Below are positions 1-64,000 of a DNA stretch of 64,000 nt, piece after piece. A program made the position numbers and the translations under genes. The first letter of the stretch is position 1. Each line of letters opens with the position of its first letter. The stretch is taken from contig CAWELD010000010.1 in NCBI GenBank assembly GCA_963809895.1, positions 1,152,001-1,216,000 on the forward strand, written 5' to 3'. The notes below the pieces were generated by a model, which was not told the DNA's origin, made no database searches, and saw only the letters and a list, made by a program, of their open reading frames with translations. Source of the DNA: an uncultured Gemmatimonadales bacterium. GTDB lineage: Bacteria; Gemmatimonadota; Gemmatimonadetes; Longimicrobiales; Gaopeijiaceae.

Positions 1-711
1 GTCGGTGGACCACAGCAGCGCACCGGTGGCTGAAGAGAAGACGTATACGCGGCCCGCGCGCCCACCGAAGACCGGGGCCGAGGTCGTGACGTCGTGGATG
101 CCGTCGCCGTCCACGTCGCCGATGTCCCGTGCGATCCAGCCGAACGAGCTTCCGGTCTCCTCGCCGATCCATTCCCGGATGGGGTGGACGTCTTCCAGGA
201 ACGGGTGCGCCAGCTCCGCGTCGTCGGGCATGAGGGCCAGGTAGCGGGGATCGTTGCGCAGCGAGGCGGCGTCGGGATCCGCCACCAGCCGGGTCATGTC
301 CATCTGGTGCGTTTCGAGCGCTTCCTGGAACCAGTGAAAGGCCTCGTCGGGATTGCCCTTGCGAGCGTACGCCGCTCCCAGGTTGTAGAGGGCGGTGGGC
401 CGCGTCGCCGGGAACTGCGCCGCCTTCTGGTGGGCGGCGATGGCCTGATCCCATTTCTGCTCGGAATGGTAGGCGTATCCGAGAAAGGACCAGGCGCGGG
501 CGTTGTCGGGCTCCGCCGCCGTGAGGCTGTCCAGCAGCGCCTCGGCGGCGGACCAGTTCTGCGTCGCCAGGAAGCCCCGGGCGCGCTGCAGCGCCGGCGT
601 GCTCTGGGCCGTGGCGCGGGCGGGCGCGAGCCCCAACAGGAGGGCGGTCGCGAGGGGAACGACGACGCCGGCCAGGCGGCGGGTCGCGGGGATCGGACGT
701 GGGTGGGTCAT
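1..711 (-). CDS. Secreted TPR + FG-GAP repeat protein (3' part runs off the window)
   Basis: Hand translation from ATG at 711, not in the ORF track. Signal-like LLLGLAPARATAQ, TPR-like AWSFLGYAY...ALYNLGAAYARKGNPDEAFHWF, then FG-GAP-like SSFGWIARDIGDVDGDGIHDV...AGRVYVFS. Frame is open to position 1. Confidence 0.75.
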   Translation of the reverse strand, partial: MTHPRPIPATRRLAGVVVPLATALLLGLAPARATAQSTPALQRARGFLATQNWSAAEALLDSLTAAEPDNARAWSFLGYAYHSEQKWDQAIAAHQKAAQFPATRPTALYNLGAAYARKGNPDEAFHWFQEALETHQMDMTRLVADPDAASLRNDPRYLALMPDDAELAHPFLEDVHPIREWIGEETGSSFGWIARDIGDVDGDGIHDVTTSAPVFGGRAGRVYVFSSATGALLWSTD

Positions 712-815
712 GGGCCGGCTCCGGTGACGTACATGGGGGCGGACATGGAATAAACGTCTCAGACCCCGGGGGATTTCGTCTGGCCCGGGATCGGGACCGA
801 ACCGGGAGAGGGAAC

Positions 816-1322
816 ATGTGGCGCAGGGCATCGATGCTGGTGTTGGCGGTGGGGCTGGCGTGTGCGCCGCCGCAGGACGGCATGGCGGGCGGAGAAGCCG
901 AAACCGGGTCCATGCCCCCGGCCGACGAGTCCCAGCTCATGCAAGCGGACCGGGACTTCGCCGCGGCGGTGGCGGAGGGCGGCGCCGAGGCCTGGGCCGC
1001 ATGGTTCGATCCCCAGGGCGCCATGATCCAGCCCCGGGCCGGCGAGATCTCCGGCATCGCCTCCATCCGGTCCGCCATGGCGGGGTTGGACGAACCCGGC
1101 GTCTCGCTGGAGTGGGAGCCCTACAGCGCCGACATCGCTGCCTCCGGCGACCTGGGCTACACCGTGGGGCGCTACACCTCTCGCGGACCCGGCGAGGGAG
1201 ATGCCGAGGTCGTGAGCCACGGACTCTACGTCACCATCTGGCGTCGCCAGGCGGATGGTAGCTGGAAGGTCGCCATGGACCTGGGGAACCCGGTGGGCGA
1301 GGGCCCCTGGCCCGAGGGCTGA
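816..1322 (+). CDS. NTF2/SnoaL-like (DUF4440-type) lipoprotein
   Basis: Lipobox VGLAC; C-terminal SGDLGYTVGRY...GLYVTIWRRQADGSWKVAMD is typical of the family. Confidence 0.8.
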   Translation: MWRRASMLVLAVGLACAPPQDGMAGGEAETGSMPPADESQLMQADRDFAAAVAEGGAEAWAAWFDPQGAMIQPRAGEISGIASIRSAMAGLDEPGVSLEWEPYSADIAASGDLGYTVGRYTSRGPGEGDAEVVSHGLYVTIWRRQADGSWKVAMDLGNPVGEGPWPEG

Positions 1323-1434
1323 CGTCTCGGCGCGCGCACCCGCCTCTTGACCGCAGGGGTGCTCCGCCTACCCTTCGGGATTCGGGTCGGAGTCCCTCGG
1401 GGGCTCGGCCGAGACTCCCCATGCGCACGAAATC

Positions 1435-2718
1435 ATGACCCCGCTTCTCGAGGAGTTGGCCTGGCGCGGCATGCTCCACGACGCCACCGAGGGCACGGCC
1501 GACCATCTGGCCGGCGCACCCCGTGTGGCCTACATCGGCTTCGATCCCACGGCCTCGTCGCTGCACGTGGGCTCGCTGCTCCAGATCATGGTTCTGGTCC
1601 ACGCTCAGCGTGCGGGACACCATCCCATCGCCCTGGTGGGCGGAGCCACGGGGCTGGTGGGTGACCCCTCCGGAAAGGCGCAGGAGCGGCCCCTCCTCAC
1701 CCGGGAGCAGGTCGAGGAGAACGCCGACGGCATCCACCGTCAGTTGGAGCATTTCCTGGATTTCGAAGCACGCGACAACCCCGCCCGCATGCGCAACAAC
1801 CTGGATTGGCTGGGGCGCACCAACGTGCTGGACTTCCTGCGCGACGTGGGCAAGCACTTCTCGGTCAACGCCATGCTGCGCAAGGAGTCGGTGCGGCGCA
1901 GGATCGAGAGCGAGGAGACGGGCATCAGCTTCACCGAGTTCGCGTACCAGCTCCTGCAGGCCGCGGACTTCCTGCACCTGCACCAGGCCGATGGCTGCAC
2001 GATCCAGATGGGCGGCAGCGATCAGTGGGGCAACATCACGGCCGGGGCCGAGCTCGTCCGCCGGGTCACCGGCGCGCATGCGTACGGGGTCGTGGCGCCC
2101 CTGGTCACCACGTCGGCCGGAACCAAGTTCGGCAAGACGGAGGCGGGCACCGTGTGGCTGGATCCCGCGCGCACCTCGCCCTTCCGTTTCTACCAGTTCT
2201 GGATCAACGCCGACGACCGCGATGCCCTGACCTACCTGCGATACTTCACCCTGCTGTCGACGGACGAAGTGGGGCGTCTCGAGGAAGCCACCGCCGCCGA
2301 GCCCCACAAACGGAGCGCGCAACGCGCCCTGGCCGAGGACGTGACCCGGCGGGTGCACGGAGAGGGCGGTCTTCAGCGGGCGCTCAGGGCGACCGAGGCG
2401 CTCTTCGGCGGATCGCTGGATGGGCTGGGCGCCGACGACATCGCCGACATCTTCAGCGACGTGCCCTCGTCGCGGCTTGCCGGCGAGACGCTGGCAGGTG
2501 AGGGCCTGGACATCCTGGATCTCCTCGTGGAGACGGCGCTCGCCTCGTCACGGGGCGACGCCCGGCGCTCCATCGAAGGCGGGGGGATCTACGTCAACGG
2601 CGAGCGGGTCGAGGACACGCAGGCGCGCGTCACCACCGATCGGGCCGTGGACGGACGATTCCTCGTCCTCCGCAAGGGGAAGAAGCGTTACCACCTGGCG
2701 GAGGTGGTCCGGGGCTGA
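1435..2718 (+). CDS. tyrS: Tyrosine--tRNA ligase
   Basis: YIGFDPTASSLHVGS (HIGH-like), QMGGSDQWGNI, KFGKT, C-terminal S4 domain ending LRKGKK. Confidence 0.98.
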   Translation: MTPLLEELAWRGMLHDATEGTADHLAGAPRVAYIGFDPTASSLHVGSLLQIMVLVHAQRAGHHPIALVGGATGLVGDPSGKAQERPLLTREQVEENADGIHRQLEHFLDFEARDNPARMRNNLDWLGRTNVLDFLRDVGKHFSVNAMLRKESVRRRIESEETGISFTEFAYQLLQAADFLHLHQADGCTIQMGGSDQWGNITAGAELVRRVTGAHAYGVVAPLVTTSAGTKFGKTEAGTVWLDPARTSPFRFYQFWINADDRDALTYLRYFTLLSTDEVGRLEEATAAEPHKRSAQRALAEDVTRRVHGEGGLQRALRATEALFGGSLDGLGADDIADIFSDVPSSRLAGETLAGEGLDILDLLVETALASSRGDARRSIEGGGIYVNGERVEDTQARVTTDRAVDGRFLVLRKGKKRYHLAEVVRG

Positions 2719-2741
2719 CCCGCCACTCGCTCGCAGACGCA

Positions 2742-2774
2742 AAGGGGCGCCCCCCGATCCGGAGGGCGCCCCTT
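2742..2774. terminator. Hairpin between convergent tyrS and the beta-barrel gene
   Basis: Arms AAGGGGCGCCC / GGGCGCCCCTT; short T tail on the minus strand. Confidence 0.6.
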
Positions 2775-2797
2775 GGCGTGCACGGTTTGCGCTGGGC

Positions 2798-3808
2798 TCA
2801 GAAGGCCTTACGCCACGAGAGCGTGAAGCCCCAGTCGCCGGCCAACCGGACAGCGTCGAAGTCCTGGTGCACCGGGAACACGAATTCCGCCGAGATCCGG
2901 TGACCCTGCAGGGGGCCCTGCCGCATGTAGACGTTGAGTCCCACGGGAACGTCGACCTCCTCGCCCCCGCTGAAGACCGCGTCCTCACCGGGATCCCGCG
3001 TCGGATCCAGCGCCACGTCCACGCCCTCGATGCTGCCCCACGAGCGGAAGCGGGCGCCGCTGGTCAGGGCGAAGGTGGGATTCAGCATGTACTCGAGCCA
3101 GGCCGCGCCTTCCACCTGGTCTCCCAGGCGATACCCCCGGTCGTTGTCGTTGAGGCGGATACGGCCGAGCAGCTGGGCGCCCACGGTGCCGTGCTCGTTC
3201 TGGATCTGCGCCGTGACCCCGGGAATCACGCTCCACGAGCCCGATCCGGGCTGCATCTCGTAGGGCAGTACCTGGTCCTGGACGTCGAGCAGGTCGCCCC
3301 GCTTGTCGGTGGAGCCCACGGGGACCTCGACGCCGCCGTGGAAATGCACCCGGACCGCGCCCTGCGAGAAGACATCGTACAGCCCCTGCACCTCGATGTC
3401 GGAAATGCCCGACGCCGAGGTGGACACGAAGAACTCCTCGTTGGCGACGCTGCGGCTGTGATCGACCCAGGACGCCGTTCCCAGCAACGTCAGGCGGTCG
3501 GACGCGCCGTACGCCAGCACGAGGTCGTTGACCCGGTCGGTGCGGTCGAACGGTGTCGTGGAGTAGTCCTCGAGGACATCGAGGGGATCCACGGGAAGCG
3601 TGCCGAGCTGCACGGCGTTGAAGGTCATCTTGCGGAACCTGTACGTCACTTCCAGGGCTCCCATGGGCAGGATCCGGTCGCCGGTGACCCCGGCCGAGGC
3701 GACGCCGTCGGGGCGGTCGCTGGTCCAGGTGTATCCGGTGTTGTCCTGCGCGGCAGCTGGCGAGGCCAGCGCGATCAGGGCCGCGACGAGGAGGTATCTT
3801 TGGCGCAT
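2798..3808 (-). CDS. Outer-membrane beta-barrel 'transporter' family protein
   Basis: Signal peptide MRQRYLLVAALIALASPAAA; RPDG..GVTGD, SGISD, LPYEMQPGSGS and NDRGYRLGD motifs; terminal Phe (LSWRKAF). Confidence 0.7.
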   Translation of the reverse strand: MRQRYLLVAALIALASPAAAQDNTGYTWTSDRPDGVASAGVTGDRILPMGALEVTYRFRKMTFNAVQLGTLPVDPLDVLEDYSTTPFDRTDRVNDLVLAYGASDRLTLLGTASWVDHSRSVANEEFFVSTSASGISDIEVQGLYDVFSQGAVRVHFHGGVEVPVGSTDKRGDLLDVQDQVLPYEMQPGSGSWSVIPGVTAQIQNEHGTVGAQLLGRIRLNDNDRGYRLGDQVEGAAWLEYMLNPTFALTSGARFRSWGSIEGVDVALDPTRDPGEDAVFSGGEEVDVPVGLNVYMRQGPLQGHRISAEFVFPVHQDFDAVRLAGDWGFTLSWRKAF

Positions 3809-3929
3809 CCCGCTTCCTCCCACGAAAGTGGATGGGTGGCTTGAGCTCGACATGACGAAGGTCCGTGCGACACGGACCCCACCCTTCAAAGATGGGAACG
3901 GCCCTGGACCGAAAACAAGTTTTTCCTGG

Positions 3930-6287
3930 CTAGGGTCCGCGCAGGCCGTCCGGCGCCCGGAGGACCTCGTCGGGAATTCCGAAGGCGTCCACCAGGAAAA
4001 CGGCCTCTTCGGCGACCTCGGCGCAGACCCGGTTGAGCTGGGTCCTGAGAGCACGGGACTTGCCCGGCTCCATGTAGCCCGTCTCGAGATACCAGTCGCG
4101 GTGGCGGTGCACGGTGGCCAGGCCGTGGAGCGTGGCCACGATGCGCAGCGTCTCGGAGAGGCCCGGCGTGGGCGCACGCCGCACCGCGTCGTGGAACGCC
4201 TCCAGCACCAGACGCTCTCCGTGGGCGCAGGCCAGCTCCACCAGGTGATCCTGCACCTCGTTGAGGGCCGCGAACGAATCCATGCCGTCGTCGATACGGG
4301 CCTTCAACCGGCGTGCCACAGACGACAGCAGACGCTGCTCGCGGTATTCCAGAGCCCCGTCGTGGAACTCCGGATCCCGGAGGTGATCCGGGTCGGTGCG
4401 CCGGGTGACCACCGGATTGAGCTCGCTCAGGCGCGTCTCCGCCCGGTCCGCCAGGTAGCGGACCACGTCCCAGATCCGCAGGTCCCCCATCTCCTCGCGG
4501 AAGCGAGCCAGCAGTCCTTTGGCCGCCAGTTGCAGGAGCACCACGTTGGCGCCCTCGAACGTGGTGAAGATGTCGGTGTCCGCCCGGAGCCTTCCCAGGC
4601 GGTTGTCCGCCCGGTAGCCCCGGCCGCCCATGGCCTCCCGACAGGCCTGCAGGGTGTCGGCGCAGTGCCACGAGGCCAGCGCCTTCAGGGCCGCGGCGCG
4701 CACCTCCAGCTCCCGGCTCTCCTGGCTCTGGCGGCCGGTCCGCAGGATCCGGTCGTAGCGCGTCACCAGGTCGCGAACGGCGAAGTGGTAGCCGTAGGTG
4801 GCGGCCAGGGCGGGCAGGAGCAGGCGCTGCTGGGTGCGGTACCGGAGGATCGGGACCTCCCGCGCGCCTTCCGGACCGAACTGGCGGCGGCGCGCCGAGT
4901 AGCGCACGGCGACGGTCAGCCCGGTCTTGGCGGCGCTCACCGAGGCGGCGGCGATGCTGATGCGGCCCGCCACCAGTGTGCCGAGCATGGTGAAGAAGCG
5001 GCGCCCGGCCGAGGGGATCTCGCTCTCGTAGCGGCCGTCGTCGGTGATGCGTCCGAACCGATCGAGGAGATTCGCCCGGGGGACCCTGACCTCGTCGAAC
5101 CAGATGCGTCCGTTGTCCACGCCGTTGAGGCCCACCTTGGGCCCGTCGTCCTCGATGCGGATGCCCTCGAGGGGTACGCCGTCTTCGCTCCGGATCGGCA
5201 CCAGCACGGCGTGGACGCCGTATTCCTCGCCGTCGACCTCGAGCTGGCCGAACACGGTGGCCATGCGCCCGTGCAGCGCCGCGTTGCCGATCCATTCCTT
5301 GCCGGCGCCCTCGTGGGGCGTATGGACGACCAGCTCGTCGACCTCGCCGTCGTAGCGCACGCGGGTCTCGATCTGGCGCACGTTGGAGCCGTGTCCGATC
5401 TCGGTCATGGCGTAGCACCCCGGCAGACGCAGCGCGCCGATGTCCGCCAGGTAGCGGCGATGGTGCCGCTCGGTGCCCAGCTGTTGCACGCTTCCGCCGA
5501 ACAGCCCGAACTGGACGCCGAACTTCACCAGCAACGAGCTGTCGCCGAAGGCCAGGGTCTCGAACACCGCGGTTGCCCGCCCCGGGCTGGCTCCGCCGCC
5601 CACCGACTCCGGATAGGCGAGCACCCCCAGCCCCTGGTCGGCGAGGAAGCGCAGCGCTTCCAGGACCCGGGCACGGTAGGTGGCCCGGTCCAGCTCCGGC
5701 TCGAAAGTGAGCACCGGCTCGCGCAGAAGCTCCAGCACCTGCGAGCGGACGTCGGGCCACGGCTCGGCGAGATAACCCGTCAGGCGTTCCACGTCGAACG
5801 GCGCTTCCACCAGGGGCCGGACCGGCGCCGGCGCAACGTAGTCCTCGTCGGCGCCCAGCAGTCGGCGTACGGCCTCGCGGCCCACGACGCCCAGGGCGGT
5901 CTCGGCCGACACCAGTGCGCCCCGGGCATCCGGGTCACGCCAGGCCCCGACGTCACCGACGGTGCGGGCCAGATCGAGGCCCAGCTCGGTGAGCGAGGCC
6001 GCTTCGGCGGTCTCCGGTGGCGCGAGCTCCCGGATCCACTCCCGCAGCCGGGTGACGGCGGTGGCAGACGGTGGCACGTCGGGATCCAGCCAGGGCATGA
6101 GCGCGGCCCGGTCCTCCTCGTCCAGGGCCGAGTCCTCCAGGAGGAGCTCTCCGAACGCCTGCCGCTCTCCGGGCGTCAGCACCCCGTCGGCCCACGCCGT
6201 GTGCACCAGTGGCAGGAGCGCGAGCAGGCGCGGCCGATCCCGGGGCCATACGTGAGGGGCGGGGTCGGAGTCTGGAGTCGAAGCCAT
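3930..6287 (-). CDS. Acyl-CoA oxidase/dehydrogenase family flavoprotein with N-terminal extension
   Basis: [48 protein letters not shown]. Confidence 0.9.
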
Positions 6288-6418
6288 GGAATTCCCGGAC
6301 TAGGTTCACGAAGCAGGATGCCGTACCGGGCCCCGGGGGGGTTCGTTCCCCGGCAGCGGCGGTTCGGCGGCCCGGGCCTCCCTTGACCCACATCGCCGGG
6401 CCACCCATCCTCCGCGGC

Positions 6419-6925
6419 ATGACAGATTCCAAGACGCTGGTCGGCGTGGTCATGGGATCCCGGTCCGATTGGGACACCATGAAGAACGCCGTGGACACGC
6501 TGCAAGCCCTGGCGGTGCCGCACGAGGTGCGGGTGGTCTCCGCCCACCGTACGCCGGACCTCCTCTTCGAGTACGCCGAGACGGCCGAGGAGCGAGGTCT
6601 GGAGGTGATCATCGCCGGCGCCGGCGGCGCGGCGCACCTGCCCGGGATGCTCGCCGCCAAGACGGTGATCCCGGTCCTGGGCGTGCCCGTGCAATCCCGT
6701 GCGCTGCAGGGCCTCGACTCGCTGTTGTCCATCGTGCAGATGCCCGGTGGCGTGCCGGTGGGCACGTTGGCCATCGGGACGGCGGGGGCCGTGAATGCCG
6801 CCCTGTTGGCCGCGCAGATGATCGGCGCCCATCATCCCGAGGTCCGTGAGGCGGTCCGCCGCTACCGGGGGGATCGCACGAAGGCGGTGCTCCAGGATCC
6901 GGATCCCCGCAAGCCGCGGCCATGA
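6419..6925 (+). CDS. purE: N5-CAIR mutase
   Basis: [38 protein letters not shown]. Confidence 0.98.
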
Positions 6926-8028
6926 TCGTCGGCATCATGGGGGGAGGCCAGCTCGGGCGCATGCTGGCCCTGGCCGGGACGCCGCTGGGCCTGCGCTTCC
7001 GCTTCCTGGAGCCCCGTAGCCCGTCGCCGGTGGACGGGCTCGGCGAGGTGGTACGAGGCGCCTACGACGACCTGGACGCGGTGCGACGCTTCGCCGATGG
7101 CGTCGCCGTTGTCACCTACGAGTTCGAGAACGTTCCCGTGGCTTCGGCCAGGGCCCTCGCCGGAGACGTCCCCGTCTTTCCACCGGCCGCCGCGCTGGAG
7201 ATGGCGCAGGATCGGCTCCGTGAGAAGGAGGGCTTCGGTCGGCTGGGAATCCCCACGGCTCCGTACCGGACCGTCGATTCCAGCGAAGAGCTGCGTGAGG
7301 CGGTGGCCGAGGTCGGTCTGCCGGCGGTGCTCAAGACGCGCCGGCTCGGCTACGACGGCAAGGGCCAGGCGGTGCTGCGTGAGCCCGCCGATCTGGAGGC
7401 CGCGTGGGAGCGCCTCGGGGGTCGGCCCCTGATTCTGGAGGGCTTCGTGGACTTCTCCCGGGAGCTGTCCATCGTCGCCGTGCGCGGCAGGGACGGGTCG
7501 GAGGCGTTCTATCCCCTGGTGGAGAACCACCACGACCAGGGTGTGCTCGCCCGGACCATCGCACCTGCGCCGGACCTGACGCCGGCGCTCCAGGAGACGG
7601 CCGAGGGATACGCCCGCGCGCTGCTGGAAGAGCTGGACTACGTGGGGGTCCTGGCGCTGGAGCTCTTCCACGTCGACGGTGAGCTCTGGGGCAACGAGGT
7701 GGCTCCCCGGGTCCACAACTCCGGCCACTGGAGCCAGGACGGTGCGGTCACCAGCCAGTTCGAGAACCACATGCGGGCGGTGGCGGGCTTCCCGCTGGGT
7801 AGCACCGATCCCGTGGGGCGCACCGTGATGGTGAACCTCCTGGGCGCGGCACCGCGGTCGTCGTCGGTCCTGTGCGAGCCCGGCGCGCACCTGCACCTCT
7901 ACGACAAGGCACCGCGGCCGGGGCGCAAGATCGGCCACGTCAACGTGGTGGGCATCGAGGTGGACGACGTCGATGCCACGGTCCGGCGCATCCAGGCGTC
8001 CTTTCCACCGGAGGCCGGTCCGGCTTGA
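6922..8028 (+). CDS. purK: N5-CAIR synthetase
   Basis: [44 protein letters not shown] overlap with purE. Confidence 0.97.
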
Positions 8029-8031
8029 GGA

Positions 8032-8901
8032 TCAGGCGGCTCCCGCCGCCACCTCGATGGGTCCCTCCGGTGTGGCGGTGGCGCTCCATCGGGCGAGGAC
8101 CCAGAGCCCCAGGGCCGCCAACCCCGCCAGATCGGCGAACAGGAGGGGCGCGAAAGGCGGCGCGCCGAAGACGAGCCGGTCCAGGAGGGGCGCGGACGAC
8201 GCCCGCGTGAAGGCCGGGAGCGTGTGCAGCACGAAGCCCAACAGACCCGTGGCCACCTGCAGCGCCAGACCACTCCACGCTACCCTCCGGGCCGTATCGT
8301 CCAAAGGCCACACCAGCGCGGGCGCCACCGTGCCCACGCCGATGCCGGCAGCCACCACGGGAATCCACTCGGCGGCGTGGAAGAAGCCGTTCTGGGCGTG
8401 GTCCGCCAGCGACAACCCCAGGTTGCCCGCGATCCCCCCGGCGGCGAGAAAGAGCACCCAGCGCCCCCAGGTCGGGTCGTCCTCCAGCCGGATCCTCCGG
8501 TTCATGAGGAGAAGGAGGCCCAGCCCCACGTAGGCCAGGGGAGCCACGAAGGGGGCGGAGTAGACCAGGGCCTGCAGGGTGACCTGCTGGAAGAACTGGC
8601 CCTCCAGGTGCCAGATGAAGCCGGCGACGCCCACGGCGACCGAGAGCCATCCCACGACCTCGCCCACGAGGCGCGCCCTGCCGAGTCTCGGATCGCGGGC
8701 GAGGACTCCCGGGGCCAGTGCCGCCGCGCCCAACGCCGAGAAGATCAGCGGGATCCACTCGGCGGGATGGGCGAAGTCGTTGGTGGAGTGGGCCAGGAGG
8801 ATGTCCACCACCAGGAAGCCCAGGTTCGAGGCCACGAATCCCTCGAGGAGCCGGGCCGGGGAGATCCAGGGCAGGCGTTCGGCGGCCATGGCCCGGGTCA
8901 C
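8032..8901 (-). CDS. Integral membrane protein of two repeated His-containing halves
   Basis: GTG start overlaps the cytochrome stop (alternative ATG at 8889). About 8 hydrophobic segments; repeated motifs HxxNxFxHxxEWIP, GFxxH and APxxAPL. Confidence 0.75.
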   Translation of the reverse strand: MTRAMAAERLPWISPARLLEGFVASNLGFLVVDILLAHSTNDFAHPAEWIPLIFSALGAAALAPGVLARDPRLGRARLVGEVVGWLSVAVGVAGFIWHLEGQFFQQVTLQALVYSAPFVAPLAYVGLGLLLLMNRRIRLEDDPTWGRWVLFLAAGGIAGNLGLSLADHAQNGFFHAAEWIPVVAAGIGVGTVAPALVWPLDDTARRVAWSGLALQVATGLLGFVLHTLPAFTRASSAPLLDRLVFGAPPFAPLLFADLAGLAALGLWVLARWSATATPEGPIEVAAGAA

Positions 8902-10127
8902 CGCCGAGCCCGGAGCTCGGCCGCCTTGTCGCGCAGATCCACGATGTGCGTGAGAAGCTCGTAGTTGCCGTGCCACTGCACGAAATCGGCCCCGCCCATG
9001 AACGCGCCGTGCTTGGCGGTCCGTCCGTAGTAGTGCCAGAGGTCGAAGTAGTCGAACTCCAGCGGCTCGTCGTACGGCTCGGGCGTGAGGAGCCCCTCGG
9101 CGTGCAACGAGTCCATGAGCGCGGCGGCGGCCGCGACCTTGGCGTTGGTGGCCACCACCACCGACTCGGCGGCGGCGTAGAAGGTGTCCGTGTGCGTCGC
9201 CGTGTGGCACGTGTTGCAGATGCCCTTCATGGCGTCCTGTCCCTGGACGTAGCCCGGGCGCTTCCGCGACACGTCGGCGAAGAGCCACCACGACAGCCGC
9301 TGGGTCACGTCGTGCGTCACGCCCGCCCCTTCCAGGCCACTCATGTGGCAGGTGGCGCAGGTGGGTACGGGCATGTCCGCGACCGACAGCGCGGCCGGTG
9401 GCGCGGACAGGTTCATGTCCGCCTTCTGCGCGTTGAAGAGCACGCCGTGCTTGGACTCCTCGTAGATCTCGAGCTGGGAGTGGTCCGGACCCATGTGGCA
9501 TTGACCACAGGTGCGGGGCTCGCGGGCCAGCGCCACCGAAGCCGAGTGGCGCGCGTGGCACTGCGTGCAGGTCCCGATGGAGCCGTCGGGGTTGGGCCGG
9601 CCCACGGCGTGGCAGGTGGCGCATCCCGAGCGGATCGCCGCCCCCCCTTCCAGCGTGGCCAGTGCGTTGGCCGGCCGCCTCACCGCGCCCGGGTGGTAGC
9701 GCTCCGCGAACTCGATCTGCTCGTCCGTGAAGGCGTCGGGGCCCATGACCGCCGCGAACGCCGGCGCCGCGTGGCGGCTGCGCAGGAACTGCTGGTACTG
9801 CTCGGCATGGCACTGCTGGCAGTTCAGGGCGGTGACCTGCTTCGCCAGCACGAAGCCGCGGTGATCGAAACTCTCCTGGCCGTCGGCGGGCTGATGGCAT
9901 TGCAGGCAGTTGACCCCCTGCTGCGCGTGCACGCTCCCCTCGTACTCGGCCACGATGGCCGCGGTCTCTTCGCGGTGGCAGGAGGCGCATTCGCCGGTGG
10001 CGCGCACCAGCGCGGCCGTGGGGTGTGAGGTGTCGCTCGTGGGTCGCCGGCGGTTCAGGAGGATGGCGGCCACCACCAGGGCGGTGCCCAGGAAGACAGC
10101 GAGAAACACGACCTTGAACGACTGCAT
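8898..10127 (-). CDS. Octaheme c-type cytochrome, hydroxylamine oxidoreductase (HAO)-like family
   Basis: Eight CxxCH motifs (CASCH, CLQCH, CQQCH, CATCH, CTQCH, CGQCH, CATCH, CNTCH); HAO-type CHMGPDH..EIYEESKHG; N-terminal TM anchor. Confidence 0.88.
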   Translation of the reverse strand: MQSFKVVFLAVFLGTALVVAAILLNRRRPTSDTSHPTAALVRATGECASCHREETAAIVAEYEGSVHAQQGVNCLQCHQPADGQESFDHRGFVLAKQVTALNCQQCHAEQYQQFLRSRHAAPAFAAVMGPDAFTDEQIEFAERYHPGAVRRPANALATLEGGAAIRSGCATCHAVGRPNPDGSIGTCTQCHARHSASVALAREPRTCGQCHMGPDHSQLEIYEESKHGVLFNAQKADMNLSAPPAALSVADMPVPTCATCHMSGLEGAGVTHDVTQRLSWWLFADVSRKRPGYVQGQDAMKGICNTCHTATHTDTFYAAAESVVVATNAKVAAAAALMDSLHAEGLLTPEPYDEPLEFDYFDLWHYYGRTAKHGAFMGGADFVQWHGNYELLTHIVDLRDKAAELRARR

Positions 10128-10257
10128 GGTTCTCTCCGTGCGTGGCGAGCCGGCGGGAGCGGGCGTCCGCGGGCTCGTCCGGCCCCCGCCGAACGAACCG
10201 CTGGAGTCGCCCTGAGGATCTGTGCATGCCCCCGGTGCAAGCCCGAAGTGGCGTGAA

Positions 10258-10272
10258 ACTAACATTGCTAGT
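10258..10272. promoter_or_regulatory. Imperfect palindrome, candidate PadR operator
   Basis: ACTAACA-T-TGCTAGT in an AT-rich patch upstream of padR. Confidence 0.4.
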
Positions 10273-10329
10273 ATTCCGTAGAGGGTCGCGGCGGACGCTC
10301 GGGATCCGCCGCACGTGCCGGGAGAAGAC

Positions 10330-10665
10330 ATGAGCAAGGACACCCTGGGAGAGTTCGAGCACCAGGTGCTGCTGGCGACCCTGCGTCTGGGTGACGAGGC
10401 CTACAGCACCACGGTCGTGCTCGAGCTCGAGCGGGTCACCGGACGAGAAGTGGCCCCTGCCGCGGTCTACATCGCGCTGCGTCGCCTGGAGGAGGGCGGC
10501 TTCGCCCGCTCCGAGCTGCGCCCGCCCGGAGGCCAGGAGGGGGGCCGTGAGCGCCGTTACTTCGCGGTGACCCCGGCGGGCCTCGAGCTGATGCGGGAGT
10601 CGCGCCGCCGCTACGAGGCGCTGTGGGAAGGCATGGACGGACGGCTGGAGTCGGGACTGTCGTGA
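10330..10665 (+). CDS. PadR family transcriptional regulator
   Basis: LGEFEHQVLLA...AVYIALRRLEEGG...RRYFAVTPAG. Confidence 0.9.
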   Translation: MSKDTLGEFEHQVLLATLRLGDEAYSTTVVLELERVTGREVAPAAVYIALRRLEEGGFARSELRPPGGQEGGRERRYFAVTPAGLELMRESRRRYEALWEGMDGRLESGLS

Positions 10666-13361
10666 TGCCTGGGTCCGTCTCCCCACCGCGCTGGGCCCGC
10701 CGTCTCCTGCAACGCCTGCTGCCTCCGGGCGATCGGGGCAGCTTCCCGGCGGAGCTCGAGGAGCTCTACCGGATCCAGGTGGGCCGGCGAGGCTCGTGGC
10801 GCGCGAAGTGGTGGTACCGGCGACAGGTGCTGAGCCTTCTGGCCCGCACCGTTCGCAGGAACGGCGGGGCGATGATGAAATCGGTTCACGAAGTAGCGAA
10901 AGGAGTGGTGGACATGGACGGGTTGCGGCGAGACATCGGCTACGCGGTGCGGCGGCTGCTCAAGGCGCCGGGCTTCACCCTGGTGGCGCTGCTGTCGTTG
11001 GCGCTGGGTGTGGGAGCCAACACGGCGATCTTCAGCATCGTGGACGCGGTCATCCTGCGAGGGTCACCGCTCTCCAGGCCCGACGAGCTCGTCGAGCTCT
11101 ACATGCAGCAGCCGGGCTTCAGCCACGGAAGCCTGTCCTATCCCGACTACGTGGATCTCCGGGAGCAGATGTCCGATGTCTTCCAGGACATCGCGGCCTC
11201 TCGCCTGGCGCTCCTCACGGGCGACGGAGACGACGGAGCCGTGGAGATGCTGCCGGCGGAGATGGTGTCGGGCAACTACTTCGCCCTGCAGGGCATCGAG
11301 GCGTCCGTCGGTCGCACGATCCTGCCGTCGGACGACGTGGAAGGCGGTGCGGAGCAGGTGGTCATGCTCGGCCACGGGTTCTGGGAGCGGCGCTACGGCG
11401 GCGACCCGGGCATCGTCGGGCAGGAGATCCGCGTCGGTGGCCAGGCGCTCACCGTGGTGGGCGTCGTGGAGCAGGCGTACCAGGGCACGCTGCGGGGTCT
11501 GGTGCCGGACGTGTACGTGCCCGTGCATCTCGAATCGCGCGTGGACCCGGGCACCAACGATCTGACGCAGCGGGGCAACCAGTCCTACTTCGCCCGAGGG
11601 CGTCTCGTGGCCGGAGCGACGCCGGAGCAGGCGACGGTGGCCGCCCAGCGTGCCACGGACTGGCTGCACGCCACCTACCCGGACGACTGGGTGGCCGGCG
11701 AGGCCATCATCACCGTGCCCAGAGACGAGATCGTGGTGAATCCCATGATCGACCGCATTCTCGTGCCCGCCCTGGGCCTCCTGCTCGGTGTGGTGGGGAT
11801 CGTGCTTCTGATCGCCTGCGCCAACCTGGCGTCGTTCCTGCTGGCTCGCTCGGCCGATCGGCGGCGCGAGGTGGCAGTCCGGCTGGCGCTGGGTGCGCGG
11901 CGGGGCGTCCTCATCCGCCAGCTTCTGACCGAGACGGTGCTGCTGGGCCTCGCGGGAGGCGCTGCCGGCGTGGCCCTGGCGGCCTGGCTCATTCACGCCT
12001 TCCAGGGCGTGGATCTGCCGCTCCCTCTGCCGGTGGACCTGGGCCTCTCGCTGAACGCTCCCGTGCTGCTGTACGCGCTGGGCGTGTCGCTGCTGGCTGG
12101 GCTCCTGTTCGGGCTGACGCCCGCGGTCCAGGCCAGCAACCCGGCACTGGCGCCAACGCTGAAGAACGAGGCCACGGGACAGCCCCCGCGACGGTTCTCC
12201 CTCCGCAACGTGCTGGTCGTGGGCCAGGTCTCGCTCTCGCTCCTGCTGCTCGTGGGTGCCGGGCTCCTGCTGCGCAGCATGCAGGCTCGCCAGAACGTGG
12301 ATCCGGGATTCGGCAGTGAGCCCGCGGCCGTGGTGCAGATGGCCACCGGGGCCGGCGTTCCCGACGACGAGGTGCCGGCGCGGGTCCGGGAGCTCCTCCG
12401 ACGTGCCCGGGAGCTCGCCGGCGTGCGGGTGGCCGGGGTGGGCAGCAATCTGCACCTGAACACCCTGAGCACCTCCAGCCGCTACGTGGACGTGCCGGGT
12501 GTGGCCCCGCCGCCGGAGCGTGAGCACTGGCAGCTGGACTGGGCCTCCGTGTCGCCGGGGTTCATGGAGGCGGCGGGGCTCCATCTCCTGAGGGGCCGGA
12601 CCTTCACCGCGGCGGACGGTCCCGACGCCGATCCCGTGGTGATCGTGAACCAGGCCTTCGCGGACCAGTTCTTCGACGGGGAGGATCCGGTGGGCCGCTC
12701 CATCACCCTGGGCAGCCGGGAGCAGACGGTGGTGGGGCTGGTGAACACCGCGCGCATCCGTTCCCTGGGTGAGCCTCCGCGCCCCTTCGTGTACTCGGCC
12801 TTCGAGCAGTCGCCCAGCAGCTTTTTCTTCCTCGTCGCGCAGACCGACGGCGTGGATCCCCGGCGCACGGCGCTGGAGGTGAGTCGACTGGCCCGCGAGG
12901 TGGATTCCGACGCCAGGATCTACGACCAGACCACCATGGAGCGGCACCTGGCCGTGGTCCTCTTCCCGGCCAGGGCGTCGGCGCTGGCAGCCTCCGTGTT
13001 CGCGGGTCTGGCGCTGCTGCTGGCGGCCATCGGGCTGTACGGCGTCGTCAGCTACGCCGTGTCGAGGAAGACGCGCGAAGTGGGGATCCGCATGTCGTTG
13101 GGCGCCGAAAGCGGGCAGGTGGTGAGGATGCTCATGGCGCACGGACTCCGGCTGGTCGTCGTGGGGGGCGTGCTGGGCATGCTGCTGTCGGCCCTGGGCG
13201 CCCGGGTGCTGGCCCGGTTCCTCTACGGCGTCACGGCGCTGGACCCGCTGACGTTCTTCGGGACCGGCGGGGTGCTGCTGGCGGTGGCCGTGCTGGCGGC
13301 ATGGGTTCCGGCCAGACGCGTGGCGCGCGTGGACCCGGTGCGGGCGCTCAAGGTGGAGTAG
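10665..13361 (+). CDS. ABC permease, duplicated MacB/FtsX (ADOP-type)
   Basis: Prefix domain, PGFTLVALLSLALGVGANTAIFS, LLIACANLA, RRREVAVRLALGA, second FtsX half, DPVRALKVE end. Confidence 0.92.
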   Translation: MPGSVSPPRWARRLLQRLLPPGDRGSFPAELEELYRIQVGRRGSWRAKWWYRRQVLSLLARTVRRNGGAMMKSVHEVAKGVVDMDGLRRDIGYAVRRLLKAPGFTLVALLSLALGVGANTAIFSIVDAVILRGSPLSRPDELVELYMQQPGFSHGSLSYPDYVDLREQMSDVFQDIAASRLALLTGDGDDGAVEMLPAEMVSGNYFALQGIEASVGRTILPSDDVEGGAEQVVMLGHGFWERRYGGDPGIVGQEIRVGGQALTVVGVVEQAYQGTLRGLVPDVYVPVHLESRVDPGTNDLTQRGNQSYFARGRLVAGATPEQATVAAQRATDWLHATYPDDWVAGEAIITVPRDEIVVNPMIDRILVPALGLLLGVVGIVLLIACANLASFLLARSADRRREVAVRLALGARRGVLIRQLLTETVLLGLAGGAAGVALAAWLIHAFQGVDLPLPLPVDLGLSLNAPVLLYALGVSLLAGLLFGLTPAVQASNPALAPTLKNEATGQPPRRFSLRNVLVVGQVSLSLLLLVGAGLLLRSMQARQNVDPGFGSEPAAVVQMATGAGVPDDEVPARVRELLRRARELAGVRVAGVGSNLHLNTLSTSSRYVDVPGVAPPPEREHWQLDWASVSPGFMEAAGLHLLRGRTFTAADGPDADPVVIVNQAFADQFFDGEDPVGRSITLGSREQTVVGLVNTARIRSLGEPPRPFVYSAFEQSPSSFFFLVAQTDGVDPRRTALEVSRLAREVDSDARIYDQTTMERHLAVVLFPARASALAASVFAGLALLLAAIGLYGVVSYAVSRKTREVGIRMSLGAESGQVVRMLMAHGLRLVVVGGVLGMLLSALGARVLARFLYGVTALDPLTFFGTGGVLLAVAVLAAWVPARRVARVDPVRALKVE

Positions 13362-13364
13362 AGG

Positions 13365-16058
13365 GTGTCCATGCCGCCGCCACGGGCGCGGGCTCTGCTC
13401 CGCAGGCTCCTGCCTCCGGAGGACCGGGAGGTCTTTCCCGCCGAGCTGGACGAGCTCTTTCGCATGCGGGTCGAGCGAACGGGACGGGCGCGAGCCCGAT
13501 GGTGGTATCGGCGACAGATCGTGGATCTGGCGCGTCGGCGCCTGGGCGGGCGAGCCGTTCGGGCCATGAGAACCGTGACGGGGATCCTGGGAGGGTTCGT
13601 CGATATGGATGCGATCAAGCGCGACGTAGCCTACGCAGTGCGGCGCATGCTCAAGACGCCGGGCTTCACCCTGGTGGCCGTGCTGTCGTTGGCCCTGGGA
13701 ATCGGTGCCAACACGGCCATGTTCAGCGTGGTCAACGCGGTGCTCTTCCGGAAGCCACCGTTCCGGGCTCCCGAGGAGCTGATGGAGGTCTACACGTCGG
13801 AGAGCGCCGGGTACCTCTACTCGACCTCGTCCCAGCCCGACGCTCGTGACCTGCGCGCGGCCGCCTCGCAGGACGGAATCTTCCAGGACGTGGTGGCCAG
13901 TGAGACCTTCATCGCCAACGCGGGCGAGCCGGGCGAGAGCCAGATCGTGTTCGGCGAAGCCGTGTCCGCCACCCTCTTCGACGTGCTCGGCATCCAGCCG
14001 GTCGTGGGACGCGCGTTCACGCCCGATGAGGACGACGCCCCGGGTGAGGGCGCCGTGGCGGTGCTCGGCTACGGCTTCTGGCGGCAGACCTTCGGCGGAG
14101 ATCCCGGCGTCGTGGGGCGGAGCCTGCGCCTGAACCAGCGGGACTACACGATCGTAGGCGTCGCCCCCGAGTGGTACACGGGCGCCTTCCCGGCCTTTCG
14201 CACCGGTGTCTTCGTGCCCACGAGCATGGTGGACGATCTCCACGGCGGGAGCGCACGCTGGGACAGCCGTGGCAACCGGGGTGCCTTTCTCAAGGCGCGC
14301 CTGGCGCCGGGCGTGACGGCGGAGCAGGCCCAGACGTGGCTCACCCGTTTCAGCGCCGAGCAGGCCACGCGCTACCCCGAGACCAATCAGGACCGGGTCA
14401 TGACGCTGGTGCCTTCGGCGAAGGTGGCGGTGCACCCACTGGTGGACGGGGCTCTCACGCCGGTGGCGGCGCTTCTGTTGGTGGTGGTGGCGATCGTGCT
14501 CCTGATCGCGTGCACGAACCTGGCGGCCTTTCTGCTGGCCCGCGCCGAAGCGCGTCGCGCCGAGATCGCGGTCCGGCTGTCGCTGGGTGCCGGCCGCCTG
14601 GTTCTGATCCGCCAGCTCCTGGTTGAGACGGTGCTGCTGGCGTTCCTGGGAGGGCTGGGCGGCCTCCTGCTGGCCCACTGGACGGTTGCGCTCCTGGTGG
14701 GATTCCGTCCGCCCATTCCGCTCCCGCTGAGCCTCGAGTTTCCCCTGGACGGGCGCGTGCTCGGCTACACGCTGGGGATTTCCCTGTTGGCCGGGCTCCT
14801 CTTCGGCCTGGCTCCGGCGCTGCAGTCGACGCGGGGCGAGCTGGTGACCACACTTCGTGCCGACGGGGGGCGCAGCGGGGGAGGGCGAGGGCGTCTGAGA
14901 GGCGTCCTGGTGGTGGCGCAGGTCGCGCTGTCACTGGTCCTGCTCGTGGGCTCGGGCCTCTTTCTGCGATCCCTGCAGAAGGCGCAGCACATCGACCCGG
15001 GCTTCTACACGGGACACGCGGCGCTGCTGTGGCCCCAGATGGAGTTGAGCGGGCTCTCCGAGGCGGAGGCCCGCGCCTTCTATGCGGAGCTCGAGCGGCG
15101 CCTGGAGGCGCGGCCCGAGGTCGAGGCGGTGACCTACACGGACGTGCTGCCTCTGGGCTTCAGCATCAGCCTGTCGTCGCTGGACATTCCTGACGCCGCG
15201 GTGCCGTCGGCGAGGGCCGACGGCGTGTTCGACGTGGATCGCGCCTGGGTGGCGGACGACTTCTTCGACGCCATGGAGATTCCGCTGCTGCGTGGTCGAG
15301 GCTTCGAGCCGCAGGATGCGGAGTCCGGCGAGGGCGTGGCCATCGTGAGCCAGGCCTTCGTGGACCACTTCTGGCCGGGTCAGGAAGCGCTGGGTCGCAC
15401 CGTCACCAGTGGCAGCCGGACGGTGCGTGTGGTCGGGGTCGCCCGGGACACGAAGGTCCGCAGCCTCGGGGAGGATCCGCGCCCGCGCATCTACTTCGAT
15501 GCGGGCCAGCAGTACCTGGAGGGCGTGCAGTGGATCGTGAAGGGACCGGGACCCAGCGGCGAGTTGCTGCGCATGGCCCGCGACGAGGCGTTGGCGATGC
15601 AGCCGAACCTGGTCTTCTTCGATCAGCGCACCATGGAGGAGCAGATGGCCGTCCAGCTGTTCCCGCCGCGCATGGCGGCGCTGCTCCTGTCGGTCTTCGG
15701 TGGCCTGGCGCTGCTGCTGGCCGCCGTGGGGATCTGGGGCGTGGTGAGCCATGCCGTGGCACGCCGCACCCGTGAGGTGGGCATCCGCGTGTCCCTGGGC
15801 GCCACCGGCGGCCAGGTCGTGAAGCTCCTGGTGGCCAACGGGATGCGCCTGGTGGGCATGGGCGTGGTGGTGGGTCTCGTCCTGGCGGCGGGGGCCGGAT
15901 TCCTCATCGCCCGCTTCCTCTACGGCGTGGGCGCCCTGGACGTGGCGACCTTCCTGGGCATCCCCACTCTTCTGGTGGGCGTGGCCCTCGCCGCGGCGTT
16001 GGTGCCGGCGCGCCGGGCAGCCCGGGTGGATCCGGTGCGGGCGCTCCGGGCCGAGTAG
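13365..16058 (+). CDS. ABC permease, duplicated MacB/FtsX (ADOP-type), tandem paralog
   Basis: Same architecture as the preceding gene (GIGANTAMFS, LLIACTNLA, DPVRALRAE). Alternative ATG at 13371. Confidence 0.92.
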   Translation: MSMPPPRARALLRRLLPPEDREVFPAELDELFRMRVERTGRARARWWYRRQIVDLARRRLGGRAVRAMRTVTGILGGFVDMDAIKRDVAYAVRRMLKTPGFTLVAVLSLALGIGANTAMFSVVNAVLFRKPPFRAPEELMEVYTSESAGYLYSTSSQPDARDLRAAASQDGIFQDVVASETFIANAGEPGESQIVFGEAVSATLFDVLGIQPVVGRAFTPDEDDAPGEGAVAVLGYGFWRQTFGGDPGVVGRSLRLNQRDYTIVGVAPEWYTGAFPAFRTGVFVPTSMVDDLHGGSARWDSRGNRGAFLKARLAPGVTAEQAQTWLTRFSAEQATRYPETNQDRVMTLVPSAKVAVHPLVDGALTPVAALLLVVVAIVLLIACTNLAAFLLARAEARRAEIAVRLSLGAGRLVLIRQLLVETVLLAFLGGLGGLLLAHWTVALLVGFRPPIPLPLSLEFPLDGRVLGYTLGISLLAGLLFGLAPALQSTRGELVTTLRADGGRSGGGRGRLRGVLVVAQVALSLVLLVGSGLFLRSLQKAQHIDPGFYTGHAALLWPQMELSGLSEAEARAFYAELERRLEARPEVEAVTYTDVLPLGFSISLSSLDIPDAAVPSARADGVFDVDRAWVADDFFDAMEIPLLRGRGFEPQDAESGEGVAIVSQAFVDHFWPGQEALGRTVTSGSRTVRVVGVARDTKVRSLGEDPRPRIYFDAGQQYLEGVQWIVKGPGPSGELLRMARDEALAMQPNLVFFDQRTMEEQMAVQLFPPRMAALLLSVFGGLALLLAAVGIWGVVSHAVARRTREVGIRVSLGATGGQVVKLLVANGMRLVGMGVVVGLVLAAGAGFLIARFLYGVGALDVATFLGIPTLLVGVALAAALVPARRAARVDPVRALRAE

Positions 16059-16079
16059 GTCGCCGTTGGGCGGCGCCCG

Positions 16080-17003
16080 TTACGGGGACGGCGACCCGCC
16101 GGTGCGCCGGCCCGACAGCATGGGATTGTCCAGCTCGTCCCGGATCAGGAAGGTCATGACGCCGTCGTCGTCCTCGGCGAACTCGACAGTGGAGCCTTCC
16201 ATGGTCTCCACCAGCTCGCCGTCCTCCATGAGCCCGGGCTGGAAGATGCCCGGCGCCAGCGGGAGGAGCATGATCTCGGTGGGCTCCGGTTCTCCGGTCT
16301 CGCCCGGGAACATGGTGGTGGCCCGCAGCGTGCCGTCGTCGCGATGCACGATGTCCATCGGCGCCGGGGGAGGAGCGTCCACGCCGTCCGGCAGGCTCGC
16401 CGGACCCAGCTCGTAATGGCCCACGTACGGCGCGGCCTCTTCATCGGTGACCATCCGGCGTTGCGACGGCTGCACCTCGATCTTCATGGGCACGGTCGTG
16501 GTGCCCCACGCCAACTCGAGCGTGGTGCCCGAGGTGTCGTAGCTCGGGAAGCTGAAGGTCAGAACCTCGACCGGATCCCCCTTCCGGGGCGTGACGGGGA
16601 AGCGGATCTGGTCGTCGGTGGGTTCGGGATGCTGGGTGTGGAACATCTTCACCCGGGGATCCAGCACCAGCTCCCACTGGTCCGGGTTCACCACCATCCA
16701 CACGGAATACGTGCCCATGGGGACGTCGTGCCCCTCGAGCTCGATGTCCTTGTTGAGGTCGAGCGTGGTCGCCCAGTTGGCTCCCGGCGTCCACACCTCG
16801 CCCCACGTCACCACCTCACCGAACAGATCCGAGCGTCCGCGGGCCCGCGGACGGGAGTATTCCAGGGTGATGACGGTGCCGTCCACCGTCTGCGACACGG
16901 TGGCACGCTCGCTGGCACGGATCTGGGCGTGGGTGGGGCGGGGGCATCCGATGAGGAGCCCGGCAGCGAGGGCGAGCGCCCCCGGTACGCGAGAGGCGTG
17001 CAT
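16080..17003 (-). CDS. DUF2911 domain secreted protein with extra C-terminal domain
   Basis: Signal peptide; SERATVSQTV...YSRPRARGR...WTPGANWAT...LELAWG. Confidence 0.8.
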   Translation of the reverse strand: MHASRVPGALALAAGLLIGCPRPTHAQIRASERATVSQTVDGTVITLEYSRPRARGRSDLFGEVVTWGEVWTPGANWATTLDLNKDIELEGHDVPMGTYSVWMVVNPDQWELVLDPRVKMFHTQHPEPTDDQIRFPVTPRKGDPVEVLTFSFPSYDTSGTTLELAWGTTTVPMKIEVQPSQRRMVTDEEAAPYVGHYELGPASLPDGVDAPPPAPMDIVHRDDGTLRATTMFPGETGEPEPTEIMLLPLAPGIFQPGLMEDGELVETMEGSTVEFAEDDDGVMTFLIRDELDNPMLSGRRTGGSPSP

Positions 17004-17035
17004 GGAAGGTTCTGGATGGGGGGGATCGTGCCCGA

Positions 17036-17500
17036 CTACATGCGGCCGGGGTGGTGCTTCATTTCTCCTGCGCCCCCGAAGCGGGCGTCGATGGCGTTGC
17101 GGATCTGGTCCAGCGACTGGCCCTCCTGGTAGCGGCGGTACGCCAGCCGGCCCTGCCCCTGGCAGATGGGACAGAACTTGGCCATGCCCCCCTCTTCGTA
17201 GCAGGTGAGGAGGGAGCGATACCCCGGCAGATCCGCGCACCCGCAGTGGCAGCGGATGCCATCCACGATCTGGGGGATCTCCCGCACGCCGTCGTAGATG
17301 GGAATGACGTCGGGCACGTCCTGGAGGTCCTCCGGCTTCAGCACGTGCGAGGCATCGATCCCGGGGCGGGGATCGGGGTGGTCCGGGCCCGGCCGCGGAG
17401 GGATGACGCTGGCGCGCAGCGGACGCGCAAGCGCCGCCAGCGCCACGGCCGCAGCCGGCAGCGCCGCCAGGAACTGGCGTCGGGAGGGTTGATCGCACAT
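17036..17500 (-). CDS. Tat-exported PCYCGC-motif Cys-rich protein
   Basis: SRRQFL Tat motif; CHCGC...SLLTCY...CPIC...IRNAIDARF. Confidence 0.8.
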   Translation of the reverse strand: MCDQPSRRQFLAALPAAAVALAALARPLRASVIPPRPGPDHPDPRPGIDASHVLKPEDLQDVPDVIPIYDGVREIPQIVDGIRCHCGCADLPGYRSLLTCYEEGGMAKFCPICQGQGRLAYRRYQEGQSLDQIRNAIDARFGGAGEMKHHPGRM

Positions 17501-17702
17501 GGCTGTCTCGGAGGGCTGAATGAATGCCGCTAACATAGCGCGCGGCGATTCGTGGGGTAAAGACCGGCCTGGACCCTTCCGCATCGATCCCGGTCCGTTT
17601 ATCGTATCGAACCGATACGACGCGCCGCCCCGGTCCCCAATGGCCGGGGCGGCGTGTCACATACGCCTCCACCGTCCCGTCTCCCGCAAGCGGTGAACAG
17701 CC

Positions 17703-18197
17703 ATGTTGGACGAGATTCGCGACAAGATCGAAGCAGAGATCGTCCGGTTGACCCAGGAGCTCAACGTGGAGCTTCCGGCTCGCATCAAGACCGCCGTGGA
17801 GCACGGCGATCTGCGAGAGAACGCCGAATACAAGTCCGCGCTGGAGCGCCAACAGTTCGTGCAGGCGCGCATCGGGCACCTCCAGCAGCGCATGTCGGAG
17901 CTCTCCAAGATCGATGTCAGCGCCATGCCGCTGGACCGCGTCGGGTTCGGCTCGAAGGTGAAGCTCTTCGATGCCTTCATGGAGGAAGAGGTGGAGTTCA
18001 CCATCGTCGCGGGGGATTTCATGGACCTCGACGGCGGCCAGGTGTCCATCGCCTCACCCATCGGCCGGGGTCTTCTCGGCGCCCGTGAGGGTGAGGAGGT
18101 CGTGATCGCCCTCCCCGTGGGGGACCGCACGTTCAAGGTGCTGGAGCTCACGACGCTCCCGCAGCAGGTGGGGGTGGAGGCCGAAGACCAGGGCTAG
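17703..18197 (+). CDS. greA: Transcription elongation factor GreA
   Basis: HGDLRENAEYKSA; VSIASPIGRGLLG. Confidence 0.92.
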   Translation: MLDEIRDKIEAEIVRLTQELNVELPARIKTAVEHGDLRENAEYKSALERQQFVQARIGHLQQRMSELSKIDVSAMPLDRVGFGSKVKLFDAFMEEEVEFTIVAGDFMDLDGGQVSIASPIGRGLLGAREGEEVVIALPVGDRTFKVLELTTLPQQVGVEAEDQG

Positions 18198-18293
18198 CCC
18201 TGGCCACGGAGCTTCGAGGACGCGGCATTCGGGAAGGATCCCGGCCGCCGGGGGTAGTGGCGCGCTCCGACCTCATCTCGCCACACCCGCCCC

Positions 18294-19037
18294 ATGAGCC
18301 GACCATCCCATCCCTCCTCTCCTCGACCGGGAGTTGCAGGCTCCGGGTCCGACGAGGTCGTGCTCCGCGTCCGGGATCTGACCCGTCGTTACCGCGAGGG
18401 TGAGCGCGAGCACACGGTCCTGGACGGCGCGTCGGCGGAGATCCGCCGGGGCGAGCTGGTCGTCCTGCTCGGGCCCAGCGGGAGCGGCAAGTCCACCCTG
18501 CTCAATCTCGTGAGCGGGATCGACACACCCGACGGCGGGTGGATCGAGGTCGACGGCGTACGCATCACCTCGCTGAACGAGCGCGAGCGCACGCTGTTCC
18601 GTCGCCGCCACATCGGCTTCGTCTTCCAGTTCTTCAACCTCCTGCCCACCCTGACGGTGCTGGAGAACCTCCTCCTTCCCCTGGAGCTCAAGGGATCGGT
18701 GGGCCCCGACGAGACGGCCCGTGCCCGGAGCCTGCTGGAACGCGTCGGGCTCCAGGACCGCGCCCACACCTTCCCGGATCGGCTCTCGGGAGGCGAGCAG
18801 CAGCGGGTGGCCCTGGTGCGGGCGCTGGTCCACGAGCCGGCGCTGGTGCTGGCGGACGAGCCCACGGGCAATCTGGATCCCGACACCGGTGAGCGGATCC
18901 TCACGCTCCTGGAGGAGCTCGTGCGGGAGCACGGGCGCACGGTGCTGGCGGTGACCCACTCCCGTGACGTGGCTGCCCGGGCCGATCGGGTTGTGCGCAT
19001 CGACCACGGCCGGCTCGTGGAGGCCGAGGTCCGGTGA
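18294..19037 (+). CDS. ABC transporter ATP-binding protein (LolD/MacB-like)
   Basis: [38 protein letters not shown]. Confidence 0.95.
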
Positions 19038-21565
19038 GCCTGCTGCGCCGCGCCTCGAGCCGGTGGTTGGTCCGGCATCCGGGCCAGCTGGTCCTGACCG
19101 TGGCCGGCGTGGCCATGGGCGTCGCCGTGGTGGTGGCCATCGACCTCGCCATCCAGAGCGCGCGCGAGGCGTTTCGGCTGTCCACCGAGGCGGTGGCCGG
19201 GCGCGCCACCCATCGCGTCGAGGGCGGGCCCGGAGGGCTGGCGCCGGCGGTGTTCACGCACCTGCGCGTCGACCTGGCCCTCCGACGGTCGGCGCCGGTG
19301 GTGGAGGGATACGCCAGCACGCCGCGACTGCCGGGCGTGGCCCTCCGCCTGCTCGGCGTCGACCCCTTCTCCGAGCGGCCCTTCCGGCCCTGGGTGGCCA
19401 CCGGCGAGGGTGGACCGGCGATGTCGGTCCTGCTCACCCAGCCCGACGCGGTGGTGCTCTCGCGGGGCATGGCGGAGCGGGCCTCGCTCGAAGTCGGGGA
19501 CACCTTCCCGCTGGTGGTGCAGGGCCGGAGCCACCGCGCCGTCCTGGCGGGCCTCCTGACGCCCACCGACCGGCTGGGGCGCCAGGGTCTGAGCGACGTG
19601 GTGCTGGCCGACGTGGCCACGGCCCAGAACCTGGTGGGTCTGGGGGATCGCCTGTCGGCCATCGACCTGATCCTGGACAGCGTGCCCGCGAGTCGGGTCG
19701 AGGCGGAGCTCCCTCCCGGTGTGGTGCTCCGGCCCGTGGGAACGCGGACCGACGCCCTGGAGGGGATGCTCAAGGCCTTCGACCTGAATCTCACCGCGCT
19801 GAGCCTGCTGGCGCTGGTCTTCGGCATGTTCCTCATCTACAACGCCATGACCTTCTCCGTCGTCCAGCGCAGGGGCCTGCTGGGGGCGTTGCGCGCCATC
19901 GGCGTGACCCGGGGAGAGATCCTGGCCATGGTGGGCTCGGAGGCGGTGCTCACCGGTGCCATGGGCGTGATCCTGGGACTCCTCGGTGGGGTGATCCTGG
20001 GCCGGGGGCTGGTCCGGTTGGTGACGCGCACGGTGAACGACCTGTATTTCGTCGTCTCGGTGGAAGGCCTGTCCGTGCCGCCGGGCGTGCTCCTGAAAGG
20101 TGCGGCCATGGGGCTGGGGGCGACGCTGCTGGCGGCCCTGCCGGCGGTATGGGAGGCCGTGGGATCCCCGCCTCGGGCGACGCTCACCCGCTCGGTGGTG
20201 GAAGAACGGGTGCGACGGCTGGTGCCCATGGCCGCGGCGCTGGGCAGCGGGACGGGAGCGGTGGGTGGCCTCCTCCTGATCCTGCCGTCACGGTCCGTGG
20301 TCCTCTCCTTCGCCGGTCTGTTCGGCATCCTCCTGGGAATCGCCCTGCTCACGCCCCTGGCCACGGTGCTGTTGGTGCGGGTGGTGACGCCCCTGCTGGG
20401 GCGCACCGTGGGCATCCTGGGCACCATGGCGGCCCGTGGCGTCGCCGCGGCGTTGTCCAGGACCGCTCCGGCCATGGCGGCGCTGGTGGTGGCCGTGGCG
20501 GTGACCGTGGGTCTGGGCGTGATGATCTCGTCGTTCAGGAGCACGGTGGCGCGCTGGCTCGACCACACGCTGCAGGCCGACGTGTACGTCTCGCCGCCGT
20601 CGCCGGTGGCGTCGAGGGCCGACGGATCGCTGGACCCCGGTGTCGTCGAGCGGCTCACGTCGGCGCCGTTCCTCGCGGGGGTGAGCACCTACCGCGGCGT
20701 GGAGATGGAGACGGAGTACGGCGTGACGCGGGTGGTGGCGCTGGATCTGGATCCCCGGGGAGAGCGGGCCTTTCGCTTCCTCGAGGGCCGCCCCGGGGAG
20801 GCCTTCACGGCCTTCCGGAGCGGGGGCGGGCTGCTGGTCTCGGAGCCGTTCGCCTACCGGCAACGCTTGCAGGTGGGGGACTCGGTGCGACTGCCGACCC
20901 GCGCGGGCGAGAGGGCCTTTCCCGTGGCCGGTGTCTTCTCCGACTACGGCTCCGACCAGGGCGTGGTCATGATGGCGCGGGCCACCTGGAGTCGACACTT
21001 CGACGATCCCGGCGTCACCTCGCTGGGCCTGTTTCTGGCGGCGGGCGTCGATTCCGAGGCCGCCGTGGATTCGCTCCGGGCCCTGGTCGGACCCGACCAG
21101 GCGGTGGTGATCCGCTCCAACCAGGCGCTCCGGCAGGGCTCGCTCCAGGTGTTCGACCGGACGTTCGCCATCACGGCGGTCCTGCGTGCCCTGGCCTTCG
21201 CGGTGGCGTTCATCGGCGTGCTGTCGGCCCTGATGGCGCTCCAGCTCGAGCGGGGCAGGGAGCTCGGGGTGCTCAGGGCCAACGGCCTGACCCCGGGGCA
21301 GGTGTGGGCGCTGGTGACCACCCAGACCGGCGTCCTGGGTCTGGTGGCGGGCGTGCTGGCGGTGCCTGCTGGCCTGGTCCTGGCCGCGGTCATGATCTTC
21401 GTCGTGAACCGCAGGTCGTTCGGGTGGACGCTGACCATGACGGTAGGTCCCGACGTCCTCCTCCAGGCCGTGGGACTGGCGGTGGCGGGGGCGCTGCTGG
21501 CGGGACTGTACCCGGCGTGGCGCATGGCACGCACCTCGCCGGCCCTGGCGCTGCGCTCCGAATGA
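19034..21565 (+). CDS. FtsX-like ABC permease (AttF/G-like, two halves)
   Basis: Two MacB/FtsX repeats; [14 protein letters not shown]; overlaps the ATPase stop. Confidence 0.9.
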
Positions 21566-22764
21566 GGGGCTCGCGGATCCTGGCCGGGGTCGTGGCGCTG
21601 GCCGTGACGGCGTGGGCGGCCTGGCGCCTGGCGCGGCCCGCACCCGAATCCCCCGAACCCGGCGTGCGGCTGTCGCTGCTGGAGACGCTCGCCGGCACCG
21701 ACACGGCGGGATTCCGTCGGGCGCTGGAGCCCCGTCCGTTCCGGTTTCCCCAGGACCACGGACCCCATCCGGACTTCCGCAACGAGTGGTGGTACTTCAC
21801 GGGGAACCTGGACGGACCCGGGGGACGACGCTTCGGCTTTCAACTCACGGTCTTTCGCAGCGCTCTGGCGCCGTCGCCGCCGGACCTCCCGTCCTCCTGG
21901 GCCACCAATCAGGTGTTCATGGGACACCTGGCGGTCACCGACGCGGCGGCCGGGACCTTCCGGGCCTTCGAGCGATTCGGACGCGGGGCAGTGGGGATCG
22001 CCGGCGCCGAGGCTCAGCCGTTCCGGGTCTGGGTCGACGACTGGAGCGTCCGCGGCCCGGGCGGTGGCGAGGACACGGGCGTGTGGCCCATGACGCTGGA
22101 GGCCGCAGACGGAGGGACCGGCATCCGCCTGATCGCGCGCCCCTCGGGCCCTCCGGTGGCCCAGGGAGAGCGTGGGTTGAGCAGGAAGGGGCCGCAGCCG
22201 GGCAACGCCTCGTACTACTACTCGTTCCCGCGGCTCGCGCTGGAGGGGATCGTTCGTGTCGGTGGCCGCGAGGTTCCGGTGACCGGCGAGGGATGGCTGG
22301 ACCGGGAGTGGAGCACCAGCGCGCTGTCGGCGGGGCAGGTGGGGTGGGACTGGTTCGCGCTGCAACTCTCCGACGGGCGCGAGCTCATGGTGTACCGACT
22401 GCGGAGGTCCGACAGAGCCACGGACCCGTTCAGTGCGGGCATGCTGGTGGACGGGGAGGGGGATGGCACGCGCCTGGCCGCCGACGCGTTCGACGTCACC
22501 GCGACCGGAAGCTGGACGAGCCCCGTGGACGGCGCCACCTATCCTTCGGGCTGGCGGGTGGAGGTGCCCGGGCTGGGACTGGCCCTGAACGTGCAGCCCG
22601 TGCTGCGAGACCAGGAGTTGACGTTGAGCTTTCGATACTGGGAGGGCGCGGTGGACGTCACAGGAACGTCTCGAGGCTCGCCGGTGCGGGGGCGTGGGTA
22701 CGTGGAGCTCACGGGCTACGCGGGAGCCGAGGCGCCGGGCATGGGCTCGGAGGGAAGCCGGTGA
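21562..22764 (+). CDS. AttH/CrtC-like lipocalin-domain protein
   Basis: FPQDHGPHPDFRNEWWYFTGNL, SYYYS, WLDREWS, GWDWF, YWEGAV, GYVELTGY. Confidence 0.9.
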   Translation: MRGSRILAGVVALAVTAWAAWRLARPAPESPEPGVRLSLLETLAGTDTAGFRRALEPRPFRFPQDHGPHPDFRNEWWYFTGNLDGPGGRRFGFQLTVFRSALAPSPPDLPSSWATNQVFMGHLAVTDAAAGTFRAFERFGRGAVGIAGAEAQPFRVWVDDWSVRGPGGGEDTGVWPMTLEAADGGTGIRLIARPSGPPVAQGERGLSRKGPQPGNASYYYSFPRLALEGIVRVGGREVPVTGEGWLDREWSTSALSAGQVGWDWFALQLSDGRELMVYRLRRSDRATDPFSAGMLVDGEGDGTRLAADAFDVTATGSWTSPVDGATYPSGWRVEVPGLGLALNVQPVLRDQELTLSFRYWEGAVDVTGTSRGSPVRGRGYVELTGYAGAEAPGMGSEGSR

Positions 22765-23666
22765 TGGCGGAGCGAACCGTCGTGATCCTGAATCCCGAGG
22801 CGGGAGGCGGCGCGCAGGCCGACGAGCTCGTCGACCACGCGCGGGCCACGGAGGACTGGGCGCTGCAGCGCACCCGCGGGCCCGGCGACGCCACCGGACT
22901 CGCCCGCCAGGCGGCCCAAGACGGCGCTCGACTCGTGGTGGCGGCGGGCGGTGACGGCACCATCCACGAGGTGGTGGCGGGCCTGGCCGAGGTGAACGAC
23001 CCACCCCCGCTGGCCATCGTCCCCCTGGGCACCGGCAACGACCTGGCCCGTTCCCTGGGGATCCCCCTCCAGCCCGGGCCGGCCATGGAGGTGATCCGAC
23101 GGGGTAAGCGGCGCGTCCTGGACCTGGTGCGGGTGGAGCTGGACGGGCAGCCCCAGCTGTGTGTCAACGCCGTCACCGGAGGGTTCGGGGGCGCCGTCGG
23201 TGACGCGCTGGATGCCGACGCCAAGGGCCGGTGGGGGCCCCTGTCCTATCTGCGGTCGGCGGTGGAGCACAGCGGCGGGCTCGAGCCGTACGACGTGCGG
23301 GTCACGGTCGACGGTCGGCAGCACCGGCTGCGGGCGCTGAACGTGGTCGTGGCCAACGGCCGCTTCGCCGGACACGGGATCCCCATCGCTCCGCAAGCGG
23401 ACCCCTTCGACGGGTGGATCGACGTGGCCGTGGTGCGGGACGCGCCGGTGCTGAAGCTATCTCGCCTGCTGCCCGCCCTTCTGCGAGGCGAGGCGCCGGA
23501 CGACGAGCTCTTCTTCGTGGAGCGTGGCCGCGAGGTGACGGTGGAGTCGGAGGCGCCGGTGCCCTACAGCGTGGACGGCGAGCACGCCGAAGCGCGCCGC
23601 GCCACCTTCCGGGTTCAGCCGGCGGCGCTTCAGGTGCTCGTGCCTCCGGCCGGCGAAGGCGGCTGA
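22764..23666 (+). CDS. Diacylglycerol/lipid kinase family (YegS/DgkB-like)
   Basis: ILNPEAG, AGGDGTIHEV, PLGTGNDLAR, VDGE. Confidence 0.92.
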   Translation: MAERTVVILNPEAGGGAQADELVDHARATEDWALQRTRGPGDATGLARQAAQDGARLVVAAGGDGTIHEVVAGLAEVNDPPPLAIVPLGTGNDLARSLGIPLQPGPAMEVIRRGKRRVLDLVRVELDGQPQLCVNAVTGGFGGAVGDALDADAKGRWGPLSYLRSAVEHSGGLEPYDVRVTVDGRQHRLRALNVVVANGRFAGHGIPIAPQADPFDGWIDVAVVRDAPVLKLSRLLPALLRGEAPDDELFFVERGREVTVESEAPVPYSVDGEHAEARRATFRVQPAALQVLVPPAGEGG

Positions 23667-24325
23667 GCGAGGCCCAGGTCGCCCAGCCAGCGCGAGAGAT
23701 CGGCCATCTCCTCGGCGGCGATGCCGTGGCCTGCCGCGTAGTCCCCCACGGTGAGGGCCACGCCCACCGCACGCAGGCGCTCCCGGCCTCGCTCGCCGAG
23801 CGCGTGGGGGATGGCCGGGTCCATGCGTCCGTGCCCCCAGAAGACCGGGACGCCGCCCAGGGCATCGGCGGTGACGGGCACCAGCTCCGGGGCGTGGACC
23901 AGAAAGCCCGACAGGACCACGAGGGCGTCGGCGCGCCCGGGCCGCGTGAGGCCGTAGGCCAGCGCAGTGGTGCCGCCCTGGCTGAATCCCCCCAGGACCA
24001 GCGCGCCCGGCTGGATCGGTAGCACTGCCGGCAGCGCGTCCAGAAAGGCGTCCAGGCGAGCCAGGCTGTCCATGAGCGTGTCGCCGACGACGCGATCCTC
24101 CGCGACGTAGCGGTACCACGCCCAACCGGGCCCGTAGCCCCAGGGCTGGCCCGGATGCGGGGCCTCGGGCGTCACCAGCACGGTGCCGGGTGGCAGATGT
24201 GGCGCCAATCCGACGAGGTCGTGGCGGTCCGCGCCGCGCCCGTGCAGGAGAACGGCCACGGTGGCTCCGTCCCGGGCCCCGTCGGGCACGTGCATCTCGA
24301 ACGCCAGGCCCTGACGGGGGCTCAT
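23630..24325 (-). CDS. Phospholipase/carboxylesterase alpha/beta hydrolase (MhqD-like)
   Basis: LLHGRG, GFSQG nucleophile, HGRMD, GH; start overlaps the stop of the upstream dioxygenase. Confidence 0.88.
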   Translation of the reverse strand: MSPRQGLAFEMHVPDGARDGATVAVLLHGRGADRHDLVGLAPHLPPGTVLVTPEAPHPGQPWGYGPGWAWYRYVAEDRVVGDTLMDSLARLDAFLDALPAVLPIQPGALVLGGFSQGGTTALAYGLTRPGRADALVVLSGFLVHAPELVPVTADALGGVPVFWGHGRMDPAIPHALGERGRERLRAVGVALTVGDYAAGHGIAAEEMADLSRWLGDLGLAQPPSPAGGTST

Positions 24326-25422
24326 CCGACCTCCGTGGCGGAGGCGCCGGCCGGCAGCGGCTCCAGCGCCTCTTCGATGGCGGGGCGCCGGGCCTCGAGC
24401 CAGGCCGGGAGCTTGAGGCTCGTGCCCAGCAGGTCCTCTTCTTCGTCGATGGCGAAGCCCGGCCCGTCGGTGGCGATCTCCAGGAGCATGCCGTCGGGGG
24501 CCCGGAAGTAGATGCTCCGGAAATAGGAGCGGTCCAGGACCGGGGTCACCTCCACGTCCAGGGCCAGGAGGTGGTCCCGCCAGGCGAGCTGCGTCTCCTC
24601 GTCGGGGGCGCGGAACGCCACGTGGTGGGTCTGGCCCGCGCCGGGGCGCGCCGGATAGTTCGAGTCGGGCCACCCGAACAGCGTCCACGACGACCCGGGG
24701 GCCACGCGTCGGCCGTCGTAGTGAGCCCAGAACCAGTGCTGGGTGCGGCCGTCGTCCTGATTCAGCGTGCGCTTCACCAGCGAGAGCCCCAGCGCCTCGG
24801 AGTAGAAGTGGTGCGCTCGCTCCAGATCGTCGGTGATGGCGGAGATGTGATGGATCCCGAACAGCGCCATGTCGGGCGTCACCGCCGGCACCGGCTCCGG
24901 GTGCGTGCGGTCGCGGATGGCTACCTCGTCCCGACCCCCGGGCAGGCGCTCGGCCGGAGGCGTCACCAACCTCTTTCCCAGGGCGTCGGCGGGTTCGTCG
25001 ATGGCGTAACCCGGTCCACGGGTGGCGATCTCCAGGATCTGCCCGTCCGGGTCCTCGAAGTACAGGGACCTGAAGTATCCCCGGTCCAGCGGGCCCGACA
25101 CCGCGACGCCGGCGTCCACGAGCCGGCGCTTCCACTTGAGCTGCGCCTCGGGGGTCTCCACGCCCAGAGCCAGGTGATGCACGCCTCCGACGCCCCAGCG
25201 CCCTCGGCGGCTCCCGGGCCACTCGAAGAAGGTGAGGAGCGTGCCCGGGGTGCCGGGGGTGCGCCCGAAGTACAGGTGATAGGCACCCGGGTCGTCGAAG
25301 TTGACGGTCTGCTTGACCAGGTCCATCCCCAACAGGTCGCGATAGAACGTCAGGGTGCGGACCGCGTCGGTGGAGACCATGGTGATGTGATGAAAGCCCA
25401 GCGTGCTCGGCGTGGTACCCAT
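24322..25422 (-). CDS. Two-domain VOC/glyoxalase ring-cleaving dioxygenase (MhqO-like)
   Basis: GFHHIT, KQTVNFDDP..YHLYF, HHVAF, DRSYFRSIYF..PDG..EIATDGPGF. Confidence 0.9.
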   Translation of the reverse strand: MGTTPSTLGFHHITMVSTDAVRTLTFYRDLLGMDLVKQTVNFDDPGAYHLYFGRTPGTPGTLLTFFEWPGSRRGRWGVGGVHHLALGVETPEAQLKWKRRLVDAGVAVSGPLDRGYFRSLYFEDPDGQILEIATRGPGYAIDEPADALGKRLVTPPAERLPGGRDEVAIRDRTHPEPVPAVTPDMALFGIHHISAITDDLERAHHFYSEALGLSLVKRTLNQDDGRTQHWFWAHYDGRRVAPGSSWTLFGWPDSNYPARPGAGQTHHVAFRAPDEETQLAWRDHLLALDVEVTPVLDRSYFRSIYFRAPDGMLLEIATDGPGFAIDEEEDLLGTSLKLPAWLEARRPAIEEALEPLPAGASATEVG

Positions 25423-25449
25423 GATGGTTCTCCGGATTGTAGACGGGAA

Positions 25450-25470
25450 ATAATTTCAACCTTGAACTAT
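25450..25470. promoter_or_regulatory. AT-rich inverted repeat, candidate repressor (MarR-type) operator
   Basis: ATAATTTCAA-CC-TTGAACTAT, with a perfect TTCAA/TTGAA core, about 30 bp upstream of the dioxygenase. Confidence 0.45.
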
Positions 25471-25576
25471 CAATCGTCAAGGGGGGGATGGGATGGCGGG
25501 GAAGGCGTTCGCTTGCCTGCTGCCCGGCCCCCGCCGCATGTTGCTCGCCGCCGGGAATCCCTCTCGCCCCCGATCC

Positions 25577-26137
25577 ATGAGCCGACCCTTCCTTCCAGCA
25601 CCCGTCGTCTTCTCGTTGCTGCTCTCCGCCGCGGGCTGCGCCGGCGGGTCGGGATCTGCTCCCCGGGAACCCGCGTCGGCGCCGTCGCCGGCGGCGGAGT
25701 CGGGCGGAGGAGACGGTGGGACCGCCGACTCCGTCCTCGACGGCGTGTTCACCGACGCGCAGGCCCAGAGGGGTCGCCAGGTCTTCCGCAGCGTGTGCTC
25801 GGAGTGCCACAGCACGCTGGACTTCCGGGGCGAGACGTTCTTCCTCTCCTGGGAAGGCACGTCGGTGGGACGCTTCGTGGACCGGATCGTCTCCAGCATG
25901 CCCGAAAGCGACCCCGGCTCGCTTCCCATCCAGCAGTACCTCGACGTCGTGGCGTACGTGCTGCAGCTCAACGACTTCCCGACCGGATCGTCGGAGCTGG
26001 AGGACGCCCCGGCCGCCCTGGAGCGCATCCGCATCGAGCGGCCCGGGGCCCGGCCATCGCGGCCACCGTCGTGGCCGCTCCCGGCGTCGTCTTCGCGCGG
26101 CCTGGCTCCCGCTGCCCACGTCCCCCGAGTCCCCTGA
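25577..26137 (+). CDS. Monoheme cytochrome c (probable lipoprotein)
   Basis: Lipobox-like AAGC; DGVFTDAQAQRG, CSECH, distal Met in SMP..PGSL. Confidence 0.8.
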   Translation: MSRPFLPAPVVFSLLLSAAGCAGGSGSAPREPASAPSPAAESGGGDGGTADSVLDGVFTDAQAQRGRQVFRSVCSECHSTLDFRGETFFLSWEGTSVGRFVDRIVSSMPESDPGSLPIQQYLDVVAYVLQLNDFPTGSSELEDAPAALERIRIERPGARPSRPPSWPLPASSSRGLAPAAHVPRVP

Positions 26138-26276
26138 GGAGGCCCTCCATGACCGCATCACCGTCTCTCGCCGATCGTAAACGCGACGCCTGTCTGGCCT
26201 CCGTGGCCGAGCCCGCGAGGCCGGGACGATGAGCAGCCGTGATGCGGAAGGGAAGAAGGGTGGGAGTGACAAGGCC

Positions 26277-27587
26277 ATGGACCGGCGGCGTTTCCTGGAG
26301 CTGACGGGCGCCGGGACCGGGGCGCTGCTGGCGGGAGCCGGCACGCTGGGCGCGGCCAGGGCGGACGCGGCCACGCCCGCCGCCGCGCGCAAGCCCATCG
26401 GGGCACCGCACATCGCCCGCCCGGCACCCGACGTGGTCATCGTCGGCGCCGGCGCGTTCGGTGGGTGGACCGCGCTCAACCTCCGACGCCTGGGGGCCAC
26501 GGTGACGGTGGTGGACCTCTACGGATTCGGGAACTCGCGCGCCACGTCCGGTGGCGAGACCCGGGGCGTGCGCACGAGCTACGGCGACCGGCCGCACGGA
26601 CTGCTGTGGGGGCGCTGGGCCAACGAGGCCATCCGGCGCTGGAAGCAGTGGAACGAGGAGCACAACCACGAGGTGCAGCCGTTCTTCTACAACACGCACG
26701 ACGTGATCATGCGCGACGAGTGGACTCCCTTCCTGGAGAACACCGCGAAGAACTGGGACACCCTGGGTATCGAGTACGAGCGCATCGATGCCGACGAGGT
26801 GCGGCGGCGCTGGCCCGTGATCTGGTGCGAGGACATGACGGTGGCCCTGGTGGAGCCCCAGGCCGGCGTCGTGCGGGCGCGGCGGGCCATGGAGTCGGTG
26901 GGACGCGTCTACGAGCGGGAGGGCGGCGAGCTCGTCATCGGTCGAGCGGCGCCGGGTCAGGTGTCGGGAGGCCGGCTGCTGGACATCACGGTCACGCCCG
27001 GCGACCGCATCGCGGGCGGCACCTTCGTGTGGGCCTTGGGTCCGTGGTTCCCGAAGGTCCTGCCCGACGTGATGACCAACAAGCTGCGCATCCCCATGGG
27101 GCACGTCTTCTACTTCGGCACGCCGCCCGGCGACAACCGCTTCACCTTTCCCAACCTGCCCAGCTACAACACGCCCGGCGTCACGGGTTGGCCGGCGCTA
27201 CCCGGCGACAATCGTGGCTTCCGGGTGCGCACGGGCGGACACAGCGCCGACGACCCCGACACGTCCGCTCGGGCCGAGATCCCCGAGGAGGGCATGAAGC
27301 GGGGCCGGGACTACGTGGTGGAGCGCTTCCCCGATCTGGCGGAGGCCCCCCTCCTGGAGACCCGGGCCTGCCACTACGAGCTCAGCGTCACCCGGAACTT
27401 CATCGTCGACCACCACCCCGAATGGACCAACACCTGGCTCGCCGGCGGCGGCTGCGCCGAGGGCTTCAAGTCCGGCCCCGTCATCGGCGAGTACGTGGCG
27501 CACCGGGTCCTCGACGACGACATCGAGCCCGATCTGGCCGAGGGGTTCAAGCTCAGCGACGAGACGTTCGAGGTGGATCCGGGGTGA
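26277..27587 (+). CDS. Tat-exported FAD-dependent oxidoreductase, sarcosine oxidase (MSOX/SolA)-like
   Basis: DRRRFL Tat motif, VGAGAFG Rossmann, TSGGETR, CHYE, GFK.GP. Alternative start at 26229. Confidence 0.85.
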   Translation: MDRRRFLELTGAGTGALLAGAGTLGAARADAATPAAARKPIGAPHIARPAPDVVIVGAGAFGGWTALNLRRLGATVTVVDLYGFGNSRATSGGETRGVRTSYGDRPHGLLWGRWANEAIRRWKQWNEEHNHEVQPFFYNTHDVIMRDEWTPFLENTAKNWDTLGIEYERIDADEVRRRWPVIWCEDMTVALVEPQAGVVRARRAMESVGRVYEREGGELVIGRAAPGQVSGGRLLDITVTPGDRIAGGTFVWALGPWFPKVLPDVMTNKLRIPMGHVFYFGTPPGDNRFTFPNLPSYNTPGVTGWPALPGDNRGFRVRTGGHSADDPDTSARAEIPEEGMKRGRDYVVERFPDLAEAPLLETRACHYELSVTRNFIVDHHPEWTNTWLAGGGCAEGFKSGPVIGEYVAHRVLDDDIEPDLAEGFKLSDETFEVDPG

Positions 27588-27653
27588 GGCGGGGGGACCG
27601 AATGCGACCGACTACCTGTCTGAGCGTCCTCCTCCCGTCCAAAGGAGTCCTCA

Positions 27654-28442
27654 GTGACGTTCGTCGCAGCGGGAGTTGAGCCGTCCTGGGTTGGCCAGGT
27701 CCCGGTACACCCATTGACCCGACATGCCACCCTGGAGTTTATCGAACGGACGGCGTCGTCGGTTGAGTCCCGTGCGGTAATTCACTACGCGAACGCGCAC
27801 GCCGTGGTTCTGGCGGACCGACATGAGGCGTTCCGTATGGCTCTCAAGGAGGCCTCTCTCGTATTCTGTGACGGCAAGTCTCTCCAGTGGGCATCGCGTC
27901 TTCTCGGGAATCCGCTGCCTGAACGCTTTACTCCACCGGATTGGATCGACGAACTCGCGGAAATATGCTGTCGTCGCACCTATCGGCTCTTCTTTCTCGG
28001 TGGTCAGGCCGGTGTCGCGGAGGCCGCGGCAGATACCCTGCGGAAGCGCCACCCGGGGCTGGAGATGTACACTCGGGACGGCTATTTCGACCGTACCGAG
28101 CCTTCCACGGACCTGGTCATCGCGGAGGTGAATGAGTGCCGCCCCCACATCGTTCTCGTTGGCCTTGGTATGCCGGAGCAAGAACTCTGGACTCATGAAC
28201 ACGCTGCTAGGCTCTCTGCCTCCGTCATCATGACGGTGGGTGGAATGTTCGACTTCGTCTCTGGCCACAAGTGGCGGGCACCCCGGTGGATCACGTCCTT
28301 GGGCTTGGAATGGCTAACACGCTTGATCAGCGAACCCCGACGACTGGCCTCCCGCTATTTGTTGGGTAATCCGAGATTCGTGTGGATCGTGCTGAGACAG
28401 TGGATGGGGGTCGGGGCTCGACCGCATCTCCCGCCTTCTTGA
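27654..28442 (+). CDS. WecB/TagA/CpsF family glycosyltransferase
   Basis: ANAH, FCDGK, FFLGG, VGLGMPEQELW, GLEWLTRL..EPRRLA.RYL.GNP.F. Confidence 0.92.
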   Translation: MTFVAAGVEPSWVGQVPVHPLTRHATLEFIERTASSVESRAVIHYANAHAVVLADRHEAFRMALKEASLVFCDGKSLQWASRLLGNPLPERFTPPDWIDELAEICCRRTYRLFFLGGQAGVAEAAADTLRKRHPGLEMYTRDGYFDRTEPSTDLVIAEVNECRPHIVLVGLGMPEQELWTHEHAARLSASVIMTVGGMFDFVSGHKWRAPRWITSLGLEWLTRLISEPRRLASRYLLGNPRFVWIVLRQWMGVGARPHLPPS

Positions 28443-28443
28443 C

Positions 28444-29247
28444 GTGGATGATATGCGACGTGTGAGCGAAATCAGAAAGGTGCAGAGGCGGAAGGGCAGC
28501 CTGTACGACCGGGTCTTCACCCGGCGCGTATCAGCCTACGTTACCGCTCTCTTGATCCGATTGGGGGTGGTCAGTCCGAATGCGATCACCGCCTTCAACA
28601 CTCTCATGGGTCTCCTCGCCTGGGCCATGATCGGGGCAGAGTGGCACCTATATGTCGGGGTAGGGTTGATCCATGTCTACGCTATCCTGGATTCTGTGGA
28701 TGGAGAGGTCGCTCGGGCGACTGGGAGGACGTCCCTTGCGGGCATGTACTTGGAAGATCACAGCGCCTACCTCATGATCCACGGATACTGGCTGGCGATG
28801 GGTGCATACCTCGCGAACACCGTCGGGTCGTCCTGGCCCTGGTTGATGGCCGTGTTGTACGTGGCGTTTGGAAGAAGTGCCATGCCTGCGGCGAGGCGAG
28901 CCCTTCTCAAGGCAATCGAGGGCGAGCGACGTCTCCCCGAGGATCTCCCCGAGCCGTACTCGCATGACTCGCGGGCGCTGACCGGCGTTGTTGGTCTCGT
29001 GTTCGTTGACTTCCTCCATCCCTCCACGGTCTGGGCGGTCTCCACGACCGTGCTCGTCGTCGAGCGGCTGTTACTTGGCGGGGGGCGAGCATTGCTGGTG
29101 GTTGTGGCGATGTATCTTGCTCTGAGCGCGCTGCGCGAGGTCGGCACGGTCTTGCGTCTCGCGCGGCGCCCGACTCTCGAGGCTCACCTTGTCGGTGTGG
29201 TGGTGAATGCTTCCGAGATGATGAGCCTGCCGCCCCGATCCGGATGA
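28444..29247 (+). CDS. CDP-alcohol phosphatidyltransferase family protein (divergent motif)
   Basis: SPNAIT; DSVDGEVAR..TS..G. Confidence 0.75.
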   Translation: MDDMRRVSEIRKVQRRKGSLYDRVFTRRVSAYVTALLIRLGVVSPNAITAFNTLMGLLAWAMIGAEWHLYVGVGLIHVYAILDSVDGEVARATGRTSLAGMYLEDHSAYLMIHGYWLAMGAYLANTVGSSWPWLMAVLYVAFGRSAMPAARRALLKAIEGERRLPEDLPEPYSHDSRALTGVVGLVFVDFLHPSTVWAVSTTVLVVERLLLGGGRALLVVVAMYLALSALREVGTVLRLARRPTLEAHLVGVVVNASEMMSLPPRSG

Positions 29248-30668
29248 CCATCGCGGGTGGTGTTATCAGGCCGTTCTTGGCGAGTTCGGTCGCGCGCGGA
29301 TTGCGGGCTGCAGTCCGCATTGGCCTCTTGTTGATCGCCGCGCGGGCGTATTCCCTTGCTGAGGTAGGGCAGTTCGCCTTCGTGATGGGAACCGGCACCC
29401 TGATCATCGGCCTCCTGGATCTCGGTGTGACCAGCCTGTTGCAGAGAGAGGTGGCTGCCCGGGGGTTCGATGCTGGCGTCTTGGAGCGGCGCGCCTTCTT
29501 GGTCCGAATCCTCACGCTGCCCCTGGGGATCGCCCTGTCATGGGGAATGGTCATCGGCATTACCGGCGATTTCTCCAGTTCGGCCCTGGGAACCCTCCTG
29601 TTCGTGGCAGGACTTGCCACCGCAGAGTTTCTTGCGGGGTTGCGGCGGGCTCGCGGAGAGTTCGACCTCGAGCCACTCGAGGTTGCCCCAGCCACCCTGG
29701 CTGGGATCGTCGCCGGGCTGGTCGTTGCCGTAGCCCACGGATCCGTAGGCCTGTTTCAATCGGTAGTAGGGATCGCCACTGCCCTTGCCGTGCTGCCGAG
29801 GGCAGCATTGGTCCGACGCAGACTATGGTCGGAACCCGCTCCGCCTGGCCCAGCACTTTTCGACCTCCTGTGGCAAGCAAGATGGTTCTGGCTTATCACC
29901 GCCGGCGCTCTGGTGCTTTTCGAAGCTCCAGCGATCTTGTTGCGGAGGCTGGCGAGTGAAGAGGCGGTTGCGCTTTATGCCACGGCGATGCGGGCAGTGG
30001 GCTTGGCTTCACAGCCGTTCGCCGTCTTGACAGCTGTGTTCGTCCCATCTCTCGCGTTCGAATCCAACGCCCACCGGGACGGATACCTCGAGTCCGTTCG
30101 CGGCATGAACAGATTGTTCCTTGTGGGTACGCCCGTGGCGATTGCGCTGGCCCTCGGTGGGGGTGTCCTGTTTCTTCGAGGAGCGGGGCCCGAATACACC
30201 GGTGCCCTGACGACGCTTTGGGTACTGGTGGTGGGAACCCTGGTTTACCTCGGAGCGCCGAGCGCCGGGCCGCTCTTGGTCGAGGGACTCGAGCGAGCGC
30301 TGGCCGTTGCAGTTCTTCTCGCCTCAATCGTTACGATCGGGCTCTGCACCATCCTCGCGCCCACCATGGGCGCCGCGGGCGCCGCGTTGGCTGCAGCGGG
30401 GGGCTTCACATTTGGAAAGATCGCACATGCGTTCCTTTATCAACATCGGCGCCTTCCGGCCCTCGGAGCCAGAGGCGTCGTAATTGCCTGTGCGACTGTA
30501 GTGTGGATTAGTGTCTCCTATCTGTTGCAAGGTCCCTGGAACGTGATGCTCCTCACAGTGGGTGCGATCGGCAGCGGGATCATGACGCTCCGGACTGTCA
30601 TGTACCTCCGGTTGTTCCAGCGGACGAAGCGCTTGATGAGCCATTCATCGTTCAAAGGTCGAGACTAA
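29244..30668 (+). CDS. Wzx-type polysaccharide flippase
   Basis: Many TM segments; LLDLGV; VALYATAMR; GAAGAALA. Confidence 0.8.
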   Translation: MTIAGGVIRPFLASSVARGLRAAVRIGLLLIAARAYSLAEVGQFAFVMGTGTLIIGLLDLGVTSLLQREVAARGFDAGVLERRAFLVRILTLPLGIALSWGMVIGITGDFSSSALGTLLFVAGLATAEFLAGLRRARGEFDLEPLEVAPATLAGIVAGLVVAVAHGSVGLFQSVVGIATALAVLPRAALVRRRLWSEPAPPGPALFDLLWQARWFWLITAGALVLFEAPAILLRRLASEEAVALYATAMRAVGLASQPFAVLTAVFVPSLAFESNAHRDGYLESVRGMNRLFLVGTPVAIALALGGGVLFLRGAGPEYTGALTTLWVLVVGTLVYLGAPSAGPLLVEGLERALAVAVLLASIVTIGLCTILAPTMGAAGAALAAAGGFTFGKIAHAFLYQHRRLPALGARGVVIACATVVWISVSYLLQGPWNVMLLTVGAIGSGIMTLRTVMYLRLFQRTKRLMSHSSFKGRD

Positions 30669-30708
30669 TGTTCCTACGCAACGTTCCAGGCCGGAACGGC
30701 ATTGGGAG

Positions 30709-31728
30709 GTGACCTCAGTCATGCACGTTCCCGCTGACGTTGCCTCTATCTTCCGGACACAGCCCATCCGATTGGCAGACATCGGGGCGCGCGGGGGGTG
30801 GCAGGCAAAATGGCGCGAAGTGTCAGACCACATGGTCTTCGTGGGCTTTGAGCCCGAGCAGACCGAGTTCGAGCGCCTGTGCGCGGTGGCCGCGGCGAAC
30901 GAGGTCTACTCGGATGCGGCATTGTATCGCCGGGAGGATTGTATTCCGTTTTATCACACTCGTGATCCGGCCACGTCGTCGATCTATCGGCCGAATCGCG
31001 CACTCTGGCAGCAGTTGCTACCGAACACCGAGCGCCTGGACATCGTCCGGACGGACACCCTTGAGGCGCGTACTCTTGATGAGGCGCTGAGAGATGTCGG
31101 CCTGTCTGGTCTCGACTTCATCAAGCTCGATACCCAGGGAAGCGAGTTGGACATACTCCATGGGGCCACTGAGACCCTTGCGGGGGATGTCTTCGGGATT
31201 GAGGTCGAAGTGGAATTCGCGGAGCTCTACGAGGGACAGCCGCTCTTTCCAGACGTCCACGCACACTTGACCGGCGGGGGCTTCGACTTCGTGGACTTTC
31301 CAGAGTTCGTCTCGGTCTCCGACATGCGATGGTGGCGGACGTATGGTGCCCGGAAGGGGCTCTTCGGGCGTGCAGGTCGGTTCCTCAGGAGATTCATGGG
31401 TGCGCGAGGACCTTGGCGAGGCGCGAACCGGCTTCTCTACGCCGACGCCGTGTTCTTCCGCACCCCGGATGCCTTCCTCACGGGTGATGGAGGCGAGATC
31501 AGGCGCCGAGCTTTCCTAGCGGTATTCGTCAGTTGTGTGATGCGTTACTACGAGTACGCATTGGACTTCGTCGAGACCGCATGTCGTCTGGACCGTCTCT
31601 CCTCTGAAGATGGTGAGCTTCTGCGAGGGTTCACGCGGCGTGCCGCGCGCGCACCATCCACATTGGTGACAGACGTTGGACGAGTCGCACATCGTGTTGG
31701 CAGGCGGTTGCGGGGGCCGCCGCGATAG
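30709..31728 (+). CDS. FkbM family methyltransferase
   Basis: DIGARGG, GFEP, DFIKLDTQGSELDIL.G, EVEF..LY.GQPLF. Confidence 0.88.
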   Translation: MTSVMHVPADVASIFRTQPIRLADIGARGGWQAKWREVSDHMVFVGFEPEQTEFERLCAVAAANEVYSDAALYRREDCIPFYHTRDPATSSIYRPNRALWQQLLPNTERLDIVRTDTLEARTLDEALRDVGLSGLDFIKLDTQGSELDILHGATETLAGDVFGIEVEVEFAELYEGQPLFPDVHAHLTGGGFDFVDFPEFVSVSDMRWWRTYGARKGLFGRAGRFLRRFMGARGPWRGANRLLYADAVFFRTPDAFLTGDGGEIRRRAFLAVFVSCVMRYYEYALDFVETACRLDRLSSEDGELLRGFTRRAARAPSTLVTDVGRVAHRVGRRLRGPPR

Positions 31729-31756
31729 CCGCAAGACTCTAGGGGGCGGGACACGT

Positions 31757-32216
31757 GGCGCGTGGCATTCCTGTTGGCGCTCCCGTTGATGTCGTTGGCC
31801 ATTGTGGCCGCGAAGCTGCTCAGTCCGGGGCCGGCGCTCTTCCTGCAGGAGCGCGAAGGTCGGGGCAGTCGCACCATCTGCGTGCCGAAGATCCGCACGA
31901 TGGTCGCGGATGCTGAGGAGCGGAGGGAGGAGCTTCTGGAAACGGATCCGAAGGTAGGCGAGGAATGGAATCTTGGCTCCAACCTCCGACGCGACCCGCG
32001 TCTCATCCTGGGCATCGGCGGCTGGCTGCGACGATTCGACATCGACGAGCTGCCCCAGCTCTGGAGTGACTGATCGACTGATCCGCGGCGACATGAGCTT
32101 GGTCGGCCCGCGACCCTGTCCGACATCTACAACGTCGCAACTGGTCGCTGTGGTTGGACCTCCACATTCTGGGCTGGACGATCTTCACCGAGCTCACGGG
32201 CCACGGCGCCTATTGC
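31757..32216 (+). pseudogene. Decayed 3' fragment of a WbaP-type sugar transferase
   Basis: Colinear with the 3' part of the 33449..34921 gene. Premature TGA at 32071-32073, indels, and a missing internal segment after GPRP. Confidence 0.85.
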
Positions 32217-32383
32217 GGAGGGTATGGCCACGGCCGCCGGACACGAAGATGTTGTTCACCTCAGGCGAGGGGGCCGATACTTCAATGAGGCTCTTCGCAC
32301 CGGCCCCCGGCTGAGCCGGCTTGACGCTGGCCAGCCAGCCCGCCGTTTCCCAGCCCCATCCACCCTCCCCGAAGAAACCCATC

Positions 32384-33373
32384 ATGAGCAAGCACGTCCT
32401 CGTATGTGGTGCCGGCGGATTCATCGGCTCGCACCTGGTGAAACGCCTCCACGCCGAAGGCCATTGGGTTCGCGGCGTCGACCTCAAGTACCCCGAGTTC
32501 GGCGACACCCACGCCGACGACTTCGTGGTCGGTGATCTGCGCGATCCCTGGCTGTGCCGGCAGGTGGTGGACCGGCGCTTCGACGAGGTCTACCAGCTCG
32601 CGGCGGACATGGGGGGCGCGGGTTTCGTGTTCACCGGTGACAACGACGCGGACATCATGCACAACTCCGCGTTGATCAATCTGAACATCCTGGAGGCGTG
32701 CCACCGCAGGAACGTCAAGCGGATCTTCTACTCGTCGTCGGCGTGCATGTATCCGGAGCACAACCAGCTCGATCCGGACAATCCGAACTGCACCGAGGAT
32801 TCGGCGTATCCGGCGAACCCGGACAGCGAATACGGCTGGGAGAAGCTCTTCAGCGAGCGTCTCTATCTGGCGTTCAGCCGCAACTACGGCATCGAAGCCC
32901 GCATCGCCCGTTACCACAACATCTTCGGGCCCGAAGGGACCTGGCAGGGAGGCCGCGAGAAGGCGCCGGCCGCGCTGTGCCGGAAGGTGGCCACGACGCC
33001 GGAGGGTGGCGAGATCGAGATCTGGGGAGACGGGCTGCAGACCCGTTCGTTTCTCTACATCGACGAGTGCGTCGAGGGAACGATCCGCCTCACGCGCTCC
33101 GACTTCGCGGGCCCGGTCAACATCGGATCCGAAGAGATGGTCACCATCAACCGGCTCGCGGAGTTGATCATGGAGGTGGCCGGAAAGGACCTGTCCTTGA
33201 AGCACGTGCCCGGACCGCTGGGCGTGAGAGGGCGGAACTCGGACAATCGTCTGATCCAGGAACGTCTCGGTTGGTCACCCTCGAGCGCCCTGGTCGATGG
33301 GTTGCGTCAGACCTACCGATGGATCGAATCGGAAGCCACAGCGGCCGGCTTGATTGGCCCCGGGGCGTTGTGA
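32384..33373 (+). CDS. NAD-dependent epimerase, GDP-mannose 3,5-epimerase-like
   Basis: GAGGFIGSH, LAADMGG.GF, YSSSACMYP, YGWEK, REKAPAALCRKV, GVRGRNSDN. Confidence 0.9.
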   Translation: MSKHVLVCGAGGFIGSHLVKRLHAEGHWVRGVDLKYPEFGDTHADDFVVGDLRDPWLCRQVVDRRFDEVYQLAADMGGAGFVFTGDNDADIMHNSALINLNILEACHRRNVKRIFYSSSACMYPEHNQLDPDNPNCTEDSAYPANPDSEYGWEKLFSERLYLAFSRNYGIEARIARYHNIFGPEGTWQGGREKAPAALCRKVATTPEGGEIEIWGDGLQTRSFLYIDECVEGTIRLTRSDFAGPVNIGSEEMVTINRLAELIMEVAGKDLSLKHVPGPLGVRGRNSDNRLIQERLGWSPSSALVDGLRQTYRWIESEATAAGLIGPGAL

Positions 33374-33448
33374 GCAGGCCATTACGCGCGTTCGGACATA
33401 GTAGGATCGCGTCCACCAACGCCTCTCACATCCGGGTCTGCTAGCGTC

Positions 33449-34921
33449 ATGTCGGATCGCCGGGTCCCCCCTCGCCCCAGGCGCGAGGCGCGAGTCCAGA
33501 ATGAGACCCGCGCCCGACCGCAGGCGAATCTCCCGGCGGCACCGGCCTTCGCCGGCATGGCTCGGGTCCTTCTCCTCGCTGCCGCTGACGGCCTGGCCCT
33601 GCTTCTTGCCGGCGCCGCGGCCTTCCTTCTCTGGGCACATGCCGTCCGCCACCAACCGGCCTCCGTCTACCTGCCGGTGGCGCCTGTGGTGCTGCTGGTG
33701 ATTCTCGGCTACGCCCAGGCAGGTCTGTATCCCGGCTTCGGACTCGGCCCCGTGGAGAAGCTCCGGCGCTATTCGCTCGTCACTGCCACCGCCTTCCTGG
33801 CTCTTGCCGCTCTGACCTTTGCCCTGAAGCTCCCGGCCCAGTACTCGCGTGTGACGCTGACGCTGGCCATGGTCCTGAGCTTCTTCGTCGTGCCGGCGAT
33901 GCGGTGGGCGGCGCAGCGGATCGGGCGCCGTTTCTCGTGGTGGCCGGAGCCGGTTCTTCTGATCGGTGAGGGTCGGCGAACCGAGCTCGCACAGCGGGTG
34001 CTCGACGGCGCCGGCGGAGAATTTCGCGCGGTGGGGATCGTGACGACGAGTGATGATGTCGTCTCGGACCTTCCGGTGCTGGGCTCCCTGGACGAGTTGG
34101 AGAGCGTCAATCGCACCGGGGTCAGGATGGCCTTTGCCGACCTCCCCAGGGCTCAAGCCGACGAAGCCCTGGACCGACTGCGTGCGGCCTTTCCTCGGCT
34201 GATCATCCTCAGCGACTTCCAGGCGCTTCCCGTCGAAGGCGTACAGGTGCGCAATCTCGGCCGGGTCCTGGGTCTGGAATACGGCAACAACCTGCTGCGC
34301 CGTCAGAGCCGTTGGGTGAAGCGCACCATCGACATCCTGGTGGGCGGCGTGGCGTTCCTGTTGGCACTCCCGCTGATGGGGCTGGCCATGGTGGCCGTGA
34401 AGCTGCTCAGTCCGGGGCCGGCGCTCTTCCTGCAGGAGCGCGAAGGTCGGCACGGTCGCACCATCCGCGTGCCGAAGATCCGCACGATGGTGGCGGATGC
34501 CGAGGAGCGTATGGAGGAGATCCTGGAGACCGATCCGGCGATCCGCGAGGAGTGGAATTCAGGCTTCAAGCTCCGCCAGGATCCGCGCATCATCCCCGGA
34601 ATCGGGCGCTGGCTTCGACGCTTCAGCATCGACGAGCTCCCGCAGCTCTGGAGCGTGCTGACGGGTGACATGAGTCTGGTGGGCCCGCGGCCCTTTCCGG
34701 CGTATCATCTGGAGGCGTTGAGCGAGCGCTCCCGCGCGCTCCGGTCGCAGGTGCGTCCGGGCCTCACGGGTCTCTGGCAGATCGAGGCCCGCGGCGTCGC
34801 CGATGCCCAGACCCAGCAATCCCACGACATCTACTACATCCGCAACTGGTCGCTCTGGTTGGACCTCTACATTCTCGGCTGGACGATCTTCACCGTGCTC
34901 TCGGGGCGTGGTGCGTACTGA
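33449..34921 (+). CDS. Undecaprenyl-phosphate glycosylphosphotransferase (WbaP/WcaJ family)
   Basis: N-terminal TMs; KRTIDI, KIRTM, SIDELPQLW, GDMSLVGPRP, PGLTGLWQ, YYIRNWSLWLD. Alternative start at 33557. Confidence 0.92.
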   Translation: MSDRRVPPRPRREARVQNETRARPQANLPAAPAFAGMARVLLLAAADGLALLLAGAAAFLLWAHAVRHQPASVYLPVAPVVLLVILGYAQAGLYPGFGLGPVEKLRRYSLVTATAFLALAALTFALKLPAQYSRVTLTLAMVLSFFVVPAMRWAAQRIGRRFSWWPEPVLLIGEGRRTELAQRVLDGAGGEFRAVGIVTTSDDVVSDLPVLGSLDELESVNRTGVRMAFADLPRAQADEALDRLRAAFPRLIILSDFQALPVEGVQVRNLGRVLGLEYGNNLLRRQSRWVKRTIDILVGGVAFLLALPLMGLAMVAVKLLSPGPALFLQEREGRHGRTIRVPKIRTMVADAEERMEEILETDPAIREEWNSGFKLRQDPRIIPGIGRWLRRFSIDELPQLWSVLTGDMSLVGPRPFPAYHLEALSERSRALRSQVRPGLTGLWQIEARGVADAQTQQSHDIYYIRNWSLWLDLYILGWTIFTVLSGRGAY

Positions 34922-36638
34922 GCGTTCTCTCGACGCCCACTCGAAGCCGAGCCCGTTGGCCCGGTGGGCGAGAGGGGCGTTGCTCGCGCTGCTGTTGGTG
35001 GTGGCCTTGGCTCACATTGCCTCGGTCTTCACGCTGAACGTGAACTGGGACGAGTTCGCGCTCCTGGATCGCGCGGAGCGCAGCTTGCAGACCGGTAGCG
35101 TCCTGGGTGGGGGTCGACCTGGCCTGGGCACCATGGTCATGATGCCCTTTGCCGCGGGTTGTCGCGACGCGCTTCGCGCATTGCTGCGAGCCAGACTCCT
35201 GTGGTGCGCGGTCGTACTCGCCGCCGCCGGCGCGTATTGGGGCCTGCTCGGGAGAATGCTCCCGACGTCGGGGAATCGCTGGAGCGCCGCCGCCACAGGG
35301 CTCGGACTCTGGGTGCTGGCGCCGGACTTCCTGCGGCACTCTCTGGAGGTACGCACCGATCAGCCCGCGATCCTCTTCGGACTCCTCGGGGGTCTGGGCT
35401 TGCTGGCGTCGGTCCGGCGGACCTGGTGGGCGCTGGTGGGCGGGGGCCTCCTCGGGATCGGATTCCTCTTTTCGCAGAAGCTCTTGTACGTCGCGGGCCT
35501 GGTGGGCGTGCTCACGGTCGGCGATGTCCTCATGCGGTCCGACCTCGATGCGGCGCGCGAGCTGAAACGGGCCGTTCTCGCGCTGTCAGGGATGTTGCTG
35601 GTGGTTTTCGGCTTTCGGGGGGTGCTCGATCTCCTTTCGTCGCCGCCGTCGGCGATCCTCCCTGTATCCAGCGCCCTGAACACCTTCGCGTTCTACGGCG
35701 AGGTGGTGGGATGGCGCCAGTACCGGAGCATGCTCCCGCTGCTGCTCCCGCAGGTCATCGTGCTCGGTGTCCTGCTCATCGTCACCATCGACTGGGCGAG
35801 GAGGCCTGGGCGGCATGGTGCGGAGATTCTCACCGCTTGGGGCGTCCTCGCGCTGGGCGTTGCGGTGGCCATCTTCCACAAGGGGCGCTTCCCGTACTTC
35901 TACCTGGTCCTGGGCCTCTTTCCCGCCACCATCGGTGCCCTCGTGACCGGGCCCATGCTGGAGCGCCTGGACAGGTCCGCCGAACGGGTGGCCTATCTGG
36001 CCGTCGTGTGGGCCCCGCTGGTGCTGGTAGGCTTCATGCAGACGGCGCTTCTGACCGAGGATACGCAGGGACGACAAGCAGAAGCCCTGGCATTCATCGA
36101 CCGGAACCTCGCCCTACCGGCGCGGGGCTTCGACAGCTACGGGATCCTGAGCTGCCGTCACCAGCCCGACCGCTTCAAGGTGCGATTCGGAGAGCAGGTC
36201 AGGGCCGATTTCACTGGCCAGGAGGGCGCCGCCAACATCCAGGACATGCTGCGCGAGTTCCGGACGCGCGCGGTCGTCTTCATGATTCCGCCGTACCATC
36301 CCCAGATCTATCCGTCGGCCATCACCGGCTTCTGGGCCAGTCACTACGCGCCGTACCGAGCGGGAGTGTGGGTCGCGGGCCGGGGACTGGCAGGGCCGCC
36401 GGGCTTTGGTACCACCTTCGAGGCCCTCGCGGATGCGGACTATCGTTGGCTTCCTGACTCCACCAGGAGCGGTGTCCCCCTCGACGTAGACGGCCGGCTC
36501 CTGGACCCGGGCGACTCGATCCGGATCGATGCCGGCCGGCATGATCTGGCGCTGCCCGAAGGCGGCAAGGGCCTCTTCGTGCTCCGTCTGGACGATCCCC
36601 CGGCGCCCCTGGCCATGTCGTTCTTCTGGCCGTTCTGA
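34911..36638 (+). CDS. Polytopic membrane protein, possible GT-C (ArnT/PMT-like) glycosyltransferase
   Basis: NWDEF after TM1, EVRTD, SQK motifs; many TMs and a soluble C-terminus. Start uncertain. Confidence 0.55.
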   Translation: MRTERSLDAHSKPSPLARWARGALLALLLVVALAHIASVFTLNVNWDEFALLDRAERSLQTGSVLGGGRPGLGTMVMMPFAAGCRDALRALLRARLLWCAVVLAAAGAYWGLLGRMLPTSGNRWSAAATGLGLWVLAPDFLRHSLEVRTDQPAILFGLLGGLGLLASVRRTWWALVGGGLLGIGFLFSQKLLYVAGLVGVLTVGDVLMRSDLDAARELKRAVLALSGMLLVVFGFRGVLDLLSSPPSAILPVSSALNTFAFYGEVVGWRQYRSMLPLLLPQVIVLGVLLIVTIDWARRPGRHGAEILTAWGVLALGVAVAIFHKGRFPYFYLVLGLFPATIGALVTGPMLERLDRSAERVAYLAVVWAPLVLVGFMQTALLTEDTQGRQAEALAFIDRNLALPARGFDSYGILSCRHQPDRFKVRFGEQVRADFTGQEGAANIQDMLREFRTRAVVFMIPPYHPQIYPSAITGFWASHYAPYRAGVWVAGRGLAGPPGFGTTFEALADADYRWLPDSTRSGVPLDVDGRLLDPGDSIRIDAGRHDLALPEGGKGLFVLRLDDPPAPLAMSFFWPF

Positions 36639-36650
36639 GCGCCACCCGCC

Positions 36651-37815
36651 TCACGCCAGCGTCTTGCGGAACCTCCGATTCGCGGCCCACAGCCCGCCAC
36701 CGGCCATGGCCGCCAGGACCGTGAACTGCACCCAGAGATCCTGAATCCCCGAGCCCTTGAGGAAGATGCCGCGCACGACCTCGAGGAAGTGGCGCAGCGG
36801 GTTGGCCAGGGTGAGGATCTGGAAGAGGCGCGGCATGGTCTCCACGGGATACAGGAACCCGGAGAGGATGATGGTGGGGAGGATGAAGAGGAACATCCCC
36901 AGGAACGCCTCCTGCTGGGTGTTGGAGACCGTGGACAGCAGGAGTCCCACGGAGAGCCCGGCCAGGATGAAGAGGAAGGAGGCCAGGAGAAGTGCCGCCA
37001 CCGAGCCGCGCAGGGGGATGCCGAACCAGAGGAGCGCCACCGCGGTCACGAGCGCGAGCTGCACCAGGGCGATCCCCGCCACGGGCAGCGTCTTGCCCAG
37101 CATGAGCTCCGACGGCGCCAGCGGCGACACCAGGAGCTGATCCAGGGTCCCCATCTCCCGCTCCCGCACCACCCCCATGGCGGTGAGCAGGAGGCACATG
37201 AGGAGCACGATCACGCCGATCACGGCCGGCACGTTGTAGACGCGGCTGGCCAGGCTGGGGTTGAACCACGCCCGTGCCCGCAGGTCCACGCCGCCTGCGG
37301 GCAGGACGGCGCCGCTCTGCACCGCCAGCCGGCGGCCCACGTCGGAGAGGATGCGCAGCGCGTAGCCCTGCGCCACGGTGGCGGTGTTGGAGTTGGTGCC
37401 GTCCAGCAGGACCTGCACGGCAGGCTCCCGCCCCGCCTTCAGGTCGGCCGAGAATCCCTGGGGGATCCACAGCCCCAGCTTCGGCGTCGCCCCGGTCCAG
37501 CGCGTCGCCCAACGACGAGGGATCGTCGCTCCGGCCCGCGACCCGGAAGTGCCCGGACGCGGTGAAGGCGTCGAGCAGGAAGCGGGACTCGGCGGTGCGA
37601 TCCTGGTCCACCACCCAGGTGTCGGCCCGGCGCACGTCGGTGTTGACCGCGTAGCCGAACAGGATGAGCTGGATGACCGGCGAGACGAAGATGATGCGCT
37701 TGGTCTTGGGGTCGCGGAAGATCTGGCGCAGCTCCTTGCGCACCAGCGCCCGCACCCGGCCCGCCCGCTCCCGGAGCGTGGGCCGCCCATTGCCGTTCTT
37801 CGGACGCACGGTCAC
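36651..37815 (-). CDS. ABC-2 permease (YbhR-like), with +1 frameshift near 37480
   Basis: N-part VRKELRQIFRD...LFGYAVNTDV...DRGDAE and C-part LGLWIP...DGTNSN...REREMGTLDQLLVSP lie in different frames; removing one A from GCCGAAGCTG joins them. Confidence 0.85.
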
Positions 37816-38924
37816 AGCTCCTTCCGGAAGAATCGGGTCGCGAGGCCCAGCCCCAGCGCGGCGAAGACCGCCATGAAGACGCCCTGGACCCAGAGCACCT
37901 CCAGTCCCACGCCCTTGAGGAAGATCCCCCGGGTCACGGTGATGTAGTAGCGGGCCGGAATGAGGTAGGTGACGGCCCGGAGCACCGGGGGCATGGAGGC
38001 GATGTCGAAGAGGAATCCCGAGAGCAGCACCGCCGGCAGGTAGGTGGCCACCATGGCGATCTGCGTGGCCAGCACCTGCGACTTCACCGCCGCCGAGATG
38101 AACATCCCGAATCCCAACGCCCCGATGAGGAACAGCAGCGTGAGGAGCGCCAGCTCGGGCACGCTCCCGTTGAGGGGTGTGCCGAAGATGACCATCCCGG
38201 CGACCACCGTGACCGCCACGTCCACGACGCCGATGAGCACGTAGGGCAGGATCTTTCCGAGCACCACCTCGAGGCGGCTGACGGGCGTGGAGGCGAGCTG
38301 CTCCATGGTGCCCCGCTCCCACTCGCGGGCGATGGTGAGGGCGGTGAGCATGGCGGCGATGATGGACATGATCACCGCCACCAGCCCGGGCACGATCATG
38401 TTGCGGGATTCCAGCGTGGGATTGTACCAGACCCGGCTCTCTACCCGGAGCGGCGCCCGCCGCTCGCGCCCGTCGAGGATGGCGTTCTGCGCGTAGCGGG
38501 CGACGATGGCCTCGCCGTAGTTGAGGGCGATGGTGGCGGTGTTGGCGTCGCTGCCGTCGACCAGGAGCTGCAACGGGGCCTGCTTGCCGGACCTCAGCAG
38601 CTTGGTGAAGTCCGGGGGGATCACCAGCACGCCACGCACCTTGCCCTGCACCAGAAGCCTGTCCGCGGCCCGGGGTGTGGGCGGCCGGTCCGTGACCCGG
38701 AAGTAGCCCGTCGCTTCGAACGCCTCCACGAGCCGGCGGGTGCTGGCGGTCGCGTCGTGATCCACCACGGCCAGCGACAGATCCTCCACATCCCAGGTGA
38801 TGGCGTAGCCGAAGAACAGGAGCAGGAAGAGCGGGAGCACGAAGGCCAGGATCATGCTCCGGGGATCCCGCTTGAGCTGGATCCACTCCTTGCGAGCCAT
38901 GGCGAGCAGGCGCGTGGCGTTCAT
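37812..38924 (-). CDS. ABC-2 permease (YbhS-like)
   Basis: RKEWIQLKRD, DGSDANTA, AREWERGTMEQL. Confidence 0.92.
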   Translation of the reverse strand: MNATRLLAMARKEWIQLKRDPRSMILAFVLPLFLLLFFGYAITWDVEDLSLAVVDHDATASTRRLVEAFEATGYFRVTDRPPTPRAADRLLVQGKVRGVLVIPPDFTKLLRSGKQAPLQLLVDGSDANTATIALNYGEAIVARYAQNAILDGRERRAPLRVESRVWYNPTLESRNMIVPGLVAVIMSIIAAMLTALTIAREWERGTMEQLASTPVSRLEVVLGKILPYVLIGVVDVAVTVVAGMVIFGTPLNGSVPELALLTLLFLIGALGFGMFISAAVKSQVLATQIAMVATYLPAVLLSGFLFDIASMPPVLRAVTYLIPARYYITVTRGIFLKGVGLEVLWVQGVFMAVFAALGLGLATRFFRKEL

Positions 38925-39862
38925 CCTTCCGCCGCTCCTCCCTCGCGCCGCACCAGCGACACGAAGACGTCTTCCAGCGAAGGGCGCACCTCCAGGATCT
39001 GCTCCACGCTGGCGCCGCCCTCGCGGAGCGTCCGCTCGATCGTGCGCCGTCCTTCGGCCTCCGAGGCCACCGCCACGTGCAGCTGCCGACCGAACAGGGT
39101 GGCGTCGACGATGCCCGGCGTGCCGTTCAGCATCTCGACGCCCCCTGGTCCGTCGTCGGTGCGCACCTCGAGGATGGGCTCGGTCATCTGGCTCCTGAGC
39201 CCCGCCGGAGTGTCCAGGGCGATGAGCCGGCCGCGGTTCATGAGCGCGAGTCGGCTGCAGTACTCGGCCTCTTCCATGTAGTGGGTGGAGACGAAGACCG
39301 TGGTGCCGTGCGCCGCCAGGTCCGAGATGAGATCCCAGAAGCGTCGCCGGGCCACGGGATCCACGCCCGAGGTGGGCTCGTCCAGGAAGAGGATGGGCGG
39401 CTCGTGGACGAGGGCGCAGCCCAGGGCCAGCCGCTGCTTCCACCCCAACGGCAGATCCGCCGTCAGGTGGTCCGGTGCGTCCTGGAGCCTGGCCATCTCC
39501 AGGATCCAGCGGCGGCGCGCGTCCAGGCGCTCGCCCTGCACGGCGTAGAGGCCGGCGAAGAGCTCGATGTTCTCGGCCACCGTGAGGTCGGGGTAGAGCG
39601 AGAACTTCTGGGACATGTAGCCGATGCGCCGGCGGATGGCAGGGTGCTCGGTGCGGATGTCGTGGCCGGCGACCCGGCCCTCGCCGTCGCTCGGATCCAG
39701 GAGGCCCGTGAGCATCTTGATGGTGGTGGTCTTGCCGGCCCCGTTGGGTCCCAGGAAGCCGAAGATCTCACCACGTTCCACCTCGAAGCTGACCCGGTCC
39801 ACGGCCGTGAAGTCGCCGAAGCGTCGCGTGAGGTTCTTCACCTCGACGGCGTACTCGCTCAC
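38921..39862 (-). CDS. ABC transporter ATP-binding protein
   Basis: GPNGAGKTT, GYMSQKFSLY, LPLGWKQRLAL, LDEPTSGVDP. Confidence 0.93.
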   Translation of the reverse strand: MSEYAVEVKNLTRRFGDFTAVDRVSFEVERGEIFGFLGPNGAGKTTTIKMLTGLLDPSDGEGRVAGHDIRTEHPAIRRRIGYMSQKFSLYPDLTVAENIELFAGLYAVQGERLDARRRWILEMARLQDAPDHLTADLPLGWKQRLALGCALVHEPPILFLDEPTSGVDPVARRRFWDLISDLAAHGTTVFVSTHYMEEAEYCSRLALMNRGRLIALDTPAGLRSQMTEPILEVRTDDGPGGVEMLNGTPGIVDATLFGRQLHVAVASEAEGRRTIERTLREGGASVEQILEVRPSLEDVFVSLVRREGGAAEG

Positions 39863-40965
39863 GACCTCTCCTCGGGGGATTGCGCGGCTTCGGAGGCCTC
39901 CGCAGCCTTCGCGGCCCCCGGGGATTCCGCGGCTTCGGCCACACGGTGGATGAACACGTCCTCCAGCGTGGGCTCGATCTCGCGGGCCTCCAGGTCGGAC
40001 GGGAGCGCGTCGCTCAGACGCCGGCGAACGTCGTCCCACGAGGCCTCGGGCTTCAGGAGGGCGTGCACGCTCTCGCCGAACAGGGTGGCGCGCTGGACGC
40101 CCGGGTCCTGGCGCAGGCGCTGCCTGAGGCCCCGGGGATCGGGAGGTCGGAGCTCCACGAGACGGCCGGGCAGCGACGCCTGGAGGTGGCTCGGTGTGTC
40201 CAGCGCCATGAGCCGACCCTCGTGGAGGAGGGCCACCCGGTCGCAGCGCTCGGCCTCGTCCAGGTACGAGGTGGACACCAGCACCGTCGTTCCCTGGGCC
40301 ACCATCTCGTGGAGGATCAGCCAGAGCTCCCGCCGCGAGATGGGATCCACCCCGAAGGTGGGCTCGTCCAGCAGCAGGATCCTGGGTCGATGGATGAGGC
40401 TGCAGGACAGCGCGAGCTTCTGCTTCATGCCTCCCGAGAGCGCGCCCGCGAGGCGATCCGCGAACTCGCCGAGGCGCGAGAAGCGGTAGAGTCGCTGCAG
40501 GCGCTCGGGGCGCTGCCAGCGGGGCACCCGGAAGAGGTCGGCGTAGAAGTGGAGGTTCTCCTCCACGGTGAGGTCCTCGTAGAGCCCGAAGCGCTGCGCC
40601 ATGTAGGCGATGTGGGGCTTCACGCCCTCGGGATCGTCGGCCACGGAGATGCCCGCCACCTCGGCATCGCCGCTGCTGGGCGACAGGACGCCGGCCAGCA
40701 TGCGGAGCGTCGTGGTCTTGCCGGCGCCGTCAGGCCCCACCAGGCCGAAGAGCTCTCCGGCCTTCACGCTCAGGGAGAGGCCGTCGACGGCGGTGGTGGC
40801 GCCGAAACGGCGGGTGAGCTCGCGCAGCGTGACGGTTCCGGGCACCCGGGGCTCGTCGGGCAGCGCGGTGCGGCGGTGCGGCGTGGTGGCGCGCGTGGCG
40901 CCGCCCTGGCCGCGGCCGTCGGAGCGCTCGGAGCCCTCGGAGGCGTCGGAGGCGTTGGAGGTCAC
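39859..40965 (-). CDS. ABC transporter ATP-binding protein
   Basis: GPDGAGKTT, LSGGMKQKL, LDEPTFGVDP. Start may lie further downstream. Confidence 0.9.
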   Translation of the reverse strand: MTSNASDASEGSERSDGRGQGGATRATTPHRRTALPDEPRVPGTVTLRELTRRFGATTAVDGLSLSVKAGELFGLVGPDGAGKTTTLRMLAGVLSPSSGDAEVAGISVADDPEGVKPHIAYMAQRFGLYEDLTVEENLHFYADLFRVPRWQRPERLQRLYRFSRLGEFADRLAGALSGGMKQKLALSCSLIHRPRILLLDEPTFGVDPISRRELWLILHEMVAQGTTVLVSTSYLDEAERCDRVALLHEGRLMALDTPSHLQASLPGRLVELRPPDPRGLRQRLRQDPGVQRATLFGESVHALLKPEASWDDVRRRLSDALPSDLEAREIEPTLEDVFIHRVAEAAESPGAAKAAEASEAAQSPEERS

Positions 40966-41954
40966 GCCCCGTTCTCCAGCCGCACGTCGGCGGGGAGGCC
41001 CGGCTTGAGCGCCAGCGCCTCGTCGTCCACCACCTGCACCTTCACCGGGTAGACGAGCTGGGTGCGCTCGTCGGGGGTCTGCACGTTGCGGGGCGTGAAC
41101 TCGGCCTCGCTGCCGATGAAGACCACCCGTCCGCGGAAGGTCCGATCGGGGAGAGCGTCGATGTGGATGTCCGCCTCCTGCCCGAGGGACACCCGTCCGA
41201 TCCGGTCCTCGCGCACGTAGATGCGCACCCAACGGTCGTTCGGGTCCATGAGGGTGAGTACCGGTGCGCCGGGCGCCACCACCTCACCGGGTTCCCGGTG
41301 ACGCACGGTGACCAACCCTGCCCGGGGCGCGATCAGAACCGTCTGGTCCAGGGTGGCCCGGGTGCGGTCGGCGGTGGCCTGCGCCTGGCGGAGCAGGGCG
41401 CGCTGGGCCTGAATGGTCTCGGCCCGCGGTCCTTCCTGGGCGAGCGCCAGGGCTTGTTCGGCCTGTTCGCGCGTGGCGCTGGCCGATTCCAGGGCGGTTT
41501 CGGCCTGGTCCAACGCCTGATCCGACACCGCGCCGCCCTGGTGCAGACGGCGGGCCCGTTCGGCGTTGCTGCGCGCTTCGTCCTCGCGTCTCCGGGCCGC
41601 TGCGAGCGCGGCCTGGGCGCTGGCGATCTCCTGGGGCCGGGTGCCCCGCTCCAGCTCCTGCAGGCGGGCGGCGGCGGCGGCGCTCTGGGCTTCGGTGGCG
41701 TCCAGCGCCGCCCGGATCTCCTGATCGTCGAGCCGGGCCAGCGTGTCGCCGGCCTGGACGCGGTCGCCCTCGCGGGGGCTCACCCCGACGATGCGTCCCG
41801 GAAGCTGAAAGCCCAGATCGGCCTCGGTGGCCTCCACGGTGCCCGACGCTTCCAGGGCGCCACTGTTGCCGCCGTCTCGGCCGAATGCCCACCAGAGGGC
41901 GCCGGCCACGGCGACCACCACGACCACGAGTCCCACGATGCGTATGCGCTTCAC
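40962..41954 (-). CDS. HlyD-family membrane fusion protein (YbhG-like)
   Basis: N-terminal TM, SGTVEA, coiled coil, AEFTPRNVQT..ER..LVY, LKPGLPAD. Confidence 0.92.
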   Translation of the reverse strand: MKRIRIVGLVVVVVAVAGALWWAFGRDGGNSGALEASGTVEATEADLGFQLPGRIVGVSPREGDRVQAGDTLARLDDQEIRAALDATEAQSAAAAARLQELERGTRPQEIASAQAALAAARRREDEARSNAERARRLHQGGAVSDQALDQAETALESASATREQAEQALALAQEGPRAETIQAQRALLRQAQATADRTRATLDQTVLIAPRAGLVTVRHREPGEVVAPGAPVLTLMDPNDRWVRIYVREDRIGRVSLGQEADIHIDALPDRTFRGRVVFIGSEAEFTPRNVQTPDERTQLVYPVKVQVVDDEALALKPGLPADVRLENGA

Positions 41955-43273
41955 GGCTGGTCCTCCAGCAGACGTTCGATCCAGTTCATGTCCAACGTGC
42001 CCACGGCACGGGCCCACGCGATGCGGGAGAGCAGGACGGAGCGGCGTGCTTCGGCCAGCCCGGCCCGTGCCTGGTAGAGCCCCGCTTCGGCGCGCAGAAA
42101 GTCCGTCTGCACGCCCGATCCCTCGTCCAGCGCCAACCGCTCCACCCGGGCCAGCTCCTCGTAGCGGTCCACCGCCGCCTCCAGGGCGGTCATGCGGGCC
42201 CGGGCCTCGTCCTCACCCGTGCGGGCCGCATCGGCGGCCAGCGCGACCTGCTCCCGCGCGATGTCGATGCGGGCTTCAGAGGCGCGACTCCGGGCGTTGG
42301 CGGCGTCGACGGCGCTGCGGCGGGCGCCCCCCGTGAAGAGCGGGTAGCTGATCCGAAGGCCTCCCTGCCACTCGCCGTTGGCGTCGGTGCTGCCACCGGC
42401 GTAGAGGTTGTAGCCGGCCGCAGCGTCGAGCTCCGGAAGCCAGGCGGCGCGGGCGACGTCCAGCTCGGCCCGGGCGGCGCGGGCCTGGCGCACCGCGGCG
42501 CGGACCGGGGGTGACGCGTCCACCAGGGAATCAGCGGGGCGTGCGGCGCCCGGGAGCCCGGGGTCGGCCAGAGGCGCGTCGCGGAGCTCCTGGGCCGGCT
42601 CGTCCAGGAGGCGGCCCAGGGTGGCGGCAGCCAACTCCAGCGCGCGCCGCGCACCTTCGCCGTCGGCCCGTACCTGCGCGAGCTCGGCTTCGGCCCTCAG
42701 GAGATCGAGACGCGGCGCGGTGCCCTCGTCCAGGAAGCGCTGGACGCGGGCGCGTTCCGCCTCCAGGGCGGCCTCGCGCCGGTCCTGGGCCTCGACCACG
42801 TCCCGGGCGGTGAGGAGCTGCAGATATGCCTGCGCAGTGCGCTCCACGAGTGCGGCCTCGGCTTCGGACAGCTGGGCCCGGGAGACGTTCTCCAGCGCCC
42901 GGGCCCGCGCCACCTCGGCGCCGCGCTTGCCGCCGTCGAAGATCGTATAGCGCAGCCCCACCGTGCCCTGGATGAGCGTGCGGTCGAAGTCCGGCGCCTG
43001 CGTGATGTCGAAGGCGTGGATGGGCGCCACCACCATGGGCTCCTGGAAGCGCGTGGCCGCGCCCTGCAGCGAGAGCCCGGGCAGCCAGGCGGCCCGGGCA
43101 GCGCTCACCCCGGCGCCCGCCGCCTCGGTGGCGTCGCGTGCCGCCTCCACCGAGGGATGGACCTCCAGCGCCCGGCGCACCACGTCGGCGAGGGTGCGTT
43201 CCTGGGCGCGGGCAGAGAGCGGCCACAAGGTCAGTACGAGCCCGCCCAGAGCGAGAGTGGAAAGGGATCTCAT
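41951..43273 (-). CDS. TolC family outer-membrane efflux protein
   Basis: Signal peptide; two repeats (AAWLP...IFDGG and AAWLP...LFTGG). Confidence 0.9.
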   Translation of the reverse strand: MRSLSTLALGGLVLTLWPLSARAQERTLADVVRRALEVHPSVEAARDATEAAGAGVSAARAAWLPGLSLQGAATRFQEPMVVAPIHAFDITQAPDFDRTLIQGTVGLRYTIFDGGKRGAEVARARALENVSRAQLSEAEAALVERTAQAYLQLLTARDVVEAQDRREAALEAERARVQRFLDEGTAPRLDLLRAEAELAQVRADGEGARRALELAAATLGRLLDEPAQELRDAPLADPGLPGAARPADSLVDASPPVRAAVRQARAARAELDVARAAWLPELDAAAGYNLYAGGSTDANGEWQGGLRISYPLFTGGARRSAVDAANARSRASEARIDIAREQVALAADAARTGEDEARARMTALEAAVDRYEELARVERLALDEGSGVQTDFLRAEAGLYQARAGLAEARRSVLLSRIAWARAVGTLDMNWIERLLEDQP

Positions 43274-43920
43274 GTCGTCTCCGAAGGTGCGGCGAGGGCC
43301 GCGGCGGCCACCGCCGCCACATGCTCCTCGAGTGCGGCCAGGTGGTCCGGCCCCATGGGGTCGTCGGCTCCCAGATGGGTGACAGCGCGCCGGACGAGGG
43401 CGAAGTAGACCGGTTGCGAGACCAGGCTCAGGGTGAGCCAGATGGGGTTGCCCTGCCGGAGCTCACCGCGCGCCTGACCGTCCTGGATCATGTCCACCAG
43501 GATCCGGGCCGTGCGTGACAACAGGTCCACCACCGGCGGCGGTGGTTGCTTGCCGGCCGCGATCTCCTGCAGCAGAAGGTGCGGAAGGTCCGGATTGGCG
43601 GCGAGGTGCTCCACGTAGGCGCGGGCCACCCGCTTTACCCGCTCCGGACCCGAGGCGTCCACCGCGACCGCCTTCTTCAGGCGGGGAAGGAGCGTGCCCA
43701 GGGCCTGTTCCAGGACCTCGCGATAGAGCCCTTCCTTGGACCCGAAGTGATAGGTCACGGCGCCCAGGTTGGCGCCGGCTTCGCGGGTGATGGCGCGGAT
43801 CGACGCGCCGTCGTATCCGCGGCGCCCGAAGACGCGGCGGCCGGCCTCGAGAAGGGCGTCTCGCGTGGCTCGTCCGGGCTCGTCCGGAGGCGTGTCGGGG
43901 TCTACGTTGCGTTGATTCAT
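43270..43920 (-). CDS. TetR/AcrR family regulator
   Basis: GYDGASIRAITREAGANLGAVTYHFGSKEGLY. Confidence 0.93.
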   Translation of the reverse strand: MNQRNVDPDTPPDEPGRATRDALLEAGRRVFGRRGYDGASIRAITREAGANLGAVTYHFGSKEGLYREVLEQALGTLLPRLKKAVAVDASGPERVKRVARAYVEHLAANPDLPHLLLQEIAAGKQPPPPVVDLLSRTARILVDMIQDGQARGELRQGNPIWLTLSLVSQPVYFALVRRAVTHLGADDPMGPDHLAALEEHVAAVAAAALAAPSETT

Positions 43921-43956
43921 ACGTTCGTATCATACACGATGCGAGCGGGGCGTCAA
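43919..43956 (-). promoter_or_regulatory. sigma70-like promoter with overlapping palindromic operator for the tetR efflux operon
   Basis: TTGACG (43956-43951), 16 nt, TATGAT (43934-43929), then 8 nt to the ATG; palindrome ATACG-TT-CGTAT at 43919-43930. Confidence 0.6.
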
Positions 43957-44300
43957 GGGGGCGGCGGGGGCGGCGTTGGGGGGGGCCGGGTGGGCGGTGA
44001 GGTGGGTGCCGGGTGGTGAGGCGGGTGGCCGGACGGTGGGCGGGTGGCCGGGTGGGCGGCGGTGGGGTGGGGTGGTTGGGCGCCTGGGCCGGCGGAGGGG
44101 TGGCGGGCGGGTGGCCCGACGGTTGGGCGGGTGGTCGTGGAGGGGCGGGCCCGAGACCGCATGGGGTGGATGGTTGGACGGGCGGGTGCCGGGTGGCGGG
44201 CGGGTAGAGGTGGCCGCCTGTCTGGCGCGGCGCCCCTTCGGCGATCGGTCGCAGGTTGGCTGGTTACCGTATGGCGGTGGGTCACGGTCGGGCGCCGGGC
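43957..44300 (+). repeat. G-rich low-complexity tract
   Basis: Dense GGG/GGGTGG/GCGGGTGG runs with very few A; translations in all frames are low-complexity. Confidence 0.75.
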
Positions 44301-44615
44301 GAGGAGCCGGGCGGCGGGCCGGTCGTTGACGGGCGGTGGCGCGGCCGGCGGGTGCCGACAACTCCGCAAGCGCCGGCCGTTTGGGAGAGCTCGCGGCCCT
44401 GGCGGCGATTATCGCGGCGGATCGCGCAAGCGCCGGCGGGCGTCCGGGGCCGTGCAGCCTTTGCCGCAACTATTGCCGCGAATCCTGCGAGCGAGCGCCG
44501 ACAAGGGGGTCCTTGCAGGCCTGACGGCGATCTCAGCGTCCCTGGGGCGACCCAGGGTCGCGGTGGGGGCGCCACGCAGCCCTGGGCCCGGCGCCTTTTC
44601 GGCTACCCGCGGTCC

Positions 44616-44820
44616 GATGGGCCGTCGACATGTTCGCCCGGGGCCGGCCATGCGCGGATGGGCCGCCGACATGTTCGCCCGGGCGCGGCCATGCGCGGAT
44701 GGGTCGCCGACATGTTCGCCCGGGCGCGGCCATGCGCGGATAGGCCGCCGACATGGTCGCCTGGGCGGGGCCATGCGCAGACGGGCCGCAGACATGATCA
44801 CCCGGGCGCGGCCAGGCCCC
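44616..44820. repeat. Five tandem copies of a 41-bp unit
   Basis: Consensus GATGGGCCGCCGACATGTTCGCCCGGGCGCGGCCATGCGCG; copies start at 44616, 44657, 44698, 44739 and 44780 with no spacers. Confidence 0.92.
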
Positions 44821-44942
44821 ACGGGCCGCCGCCTCAGGAGCCGGCCCGCCACCTCACGCCCCGGCGCCCACCGCATCGTGCACTGGCACCCGCCGCCTCA
44901 TGGCCCGGCCCAATCCGCATCGCTAGCTGCGGCGCCGCCACC

Positions 44943-45776
44943 TCACGCCCCGGCGCCCCCTGCCTCACGCCCGCCACCGCGGGGGGCTCCCCGCGCCTCG
45001 GACCGGCACTGTTCCACGATCTGGCGCAGCGCCTTCATGCCTTCCACGAGCCTGGGACCGGGGCGCCCCATCCACGCTTCGGGCACGCACACCACACGAC
45101 CATGGCGCACGGCGGGCACGTCGGCGAACGCCTCGTTGCGGTAGACCACATCGGGGCGATACTTGGCGGGGTCCACGCCGCACCAGGACAGGACGATGGC
45201 GTCGGGGGCCATGTGGGCCACCTCCTCGTCGGGTATGGGGCGGCTCTTGACCTCTTCCCGTCCCAGGGGATTCTCCGCGCCGGCCCGCTCCAGGACGTCG
45301 TGGGTCCAGCTCAGGCGTCCGGGTGCGATCACGGGTTTGGGCCACCACTGGACGAGCACACGGGGTCGCGGCCCCGCGCCTTCCGCCGCCGCGCCTGGCG
45401 CCTCCAGCTCGCGGCGCATGTCACGCACCAGCGCCTCGGCCCGCTCGGGCACCCCGAGACGGTCGGCGATGTCTCGGACGTCGCGGTACACGTCGGCGAG
45501 GGACACCGGCTCCGGCGCGATCCACGGGAGGCCGGCGGCCTCGAGCCGCTCGACGACCCGTTCGTGTCCCGGCACGGTGAGGGTGGCCAGCACCAGGTCC
45601 GGATCCAGGGCCGCCACCTTGTCCACGTCCACGTCGAGGTCGGGCCCCACGCGGGGGAGTCGATCCACGACTTCCGTGGGGAAGTCGGAGTGGTCGTCGA
45701 CGCCCACCAGGAGGTCCGCGCACCCGAGGGCGCACACGATCTCGGTGTTGGAGCAGGCCAGCGATACGACACGCAT
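44943..45776 (-). CDS. BtuF-like helical-backbone (cobalamin/siderophore-binding) protein
   Basis: MRVVSL..SNTEIVCALG..LVGVD..SDFP, LDPDLVL, RPGPRL.EG. Confidence 0.85.
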   Translation of the reverse strand: MRVVSLACSNTEIVCALGCADLLVGVDDHSDFPTEVVDRLPRVGPDLDVDVDKVAALDPDLVLATLTVPGHERVVERLEAAGLPWIAPEPVSLADVYRDVRDIADRLGVPERAEALVRDMRRELEAPGAAAEGAGPRPRVLVQWWPKPVIAPGRLSWTHDVLERAGAENPLGREEVKSRPIPDEEVAHMAPDAIVLSWCGVDPAKYRPDVVYRNEAFADVPAVRHGRVVCVPEAWMGRPGPRLVEGMKALRQIVEQCRSEARGAPRGGGREAGGAGA

Positions 45777-45895
45777 GCTGCCCGGTACCCGAAGGCTCGG
45801 ACGGGGGTCCGGCCCGACCCCGTCGCGGCACACCGGCCGCGGTCGGGGGTGCAATCACACACGTCGCACATCACCGCTCCAACTCTCGAAGAGCC

Positions 45896-46477
45896 ATGGC
45901 AAGCACTCCGTCCACCATGTCCCGGCTGGGCACGACCGCCCCGGCCTTCGCCCTACCGGATCCCGTGACCGGTGAGACCGTCTCCCTCGACGATTTCGCC
46001 GAGGCGCCGGCGCTCCTCGTGGTCTTCATCTCCAACCACTGCCCGTACGTGAAGCACATTCGCCAGGGGCTGGCTGCCTTCGGCCGTGACTATCAGGCCC
46101 GGGGCCTGGCCATGGTGGCCATCAACGCCAACGACGTCGACCGCTATCCGGACGACGCGCCGGACAAGATGGCCGACGAGGCGCGCACGCACGGGTACAC
46201 GTTTCCGTACCTGTTCGACGAGACCCAGGAGGTCGCCCGCGCCTACCGCGCCGCGTGCACGCCGGACTTCTTCCTGTTCGACGGCGACCGGCGCCTCGTC
46301 TACCGGGGCCAGTTCGACGCCAGCCGGCCAGGCAACGGCGTGCCGGTGACGGGTGAGGATCTACGGAAGGCTGCGGACGCGGTTCTGGAGGGCGGAAGCC
46401 CTTCGGACGACCAGCATCCCTCGGTCGGCTGCAACATCAAGTGGAAGCCGGGGAACGAGCCGGACTACTTCGGCTGA
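45896..46477 (+). CDS. Thioredoxin-fold redoxin (AhpC/TSA-like)
   Basis: APAFALPD, SNHCPYV, FPYLFDETQ.VA..Y.AACTPDFF, SVGCNIKW. Confidence 0.92.
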   Translation: MASTPSTMSRLGTTAPAFALPDPVTGETVSLDDFAEAPALLVVFISNHCPYVKHIRQGLAAFGRDYQARGLAMVAINANDVDRYPDDAPDKMADEARTHGYTFPYLFDETQEVARAYRAACTPDFFLFDGDRRLVYRGQFDASRPGNGVPVTGEDLRKAADAVLEGGSPSDDQHPSVGCNIKWKPGNEPDYFG

Positions 46478-46581
46478 GACGGGGAGTCGCTGGCGAGGAG
46501 CGCGCCGGGGGCGCCCGGCTGCCGCCGCGCCACGCTCGCCCCCGCCCGTCCCCGGCCTGCCGCGGAATCCCCTGAAATGAC

Positions 46582-46618
46582 GGAGGCCACCGGTGCCCGT
46601 CAGACACCGATGGCCTCC
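46582..46618 (-). terminator. Terminator-like hairpin
   Basis: Minus strand GGAGGCCATCGGTG / CACCGGTGGCCTCC (14 bp, one U-G pair), followed by a weak tail GTCATTTC. Confidence 0.55.
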
Positions 46619-46685
46619 TTCTGCTGTCCGGACCTGGCGCGAACGCCACTACCCGGCGCGAACAGCCTGATCGACGATGCTCGAC

Positions 46686-46748
46686 TTAGTAGCCGAAGCG
46701 GCGATCGCTTGCCCGTGCCAGGTCGGACAGGGTACTCGGACTAGACAA
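46686..46748 (-). CDS. Candidate 20-aa small ORF MSSPSTLSDLARASDRRFGY
   Basis: TTG start 6 nt after GGAGGT; TAA stop at 46688-46686. Confidence 0.4.
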   Translation of the reverse strand: MSSPSTLSDLARASDRRFGY

Positions 46749-46874
46749 GGGATCACCTCCTTTTTGCGGGGAAACATCGGGCACCACACCGGAAGGCTCA
46801 GAGCCTTCGGTCCGGGACCGGCGCCCTCGGGACGCCGGGATCCACGGCCCAGGCCGCCGCATGCGACCGACGAG

Positions 46875-46904
46875 AACCTACACGACATCCCCCGTCGGGT
46901 TCAA
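46875..46904 (-). promoter_or_regulatory. Candidate sigma70-like promoter for the small RNA
   Basis: TTGAAC (46904-46899), 18 nt, TAGGTT (46880-46875). Confidence 0.35.
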
Positions 46905-46957
46905 CACCCTTCCAGTGTGGTCCCGCTCGAACGCAACGGGACCTTTGCGCCGCTGCA

Positions 46958-47629
46958 CTAGAGATTCTGCCACGTTCGCCGCAGCAGAAGCCCGCAGACC
47001 ACCAGCGCCACCGCGATCCACAGGATTCCCCAGAAGAGCGTGGGGATGCCCGTGAGCTGGGCCAGCATGGCGGCGTCGGACTGCAGGCCGGGCCGGTCCA
47101 GGATGTCGCTCTTGATGTCGAGGACGGCGTAGAGGCAGGAGGTGAGTCCCAACGCCATGAGGATGCGGGCGCTCCACACCGAGGGCATGCGGCGGCCGGA
47201 CCACAGCAGCGTGCCGCCGAACGCCAGCCCGAACACCACCCCGAACAGGTTGCGGATGTAGAGCGCGGTCAGGACCAGCACCGCGCCTCCCACCAGCGAC
47301 AGCAGGAGACCGGGTCGCGCGCGCTTGGACTGGGATCCCAGGGCGAGCAGCGATCCCAGCACGAGGCTGCCGAGATAGCCGGCCGACAAGGTCAGGAACG
47401 GAATCCCCCCGGTGCCCATGGTGACCCCACCCTCCGCCGGATCCAGCATGATGTGGCCCACCTTGCCGCCGGTGGCCACGATCATGAGGGCGTGGCTCGT
47501 CTCGTGGAGGAGCACCACGAAGATCTTCAGCGGATAGATGACCGGGGTGTACCAGAGGTACCAGACGGCGATGAAGTAGGCGCCGAACCCCAGCAGAAAG
47601 CGCAGGCGCTTCTGTGTCGAGGGTTTCAT
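46958..47629 (-). CDS. M50 family membrane metallopeptidase (M50B-like)
   Basis: HETSH in a TM context, SAGYLG, SDA..LA. Confidence 0.85.
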   Translation of the reverse strand: MKPSTQKRLRFLLGFGAYFIAVWYLWYTPVIYPLKIFVVLLHETSHALMIVATGGKVGHIMLDPAEGGVTMGTGGIPFLTLSAGYLGSLVLGSLLALGSQSKRARPGLLLSLVGGAVLVLTALYIRNLFGVVFGLAFGGTLLWSGRRMPSVWSARILMALGLTSCLYAVLDIKSDILDRPGLQSDAAMLAQLTGIPTLFWGILWIAVALVVCGLLLRRTWQNL

Positions 47630-47637
47630 GTCTCTTC

Positions 47638-48876
47638 CTACGGCCTCTCCGAAGGAGGGGTTTCGATGCGATATGCGCGTTCCAGGAGGCCGGACGCCAC
47701 CCTGCGCACCTCGTCCCGGGCCCCGGTGGCGTTCTGGCCGGAGGCCCCCAGCGCCGCCAGCGCGGCCTCTCGGACGCCTTCGTGGGACAGCCTGGGGTCG
47801 AAGCCCAGGAGCGTGGCCCAACCGTTGGCCCGGTCCCGCCACTGACGGCGGATTTCTTCCGTCCATCCCTCGGATGCGGTGAGGCCGCCTGCCGTTGCCT
47901 GGCGGGCCATGGCCACGGCTCCCGCGATCTCCTTCACGAGCGTGGCGCCATCGGCTGCCGACCCCGACAGCGCCCGCATCCGGCGCGGGCGTTCCATGGC
48001 CGCCAGCGCCGCCCGCAGGGTGTCCAGGGTGAGCGTGCCACCGGCCCAGCGGGCCACCGTGAGCGTATCGGGCGCCCCGGGGGTCGAGAGCGCGGCCAAC
48101 GCGTCCTCCTCGAGGGCGAGCCCGTCGGGCTCGGGCGCGTGGGTCGCATCCGTGTCGAGGGTGGTGAGCATGCCGGCCACTTCCAGCTCGACGCCGGTCC
48201 GGGCCTCCTCGAAGGGCACCACCTGGCGATCCTCCAGGCGCAGGACGTGGAAGCCGTACTGGGTCTCCACCACGTCGCTGATCTCGCCCGGCTCCAGGGC
48301 CATGGCCGCGTTCCAGAACTCGTCGACCCAGGACCCCTCGCGGCCGGGAGTGAGCAGGCCCTGGCGGCCCTCCGCGCCCGGCTCCTCCGACACGTCGGCG
48401 GCCACCTCGGGAAAATCCTCGCCGTTGCGGATCCGCTCCAGCGCCCGCTCCGCCTTGGCCCGGGCCTGCGCCCGCGTCGCGTCCGTTTCGTAACGGGGGG
48501 AGAGGATGAGGAGATGCCGAACGGTGAGCTCGTAGCGCGGCTCGGTCAGGTAGCGCGCCCGCAGCACGTCGTCACCCACGCCGGCGGAGTCCAGGGCGCG
48601 CTCCGCCTGCCACAGCTGCCACAGACGATCCCGTTGCCGGGAGGTCACCCACGGCTCGGCCACGGCGTCCAGCGTCGAATCGGCCACGGCGAGGCCCAGG
48701 GCGGCGAGATCGCCCAGCAGCTCCCGCCGGTCGGCCGAGAGCCCGAGAAGATCCCGCTCCTGGTAGCGGATCCCGTCGACGCGGAGCGCGGGGGGCGCCT
48801 GTCCGCACGCCGTCGCCAGCAGGGCCATCAGCGCCAGGAGGGGGCGGGAACGAGGAGTGGAGTCGCGACGAGCCAT
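47638..48876 (-). CDS. PpiC/parvulin peptidyl-prolyl isomerase lipoprotein
   Basis: Lipobox LATAC; VRHLLI, GEDF..VA...S, EISDVVETQYGFHVLRL. Confidence 0.88.
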   Translation of the reverse strand: MARRDSTPRSRPLLALMALLATACGQAPPALRVDGIRYQERDLLGLSADRRELLGDLAALGLAVADSTLDAVAEPWVTSRQRDRLWQLWQAERALDSAGVGDDVLRARYLTEPRYELTVRHLLILSPRYETDATRAQARAKAERALERIRNGEDFPEVAADVSEEPGAEGRQGLLTPGREGSWVDEFWNAAMALEPGEISDVVETQYGFHVLRLEDRQVVPFEEARTGVELEVAGMLTTLDTDATHAPEPDGLALEEDALAALSTPGAPDTLTVARWAGGTLTLDTLRAALAAMERPRRMRALSGSAADGATLVKEIAGAVAMARQATAGGLTASEGWTEEIRRQWRDRANGWATLLGFDPRLSHEGVREAALAALGASGQNATGARDEVRRVASGLLERAYRIETPPSERP

Positions 48877-49043
48877 GGGCCTGGAGACGGATGCGGTGGC
48901 AGGAGGGTTGAGAGAGAGTAGAAGGGTGTGGCGCCGGGGCCAACCCCGGGCATCACCCTCCCGGGCGCGGGAGGGATCTTCCACGGTGCCAGGCGCGTAT
49001 AGGACTTTCGACCCCAGCTTCACACTCCTTACGTCAGGAGCCT

Positions 49044-50138
49044 ATGCACCGATCCGACTCCCACACCGATGGGCGCCGCAGGAGCGCCCGCGCCGCCGCG
49101 AAGTTCCTCGCTCTGGCGGTGGGATTCCTACTCCTGCCGGCGGCCGTATCTCCCGTGGGAGCCGGCATGCGGGCCGCGCCGGTTCCGACCGCGCACCCTG
49201 CATCCGCTCCGGTGACCAGCCTGCTCGATCCAGCGCTGGAGCCCGTGCGCGGAAGGAGCGCCCCGGACGGTCCCTACCGGGCTGACATGGCCGCGTTCAT
49301 GGTGCGCGTCGGCGGGACCGCCGTGCCTCACGGCGTGCTGGCCGTGACGGTCCTGCCCGGGGGGGCCCTGGACATCGAGGCCGAGGGTGGGGCGTTCGTG
49401 TTGCGCCACGACGCGGGCCGGTTGGAAACCGACAGTCAGGACCATTGGACCTGGCGTGCGCCGACTGCCCCTGGCGTGCACGCGCTGGAGGTGGCACGGG
49501 CCGACGGTTCGGCCAGCGTCCACCTCAACGTGCTGGTTCTGCATCCGCGGAGTCAGGTGAAGGACGGCCGGCTCAACGGGTTCCGCATGGGCGCCTACCG
49601 CGAAGAGCCACTCGACGGCAGGGACGTCTACCTGCCGCCGAAGGGTTTCGTCGAGGTGGCGCACGGCGACGAGGACATTCTGGTCTCGCCGCACTTCACG
49701 CTGGGTCAGTTCCTCTGCAAGCAGGACGGGGAACCGCGCTATCTGGCGCTGAGCACACCCCTGCTCATCAAGCTCGAGGCCGTGCTGGATGCCGCCAACC
49801 GCCGGGGCATCACCACGGGCAGCTTCCACGTCATGTCGGGATTCCGCACACCGTGGTACAACCGGGCCATCGGCAATACCACCAGCTATTCCCGTCATCT
49901 GTGGGGTGACGCCGCCGACATCTACGTGGACGTGGACGGCGACGGCGACATGGACGACCTGGACGGAAACGGACGGCACGACGTGGGCGACGCCCGGGTG
50001 CTGGCCGCCGTCGTGGAGTCGGTGGAGCGGAACGGCGCCGACGGGCTGATGCCCGGAGGACTCGGGATCTACCGGCGCAACGCGGCCCACGGGCCCTTCG
50101 TACACGTCGACGCCCGGGGCTACCAGGCGCGTTGGTAA
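49044..50138 (+). CDS. Peptidase M15A/YcbK-like D-Ala-D-Ala metallopeptidase family protein
   Basis: SPHFTLGQF, MSGFRTP.YN, SRHLWGDAAD, FVHVDARG..ARW. Confidence 0.85.
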   Translation: MHRSDSHTDGRRRSARAAAKFLALAVGFLLLPAAVSPVGAGMRAAPVPTAHPASAPVTSLLDPALEPVRGRSAPDGPYRADMAAFMVRVGGTAVPHGVLAVTVLPGGALDIEAEGGAFVLRHDAGRLETDSQDHWTWRAPTAPGVHALEVARADGSASVHLNVLVLHPRSQVKDGRLNGFRMGAYREEPLDGRDVYLPPKGFVEVAHGDEDILVSPHFTLGQFLCKQDGEPRYLALSTPLLIKLEAVLDAANRRGITTGSFHVMSGFRTPWYNRAIGNTTSYSRHLWGDAADIYVDVDGDGDMDDLDGNGRHDVGDARVLAAVVESVERNGADGLMPGGLGIYRRNAAHGPFVHVDARGYQARW

Positions 50139-50141
50139 CCC

Positions 50142-50435
50142 TCAGCCGGGCTCGCCCGGCTCGTCTTCCGAGGGCCGGAGCTGACGATCGAAGTCGGCTC
50201 CGGCCCTCAGCGTTCGTACCTGGGCGTCGAGCTCGGCCAGTCGACCTTCCATGAGGCGCACGTGCTCCGCGACGTCGCCCGACGGGAGGCGGTCGCTGCG
50301 CTCCCTGTAGGCATCGAGCAATTCCTGCACGAAGGGCCTCAGCACGAAGCGGATCACCAGCCCCGATGTGAGTGCGAACACCGAGAGTCCGAGAAAGGCG
50401 AACCAGATGAGCTCGCCGAGGGCGCGCAGATCCAT
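50142..50435 (-). CDS. Small single-TM coiled-coil hypothetical protein
   Basis: N-terminal hydrophobic helix; RLAELDAQVRTL...DFDRQL. Confidence 0.6.
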   Translation of the reverse strand: MDLRALGELIWFAFLGLSVFALTSGLVIRFVLRPFVQELLDAYRERSDRLPSGDVAEHVRLMEGRLAELDAQVRTLRAGADFDRQLRPSEDEPGEPG

Positions 50436-50572
50436 GTGGCGTCGAGGTTCGAGAAGTGGGCAGCCGTCCCTACGCCCTGGCCGGGCCGATGGTTTCTCCG
50501 AAAGGCTGTTCCGCTGCGCGAAGTGCAGGTAAATTTGAAATTCTACCGCTCGTCGTCTGACGGAGACGTGAC

Positions 50573-51433
50573 TTGCTCCACCCGAACATCCGTGCCGTCC
50601 TCATGCAGCTGGAAGAAGCGACCCACACCCACGGGGCGCTCTTTCTGGTGCGCGAGGGTGACGAGCCCTGGTCCCTCGAGTGGGCTCGCGGCTCCTCCAC
50701 GCTCCTGGGCACGGACGAGGATGGGCTGACGTCCGAGCCCACCGCGTGGTGGTCGGCGGTCCTGGGCGAGGACCGCGAGGGTCTGCGCGCGGACCTGGCG
50801 TCGTCGTGGACCGATCGGGTGGTGGAGTACCGCACCTCGCCGAGTGTCGCCGGCGCCCGGCGGTGGATTCGCGAGTCGCTCCGGCGTGTGCGACTGCCCG
50901 ACGGTCGGACGGTTCTGGTCTCCGTCGCGCGGGACGTGACGCTGGAGCGCGAGGCCGAGCGGTCCGAGGCTTCGCCCGTCGGCGGCGCCACCCACGAGAT
51001 CGGCGCCGGCGCGGGACCGTTGGTGCTCCTGGTGGAGGACGACGAGGCCGTGCGCAGCGTTCTCTCCCGTGTGCTCACCCGGGAGGGCTTCACGACCCTG
51101 CTGGCGGGCAGCGTCACCGAAGCGCTACGGGTCTTCGAGCGTGCCCCCAGAGAGATCGAGCTCCTGGTGTCGGACGTGGTGCTCCCCGACCGGCCGGTGG
51201 CCGAGCTGGCTCGGGCGCTTCGCCGGCGCCGGCCCGATCTGCCGGTTCTCCTCATGTCGGGCTACGGGACCGAGGAGCTGGAGCGCCGGGGCGATCTGCT
51301 TCAGGGGCTCCCACTGCTCCCCAAGCCCTTCACGCCGTCGGAGCTGGTGCGCTCCATGCGCGCCTGTCTCGCCTCCGTCGAACAGAAGGGCGGAGGCGGG
51401 GCTCTCAGCAGCCCCCAGTCGGTGGCGTCCTGA
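50573..51433 (+). CDS. PAS-like + receiver domain response regulator
   Basis: PAC-like WIRES...VARDVT; receiver LLVEDD, LVSDVVLP, LLMSGY, KPF. Start TTG 50573 or ATG 50603. Confidence 0.8.
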   Translation: MLHPNIRAVLMQLEEATHTHGALFLVREGDEPWSLEWARGSSTLLGTDEDGLTSEPTAWWSAVLGEDREGLRADLASSWTDRVVEYRTSPSVAGARRWIRESLRRVRLPDGRTVLVSVARDVTLEREAERSEASPVGGATHEIGAGAGPLVLLVEDDEAVRSVLSRVLTREGFTTLLAGSVTEALRVFERAPREIELLVSDVVLPDRPVAELARALRRRRPDLPVLLMSGYGTEELERRGDLLQGLPLLPKPFTPSELVRSMRACLASVEQKGGGGALSSPQSVAS

Positions 51434-51466
51434 CGGTCGACACCACACGACCGTTCGGGCCGTGGG

Positions 51467-53045
51467 CTACGGAATGGGCGTCCGGGGCATGGTGAGCAGA
51501 GCCGCGTAGAGATCCACCGCGTACCAGAGGTTCGCCAGGCGCAGGTTCTCGTCCGGGGCGTGCTGGTTGTCGTCGTGATTCGCCACCGGGACGATGAGCG
51601 CCGGCTTTCCCATGGTCTGCGTGAAGAGGTAGAGCGGCAGCGAACCGCCCAGCGCCGGCACCAGCAGCAGATCATCGCCGGCCACCACGCGCGCCGCCGC
51701 CACGACCTCCTGCGCCACCGGCGTGTCCATGGGCGTCCGCGCCGCAGGGTAGCCCACGCCGCGAGTCACCTTGACGATCTTGGGATAGCGCAGTCGCGTC
51801 TCCCGATCCGGGTCCTCGCGCACGATGTGGAATCCCTGCCCCCGGATGTGCGCTTCCACGAGATCCAGCATGTGCTCGGGGTCGTTCCCCTTCACGAGCC
51901 GGAGCCCCAACGACGCCTCGGCGGTGGAGGGGATCACGTTCCGCGCCAGCGCACCCACGTTGCCACTGGCCAGCCCCTTCACCGTCAGCGAGGGCAGGAG
52001 CAGGCGCTCCGCCAGTGTTTCCGGCTCGCCCTCGGTGCGGGCCAGGCCCAGCTCCTCCTTGAGTGCGGCGTCGTAGCTCGGCAGCGCGTCCAGCGCGGCG
52101 CGCTCCTGGGGCCCGATGGGGTCGACGGTGTCGTAGAAGCCGTCGATGAGGACCTTGCCCGTGTCGCCGTCCTTCATGCTCGCGAGGAGGTCCGCCAGAA
52201 GCTGGCCGGGCACCGGCGCCCAGTTGCCGTAGTGCCCGCTGTGCAGGGAGCGCATCGGTCCGTAGACGGTGAGGGCCATCCCGGTCACCCCGCGTACGCC
52301 GAAGGTGATCTGGGGACGTCCGCTCTGGTGCACCGGCCCGTCGAAGAAGAGCCACACGTCGATGGGATCCAGGGCGCTCGCGGTGCGCGGCGAGGTAGTC
52401 CCCGAGGTGGCTGGAGCCCGCTTCCTCTTCGCCCTCGAAGAAGAACACCAGGTTCGAGGTGGGGATGATGTCGTGCTCGCGGAACGCGCGCAGCACCGGG
52501 AAGAGCGCGCCCAGGGGGGCCTTGTCGTCGCCGGCAGAGCGGGCGTAGATGCGCCACTCCGGATCGACCTCGTCGCCGTCGGCGGGGAAGGGAATGGGCG
52601 TCGCCCCCTCCTCCATGGACCCGTCGTAGAGCGTGGGTTCCCAGGGGGCGTGGGTCCAGTTCGTGGGATCCGCCGGCTGGCCGTCGTAGTGCACGTAGAG
52701 CCCCAGCGTGCGCGTCGCCCCCGGCACCTTCAACTCACCGAACACGGCCGGTGGCGCGCCGGGCAGCGTCCAGACCTCGGAGCGAACGCCCATCGCCTCG
52801 AGGCGAGCGGCCAGCGTGTCGGCGTTCACCCGTATGCCGACGGAGTCGGACGCCACGTTGGGCAGGGACAGCAGCCGGGCGAACTCCCGCAGCACGGCCG
52901 GCGCGTGGGCCGTCCGGTAGTCCCGGACCGCGTCGACGGCGGCGGCCTGCTGCGCCGAGGCGGGCCGGGGTGCCAGGGCCAGCCCGCACAGCGCGGCCAG
53001 GAGGACGGGCAACCACGAGACGGACGGACGACGTTCCACGGACAT
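51467..53045 (-). CDS. M20/M25/M40 metallopeptidase, with +1 frameshift near 52373
   Basis: N-part HYDGQP, RSAGDDK, EGEEEAGS; C-part LHSGHYGN, NQHAPDEN in another frame. Removing one C from GAGCGCCCTGGAT joins them. Confidence 0.88.
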
Positions 53046-53217
53046 GCTCCGGTGCGAGGAGAATCGAAGGGCCCGGCCACAATACGGATCCGGACGTGGC
53101 GTTTCCAGCGCCCAGGATCACATTCTGGTGGATCCGGCCGGGGTGTGGCAGGGTTTGAAGCGGGTGGCGCGAGCGGTCGTACTCCAGGTACACCTGTCTC
53201 TACGAATCAGCGACGAA

Positions 53218-54213
53218 ATGTATACCACCTGCATGTTCTGCAACCGCGACCTGGGCCGGAACGAGGTCGTCGAGCATTTTCCCGTGGGGCGCCGCCTGGC
53301 GTTCGACGAGGCCAAGGGCCGCCTGTGGGTGGTGTGCCATCGCTGTGAGCGTTGGAACCTCACCCCTCTGGAGGAGCGCTGGGAGGCGGTGGAGGAGTGC
53401 GAGCGGCTGTTCCGCAGCACGCGGCTGCGGGCCTCGACGGAGAACGTGGGGCTGGCCCGGCATCCGGGGGGTGTGGAGCTGGTGCGCATCGGCCAGCCCC
53501 AGCGGCCGGAGTTCGCGGCCTGGCGCTACGGAGACCAGTTCGGGCGCCGTCGCAAGAAGGCCATGCTCTACGGCGCCGGTGCGCTGGTGGTGTTCGGCGG
53601 CGTCATGGTGGGGGGCGTGGCCACCGGCGTCTTCAGCGGGGCGTTCGTCGGCCAGTTCGGGAACTTCTTCAACCTGTGGAAGAACGGGCGCACACTGGTG
53701 CGTCTGCGGACCGACGACGGCGATGTGCTCAAGCTGAAGTACCCGGACCTGGCCAAGACCCGCTTCGTGGAGTCCGACGACGAGCGGGGGTGGGCGCTCA
53801 GGGTGAAGCGGGGCAAGAAGGAGACGGTCTTCGAGGGCGACCAGGCCCAGAAGGCTGCAGGGCTCATCCTGCCCAGGATCAACTCCGCGGGCGGTAGCCA
53901 GAAGCTCGTCCAGGAGGCGGTGTCCCACCTCGAAGAGCTGGGTCATCCGGAGGAGGTCATGCGCCAGGCCACCCACTTCCGGAAGCAGGGACGCCTGGGA
54001 GATCCGACGGGCACGCTGTCCAAGATGCCCAAGCCGACCCGGTTGGCGCTGGAGATGGCGCTCCACGAGGAGCAGGAGATGCGCGCGCTACACGGCGAGC
54101 TGTGGCGTCTGGAGCGCGCCTGGGAAGAAGCGGAGGAGATCGCGGCCATCGCCGACGGCCTCCTGCTCCCCGAAGATACCGAATCCTTCCTCGAGAAGCA
54201 CCGCGAGGACTAG
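53218..54213 (+). CDS. Hypothetical protein with N-terminal Zn-ribbon and a TM segment
   Basis: CMFC...CHRC; central hydrophobic stretch; GC3-biased codons. Confidence 0.75.
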   Translation: MYTTCMFCNRDLGRNEVVEHFPVGRRLAFDEAKGRLWVVCHRCERWNLTPLEERWEAVEECERLFRSTRLRASTENVGLARHPGGVELVRIGQPQRPEFAAWRYGDQFGRRRKKAMLYGAGALVVFGGVMVGGVATGVFSGAFVGQFGNFFNLWKNGRTLVRLRTDDGDVLKLKYPDLAKTRFVESDDERGWALRVKRGKKETVFEGDQAQKAAGLILPRINSAGGSQKLVQEAVSHLEELGHPEEVMRQATHFRKQGRLGDPTGTLSKMPKPTRLALEMALHEEQEMRALHGELWRLERAWEEAEEIAAIADGLLLPEDTESFLEKHRED

Positions 54214-54260
54214 CAGGTCGCGGAAGAAGGGGAGCGCCTCTGCCCGATGGTTCCGGTGGC

Positions 54261-54752
54261 TCAGGCCCCCACGTCGGCCTGCATGAACTGCACGCCCCCG
54301 CCGATCAGACCACCGGCGACGCCGTTTGCCACGCCCACCGCGAGGGGACCCGGCAGGCCCTCCATGAGCGCCCCCGCCCCGAGCGTCAGGCTCAGATAGA
54401 AGACCGCCGAACAGACCAGGAGCCCGTAGAGCGCTCCCGAGACCGCGGTGAGTCGCCAGTGCATGGCGTTGAAGAGGACCACGGCGCCGATGCCCAGGAA
54501 GGCGAAGGTGAGCAGGTGCAGCACGCTGAACGCCACCAGGTTTCCGGCGAACACCGCCATGGCCAGGGCCCCGTCGGGCATGGCCCCGGACATCTGGGTT
54601 CCGCCGGGTCCGAAGAAGGTCCGCCCGAGCGCGGTGGGCGTGGACAGCGGCGCCATGTGCACCACGTCGCCGACGAAAAAGATGGCGGCTACCGCGATCC
54701 CACCCAGGATACCGGCCTCCGCGCCCCACGAGAGTCGCGCGCGCTCTGCCAT
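54261..54752 (-). CDS. Small multi-TM hypothetical membrane protein
   Basis: About four hydrophobic segments; PLSTPTALG, VLHLLTF. Confidence 0.7.
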   Translation of the reverse strand: MAERARLSWGAEAGILGGIAVAAIFFVGDVVHMAPLSTPTALGRTFFGPGGTQMSGAMPDGALAMAVFAGNLVAFSVLHLLTFAFLGIGAVVLFNAMHWRLTAVSGALYGLLVCSAVFYLSLTLGAGALMEGLPGPLAVGVANGVAGGLIGGGVQFMQADVGA

Positions 54753-54804
54753 GATCGGCCTCCGCAACGATGTGATCGCACCTCGGCCCGTCCGCCCGAC
54801 GCCA

Positions 54805-57800
54805 TCATGCGCCGGCGCCCCCCGTCGGGTCAACCTCGTCGAGGGGCAGGCGGGCCTCGCGCACCATGTCCGCCAACTCGCCCCGGGATCCGATGTCGAG
54901 CTTGCGGTAGATGTTGCTCAGGTGGGTGGTGACGGTGCGCGGTGAGATGTCCAGCTCCCTGGCGATCGCTTTGCTGGACCTGCGGTCGGCCACCAGGCGC
55001 GCGATCTCCACCTCGCGGGGTGTGAGCTCGGCGGTGCCCTCGGCTTGCGACCGCGAAGGCGGGCGCGAGCCCAGGTTGCGGAACTGTTCGCGAGCCTTCT
55101 CCAGCTCCGGCGTGGCCCCCAGTTGCCCGAACACGTCGTGGACTCTCCGCAGCTCCGTCAGGGCCGCCTCACGCTCGCCCAGGTCGGCGAGGCAGCCGGC
55201 GAGCTGACGCCGGAGGCGGGCGGCGTCGGGGAGGATGGGGATCTCCTCCAGGCCCTCGGCGGCGGAGCGCATCAGCCCCGCCGCCTCGGCGGGTCGACCG
55301 GAATGCCACGCCACCAGGGCGTCACACGCGTCGGCCCAGGCGATGCCCAGGGTGTGGTTGATCTGATCCGCCTCGCGGCGCATGCGCCTTCCGACCGCGT
55401 GCGCCTTGTCCATGTCCTCCAGGCGGATGGAGGCCTCGCCCAGGATCGGGAGCAGCCGATGAAGGATCCAGATCACGTATCCGCTCTGTTCGGCGAGCCT
55501 GAGCCCGGCCTCGGCCGTGCGCGCCGCGTCCTCGATGTCGCCGCGGAACATCTGTACCGCGGCCCGGCCGATGTGAGCCGGGACCACGGCATGCACGTCC
55601 ATGGGCCCTTCATCGGCATGCTCGGCGCCGGACAGCTCCCAGGCGCGGTCCACCAGGTCCTGCGCACGTTCGTAGCTGCCCCTTCCCAGGTAGATCATGG
55701 CGGTCCACACCAGGAGCCGGACCAGCACCGTGCGCTGGTTGAGGGCGGTGGCCAGGCTGATGCCCCGCTCGCCCTGAGCCAGGCCTCCCTCCCAGTCACC
55801 GGTGGCGTAGGCGTACTCCACCGACAGCTCGGCGACCCACAGCCGCAGCACGGGCGAGCCCAGATCTTCCGCGGCGCTGCGGGCTTCGTCGAGAAGCCGG
55901 GCCATGGACTCGGTATCGCCGGTGAGCCCTTCCAGCGCGGCCAGCGCCCAACGGCCCCAGAACTCCACGTGGAGATCCCCCGACTCGCGGGCGAGGGTGA
56001 CCGCCTTCCAGCCGTGCTTGCGGGCGCGCTCGGGCTGGCCGATCCAGGTGAAGAGGAGTGCCAGGGCCCGGTGGACCCGTCCCAGAAGCATGGGCTCGTC
56101 CAGCGCTTCGGCCAGCTCCAGGGCGCCTTCGATCCGCTGGAGCGCGTCATCGGGCCGTCCCAGCTCCTGGAACGCCACACCGGCGGCCAGTTGGAGACGG
56201 GCCTCCAGCGCGGGTCCGCCCGTGCCCAGCGCTCTCAGTGCCTCGTCGAACTCGCGGATGGCCCCCTCGTGTCGCCCGGACCAGAACTCCAGGAGCGCCA
56301 GGTGGCGATGGGCCTGCGCCAGGGGGGCGCCGCCGTCCTCCCGGCGTGCCGCCAGGACCGAGCGCCACAGCTCTCCGGCCTGGTCGTAGTGACCCAGGCG
56401 TGAGTGCGCCCGGGCCAGATCGATGCGGATGGCCTCGACCCCGGGGACGTCATCCGGGCGTCCGTGACCGTCGTCGGCTCCATCACCGGGGAGCCGGGCC
56501 AGGGCGGCCTCCAGATAGTCCGCGGCCTCACGGTCGGCATGCCGCTCCAGGGCCGAGCGACCGGCCGCCACCAGGTAGCGCGCGGCCCGCGGCTCCTCCT
56601 GGGGCTCGCCGGCGTGCGTGAACTGGTAGGCCAGCTCGTCGGCGTGCTCCAGCGCCGCATCGCCGTAGAGTCGCTCCATCTCCTCGGCGACCCGGCGATG
56701 CAGGTGGCGGAGGCGCGTGAGACTCAGCCGCTGGTAGAGGGTCTCGCGCACCAGGGGGTGGCGGAACTCCAGATAGAGGGATCCCTCCTCGTCACGCTCG
56801 TCCAGGAGCCCGGACGCCACCAGCGCCTCCACGGCGTCGGTGAAGGAATCCCCCGAGAGATCGGTGCATCGCTCCAGCAGCGACAGTCGCGCCCGCGTGC
56901 CCACCACCGCCAGGCCCTCGGCGAGGCCCACGGCGGCGTCGGACAGGCCGCTCAACCGCAGGATCACGGCGTCGCGCACCGTCCCGGGCAGCTCCAGCTC
57001 GCGGGCCTCCCACCCCAGCCATGCACCATCGCGCCGGAAGAGCCGGCCCGATTCCACCAGCGCGTCCAGCGTCTGCTCGATGAAGTAGGGGTTGCCGCGA
57101 GTCCACCCGTAGAGCAGCGACGCGAACTCCCGCACGTGGGGACCCGACACCTCGAACGACTGCTCGAGGAGCGACTCGGTGCCGTGACGGGTCAGCGGGT
57201 GCAGCGGATGGAGGCGGAGGTTGCGGAGCGCCACCAGGGAGCGCTCCATGCGGAGCAGCCGGTCGTTCCCCTGACGGTAGTCGGTGTTGTAGGTGCCCAG
57301 GACCCGGATGGGCTCGCCCTCGATCTGGCGGGTCACGAAATGGAGCAGGGCCAGCGACGACGCGTCGGCCCAGTGCAGATCTTCCAGGATCAGGAGAAGC
57401 GGAGCCCGACCGGCGAGGTTCTTGAGGAACTCCGTCAGATTCCAGAACAAGCGGGTACGCAGCTCCCGTGGGTCGGCGCCGGCGTGGGCCGGCTTCTCGA
57501 CGGGGCCGAGGGCCGGGAACAGGCGGCGTAGCTCGTCTTCGGTGCCCCGGGTGAGAACGGTGAGGGTGGCATCGTCCATGCCTCGCACCACCGGCAGGAG
57601 AGCGTCGGACATGAGCGCGTAGGGCACGCCCGTCTCCACCGGGTAGGCGCGGCCGGCGGCCACCGCCCATCCCCGACGCTCCGCCTCGTGGGCCAGGGTC
57701 CGGGCGAGCCTGGACTTGCCGACGCCGGTCTCGCCGGTGAGCACCACGAAGGGCTCCACCACCCGCTCGTCGCCGAACAGGGTGTAGAGGCTCTCCAGAT

Positions 57801-57861
57801 CGTCGCGCCGTCCCACCAGGGGAAGCTCCCGGGGGAGTCCGGAGGAGTGGCGATCGCTCAT
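54805..57861 (-). CDS. STAND (AAA_16) ATPase-TPR-LuxR transcriptional regulator
   Basis: LVGR, GETGVGKS, LEDLHWAD, GNPYF, FRHPLVRE, C-terminal LTPREVEIA...ISPRTVTTHLSNIYRKL. Confidence 0.93.
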   Translation of the reverse strand: MSDRHSSGLPRELPLVGRRDDLESLYTLFGDERVVEPFVVLTGETGVGKSRLARTLAHEAERRGWAVAAGRAYPVETGVPYALMSDALLPVVRGMDDATLTVLTRGTEDELRRLFPALGPVEKPAHAGADPRELRTRLFWNLTEFLKNLAGRAPLLLILEDLHWADASSLALLHFVTRQIEGEPIRVLGTYNTDYRQGNDRLLRMERSLVALRNLRLHPLHPLTRHGTESLLEQSFEVSGPHVREFASLLYGWTRGNPYFIEQTLDALVESGRLFRRDGAWLGWEARELELPGTVRDAVILRLSGLSDAAVGLAEGLAVVGTRARLSLLERCTDLSGDSFTDAVEALVASGLLDERDEEGSLYLEFRHPLVRETLYQRLSLTRLRHLHRRVAEEMERLYGDAALEHADELAYQFTHAGEPQEEPRAARYLVAAGRSALERHADREAADYLEAALARLPGDGADDGHGRPDDVPGVEAIRIDLARAHSRLGHYDQAGELWRSVLAARREDGGAPLAQAHRHLALLEFWSGRHEGAIREFDEALRALGTGGPALEARLQLAAGVAFQELGRPDDALQRIEGALELAEALDEPMLLGRVHRALALLFTWIGQPERARKHGWKAVTLARESGDLHVEFWGRWALAALEGLTGDTESMARLLDEARSAAEDLGSPVLRLWVAELSVEYAYATGDWEGGLAQGERGISLATALNQRTVLVRLLVWTAMIYLGRGSYERAQDLVDRAWELSGAEHADEGPMDVHAVVPAHIGRAAVQMFRGDIEDAARTAEAGLRLAEQSGYVIWILHRLLPILGEASIRLEDMDKAHAVGRRMRREADQINHTLGIAWADACDALVAWHSGRPAEAAGLMRSAAEGLEEIPILPDAARLRRQLAGCLADLGEREAALTELRRVHDVFGQLGATPELEKAREQFRNLGSRPPSRSQAEGTAELTPREVEIARLVADRRSSKAIARELDISPRTVTTHLSNIYRKLDIGSRGELADMVREARLPLDEVDPTGGAGA

Positions 57862-57933
57862 GGTGTCGTGGCTCCGCTCGGGCTGCGTCGTCGAATGTCA
57901 CAACCGAAGGTCGTGTCTCGCCCAGCCGGCCGA

Positions 57934-57964
57934 ACTACGTACGGATACGTAGGGACTACGTAGG
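57934..57964. promoter_or_regulatory. Three phased TACGTA boxes upstream of the STAND-LuxR gene
   Basis: TACGTA at 57936, 57946 and 57957. Confidence 0.5.
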
Positions 57965-57968
57965 AGCG

Positions 57969-58937
57969 CTACACGCCCTCGAAGAGCGGCGTCGTGATGT
58001 AGCGCTCGGCGAAGGAGGGGATGATCACCACGATCGTCTTGCCCTCCATCTCGTCGCGTGCCGCCACCTCGTAGGCGGCGACCAGCGCCGCGCCGGAAGA
58101 GATGCCGCAGGGGATCCCGTCGAGACGCGCCACCTCGCGCGCCGTGGCGAAGGCGTCTTCGTTCACCACCGCGATGACCTCGTCGATCATGTCGGTGTTG
58201 AGCACCTCGGGCACGAAGCCGGCGCCGATCCCCTGGATCATGTTGCCGGGCCCGGGCTCACCGCCGGACAGCACCGGGCTGGTGGCCGGCTCCACCGCCA
58301 CCACGTGAAGCCCCGGTCGGCGCGGCTTCAGGACCTCGGCGCAGCCCGTGAGCGTGCCCCCGGTGCCGACCCCGGACACGAGCACGTCGACCTCGCCCCC
58401 GGTGTCGTTCCAGATCTCCTCGGCGGTGGTACGCCGGTGCACGTCCGGGTTGGCGGGGTTCTCGAACTGCATGGGCTGCACCGAGCCGGGGATCTCCTCC
58501 AGGAGTCGCTCCGCCGCGTTCAGGGCGCCGTTGATGCCTTCCTCCTTGGGCGTGAGCACCAGCTCCGCCCCCATGAGCCGCATCATCTTCTGGCGCTCGA
58601 TGGACATGGTCTCGGGCATGGTGAGCACGCAGCGGAGCCCCTTGGCCGCGCACACGAAGGCCAGGGCGATGCCCGTGTTGCCCGAGGTGGGCTCCACGAT
58701 GGTGGTGTCGGGTCCGATGCGTCCGTCCCGCTCCAGGGCCTCGATCATGGCCACGCCGATGCGGTCTTTCACGCTGGCCAGCGGGTTGAAGAACTCCAGC
58801 TTGAGGAGCACGTCGGCCCTGGCGCCGCGCGCGGCGCTCAGCCTCGGTGCCCGCACCAGCGGGGTGTCGCCGAAGGTCTCGGTGATGCTGTCGTAGATGC
58901 GGCCGCGGCCGCGCTGGGTCCCGCGCTTGTCACTCAT
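57969..58937 (-). CDS. cysK: Cysteine synthase A
   Basis: KLEFFNP..SVKDRI (PLP Lys), [30 protein letters not shown]. Confidence 0.96.
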
Positions 58938-58970
58938 GGTGTCCCCCTCGTGGAGGGTGTGTTGGGGGGT

Positions 58971-60770
58971 TCAGCTTCCATCCGCTCGTTGCTGCTCCTG
59001 CACCCAGGCTTCGATGTTGTCGCCCAGCATGGGCAGGCTCACCGCGCCGTCGGCCAGGACGCGATCGTGGAAGGCCTTGATGTCGAAGGCCTCGCCCAGT
59101 CGCTGCTCGGCGTCGCTCCTGAGGCGCTGGATCTCCAGGCTGCCCAGCATGTAGCTGGTGGCCTGACCGGGCACCGCGATGTAACGGTCGATCTCGCCGG
59201 CCACGCTGTTGGCGCCCTCGGCCGTGTGCTCCAGCATGTACTCGATGGCCTGCTGGCGGGTCCACCCCAGCGCGTGCATCCCCGGATCCACCACCAGCCG
59301 GGCCGCCCTGAGCGCCGCGTTGGACAGGCGTCCCATGCGGTCCACGTCGCTGGTGTAGAGCCCCATCTCTTCGGCCAGTGCCTCGCTGTAGAGCCCCCAG
59401 CCCTCGGCCATGCCGGCGCTGTAGAAGTACTGGAGCAGCGGGTGCAGCCCGCTCCGGGCCAAAGCCACCGACATCTGCAGGTGGTGCCCTGGATAGGTCT
59501 CGTGATAGGCCGTGGACTCCATGCCGGCGCGGCTGATGGTCTCGGGCAGGTAGGTACCCAGCTCGTAGGTGCCGGGCCGGCTGCCGTCCTGGGCGCCGGC
59601 GGAGTAGAAGCCGCCGCCGGACTGCTTCTGGAAGGCCGGGAACGGCTTGACGATCACCTCGGCGTCGGGCACGAAGCCGAACCAGTCGGGCACGGCGGCC
59701 TTGCCTCGCTCCACCGCGGCCCGGGCGTAGGCCAGCACGTCGTCGGCGGTGCGGAAGGTGTAGGCGGTGTCGGTGCGGAGCCGCTCCAGCACGGCGTGCA
59801 CGTCGTCGGTGCCGAAGCTCCGTCGCGCGATCTCCGTCATCTCGGCTTCGATGCGCTCCATCTGCCGGAGGCCCGCCTGATGGATCTCGTCCGGCGTGGG
59901 CGAGAGCGAGGACCAGAAGGTCACCGAGGCCCGGTAGCAGTCCTGGCCGCCGGGGTTGGCGCTCACGCCCACTTCGGTGCGGGCCGCGGCGCGGTATTCG
60001 TCGCGCAGGTAGTCGCGGTAGCTGGTGATGGCGGGCCGGATCTCGTCACGGACGATCGTCGCCACCTGCTCGGCGAACTCCGGGTCACCGTCGCGGGCCG
60101 CCGGGTTGTAGAAGGGGGAGTCCTCGACGGGAGCCTCCAGCATGCCATCGACCTGCCCCAGGACCGCGTCCACCCCGCTCTGCGGCGCCGTGTACCCCTG
60201 GCGTACGCCTTCCCGGAGGTTGGCGACGAGGGTGTTCAGGTACCGTGGCACGTCGTGGAGGCGGGCCAGGGCGTCGGCCCGGGTCTCGGCGTCACCCACG
60301 GGCTGCACCGCGAAGGTGGAGGGCAGCATGCTCTGCCATCCTGTCCAGGTGGGGCTCACGTTCCAGAGCTCCATCCTGCACACCCGGCGCGCGGTGGCGG
60401 CCTCCAGGCGCTGCACGAGGAAGGTGTAGGGGATCCACGCATCGGTGCCCCGGACGGCTTCGGCGTCGAGACCGCGGAGCTCGGCCAGCCAGGCGTCTTC
60501 GCGGGCTTCCCAGGCGGCGATGGCCTCGACGCTGCGGTCGCCGAGACGGTCCCAGGGCGTGTCGGGGTACCCGATCTCGAAGGCTTCTTCCGGGAACTGG
60601 TGGTAGTAGGCGTCCGAGTACTCGCGGGCGATGGCATCGGCGCGGGCGGCGGGATCCGTGGCGGCCATGTCACCTCCAGGCGCGGTGTCTCCGCCGCAGG
60701 CCGCGGCGAAGACGGTGCAGGCGATGAGGAGTGCGGAGGCGCCGCGGCCGGCTCGGGACGCTCGGGTCAT
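58971..60770 (-). CDS. DUF885 family lipoprotein
   Basis: Lipobox FAAAC; HETYPGHHLQ, EGWGLYSE, RAARLVVD.G.H, PGQATSY, AFHD.VL..G. Confidence 0.9.
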   Translation of the reverse strand: MTRASRAGRGASALLIACTVFAAACGGDTAPGGDMAATDPAARADAIAREYSDAYYHQFPEEAFEIGYPDTPWDRLGDRSVEAIAAWEAREDAWLAELRGLDAEAVRGTDAWIPYTFLVQRLEAATARRVCRMELWNVSPTWTGWQSMLPSTFAVQPVGDAETRADALARLHDVPRYLNTLVANLREGVRQGYTAPQSGVDAVLGQVDGMLEAPVEDSPFYNPAARDGDPEFAEQVATIVRDEIRPAITSYRDYLRDEYRAAARTEVGVSANPGGQDCYRASVTFWSSLSPTPDEIHQAGLRQMERIEAEMTEIARRSFGTDDVHAVLERLRTDTAYTFRTADDVLAYARAAVERGKAAVPDWFGFVPDAEVIVKPFPAFQKQSGGGFYSAGAQDGSRPGTYELGTYLPETISRAGMESTAYHETYPGHHLQMSVALARSGLHPLLQYFYSAGMAEGWGLYSEALAEEMGLYTSDVDRMGRLSNAALRAARLVVDPGMHALGWTRQQAIEYMLEHTAEGANSVAGEIDRYIAVPGQATSYMLGSLEIQRLRSDAEQRLGEAFDIKAFHDRVLADGAVSLPMLGDNIEAWVQEQQRADGS

Positions 60771-60866
60771 GGGATCTCCTGGACGGGCAGGTGGGGGGCG
60801 ACCTTCGTGCCTTCTCTCGCGGGCAAAGTGGGGCCCGACCCTCGGGCACACCACCGGGGGCGCGGG

Positions 60867-63215
60867 TCAGAGCGTGCCGGCCGCGCTCCGGGCCGCCGCG
60901 ACGGCCACCTGACCGAAGGCGATCCCCCCGTCGTTGGGCGGAAGCCGGCCGGGCACCAGCACCTCGATGCCGCCCTCGCCCAGGAGCGTCGCCGTGCGCT
61001 CCAGCAGGAGCACGTTCTGGAAGACGCCGCCGGACAGGACGGCGGTGGTGAGACCCTCGGTCCGTGCGATGCGGAGCACCGCGTCGGCCGTGGCCCGCGC
61101 CAGGCTTTCGTGGAATCGCAGGCCAATGCGGCCGGGCAGGGTGCCTTTCGCGATGTCGTCCAGGATGGCGCGGATCGTCTCCCGGGGATCCAGCACCAGG
61201 CCGTCGGGGGATTCCTCGACGGGGAGCGGATAGGGATCCGGCTCCGAGCCGCCTCTCTCCGCATCGAGCGATTCCGCCGCCGCCATCTCCAGCTCGATGG
61301 CGGCCTGGCCCTCGTAGCGGATCTCGGCCCGGACACCCGCCAGGGCGGCCACGCCATCGAAGAGCCGTCCCGCGCTGGAGGTCACGGGAGAGCGGACGCC
61401 GGCCCGGCGCACGGCGGCCACGGCCTGCCAGCGCTCGGGATCCACGGAGTCGGACAGGGTCGCGGGGATCTCCGACACCTCCTGACCCAGGCTCTCCACC
61501 AGCCAGGTGAGCGCCATGCGCCAGGGCTGGCGGATGGCCTGGGCGCCGCCGGGCATGGGCACGGGACGGATCCACCCCCGCCGGCGGAAGTCCAGCAGGT
61601 CGCCCACCAGGATCTCCCCGCCCCAGATGGTGCCGTCGGTGCCGAGCCCGGTGCCGTCGAAGATGGCGCCCACCGCCGGGCCCGGGTGGCCGTGCTCGGC
61701 CAGACAGGCGGCCAGGTGCGCATGATGGTGCTGGATTCCCAGTGGCGGGAGCTCCGCGCGCTCATCCAGAGCGTACTTCGTCGACAGGTAGTCGGGATGG
61801 AGGTCGTGGACCACCAGCTCCGGCTCCACGTCGAAGAGGCGCTGGAAGTGCTCCACGCCTTCGGTGAACGAGCGCAGGGTCTCGTAGTTCTCCAGGTCGC
61901 CGATGTGGTGTCCCATCCAGGCTCGCCTTCCGCGCGCCACGCAGAAGGTGTTCTTGAGCTCGGCGCCGCAGGCCAGGAGCGGCGGCGCGTTCATGGGGAG
62001 CTCGATGGGAACCGGCACCCACCCCCGGCTGCGGCGAAGCATCATGGGCTGGCGCCGGCCGGCCACGCGCACGACCCGGACCACCGAGTCGTCGGTGCGG
62101 GTCTCGATGGGCCGGTCGTGCACCAGAAACAGGTCGGCGATCTCGGCGAGGCGCGTGAGCGCGTCGTCGTCCCGGAATGCGATGGGCTCGTCGGAGACGT
62201 TGCCGCTGGTCATCACGAGCGGCGTGCCCACGTCGCGCAGCAGAAGGTGGTGGAGCGGCGTGTAGGGCAGCATGAGCCCGAGATCGCGGTGGCCGGGAGC
62301 GACGGCGGCGGCGACCGCCGCCTCGGGCAGGCGAGGCGCCAGCACGATCGGTCGCTGGCGGGACTCCAGGAGCGCGGCCTCTTCGGGTCCGAGCTCTGCC
62401 AGCGTCTCGGCGGTGGCCCGGTCCGGCACCATGAGCGCGAAGGGCTTGTCCTCGCGGTGCTTGCGGGCCCGCAACGTCGCGACCGTGCCCTCGTCGTCGG
62501 CGCGGCACGCCAGGTGGTATCCCCCCAGACCCTTCACGGCGAGGATCGCCCCGCCGGTGAGGACGCGGGCGGCCTGGCGGACCACGTCGCCGGCACCATC
62601 CCCAGCCGGGACCGGCACCCCGGCGGCATCGAGGAGCGTCACGCGGGGGCCGCACACCGGGCAGGCGTTGGGCTGCGCGTGGAAGCGGCGGTTGGCCGGG
62701 TCCTCGTACTCGGCCCGGCAGCGCTCGCACATCTCGAAGCCGGCCATGGTGGTGAGGGGCCGGTCGTAGGGCACGTCGCGCACGATGGTGAAGCGGGGTC
62801 CGCAGTTGGTGCAGTTGATGAAGGGATAGCGGTAGCGCCGGTCGGCCGGGTCGAAGAGCTCGCGCAGGCAGTCGTCGCAGGTGGCGGTGTCGGGGCCCAC
62901 GAGGACGTCGGAGCGCGGGGCGGCACCGCTGCGGGCGATGTGGAATCCCCCGTCGGATTCCGTGGAAACGTCCCGCACCTGGACCTCGTCCACGCGGGCG
63001 AGGGGCGGCGCGTCATCCTTCACGCGGCGCACCATGTCGCGCAGCGCGTCTTCGGCCCCCTGGACCTCGATCTCCACCCCGCGGGCGTCGTTGCGGACCC
63101 ATCCCACGAGGGCCAGCTCAGTGGCCAGCCGGTAGACGTGGGGGCGAAACCCGACGCCCTGCACGATGCCGATGACGCGGATGTTGATGCGTCGGGGGGA
63201 TGGGGTGGCGGTCAT
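60867..63215 (-). CDS. hypF: [NiFe]-hydrogenase maturation carbamoyltransferase
   Basis: GIVQGVGFRP, two Zn fingers (CDDC..CTNC; CERC..CPVC), KGLGGYHL, HDLHPDY, HHHAH, PPNDGG. Confidence 0.97.
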   Translation of the reverse strand: MTATPSPRRINIRVIGIVQGVGFRPHVYRLATELALVGWVRNDARGVEIEVQGAEDALRDMVRRVKDDAPPLARVDEVQVRDVSTESDGGFHIARSGAAPRSDVLVGPDTATCDDCLRELFDPADRRYRYPFINCTNCGPRFTIVRDVPYDRPLTTMAGFEMCERCRAEYEDPANRRFHAQPNACPVCGPRVTLLDAAGVPVPAGDGAGDVVRQAARVLTGGAILAVKGLGGYHLACRADDEGTVATLRARKHREDKPFALMVPDRATAETLAELGPEEAALLESRQRPIVLAPRLPEAAVAAAVAPGHRDLGLMLPYTPLHHLLLRDVGTPLVMTSGNVSDEPIAFRDDDALTRLAEIADLFLVHDRPIETRTDDSVVRVVRVAGRRQPMMLRRSRGWVPVPIELPMNAPPLLACGAELKNTFCVARGRRAWMGHHIGDLENYETLRSFTEGVEHFQRLFDVEPELVVHDLHPDYLSTKYALDERAELPPLGIQHHHAHLAACLAEHGHPGPAVGAIFDGTGLGTDGTIWGGEILVGDLLDFRRRGWIRPVPMPGGAQAIRQPWRMALTWLVESLGQEVSEIPATLSDSVDPERWQAVAAVRRAGVRSPVTSSAGRLFDGVAALAGVRAEIRYEGQAAIELEMAAAESLDAERGGSEPDPYPLPVEESPDGLVLDPRETIRAILDDIAKGTLPGRIGLRFHESLARATADAVLRIARTEGLTTAVLSGGVFQNVLLLERTATLLGEGGIEVLVPGRLPPNDGGIAFGQVAVAAARSAAGTL

Positions 63216-63360
63216 GCAGCAAGCTAGCCGGAGGCGGGAGCGGGGCGCGAGGCGGGGGGACGGTTGCCCCTCCGACTCATCCGGAGCACCTTGCGCGGTC
63301 CCTTCCTGCAGGAGCGGAAGTGGGCATCTCGCCGCCCACGCACCTGGACCGGAGCGACAC

Positions 63361-64000
63361 TTGAACTTCTGGGAACGCCTGCGCTGGGACCTCGCTCGGC
63401 AGTACTACCAGGCCAGGAAGGTCCTCCTGCGCTGGAAGATCGGAGACCGGTGGGAAGACGACGCGGCCTTCGGGCGCCGCCGGTATCCGGACTACGAGAC
63501 GTACATCGAGCACCAGAAGACCAAGTTCAGCGCGCTGCGCTCCAAGTCGATCCTGGGCCACGACGAGCGCTTTCATCGGGCGTTGTGCGAGCGCCTGGCC
63601 GAGCTGCCGCTGGAGCTGCAGGGCCGCGGCGTGCTCTGTCTGGCAGCGCGCCAGGGGAGCGAGGTGCGCGCCTTCATCGATCAGGGCGCGTTCGCCGTGG
63701 GCATCGACCTGAATCCCGGGCGTTCGAACTCCTACGTGGTGACGGGGGATTTCCACGACCTGCAGTTCGCCGACGAGTCCGTGGACCTGGTCTACACCAA
63801 CTCCCTGGACCACGCCTTCGACCTGCAGAAGATCCTGGCCGAGGTGAAGCGGGTGCTGAAGCCCGATGGGGGGCTCATCGTCGAGGCGAACCTGAACGCC
63901 GACGAGGGGGGCGCTCAGGCGGGGCCGTACGAGAGCATGGTCTGGGAGGATGCGGACGCGCTCCTCGAGCGCATCGAAGCGTGCGGGTTCCAGCTCGTGG
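63361..64000 (+). CDS. Class I SAM-dependent methyltransferase (runs off the window)
   Basis: Hand translation from TTG 63361 (GGAG upstream), not in the ORF track: VLCLAARQGSEV, GIDL, GDFHDLQF..ESVD, EVKRVLKPDG. Confidence 0.8.
   Translation, partial: MNFWERLRWDLARQYYQARKVLLRWKIGDRWEDDAAFGRRRYPDYETYIEHQKTKFSALRSKSILGHDERFHRALCERLAELPLELQGRGVLCLAARQGSEVRAFIDQGAFAVGIDLNPGRSNSYVVTGDFHDLQFADESVDLVYTNSLDHAFDLQKILAEVKRVLKPDGGLIVEANLNADEGGAQAGPYESMVWEDADALLERIEACGFQLV

Follow-up and report, generated by a model that had tools for sequence, protein, structure and literature searches.

A free-standing small RNA gene in Gemmatimonadota with an extended Shine-Dalgarno site is a distinct relative of the rre mini-mRNAs

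Why would a bacterium place an almost complete complement of its 16S rRNA tail in front of an open reading frame of only 20 codons, in a gap between two protein genes? The locus that raises this question lies on the minus strand of a 64,000-nucleotide stretch of DNA (referred to here as the window) from an uncultured Gemmatimonadales bacterium. An earlier note, made from the letters alone, had proposed an unannotated structured transcript with a promoter, hairpins, a Shine-Dalgarno site, a TTG-initiated frame and a terminal hairpin. All of these are present on the minus strand, and our data confirm that the element is a real, free-standing small RNA gene. It fills the gap between an M50B-like peptidase gene (ending at 46958) and a convergent AhpC/TSA gene (ending at 46477), its region folds more stably than dinucleotide shuffles (z = -4.14 and -4.21), and the overlapping 79-aa and 94-aa ORFs match no Pfam family. 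Its parts are as follows.

46899 to 46904, minus strand: -35 hexamer TTGAAC of a sigma-70-type promoter, assigned from the sequence and the conserved promoter pattern
46875 to 46880, minus strand: -10 hexamer TAGGTT, 18 nt from the -35 hexamer, assigned in the same way
46818 to 46838, minus strand: leader hairpin 1, private to the window copy (pattern in 1 of 86 homologs)
46788 to 46813, minus strand: leader hairpin 2 (the hairpin named at 46808-46792), with a similar hairpin in 13 of 86 homologs
46779 to 46782, minus strand: conserved 5' GCCC, the 5' end of the shortest homologs, near-invariant in alignments A1-A3
46750 to 46763, minus strand: extended Shine-Dalgarno site AAAGGAGGTGATCC, 14 nt complementary to the genome's own 16S 3' tail
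46686 to 46748, minus strand: 20-codon frame, TTG at 46748, stop at 46688-46686 in the loop of P3
46717 to 46730, minus strand: 5' strand of the long-range helix P1; its first base is base 19 of the frame
46700 to 46714, minus strand: switch segment, which pairs as P0 with the Shine-Dalgarno site and start codon or sits in the P1 bulge and P2
46714 to 46711, minus strand: GGGC, possible pseudoknot partner of the 5' GCCC by complementarity
46679 to 46699, minus strand: hairpin P3, whose loop holds the stop codon, with two-sided changes in 3 of 5 pairs
46655 to 46666, minus strand: alternative partner of the P1 3' strand, in a local 3' hairpin with a UUCG loop when the frame is unpaired
46648 to 46635, minus strand: UUCG hairpin, absent from the predicted full-length fold and present in the alternative fold
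46624 to 46647, minus strand: 3' strands of P2 and P1, the final part transcribed ahead of the terminator
46574 to 46618, minus strand: 14-bp terminal hairpin (46618-46582) with a weak T tail, a putative intrinsic terminator facing the convergent AhpC/TSA gene

Transcription probably starts near 46868, so the RNA would measure about 295 nt. The conserved core begins at about 46782, with the leader hairpins as lineage-specific extras. A consensus scanner run over 46300-47100 called neither a promoter nor a terminator in the window copy, where the T tail is weak, so the assignment of both rests on conservation.

A DNA search of 41 genomes from the genus, family and order found the element in 38 of them, with its own genome included in the count. 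A covariance model built from 34 homologs matched 59 of 151 genomes of the phylum, with one match each, and this count is a lower bound since the model misses short forms that a pattern search found. The matches fall in 15 of 16 genomes of the element's own family and in two other families of the class (26 of 71 and 8 of 31), while none of the 19 genomes from three more distant families matched. One genome (G025), flagged as unpublished, appears in both tallies, as a miss in the DNA search and a match with the model, and stays outside the alignment and structure claims. The model scored 69-117 bits on three Gemmatimonadota loci and at most 23 bits on 78 proteobacterial loci. For comparative work we reduced 91 loci to 86 distinct homologs, the other five being repeats of a genome or sequence; each row was required to hold the site, a start codon, GGG(C/A) 20-45 nt on and a frame of fewer than 30 codons. 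The homologs are kin, and counts over them overstate independence. We also observed a short form in Gemmatimonadota (L360, L361, L363, L366, L377, L378 and L379), which has 11 codons in about 130 nt and is missed by model R1; it is without the 5' GCCC and keeps a segment that can pair with either the binding site or a 3' strand. Outside cellular genomes, none of at least 119 viral stretches found with a loose pattern showed the layout among the matches listed with a frame below 45 codons, and plasmids gave 15 weak matches, none with coverage above 31%.

The neighbourhood of the element is variable. The M50B-like peptidase (46958-47629 in the window, minus strand) is upstream in 31 of the 86 homolog loci and the convergent AhpC/TSA protein (45896-46477, plus strand) is downstream in 20, while 51 loci have neither within the flanks examined. 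Orientation of the downstream ORF (48 on the same strand, 36 opposite, 2 short) was set aside as a crude heuristic in GC-rich DNA. Elsewhere in the window, a peptidase-like gene at 51467-53045 (minus strand) lies in two overlapping frames (ORFs of 457 and 296 aa), possibly through a frameshift or sequencing error, and about 1 kb of very GC-rich, repetitive-looking DNA with only low-complexity ORFs (43930-44900) sits between a TetR-family gene and a periplasmic binding protein gene.

Is the element transcribed on its own? A loose promoter pattern occurs within 200 nt upstream in 67 of the 86 homologs compared to 8 of 920 control windows, and a strict pattern in 19 compared to 0. In 24 of the 67 promoter-matching homologs the -10 box ends 30-35 nt before AGGAGG, so that the shortest RNAs would begin a few bases ahead of the conserved GCCC. 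A terminal hairpin was called in 85 of 86 homologs, and 8 of its 12 counted pairs show two-sided change. Given the promoter pattern and the covarying hairpin, the RNA appears to stand alone with its own promoter and terminator. Four metatranscriptome runs, each from a different study, also yielded homologs in the form of short contigs. Among the 32 contig pieces listed of 77 in all, 15 align to 46653-46853 (137-275 nt, mostly unlike each other), and one contig of run X1 is identical to 46738-46853. These contigs give no strand, ends or level, and the libraries may contain DNA; they support expression of the element family, short of proof for the window copy. The M50B gene (47015-47617) had no contig cover in the four runs, a lack that is uninformative. 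Overall, the stand-alone, conserved and structured transcript unit first suggested by the sequence is borne out by homologs, promoter pattern, fold and covariation.

The pairing capacity that drew attention to the locus also holds. The 14-mer has two copies in the 5.3-Mb genome, one in the element and one closing the 16S gene, and only the first of these falls in the window. Against the genome's own 16S gene, 14 nt match with a mismatch on either side, which leaves nearly the whole free 16S tail paired. The 14-mer equals the reverse strand of the 16S gene end, as would be expected of an rRNA gene remnant or a chance strong site. The match stops after 14 nt, however, no Rfam rRNA family matches in the window, and the element is conserved as a single-copy, covarying unit; this rules out such an origin, to which we assign a negligible probability.

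We then asked of the alignment whether conservation acts on the peptide or on the RNA. The frame reaches its stop at 14-22 codons in 86 of 86 homologs, compared to 13 and 2 of 86 for the other two frames, and it opens with TTG in 82, GTG in 3 and ATG in 1. Start codon and GGGC are 34 nt apart in 71 rows, 37 nt in 9, 31 nt in 3 and 33 nt in 1; since 83 of 84 rows have 31, 34 or 37 nt, length changes come in threes. Upstream, GCCC lies 16-21 nt before AGGAGG in 82 of 84 rows. Over codons 2-16 (the 71 of 86 rows with standard spacing) pN/pS is 1.09. In codons 12-16 third positions vary no more than first positions; codon 12 encodes either Arg or Trp, and L037 and L212 each have a 1-nt deletion that alters the peptide tail. 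Codons 13-17 encode a near-constant ASDR(R) stretch, and the peptide is polar, not hydrophobic. What is conserved is translation; the peptide sequence largely follows the RNA and is not itself under selection.

The RNA contains helices that compete for the same bases. P1/P2 is a long-range helix running from mid-frame to the strand before the terminator. P1 is paired in 88% of alignment cells and shows two-sided change in 7 of 14 pairs; in 34 of 34 homologs the native 3' strand is a better partner for the 5' strand than the average of the 3' strands taken from the others. With P3 and the terminator, it covaries. An 8-nt bulge in P1 holds the GGGC complementary to the 5' GCCC, making a pseudoknot possible. 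Its four pairs are near-invariant, and among the homologs they show a pair-keeping C-to-T change in two rows and no two-sided covariation. The second helix, P0, is predicted to form 14 bp between 46714-46700 and the site with its start codon, and it is mutually exclusive with P1/P2. The P0 duplex has a mean energy of -20.9 kcal/mol compared to -13.3 kcal/mol for shuffles, exceeds 57 of 60 shuffles in 73 of 86 homologs, and uses the best of three windows in 81 of 86. It is paired in 89% of cells; two-sided change is found in just 2 of 15 pairs because both strands are near-invariant.

Minimum-energy folds of the growing transcript, a length series from the window copy alone, contain P0 while the RNA is about 195-225 nt long and P1/P2 once it is complete. 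The predicted cost of opening the site in the window copy is 13.6 kcal/mol for the RNA up to the stop codon, 5.7 at full length and 10.1 with the 3' part shuffled; the corresponding homolog medians are 11.5, 8.4 and 10.5 kcal/mol. Full-length cost is below the shuffled mean in 63 of 85 homologs and higher in 12, in a comparison with 8 shuffles each and automatic terminator calls that leaves the pseudoknot unscored and drops the one homolog with no terminator called. An alternative 3' hairpin with a UUCG loop is predicted when the frame is blocked and takes the P1 3' strand; its covariation is weak (own partner better in 22 of 34; 75% of cells paired).

The earlier note recognized no known family in the element, and this view is unsupported, since the layout matches the small rre mRNAs published by Hahn et al. 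(PMC5711450). In that paper, rreB (Bradyrhizobiaceae) and rreR (Rhodobacterales) are small mRNAs with an extended Shine-Dalgarno site, and rre genes are reported from four alphaproteobacterial orders only. The rreB RNA is 165 nt long, opens its frame with GTG and has 17 complementary bases; it co-sediments with 30S subunits, its translation is weak, and changing its start codon to a stop stabilises it. Like rreB and rreR, the element is a free-standing gene with its own promoter and terminator, a site complementary to the 16S tail that runs on to the start codon, a non-ATG start with TCT common as second codon, a frame of 14-25 codons without peptide likeness between lineages, and a predicted helix that masks the site.

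Set against what marks an rre gene, the element has its site directly upstream of a small non-ATG frame (TTG 2 nt after the 14-mer, 20 codons), is a stand-alone transcript as judged from the promoter pattern in 67 of 86 homologs and the covarying terminal hairpin, and is predicted to mask the site and start in a conserved helix (beyond shuffles in 73 of 86, with weak covariation). It falls short in the perfect 16S complementarity of at least 16 nt: its 14 nt end one base before the start codon, whereas rre genes have 16-17 nt. It also differs in its TTG rather than GTG start and in its masking segment, which lies 34-48 nt into the frame and not directly after the start. The conserved 5' GCCC and internal GGGC are both present in 84 of 86 homologs compared to 2 of 112 in the proteobacterial set, with the GGGC count partly a product of the row criteria, which demand GGG(C/A). 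Lastly, the element is found in Gemmatimonadota, while the rre paper names only Alphaproteobacteria. The element is therefore a Gemmatimonadota relative of the published rre mini-mRNAs and a distinct variant. Our search of the literature, with subscription papers largely outside it, found no account of a Gemmatimonadota rre form or of rre follow-up work.

A genome pattern scan returned at least 120 loci (L221-L340), almost all from Alphaproteobacteria, with the site before short frames, and TCT is the second codon in nearly all of them. Among the matches listed these include Sphingomonadales, Acetobacteraceae, Hyphomicrobiales and Rhodobacterales and at least two Gammaproteobacteria (L231, L279), and 109 of 112 scored frames have 14-31 codons. 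In Azospirillum (L270, L296) the site opens frames of 59-60 codons that resemble secreted small proteins. In rreB, as in both the short and long Gemmatimonadota forms, there is a similar short masking motif. One rreB-type locus (L391, 1502-1650) has 14 codons, lies beside a tRNA gene and contains an 8-bp long-range helix overlapping the masking segment; this helix is a possible unmasking fold, one not discussed in the accessible part of PMC5711450.

Rfam places none of this family at its threshold within the window: no family reached its gathering cut-off, and ARAGORN called nothing in the window or in 19 homolog loci. The best weak match was CC2171 (RF01867; 19 bits against a cut-off of 75, E 0.082), whose cut-off was passed in 0 of 4 genomes. 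The rreB-type loci reach 44 bits with CC2171, likewise under 75, and 6 of 20 tested loci from L221-L340 pass, among the matches listed, so Rfam covers the class poorly. CC2171 is a Caulobacter sRNA that is expressed in Methylorubrum by Northern blot, according to 10.1101/2022.01.24.477521. It resembles the element in its extended site, start codon, TCT and long-range helix closed just before the terminator, and its members hold frames of 18-27 codons; its long helix begins inside the ribosome footprint, unlike P1 of the element. The two covariance models do not cross-match past the binding site. Two of three viral contigs with a CC2171-type start (L219, 601-722; L220, 601-697) end inside the RNA gene, shortly past the 21-codon frame, and the gene may serve as a prophage integration site. 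Two other classes were discarded. A leader-peptide attenuator was rejected because the downstream gene is convergent in the window genome and at 20 of 86 loci and because the terminator takes part in neither predicted state. The Rhodopirellula-1 motif is a different RNA (PMC2864571).

What, then, might the element do? We propose a translation-coupled RNA switch whose function resides in the RNA rather than in the peptide and whose purpose is inferred; we place this reading a little below an even chance. An RNA of 200-300 nt would be made from its own promoter, whose conservation is documented above and whose start site is deduced. While only the 5' half exists, the segment at codons 12-17 would pair back on the Shine-Dalgarno site and start codon, so that ribosomes would not load during transcription. 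Once the 3' strand is made, P1/P2, whose P1 part covaries, is predicted to capture the masking segment and free the site, and pairing of the 5' GCCC with the P1 bulge may form a pseudoknot. By analogy with rreB, a 30S subunit would then dock through the 14-bp duplex with the 16S tail, and initiation would be slow, owing to the TTG codon and to P1 lying just past the 30S footprint; slow initiation was measured in rreB. A ribosome reading the frame would unwind P1/P2, after which the RNA might refold into the masked state or be degraded, as may be suggested by rreB decay, which requires a start codon. The frame would thus be a track for the ribosome on which peptide sequence matters little, and the state or amount of the RNA would report how readily idle ribosomes start.

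The steps of this switch are folding predictions. An rreB derivative whose complementarity was cut to 14 bases was largely free of ribosomes (PMC5711450), which speaks against the switch; that derivative had lost the 5' part of the match, a part that the element keeps. Two rreB-type loci, from 2 of 101 genomes, show a predicted drop in opening cost as in the element. Despite their agreement, a switch universal across rre-type RNAs is not supported by the predictions, because the wider alphaproteobacterial set has no general unmasking (43 loci lower and 43 higher among 102 scored).

Instead of switching, the full-length RNA might simply hold 30S subunits by the 16S tail, with the frame as a release track only, whether for storage, for protection of the tail or as a check of 3'-end maturation. 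Pairing over nearly the whole free tail, a poor start codon in 85 of 86 homologs (82 TTG, 3 GTG), an open state in which some 45 nt separate GCCC from P1, as much as an initiation complex spans, and the assembly of many different homologs from environmental RNA would all fit, as would the report that rreB is mostly ribosome-bound. Yet in the same paper (PMC5711450) 20-fold overproduction of rreB left growth unaltered, ribosomes far outnumber rreB and its half-life is about 10 min, and the contigs give no RNA levels for the element. By analogy, these growth data weaken the earlier suggestion of a ribosome-sequestering RNA, of which the capacity to bind the 16S tail stands and simple sequestration does not fare well; we consider such holding rather unlikely. 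Less probable again, and in our view quite unlikely, is a trans-acting sRNA that base-pairs with other RNAs through its purine-rich site or 3' domain, while translation only sets its lifetime. Its own promoter and terminator, its variable neighbours, a convergent downstream gene in the window genome and at 20 of 86 homolog loci and conservation at the nucleotide level are in keeping with this idea, but the conserved bases are already explained by the 16S tail and the internal helices.

The peptide could still be the product that matters, with the folds only rationing a small bioactive peptide. In type I toxin mRNAs such as hok and aapA, metastable folds mask the ribosome-binding site, and folding order controls access to that site there as it is predicted to in the element. 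The kept frame and length and the near-constant ASDR(R) stretch agree with such rationing. The finished element RNA is predicted to be open, however, its polar peptide is not selected as a protein, and no antitoxin RNA has been identified for it, in contrast to hok and aapA. Further against this explanation are the pN/pS of 1.09 with third codon positions as fixed as first, the deletions in L037 and L212 that change the peptide tail, and the dissimilarity of alphaproteobacterial peptides among themselves; RreB and RreR are unstructured and extra RreB was without growth effect, according to PMC5711450. We regard a tightly rationed peptide mRNA as unlikely. The earlier note's highly expressed micropeptide is likewise unsupported, given the TTG start in 82 of 86 homologs, the pN/pS value and the weak translation of rreB through such a site (PMC5711450).

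Returning to the switch, a bolder version may be considered, in which rre-type RNAs gauge ribosomes across phyla, with the Gemmatimonadota form acting as a one-shot latch. The site loop, closed by the GCCC/GGGC pseudoknot, would ring the neck of the 30S subunit or initiating 70S ribosome and would be reset only by a ribosome that reads the frame and unwinds the latch. We think this improbable; if true, the latch would be an mRNA that serves as a device for parking or sensing ribosomes.

The rre genes have been without an assigned function since 2016. A single-copy version in a second phylum, with the frame kept and the peptide unselected, moves the question from the role of the peptide to that of the RNA on the ribosome. 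For in vitro tests, exact mutations can be designed in the covarying helix and the masking segment. If the switch holds, the element would be an mRNA-like molecule that holds or gauges ribosomes by a new mechanism.
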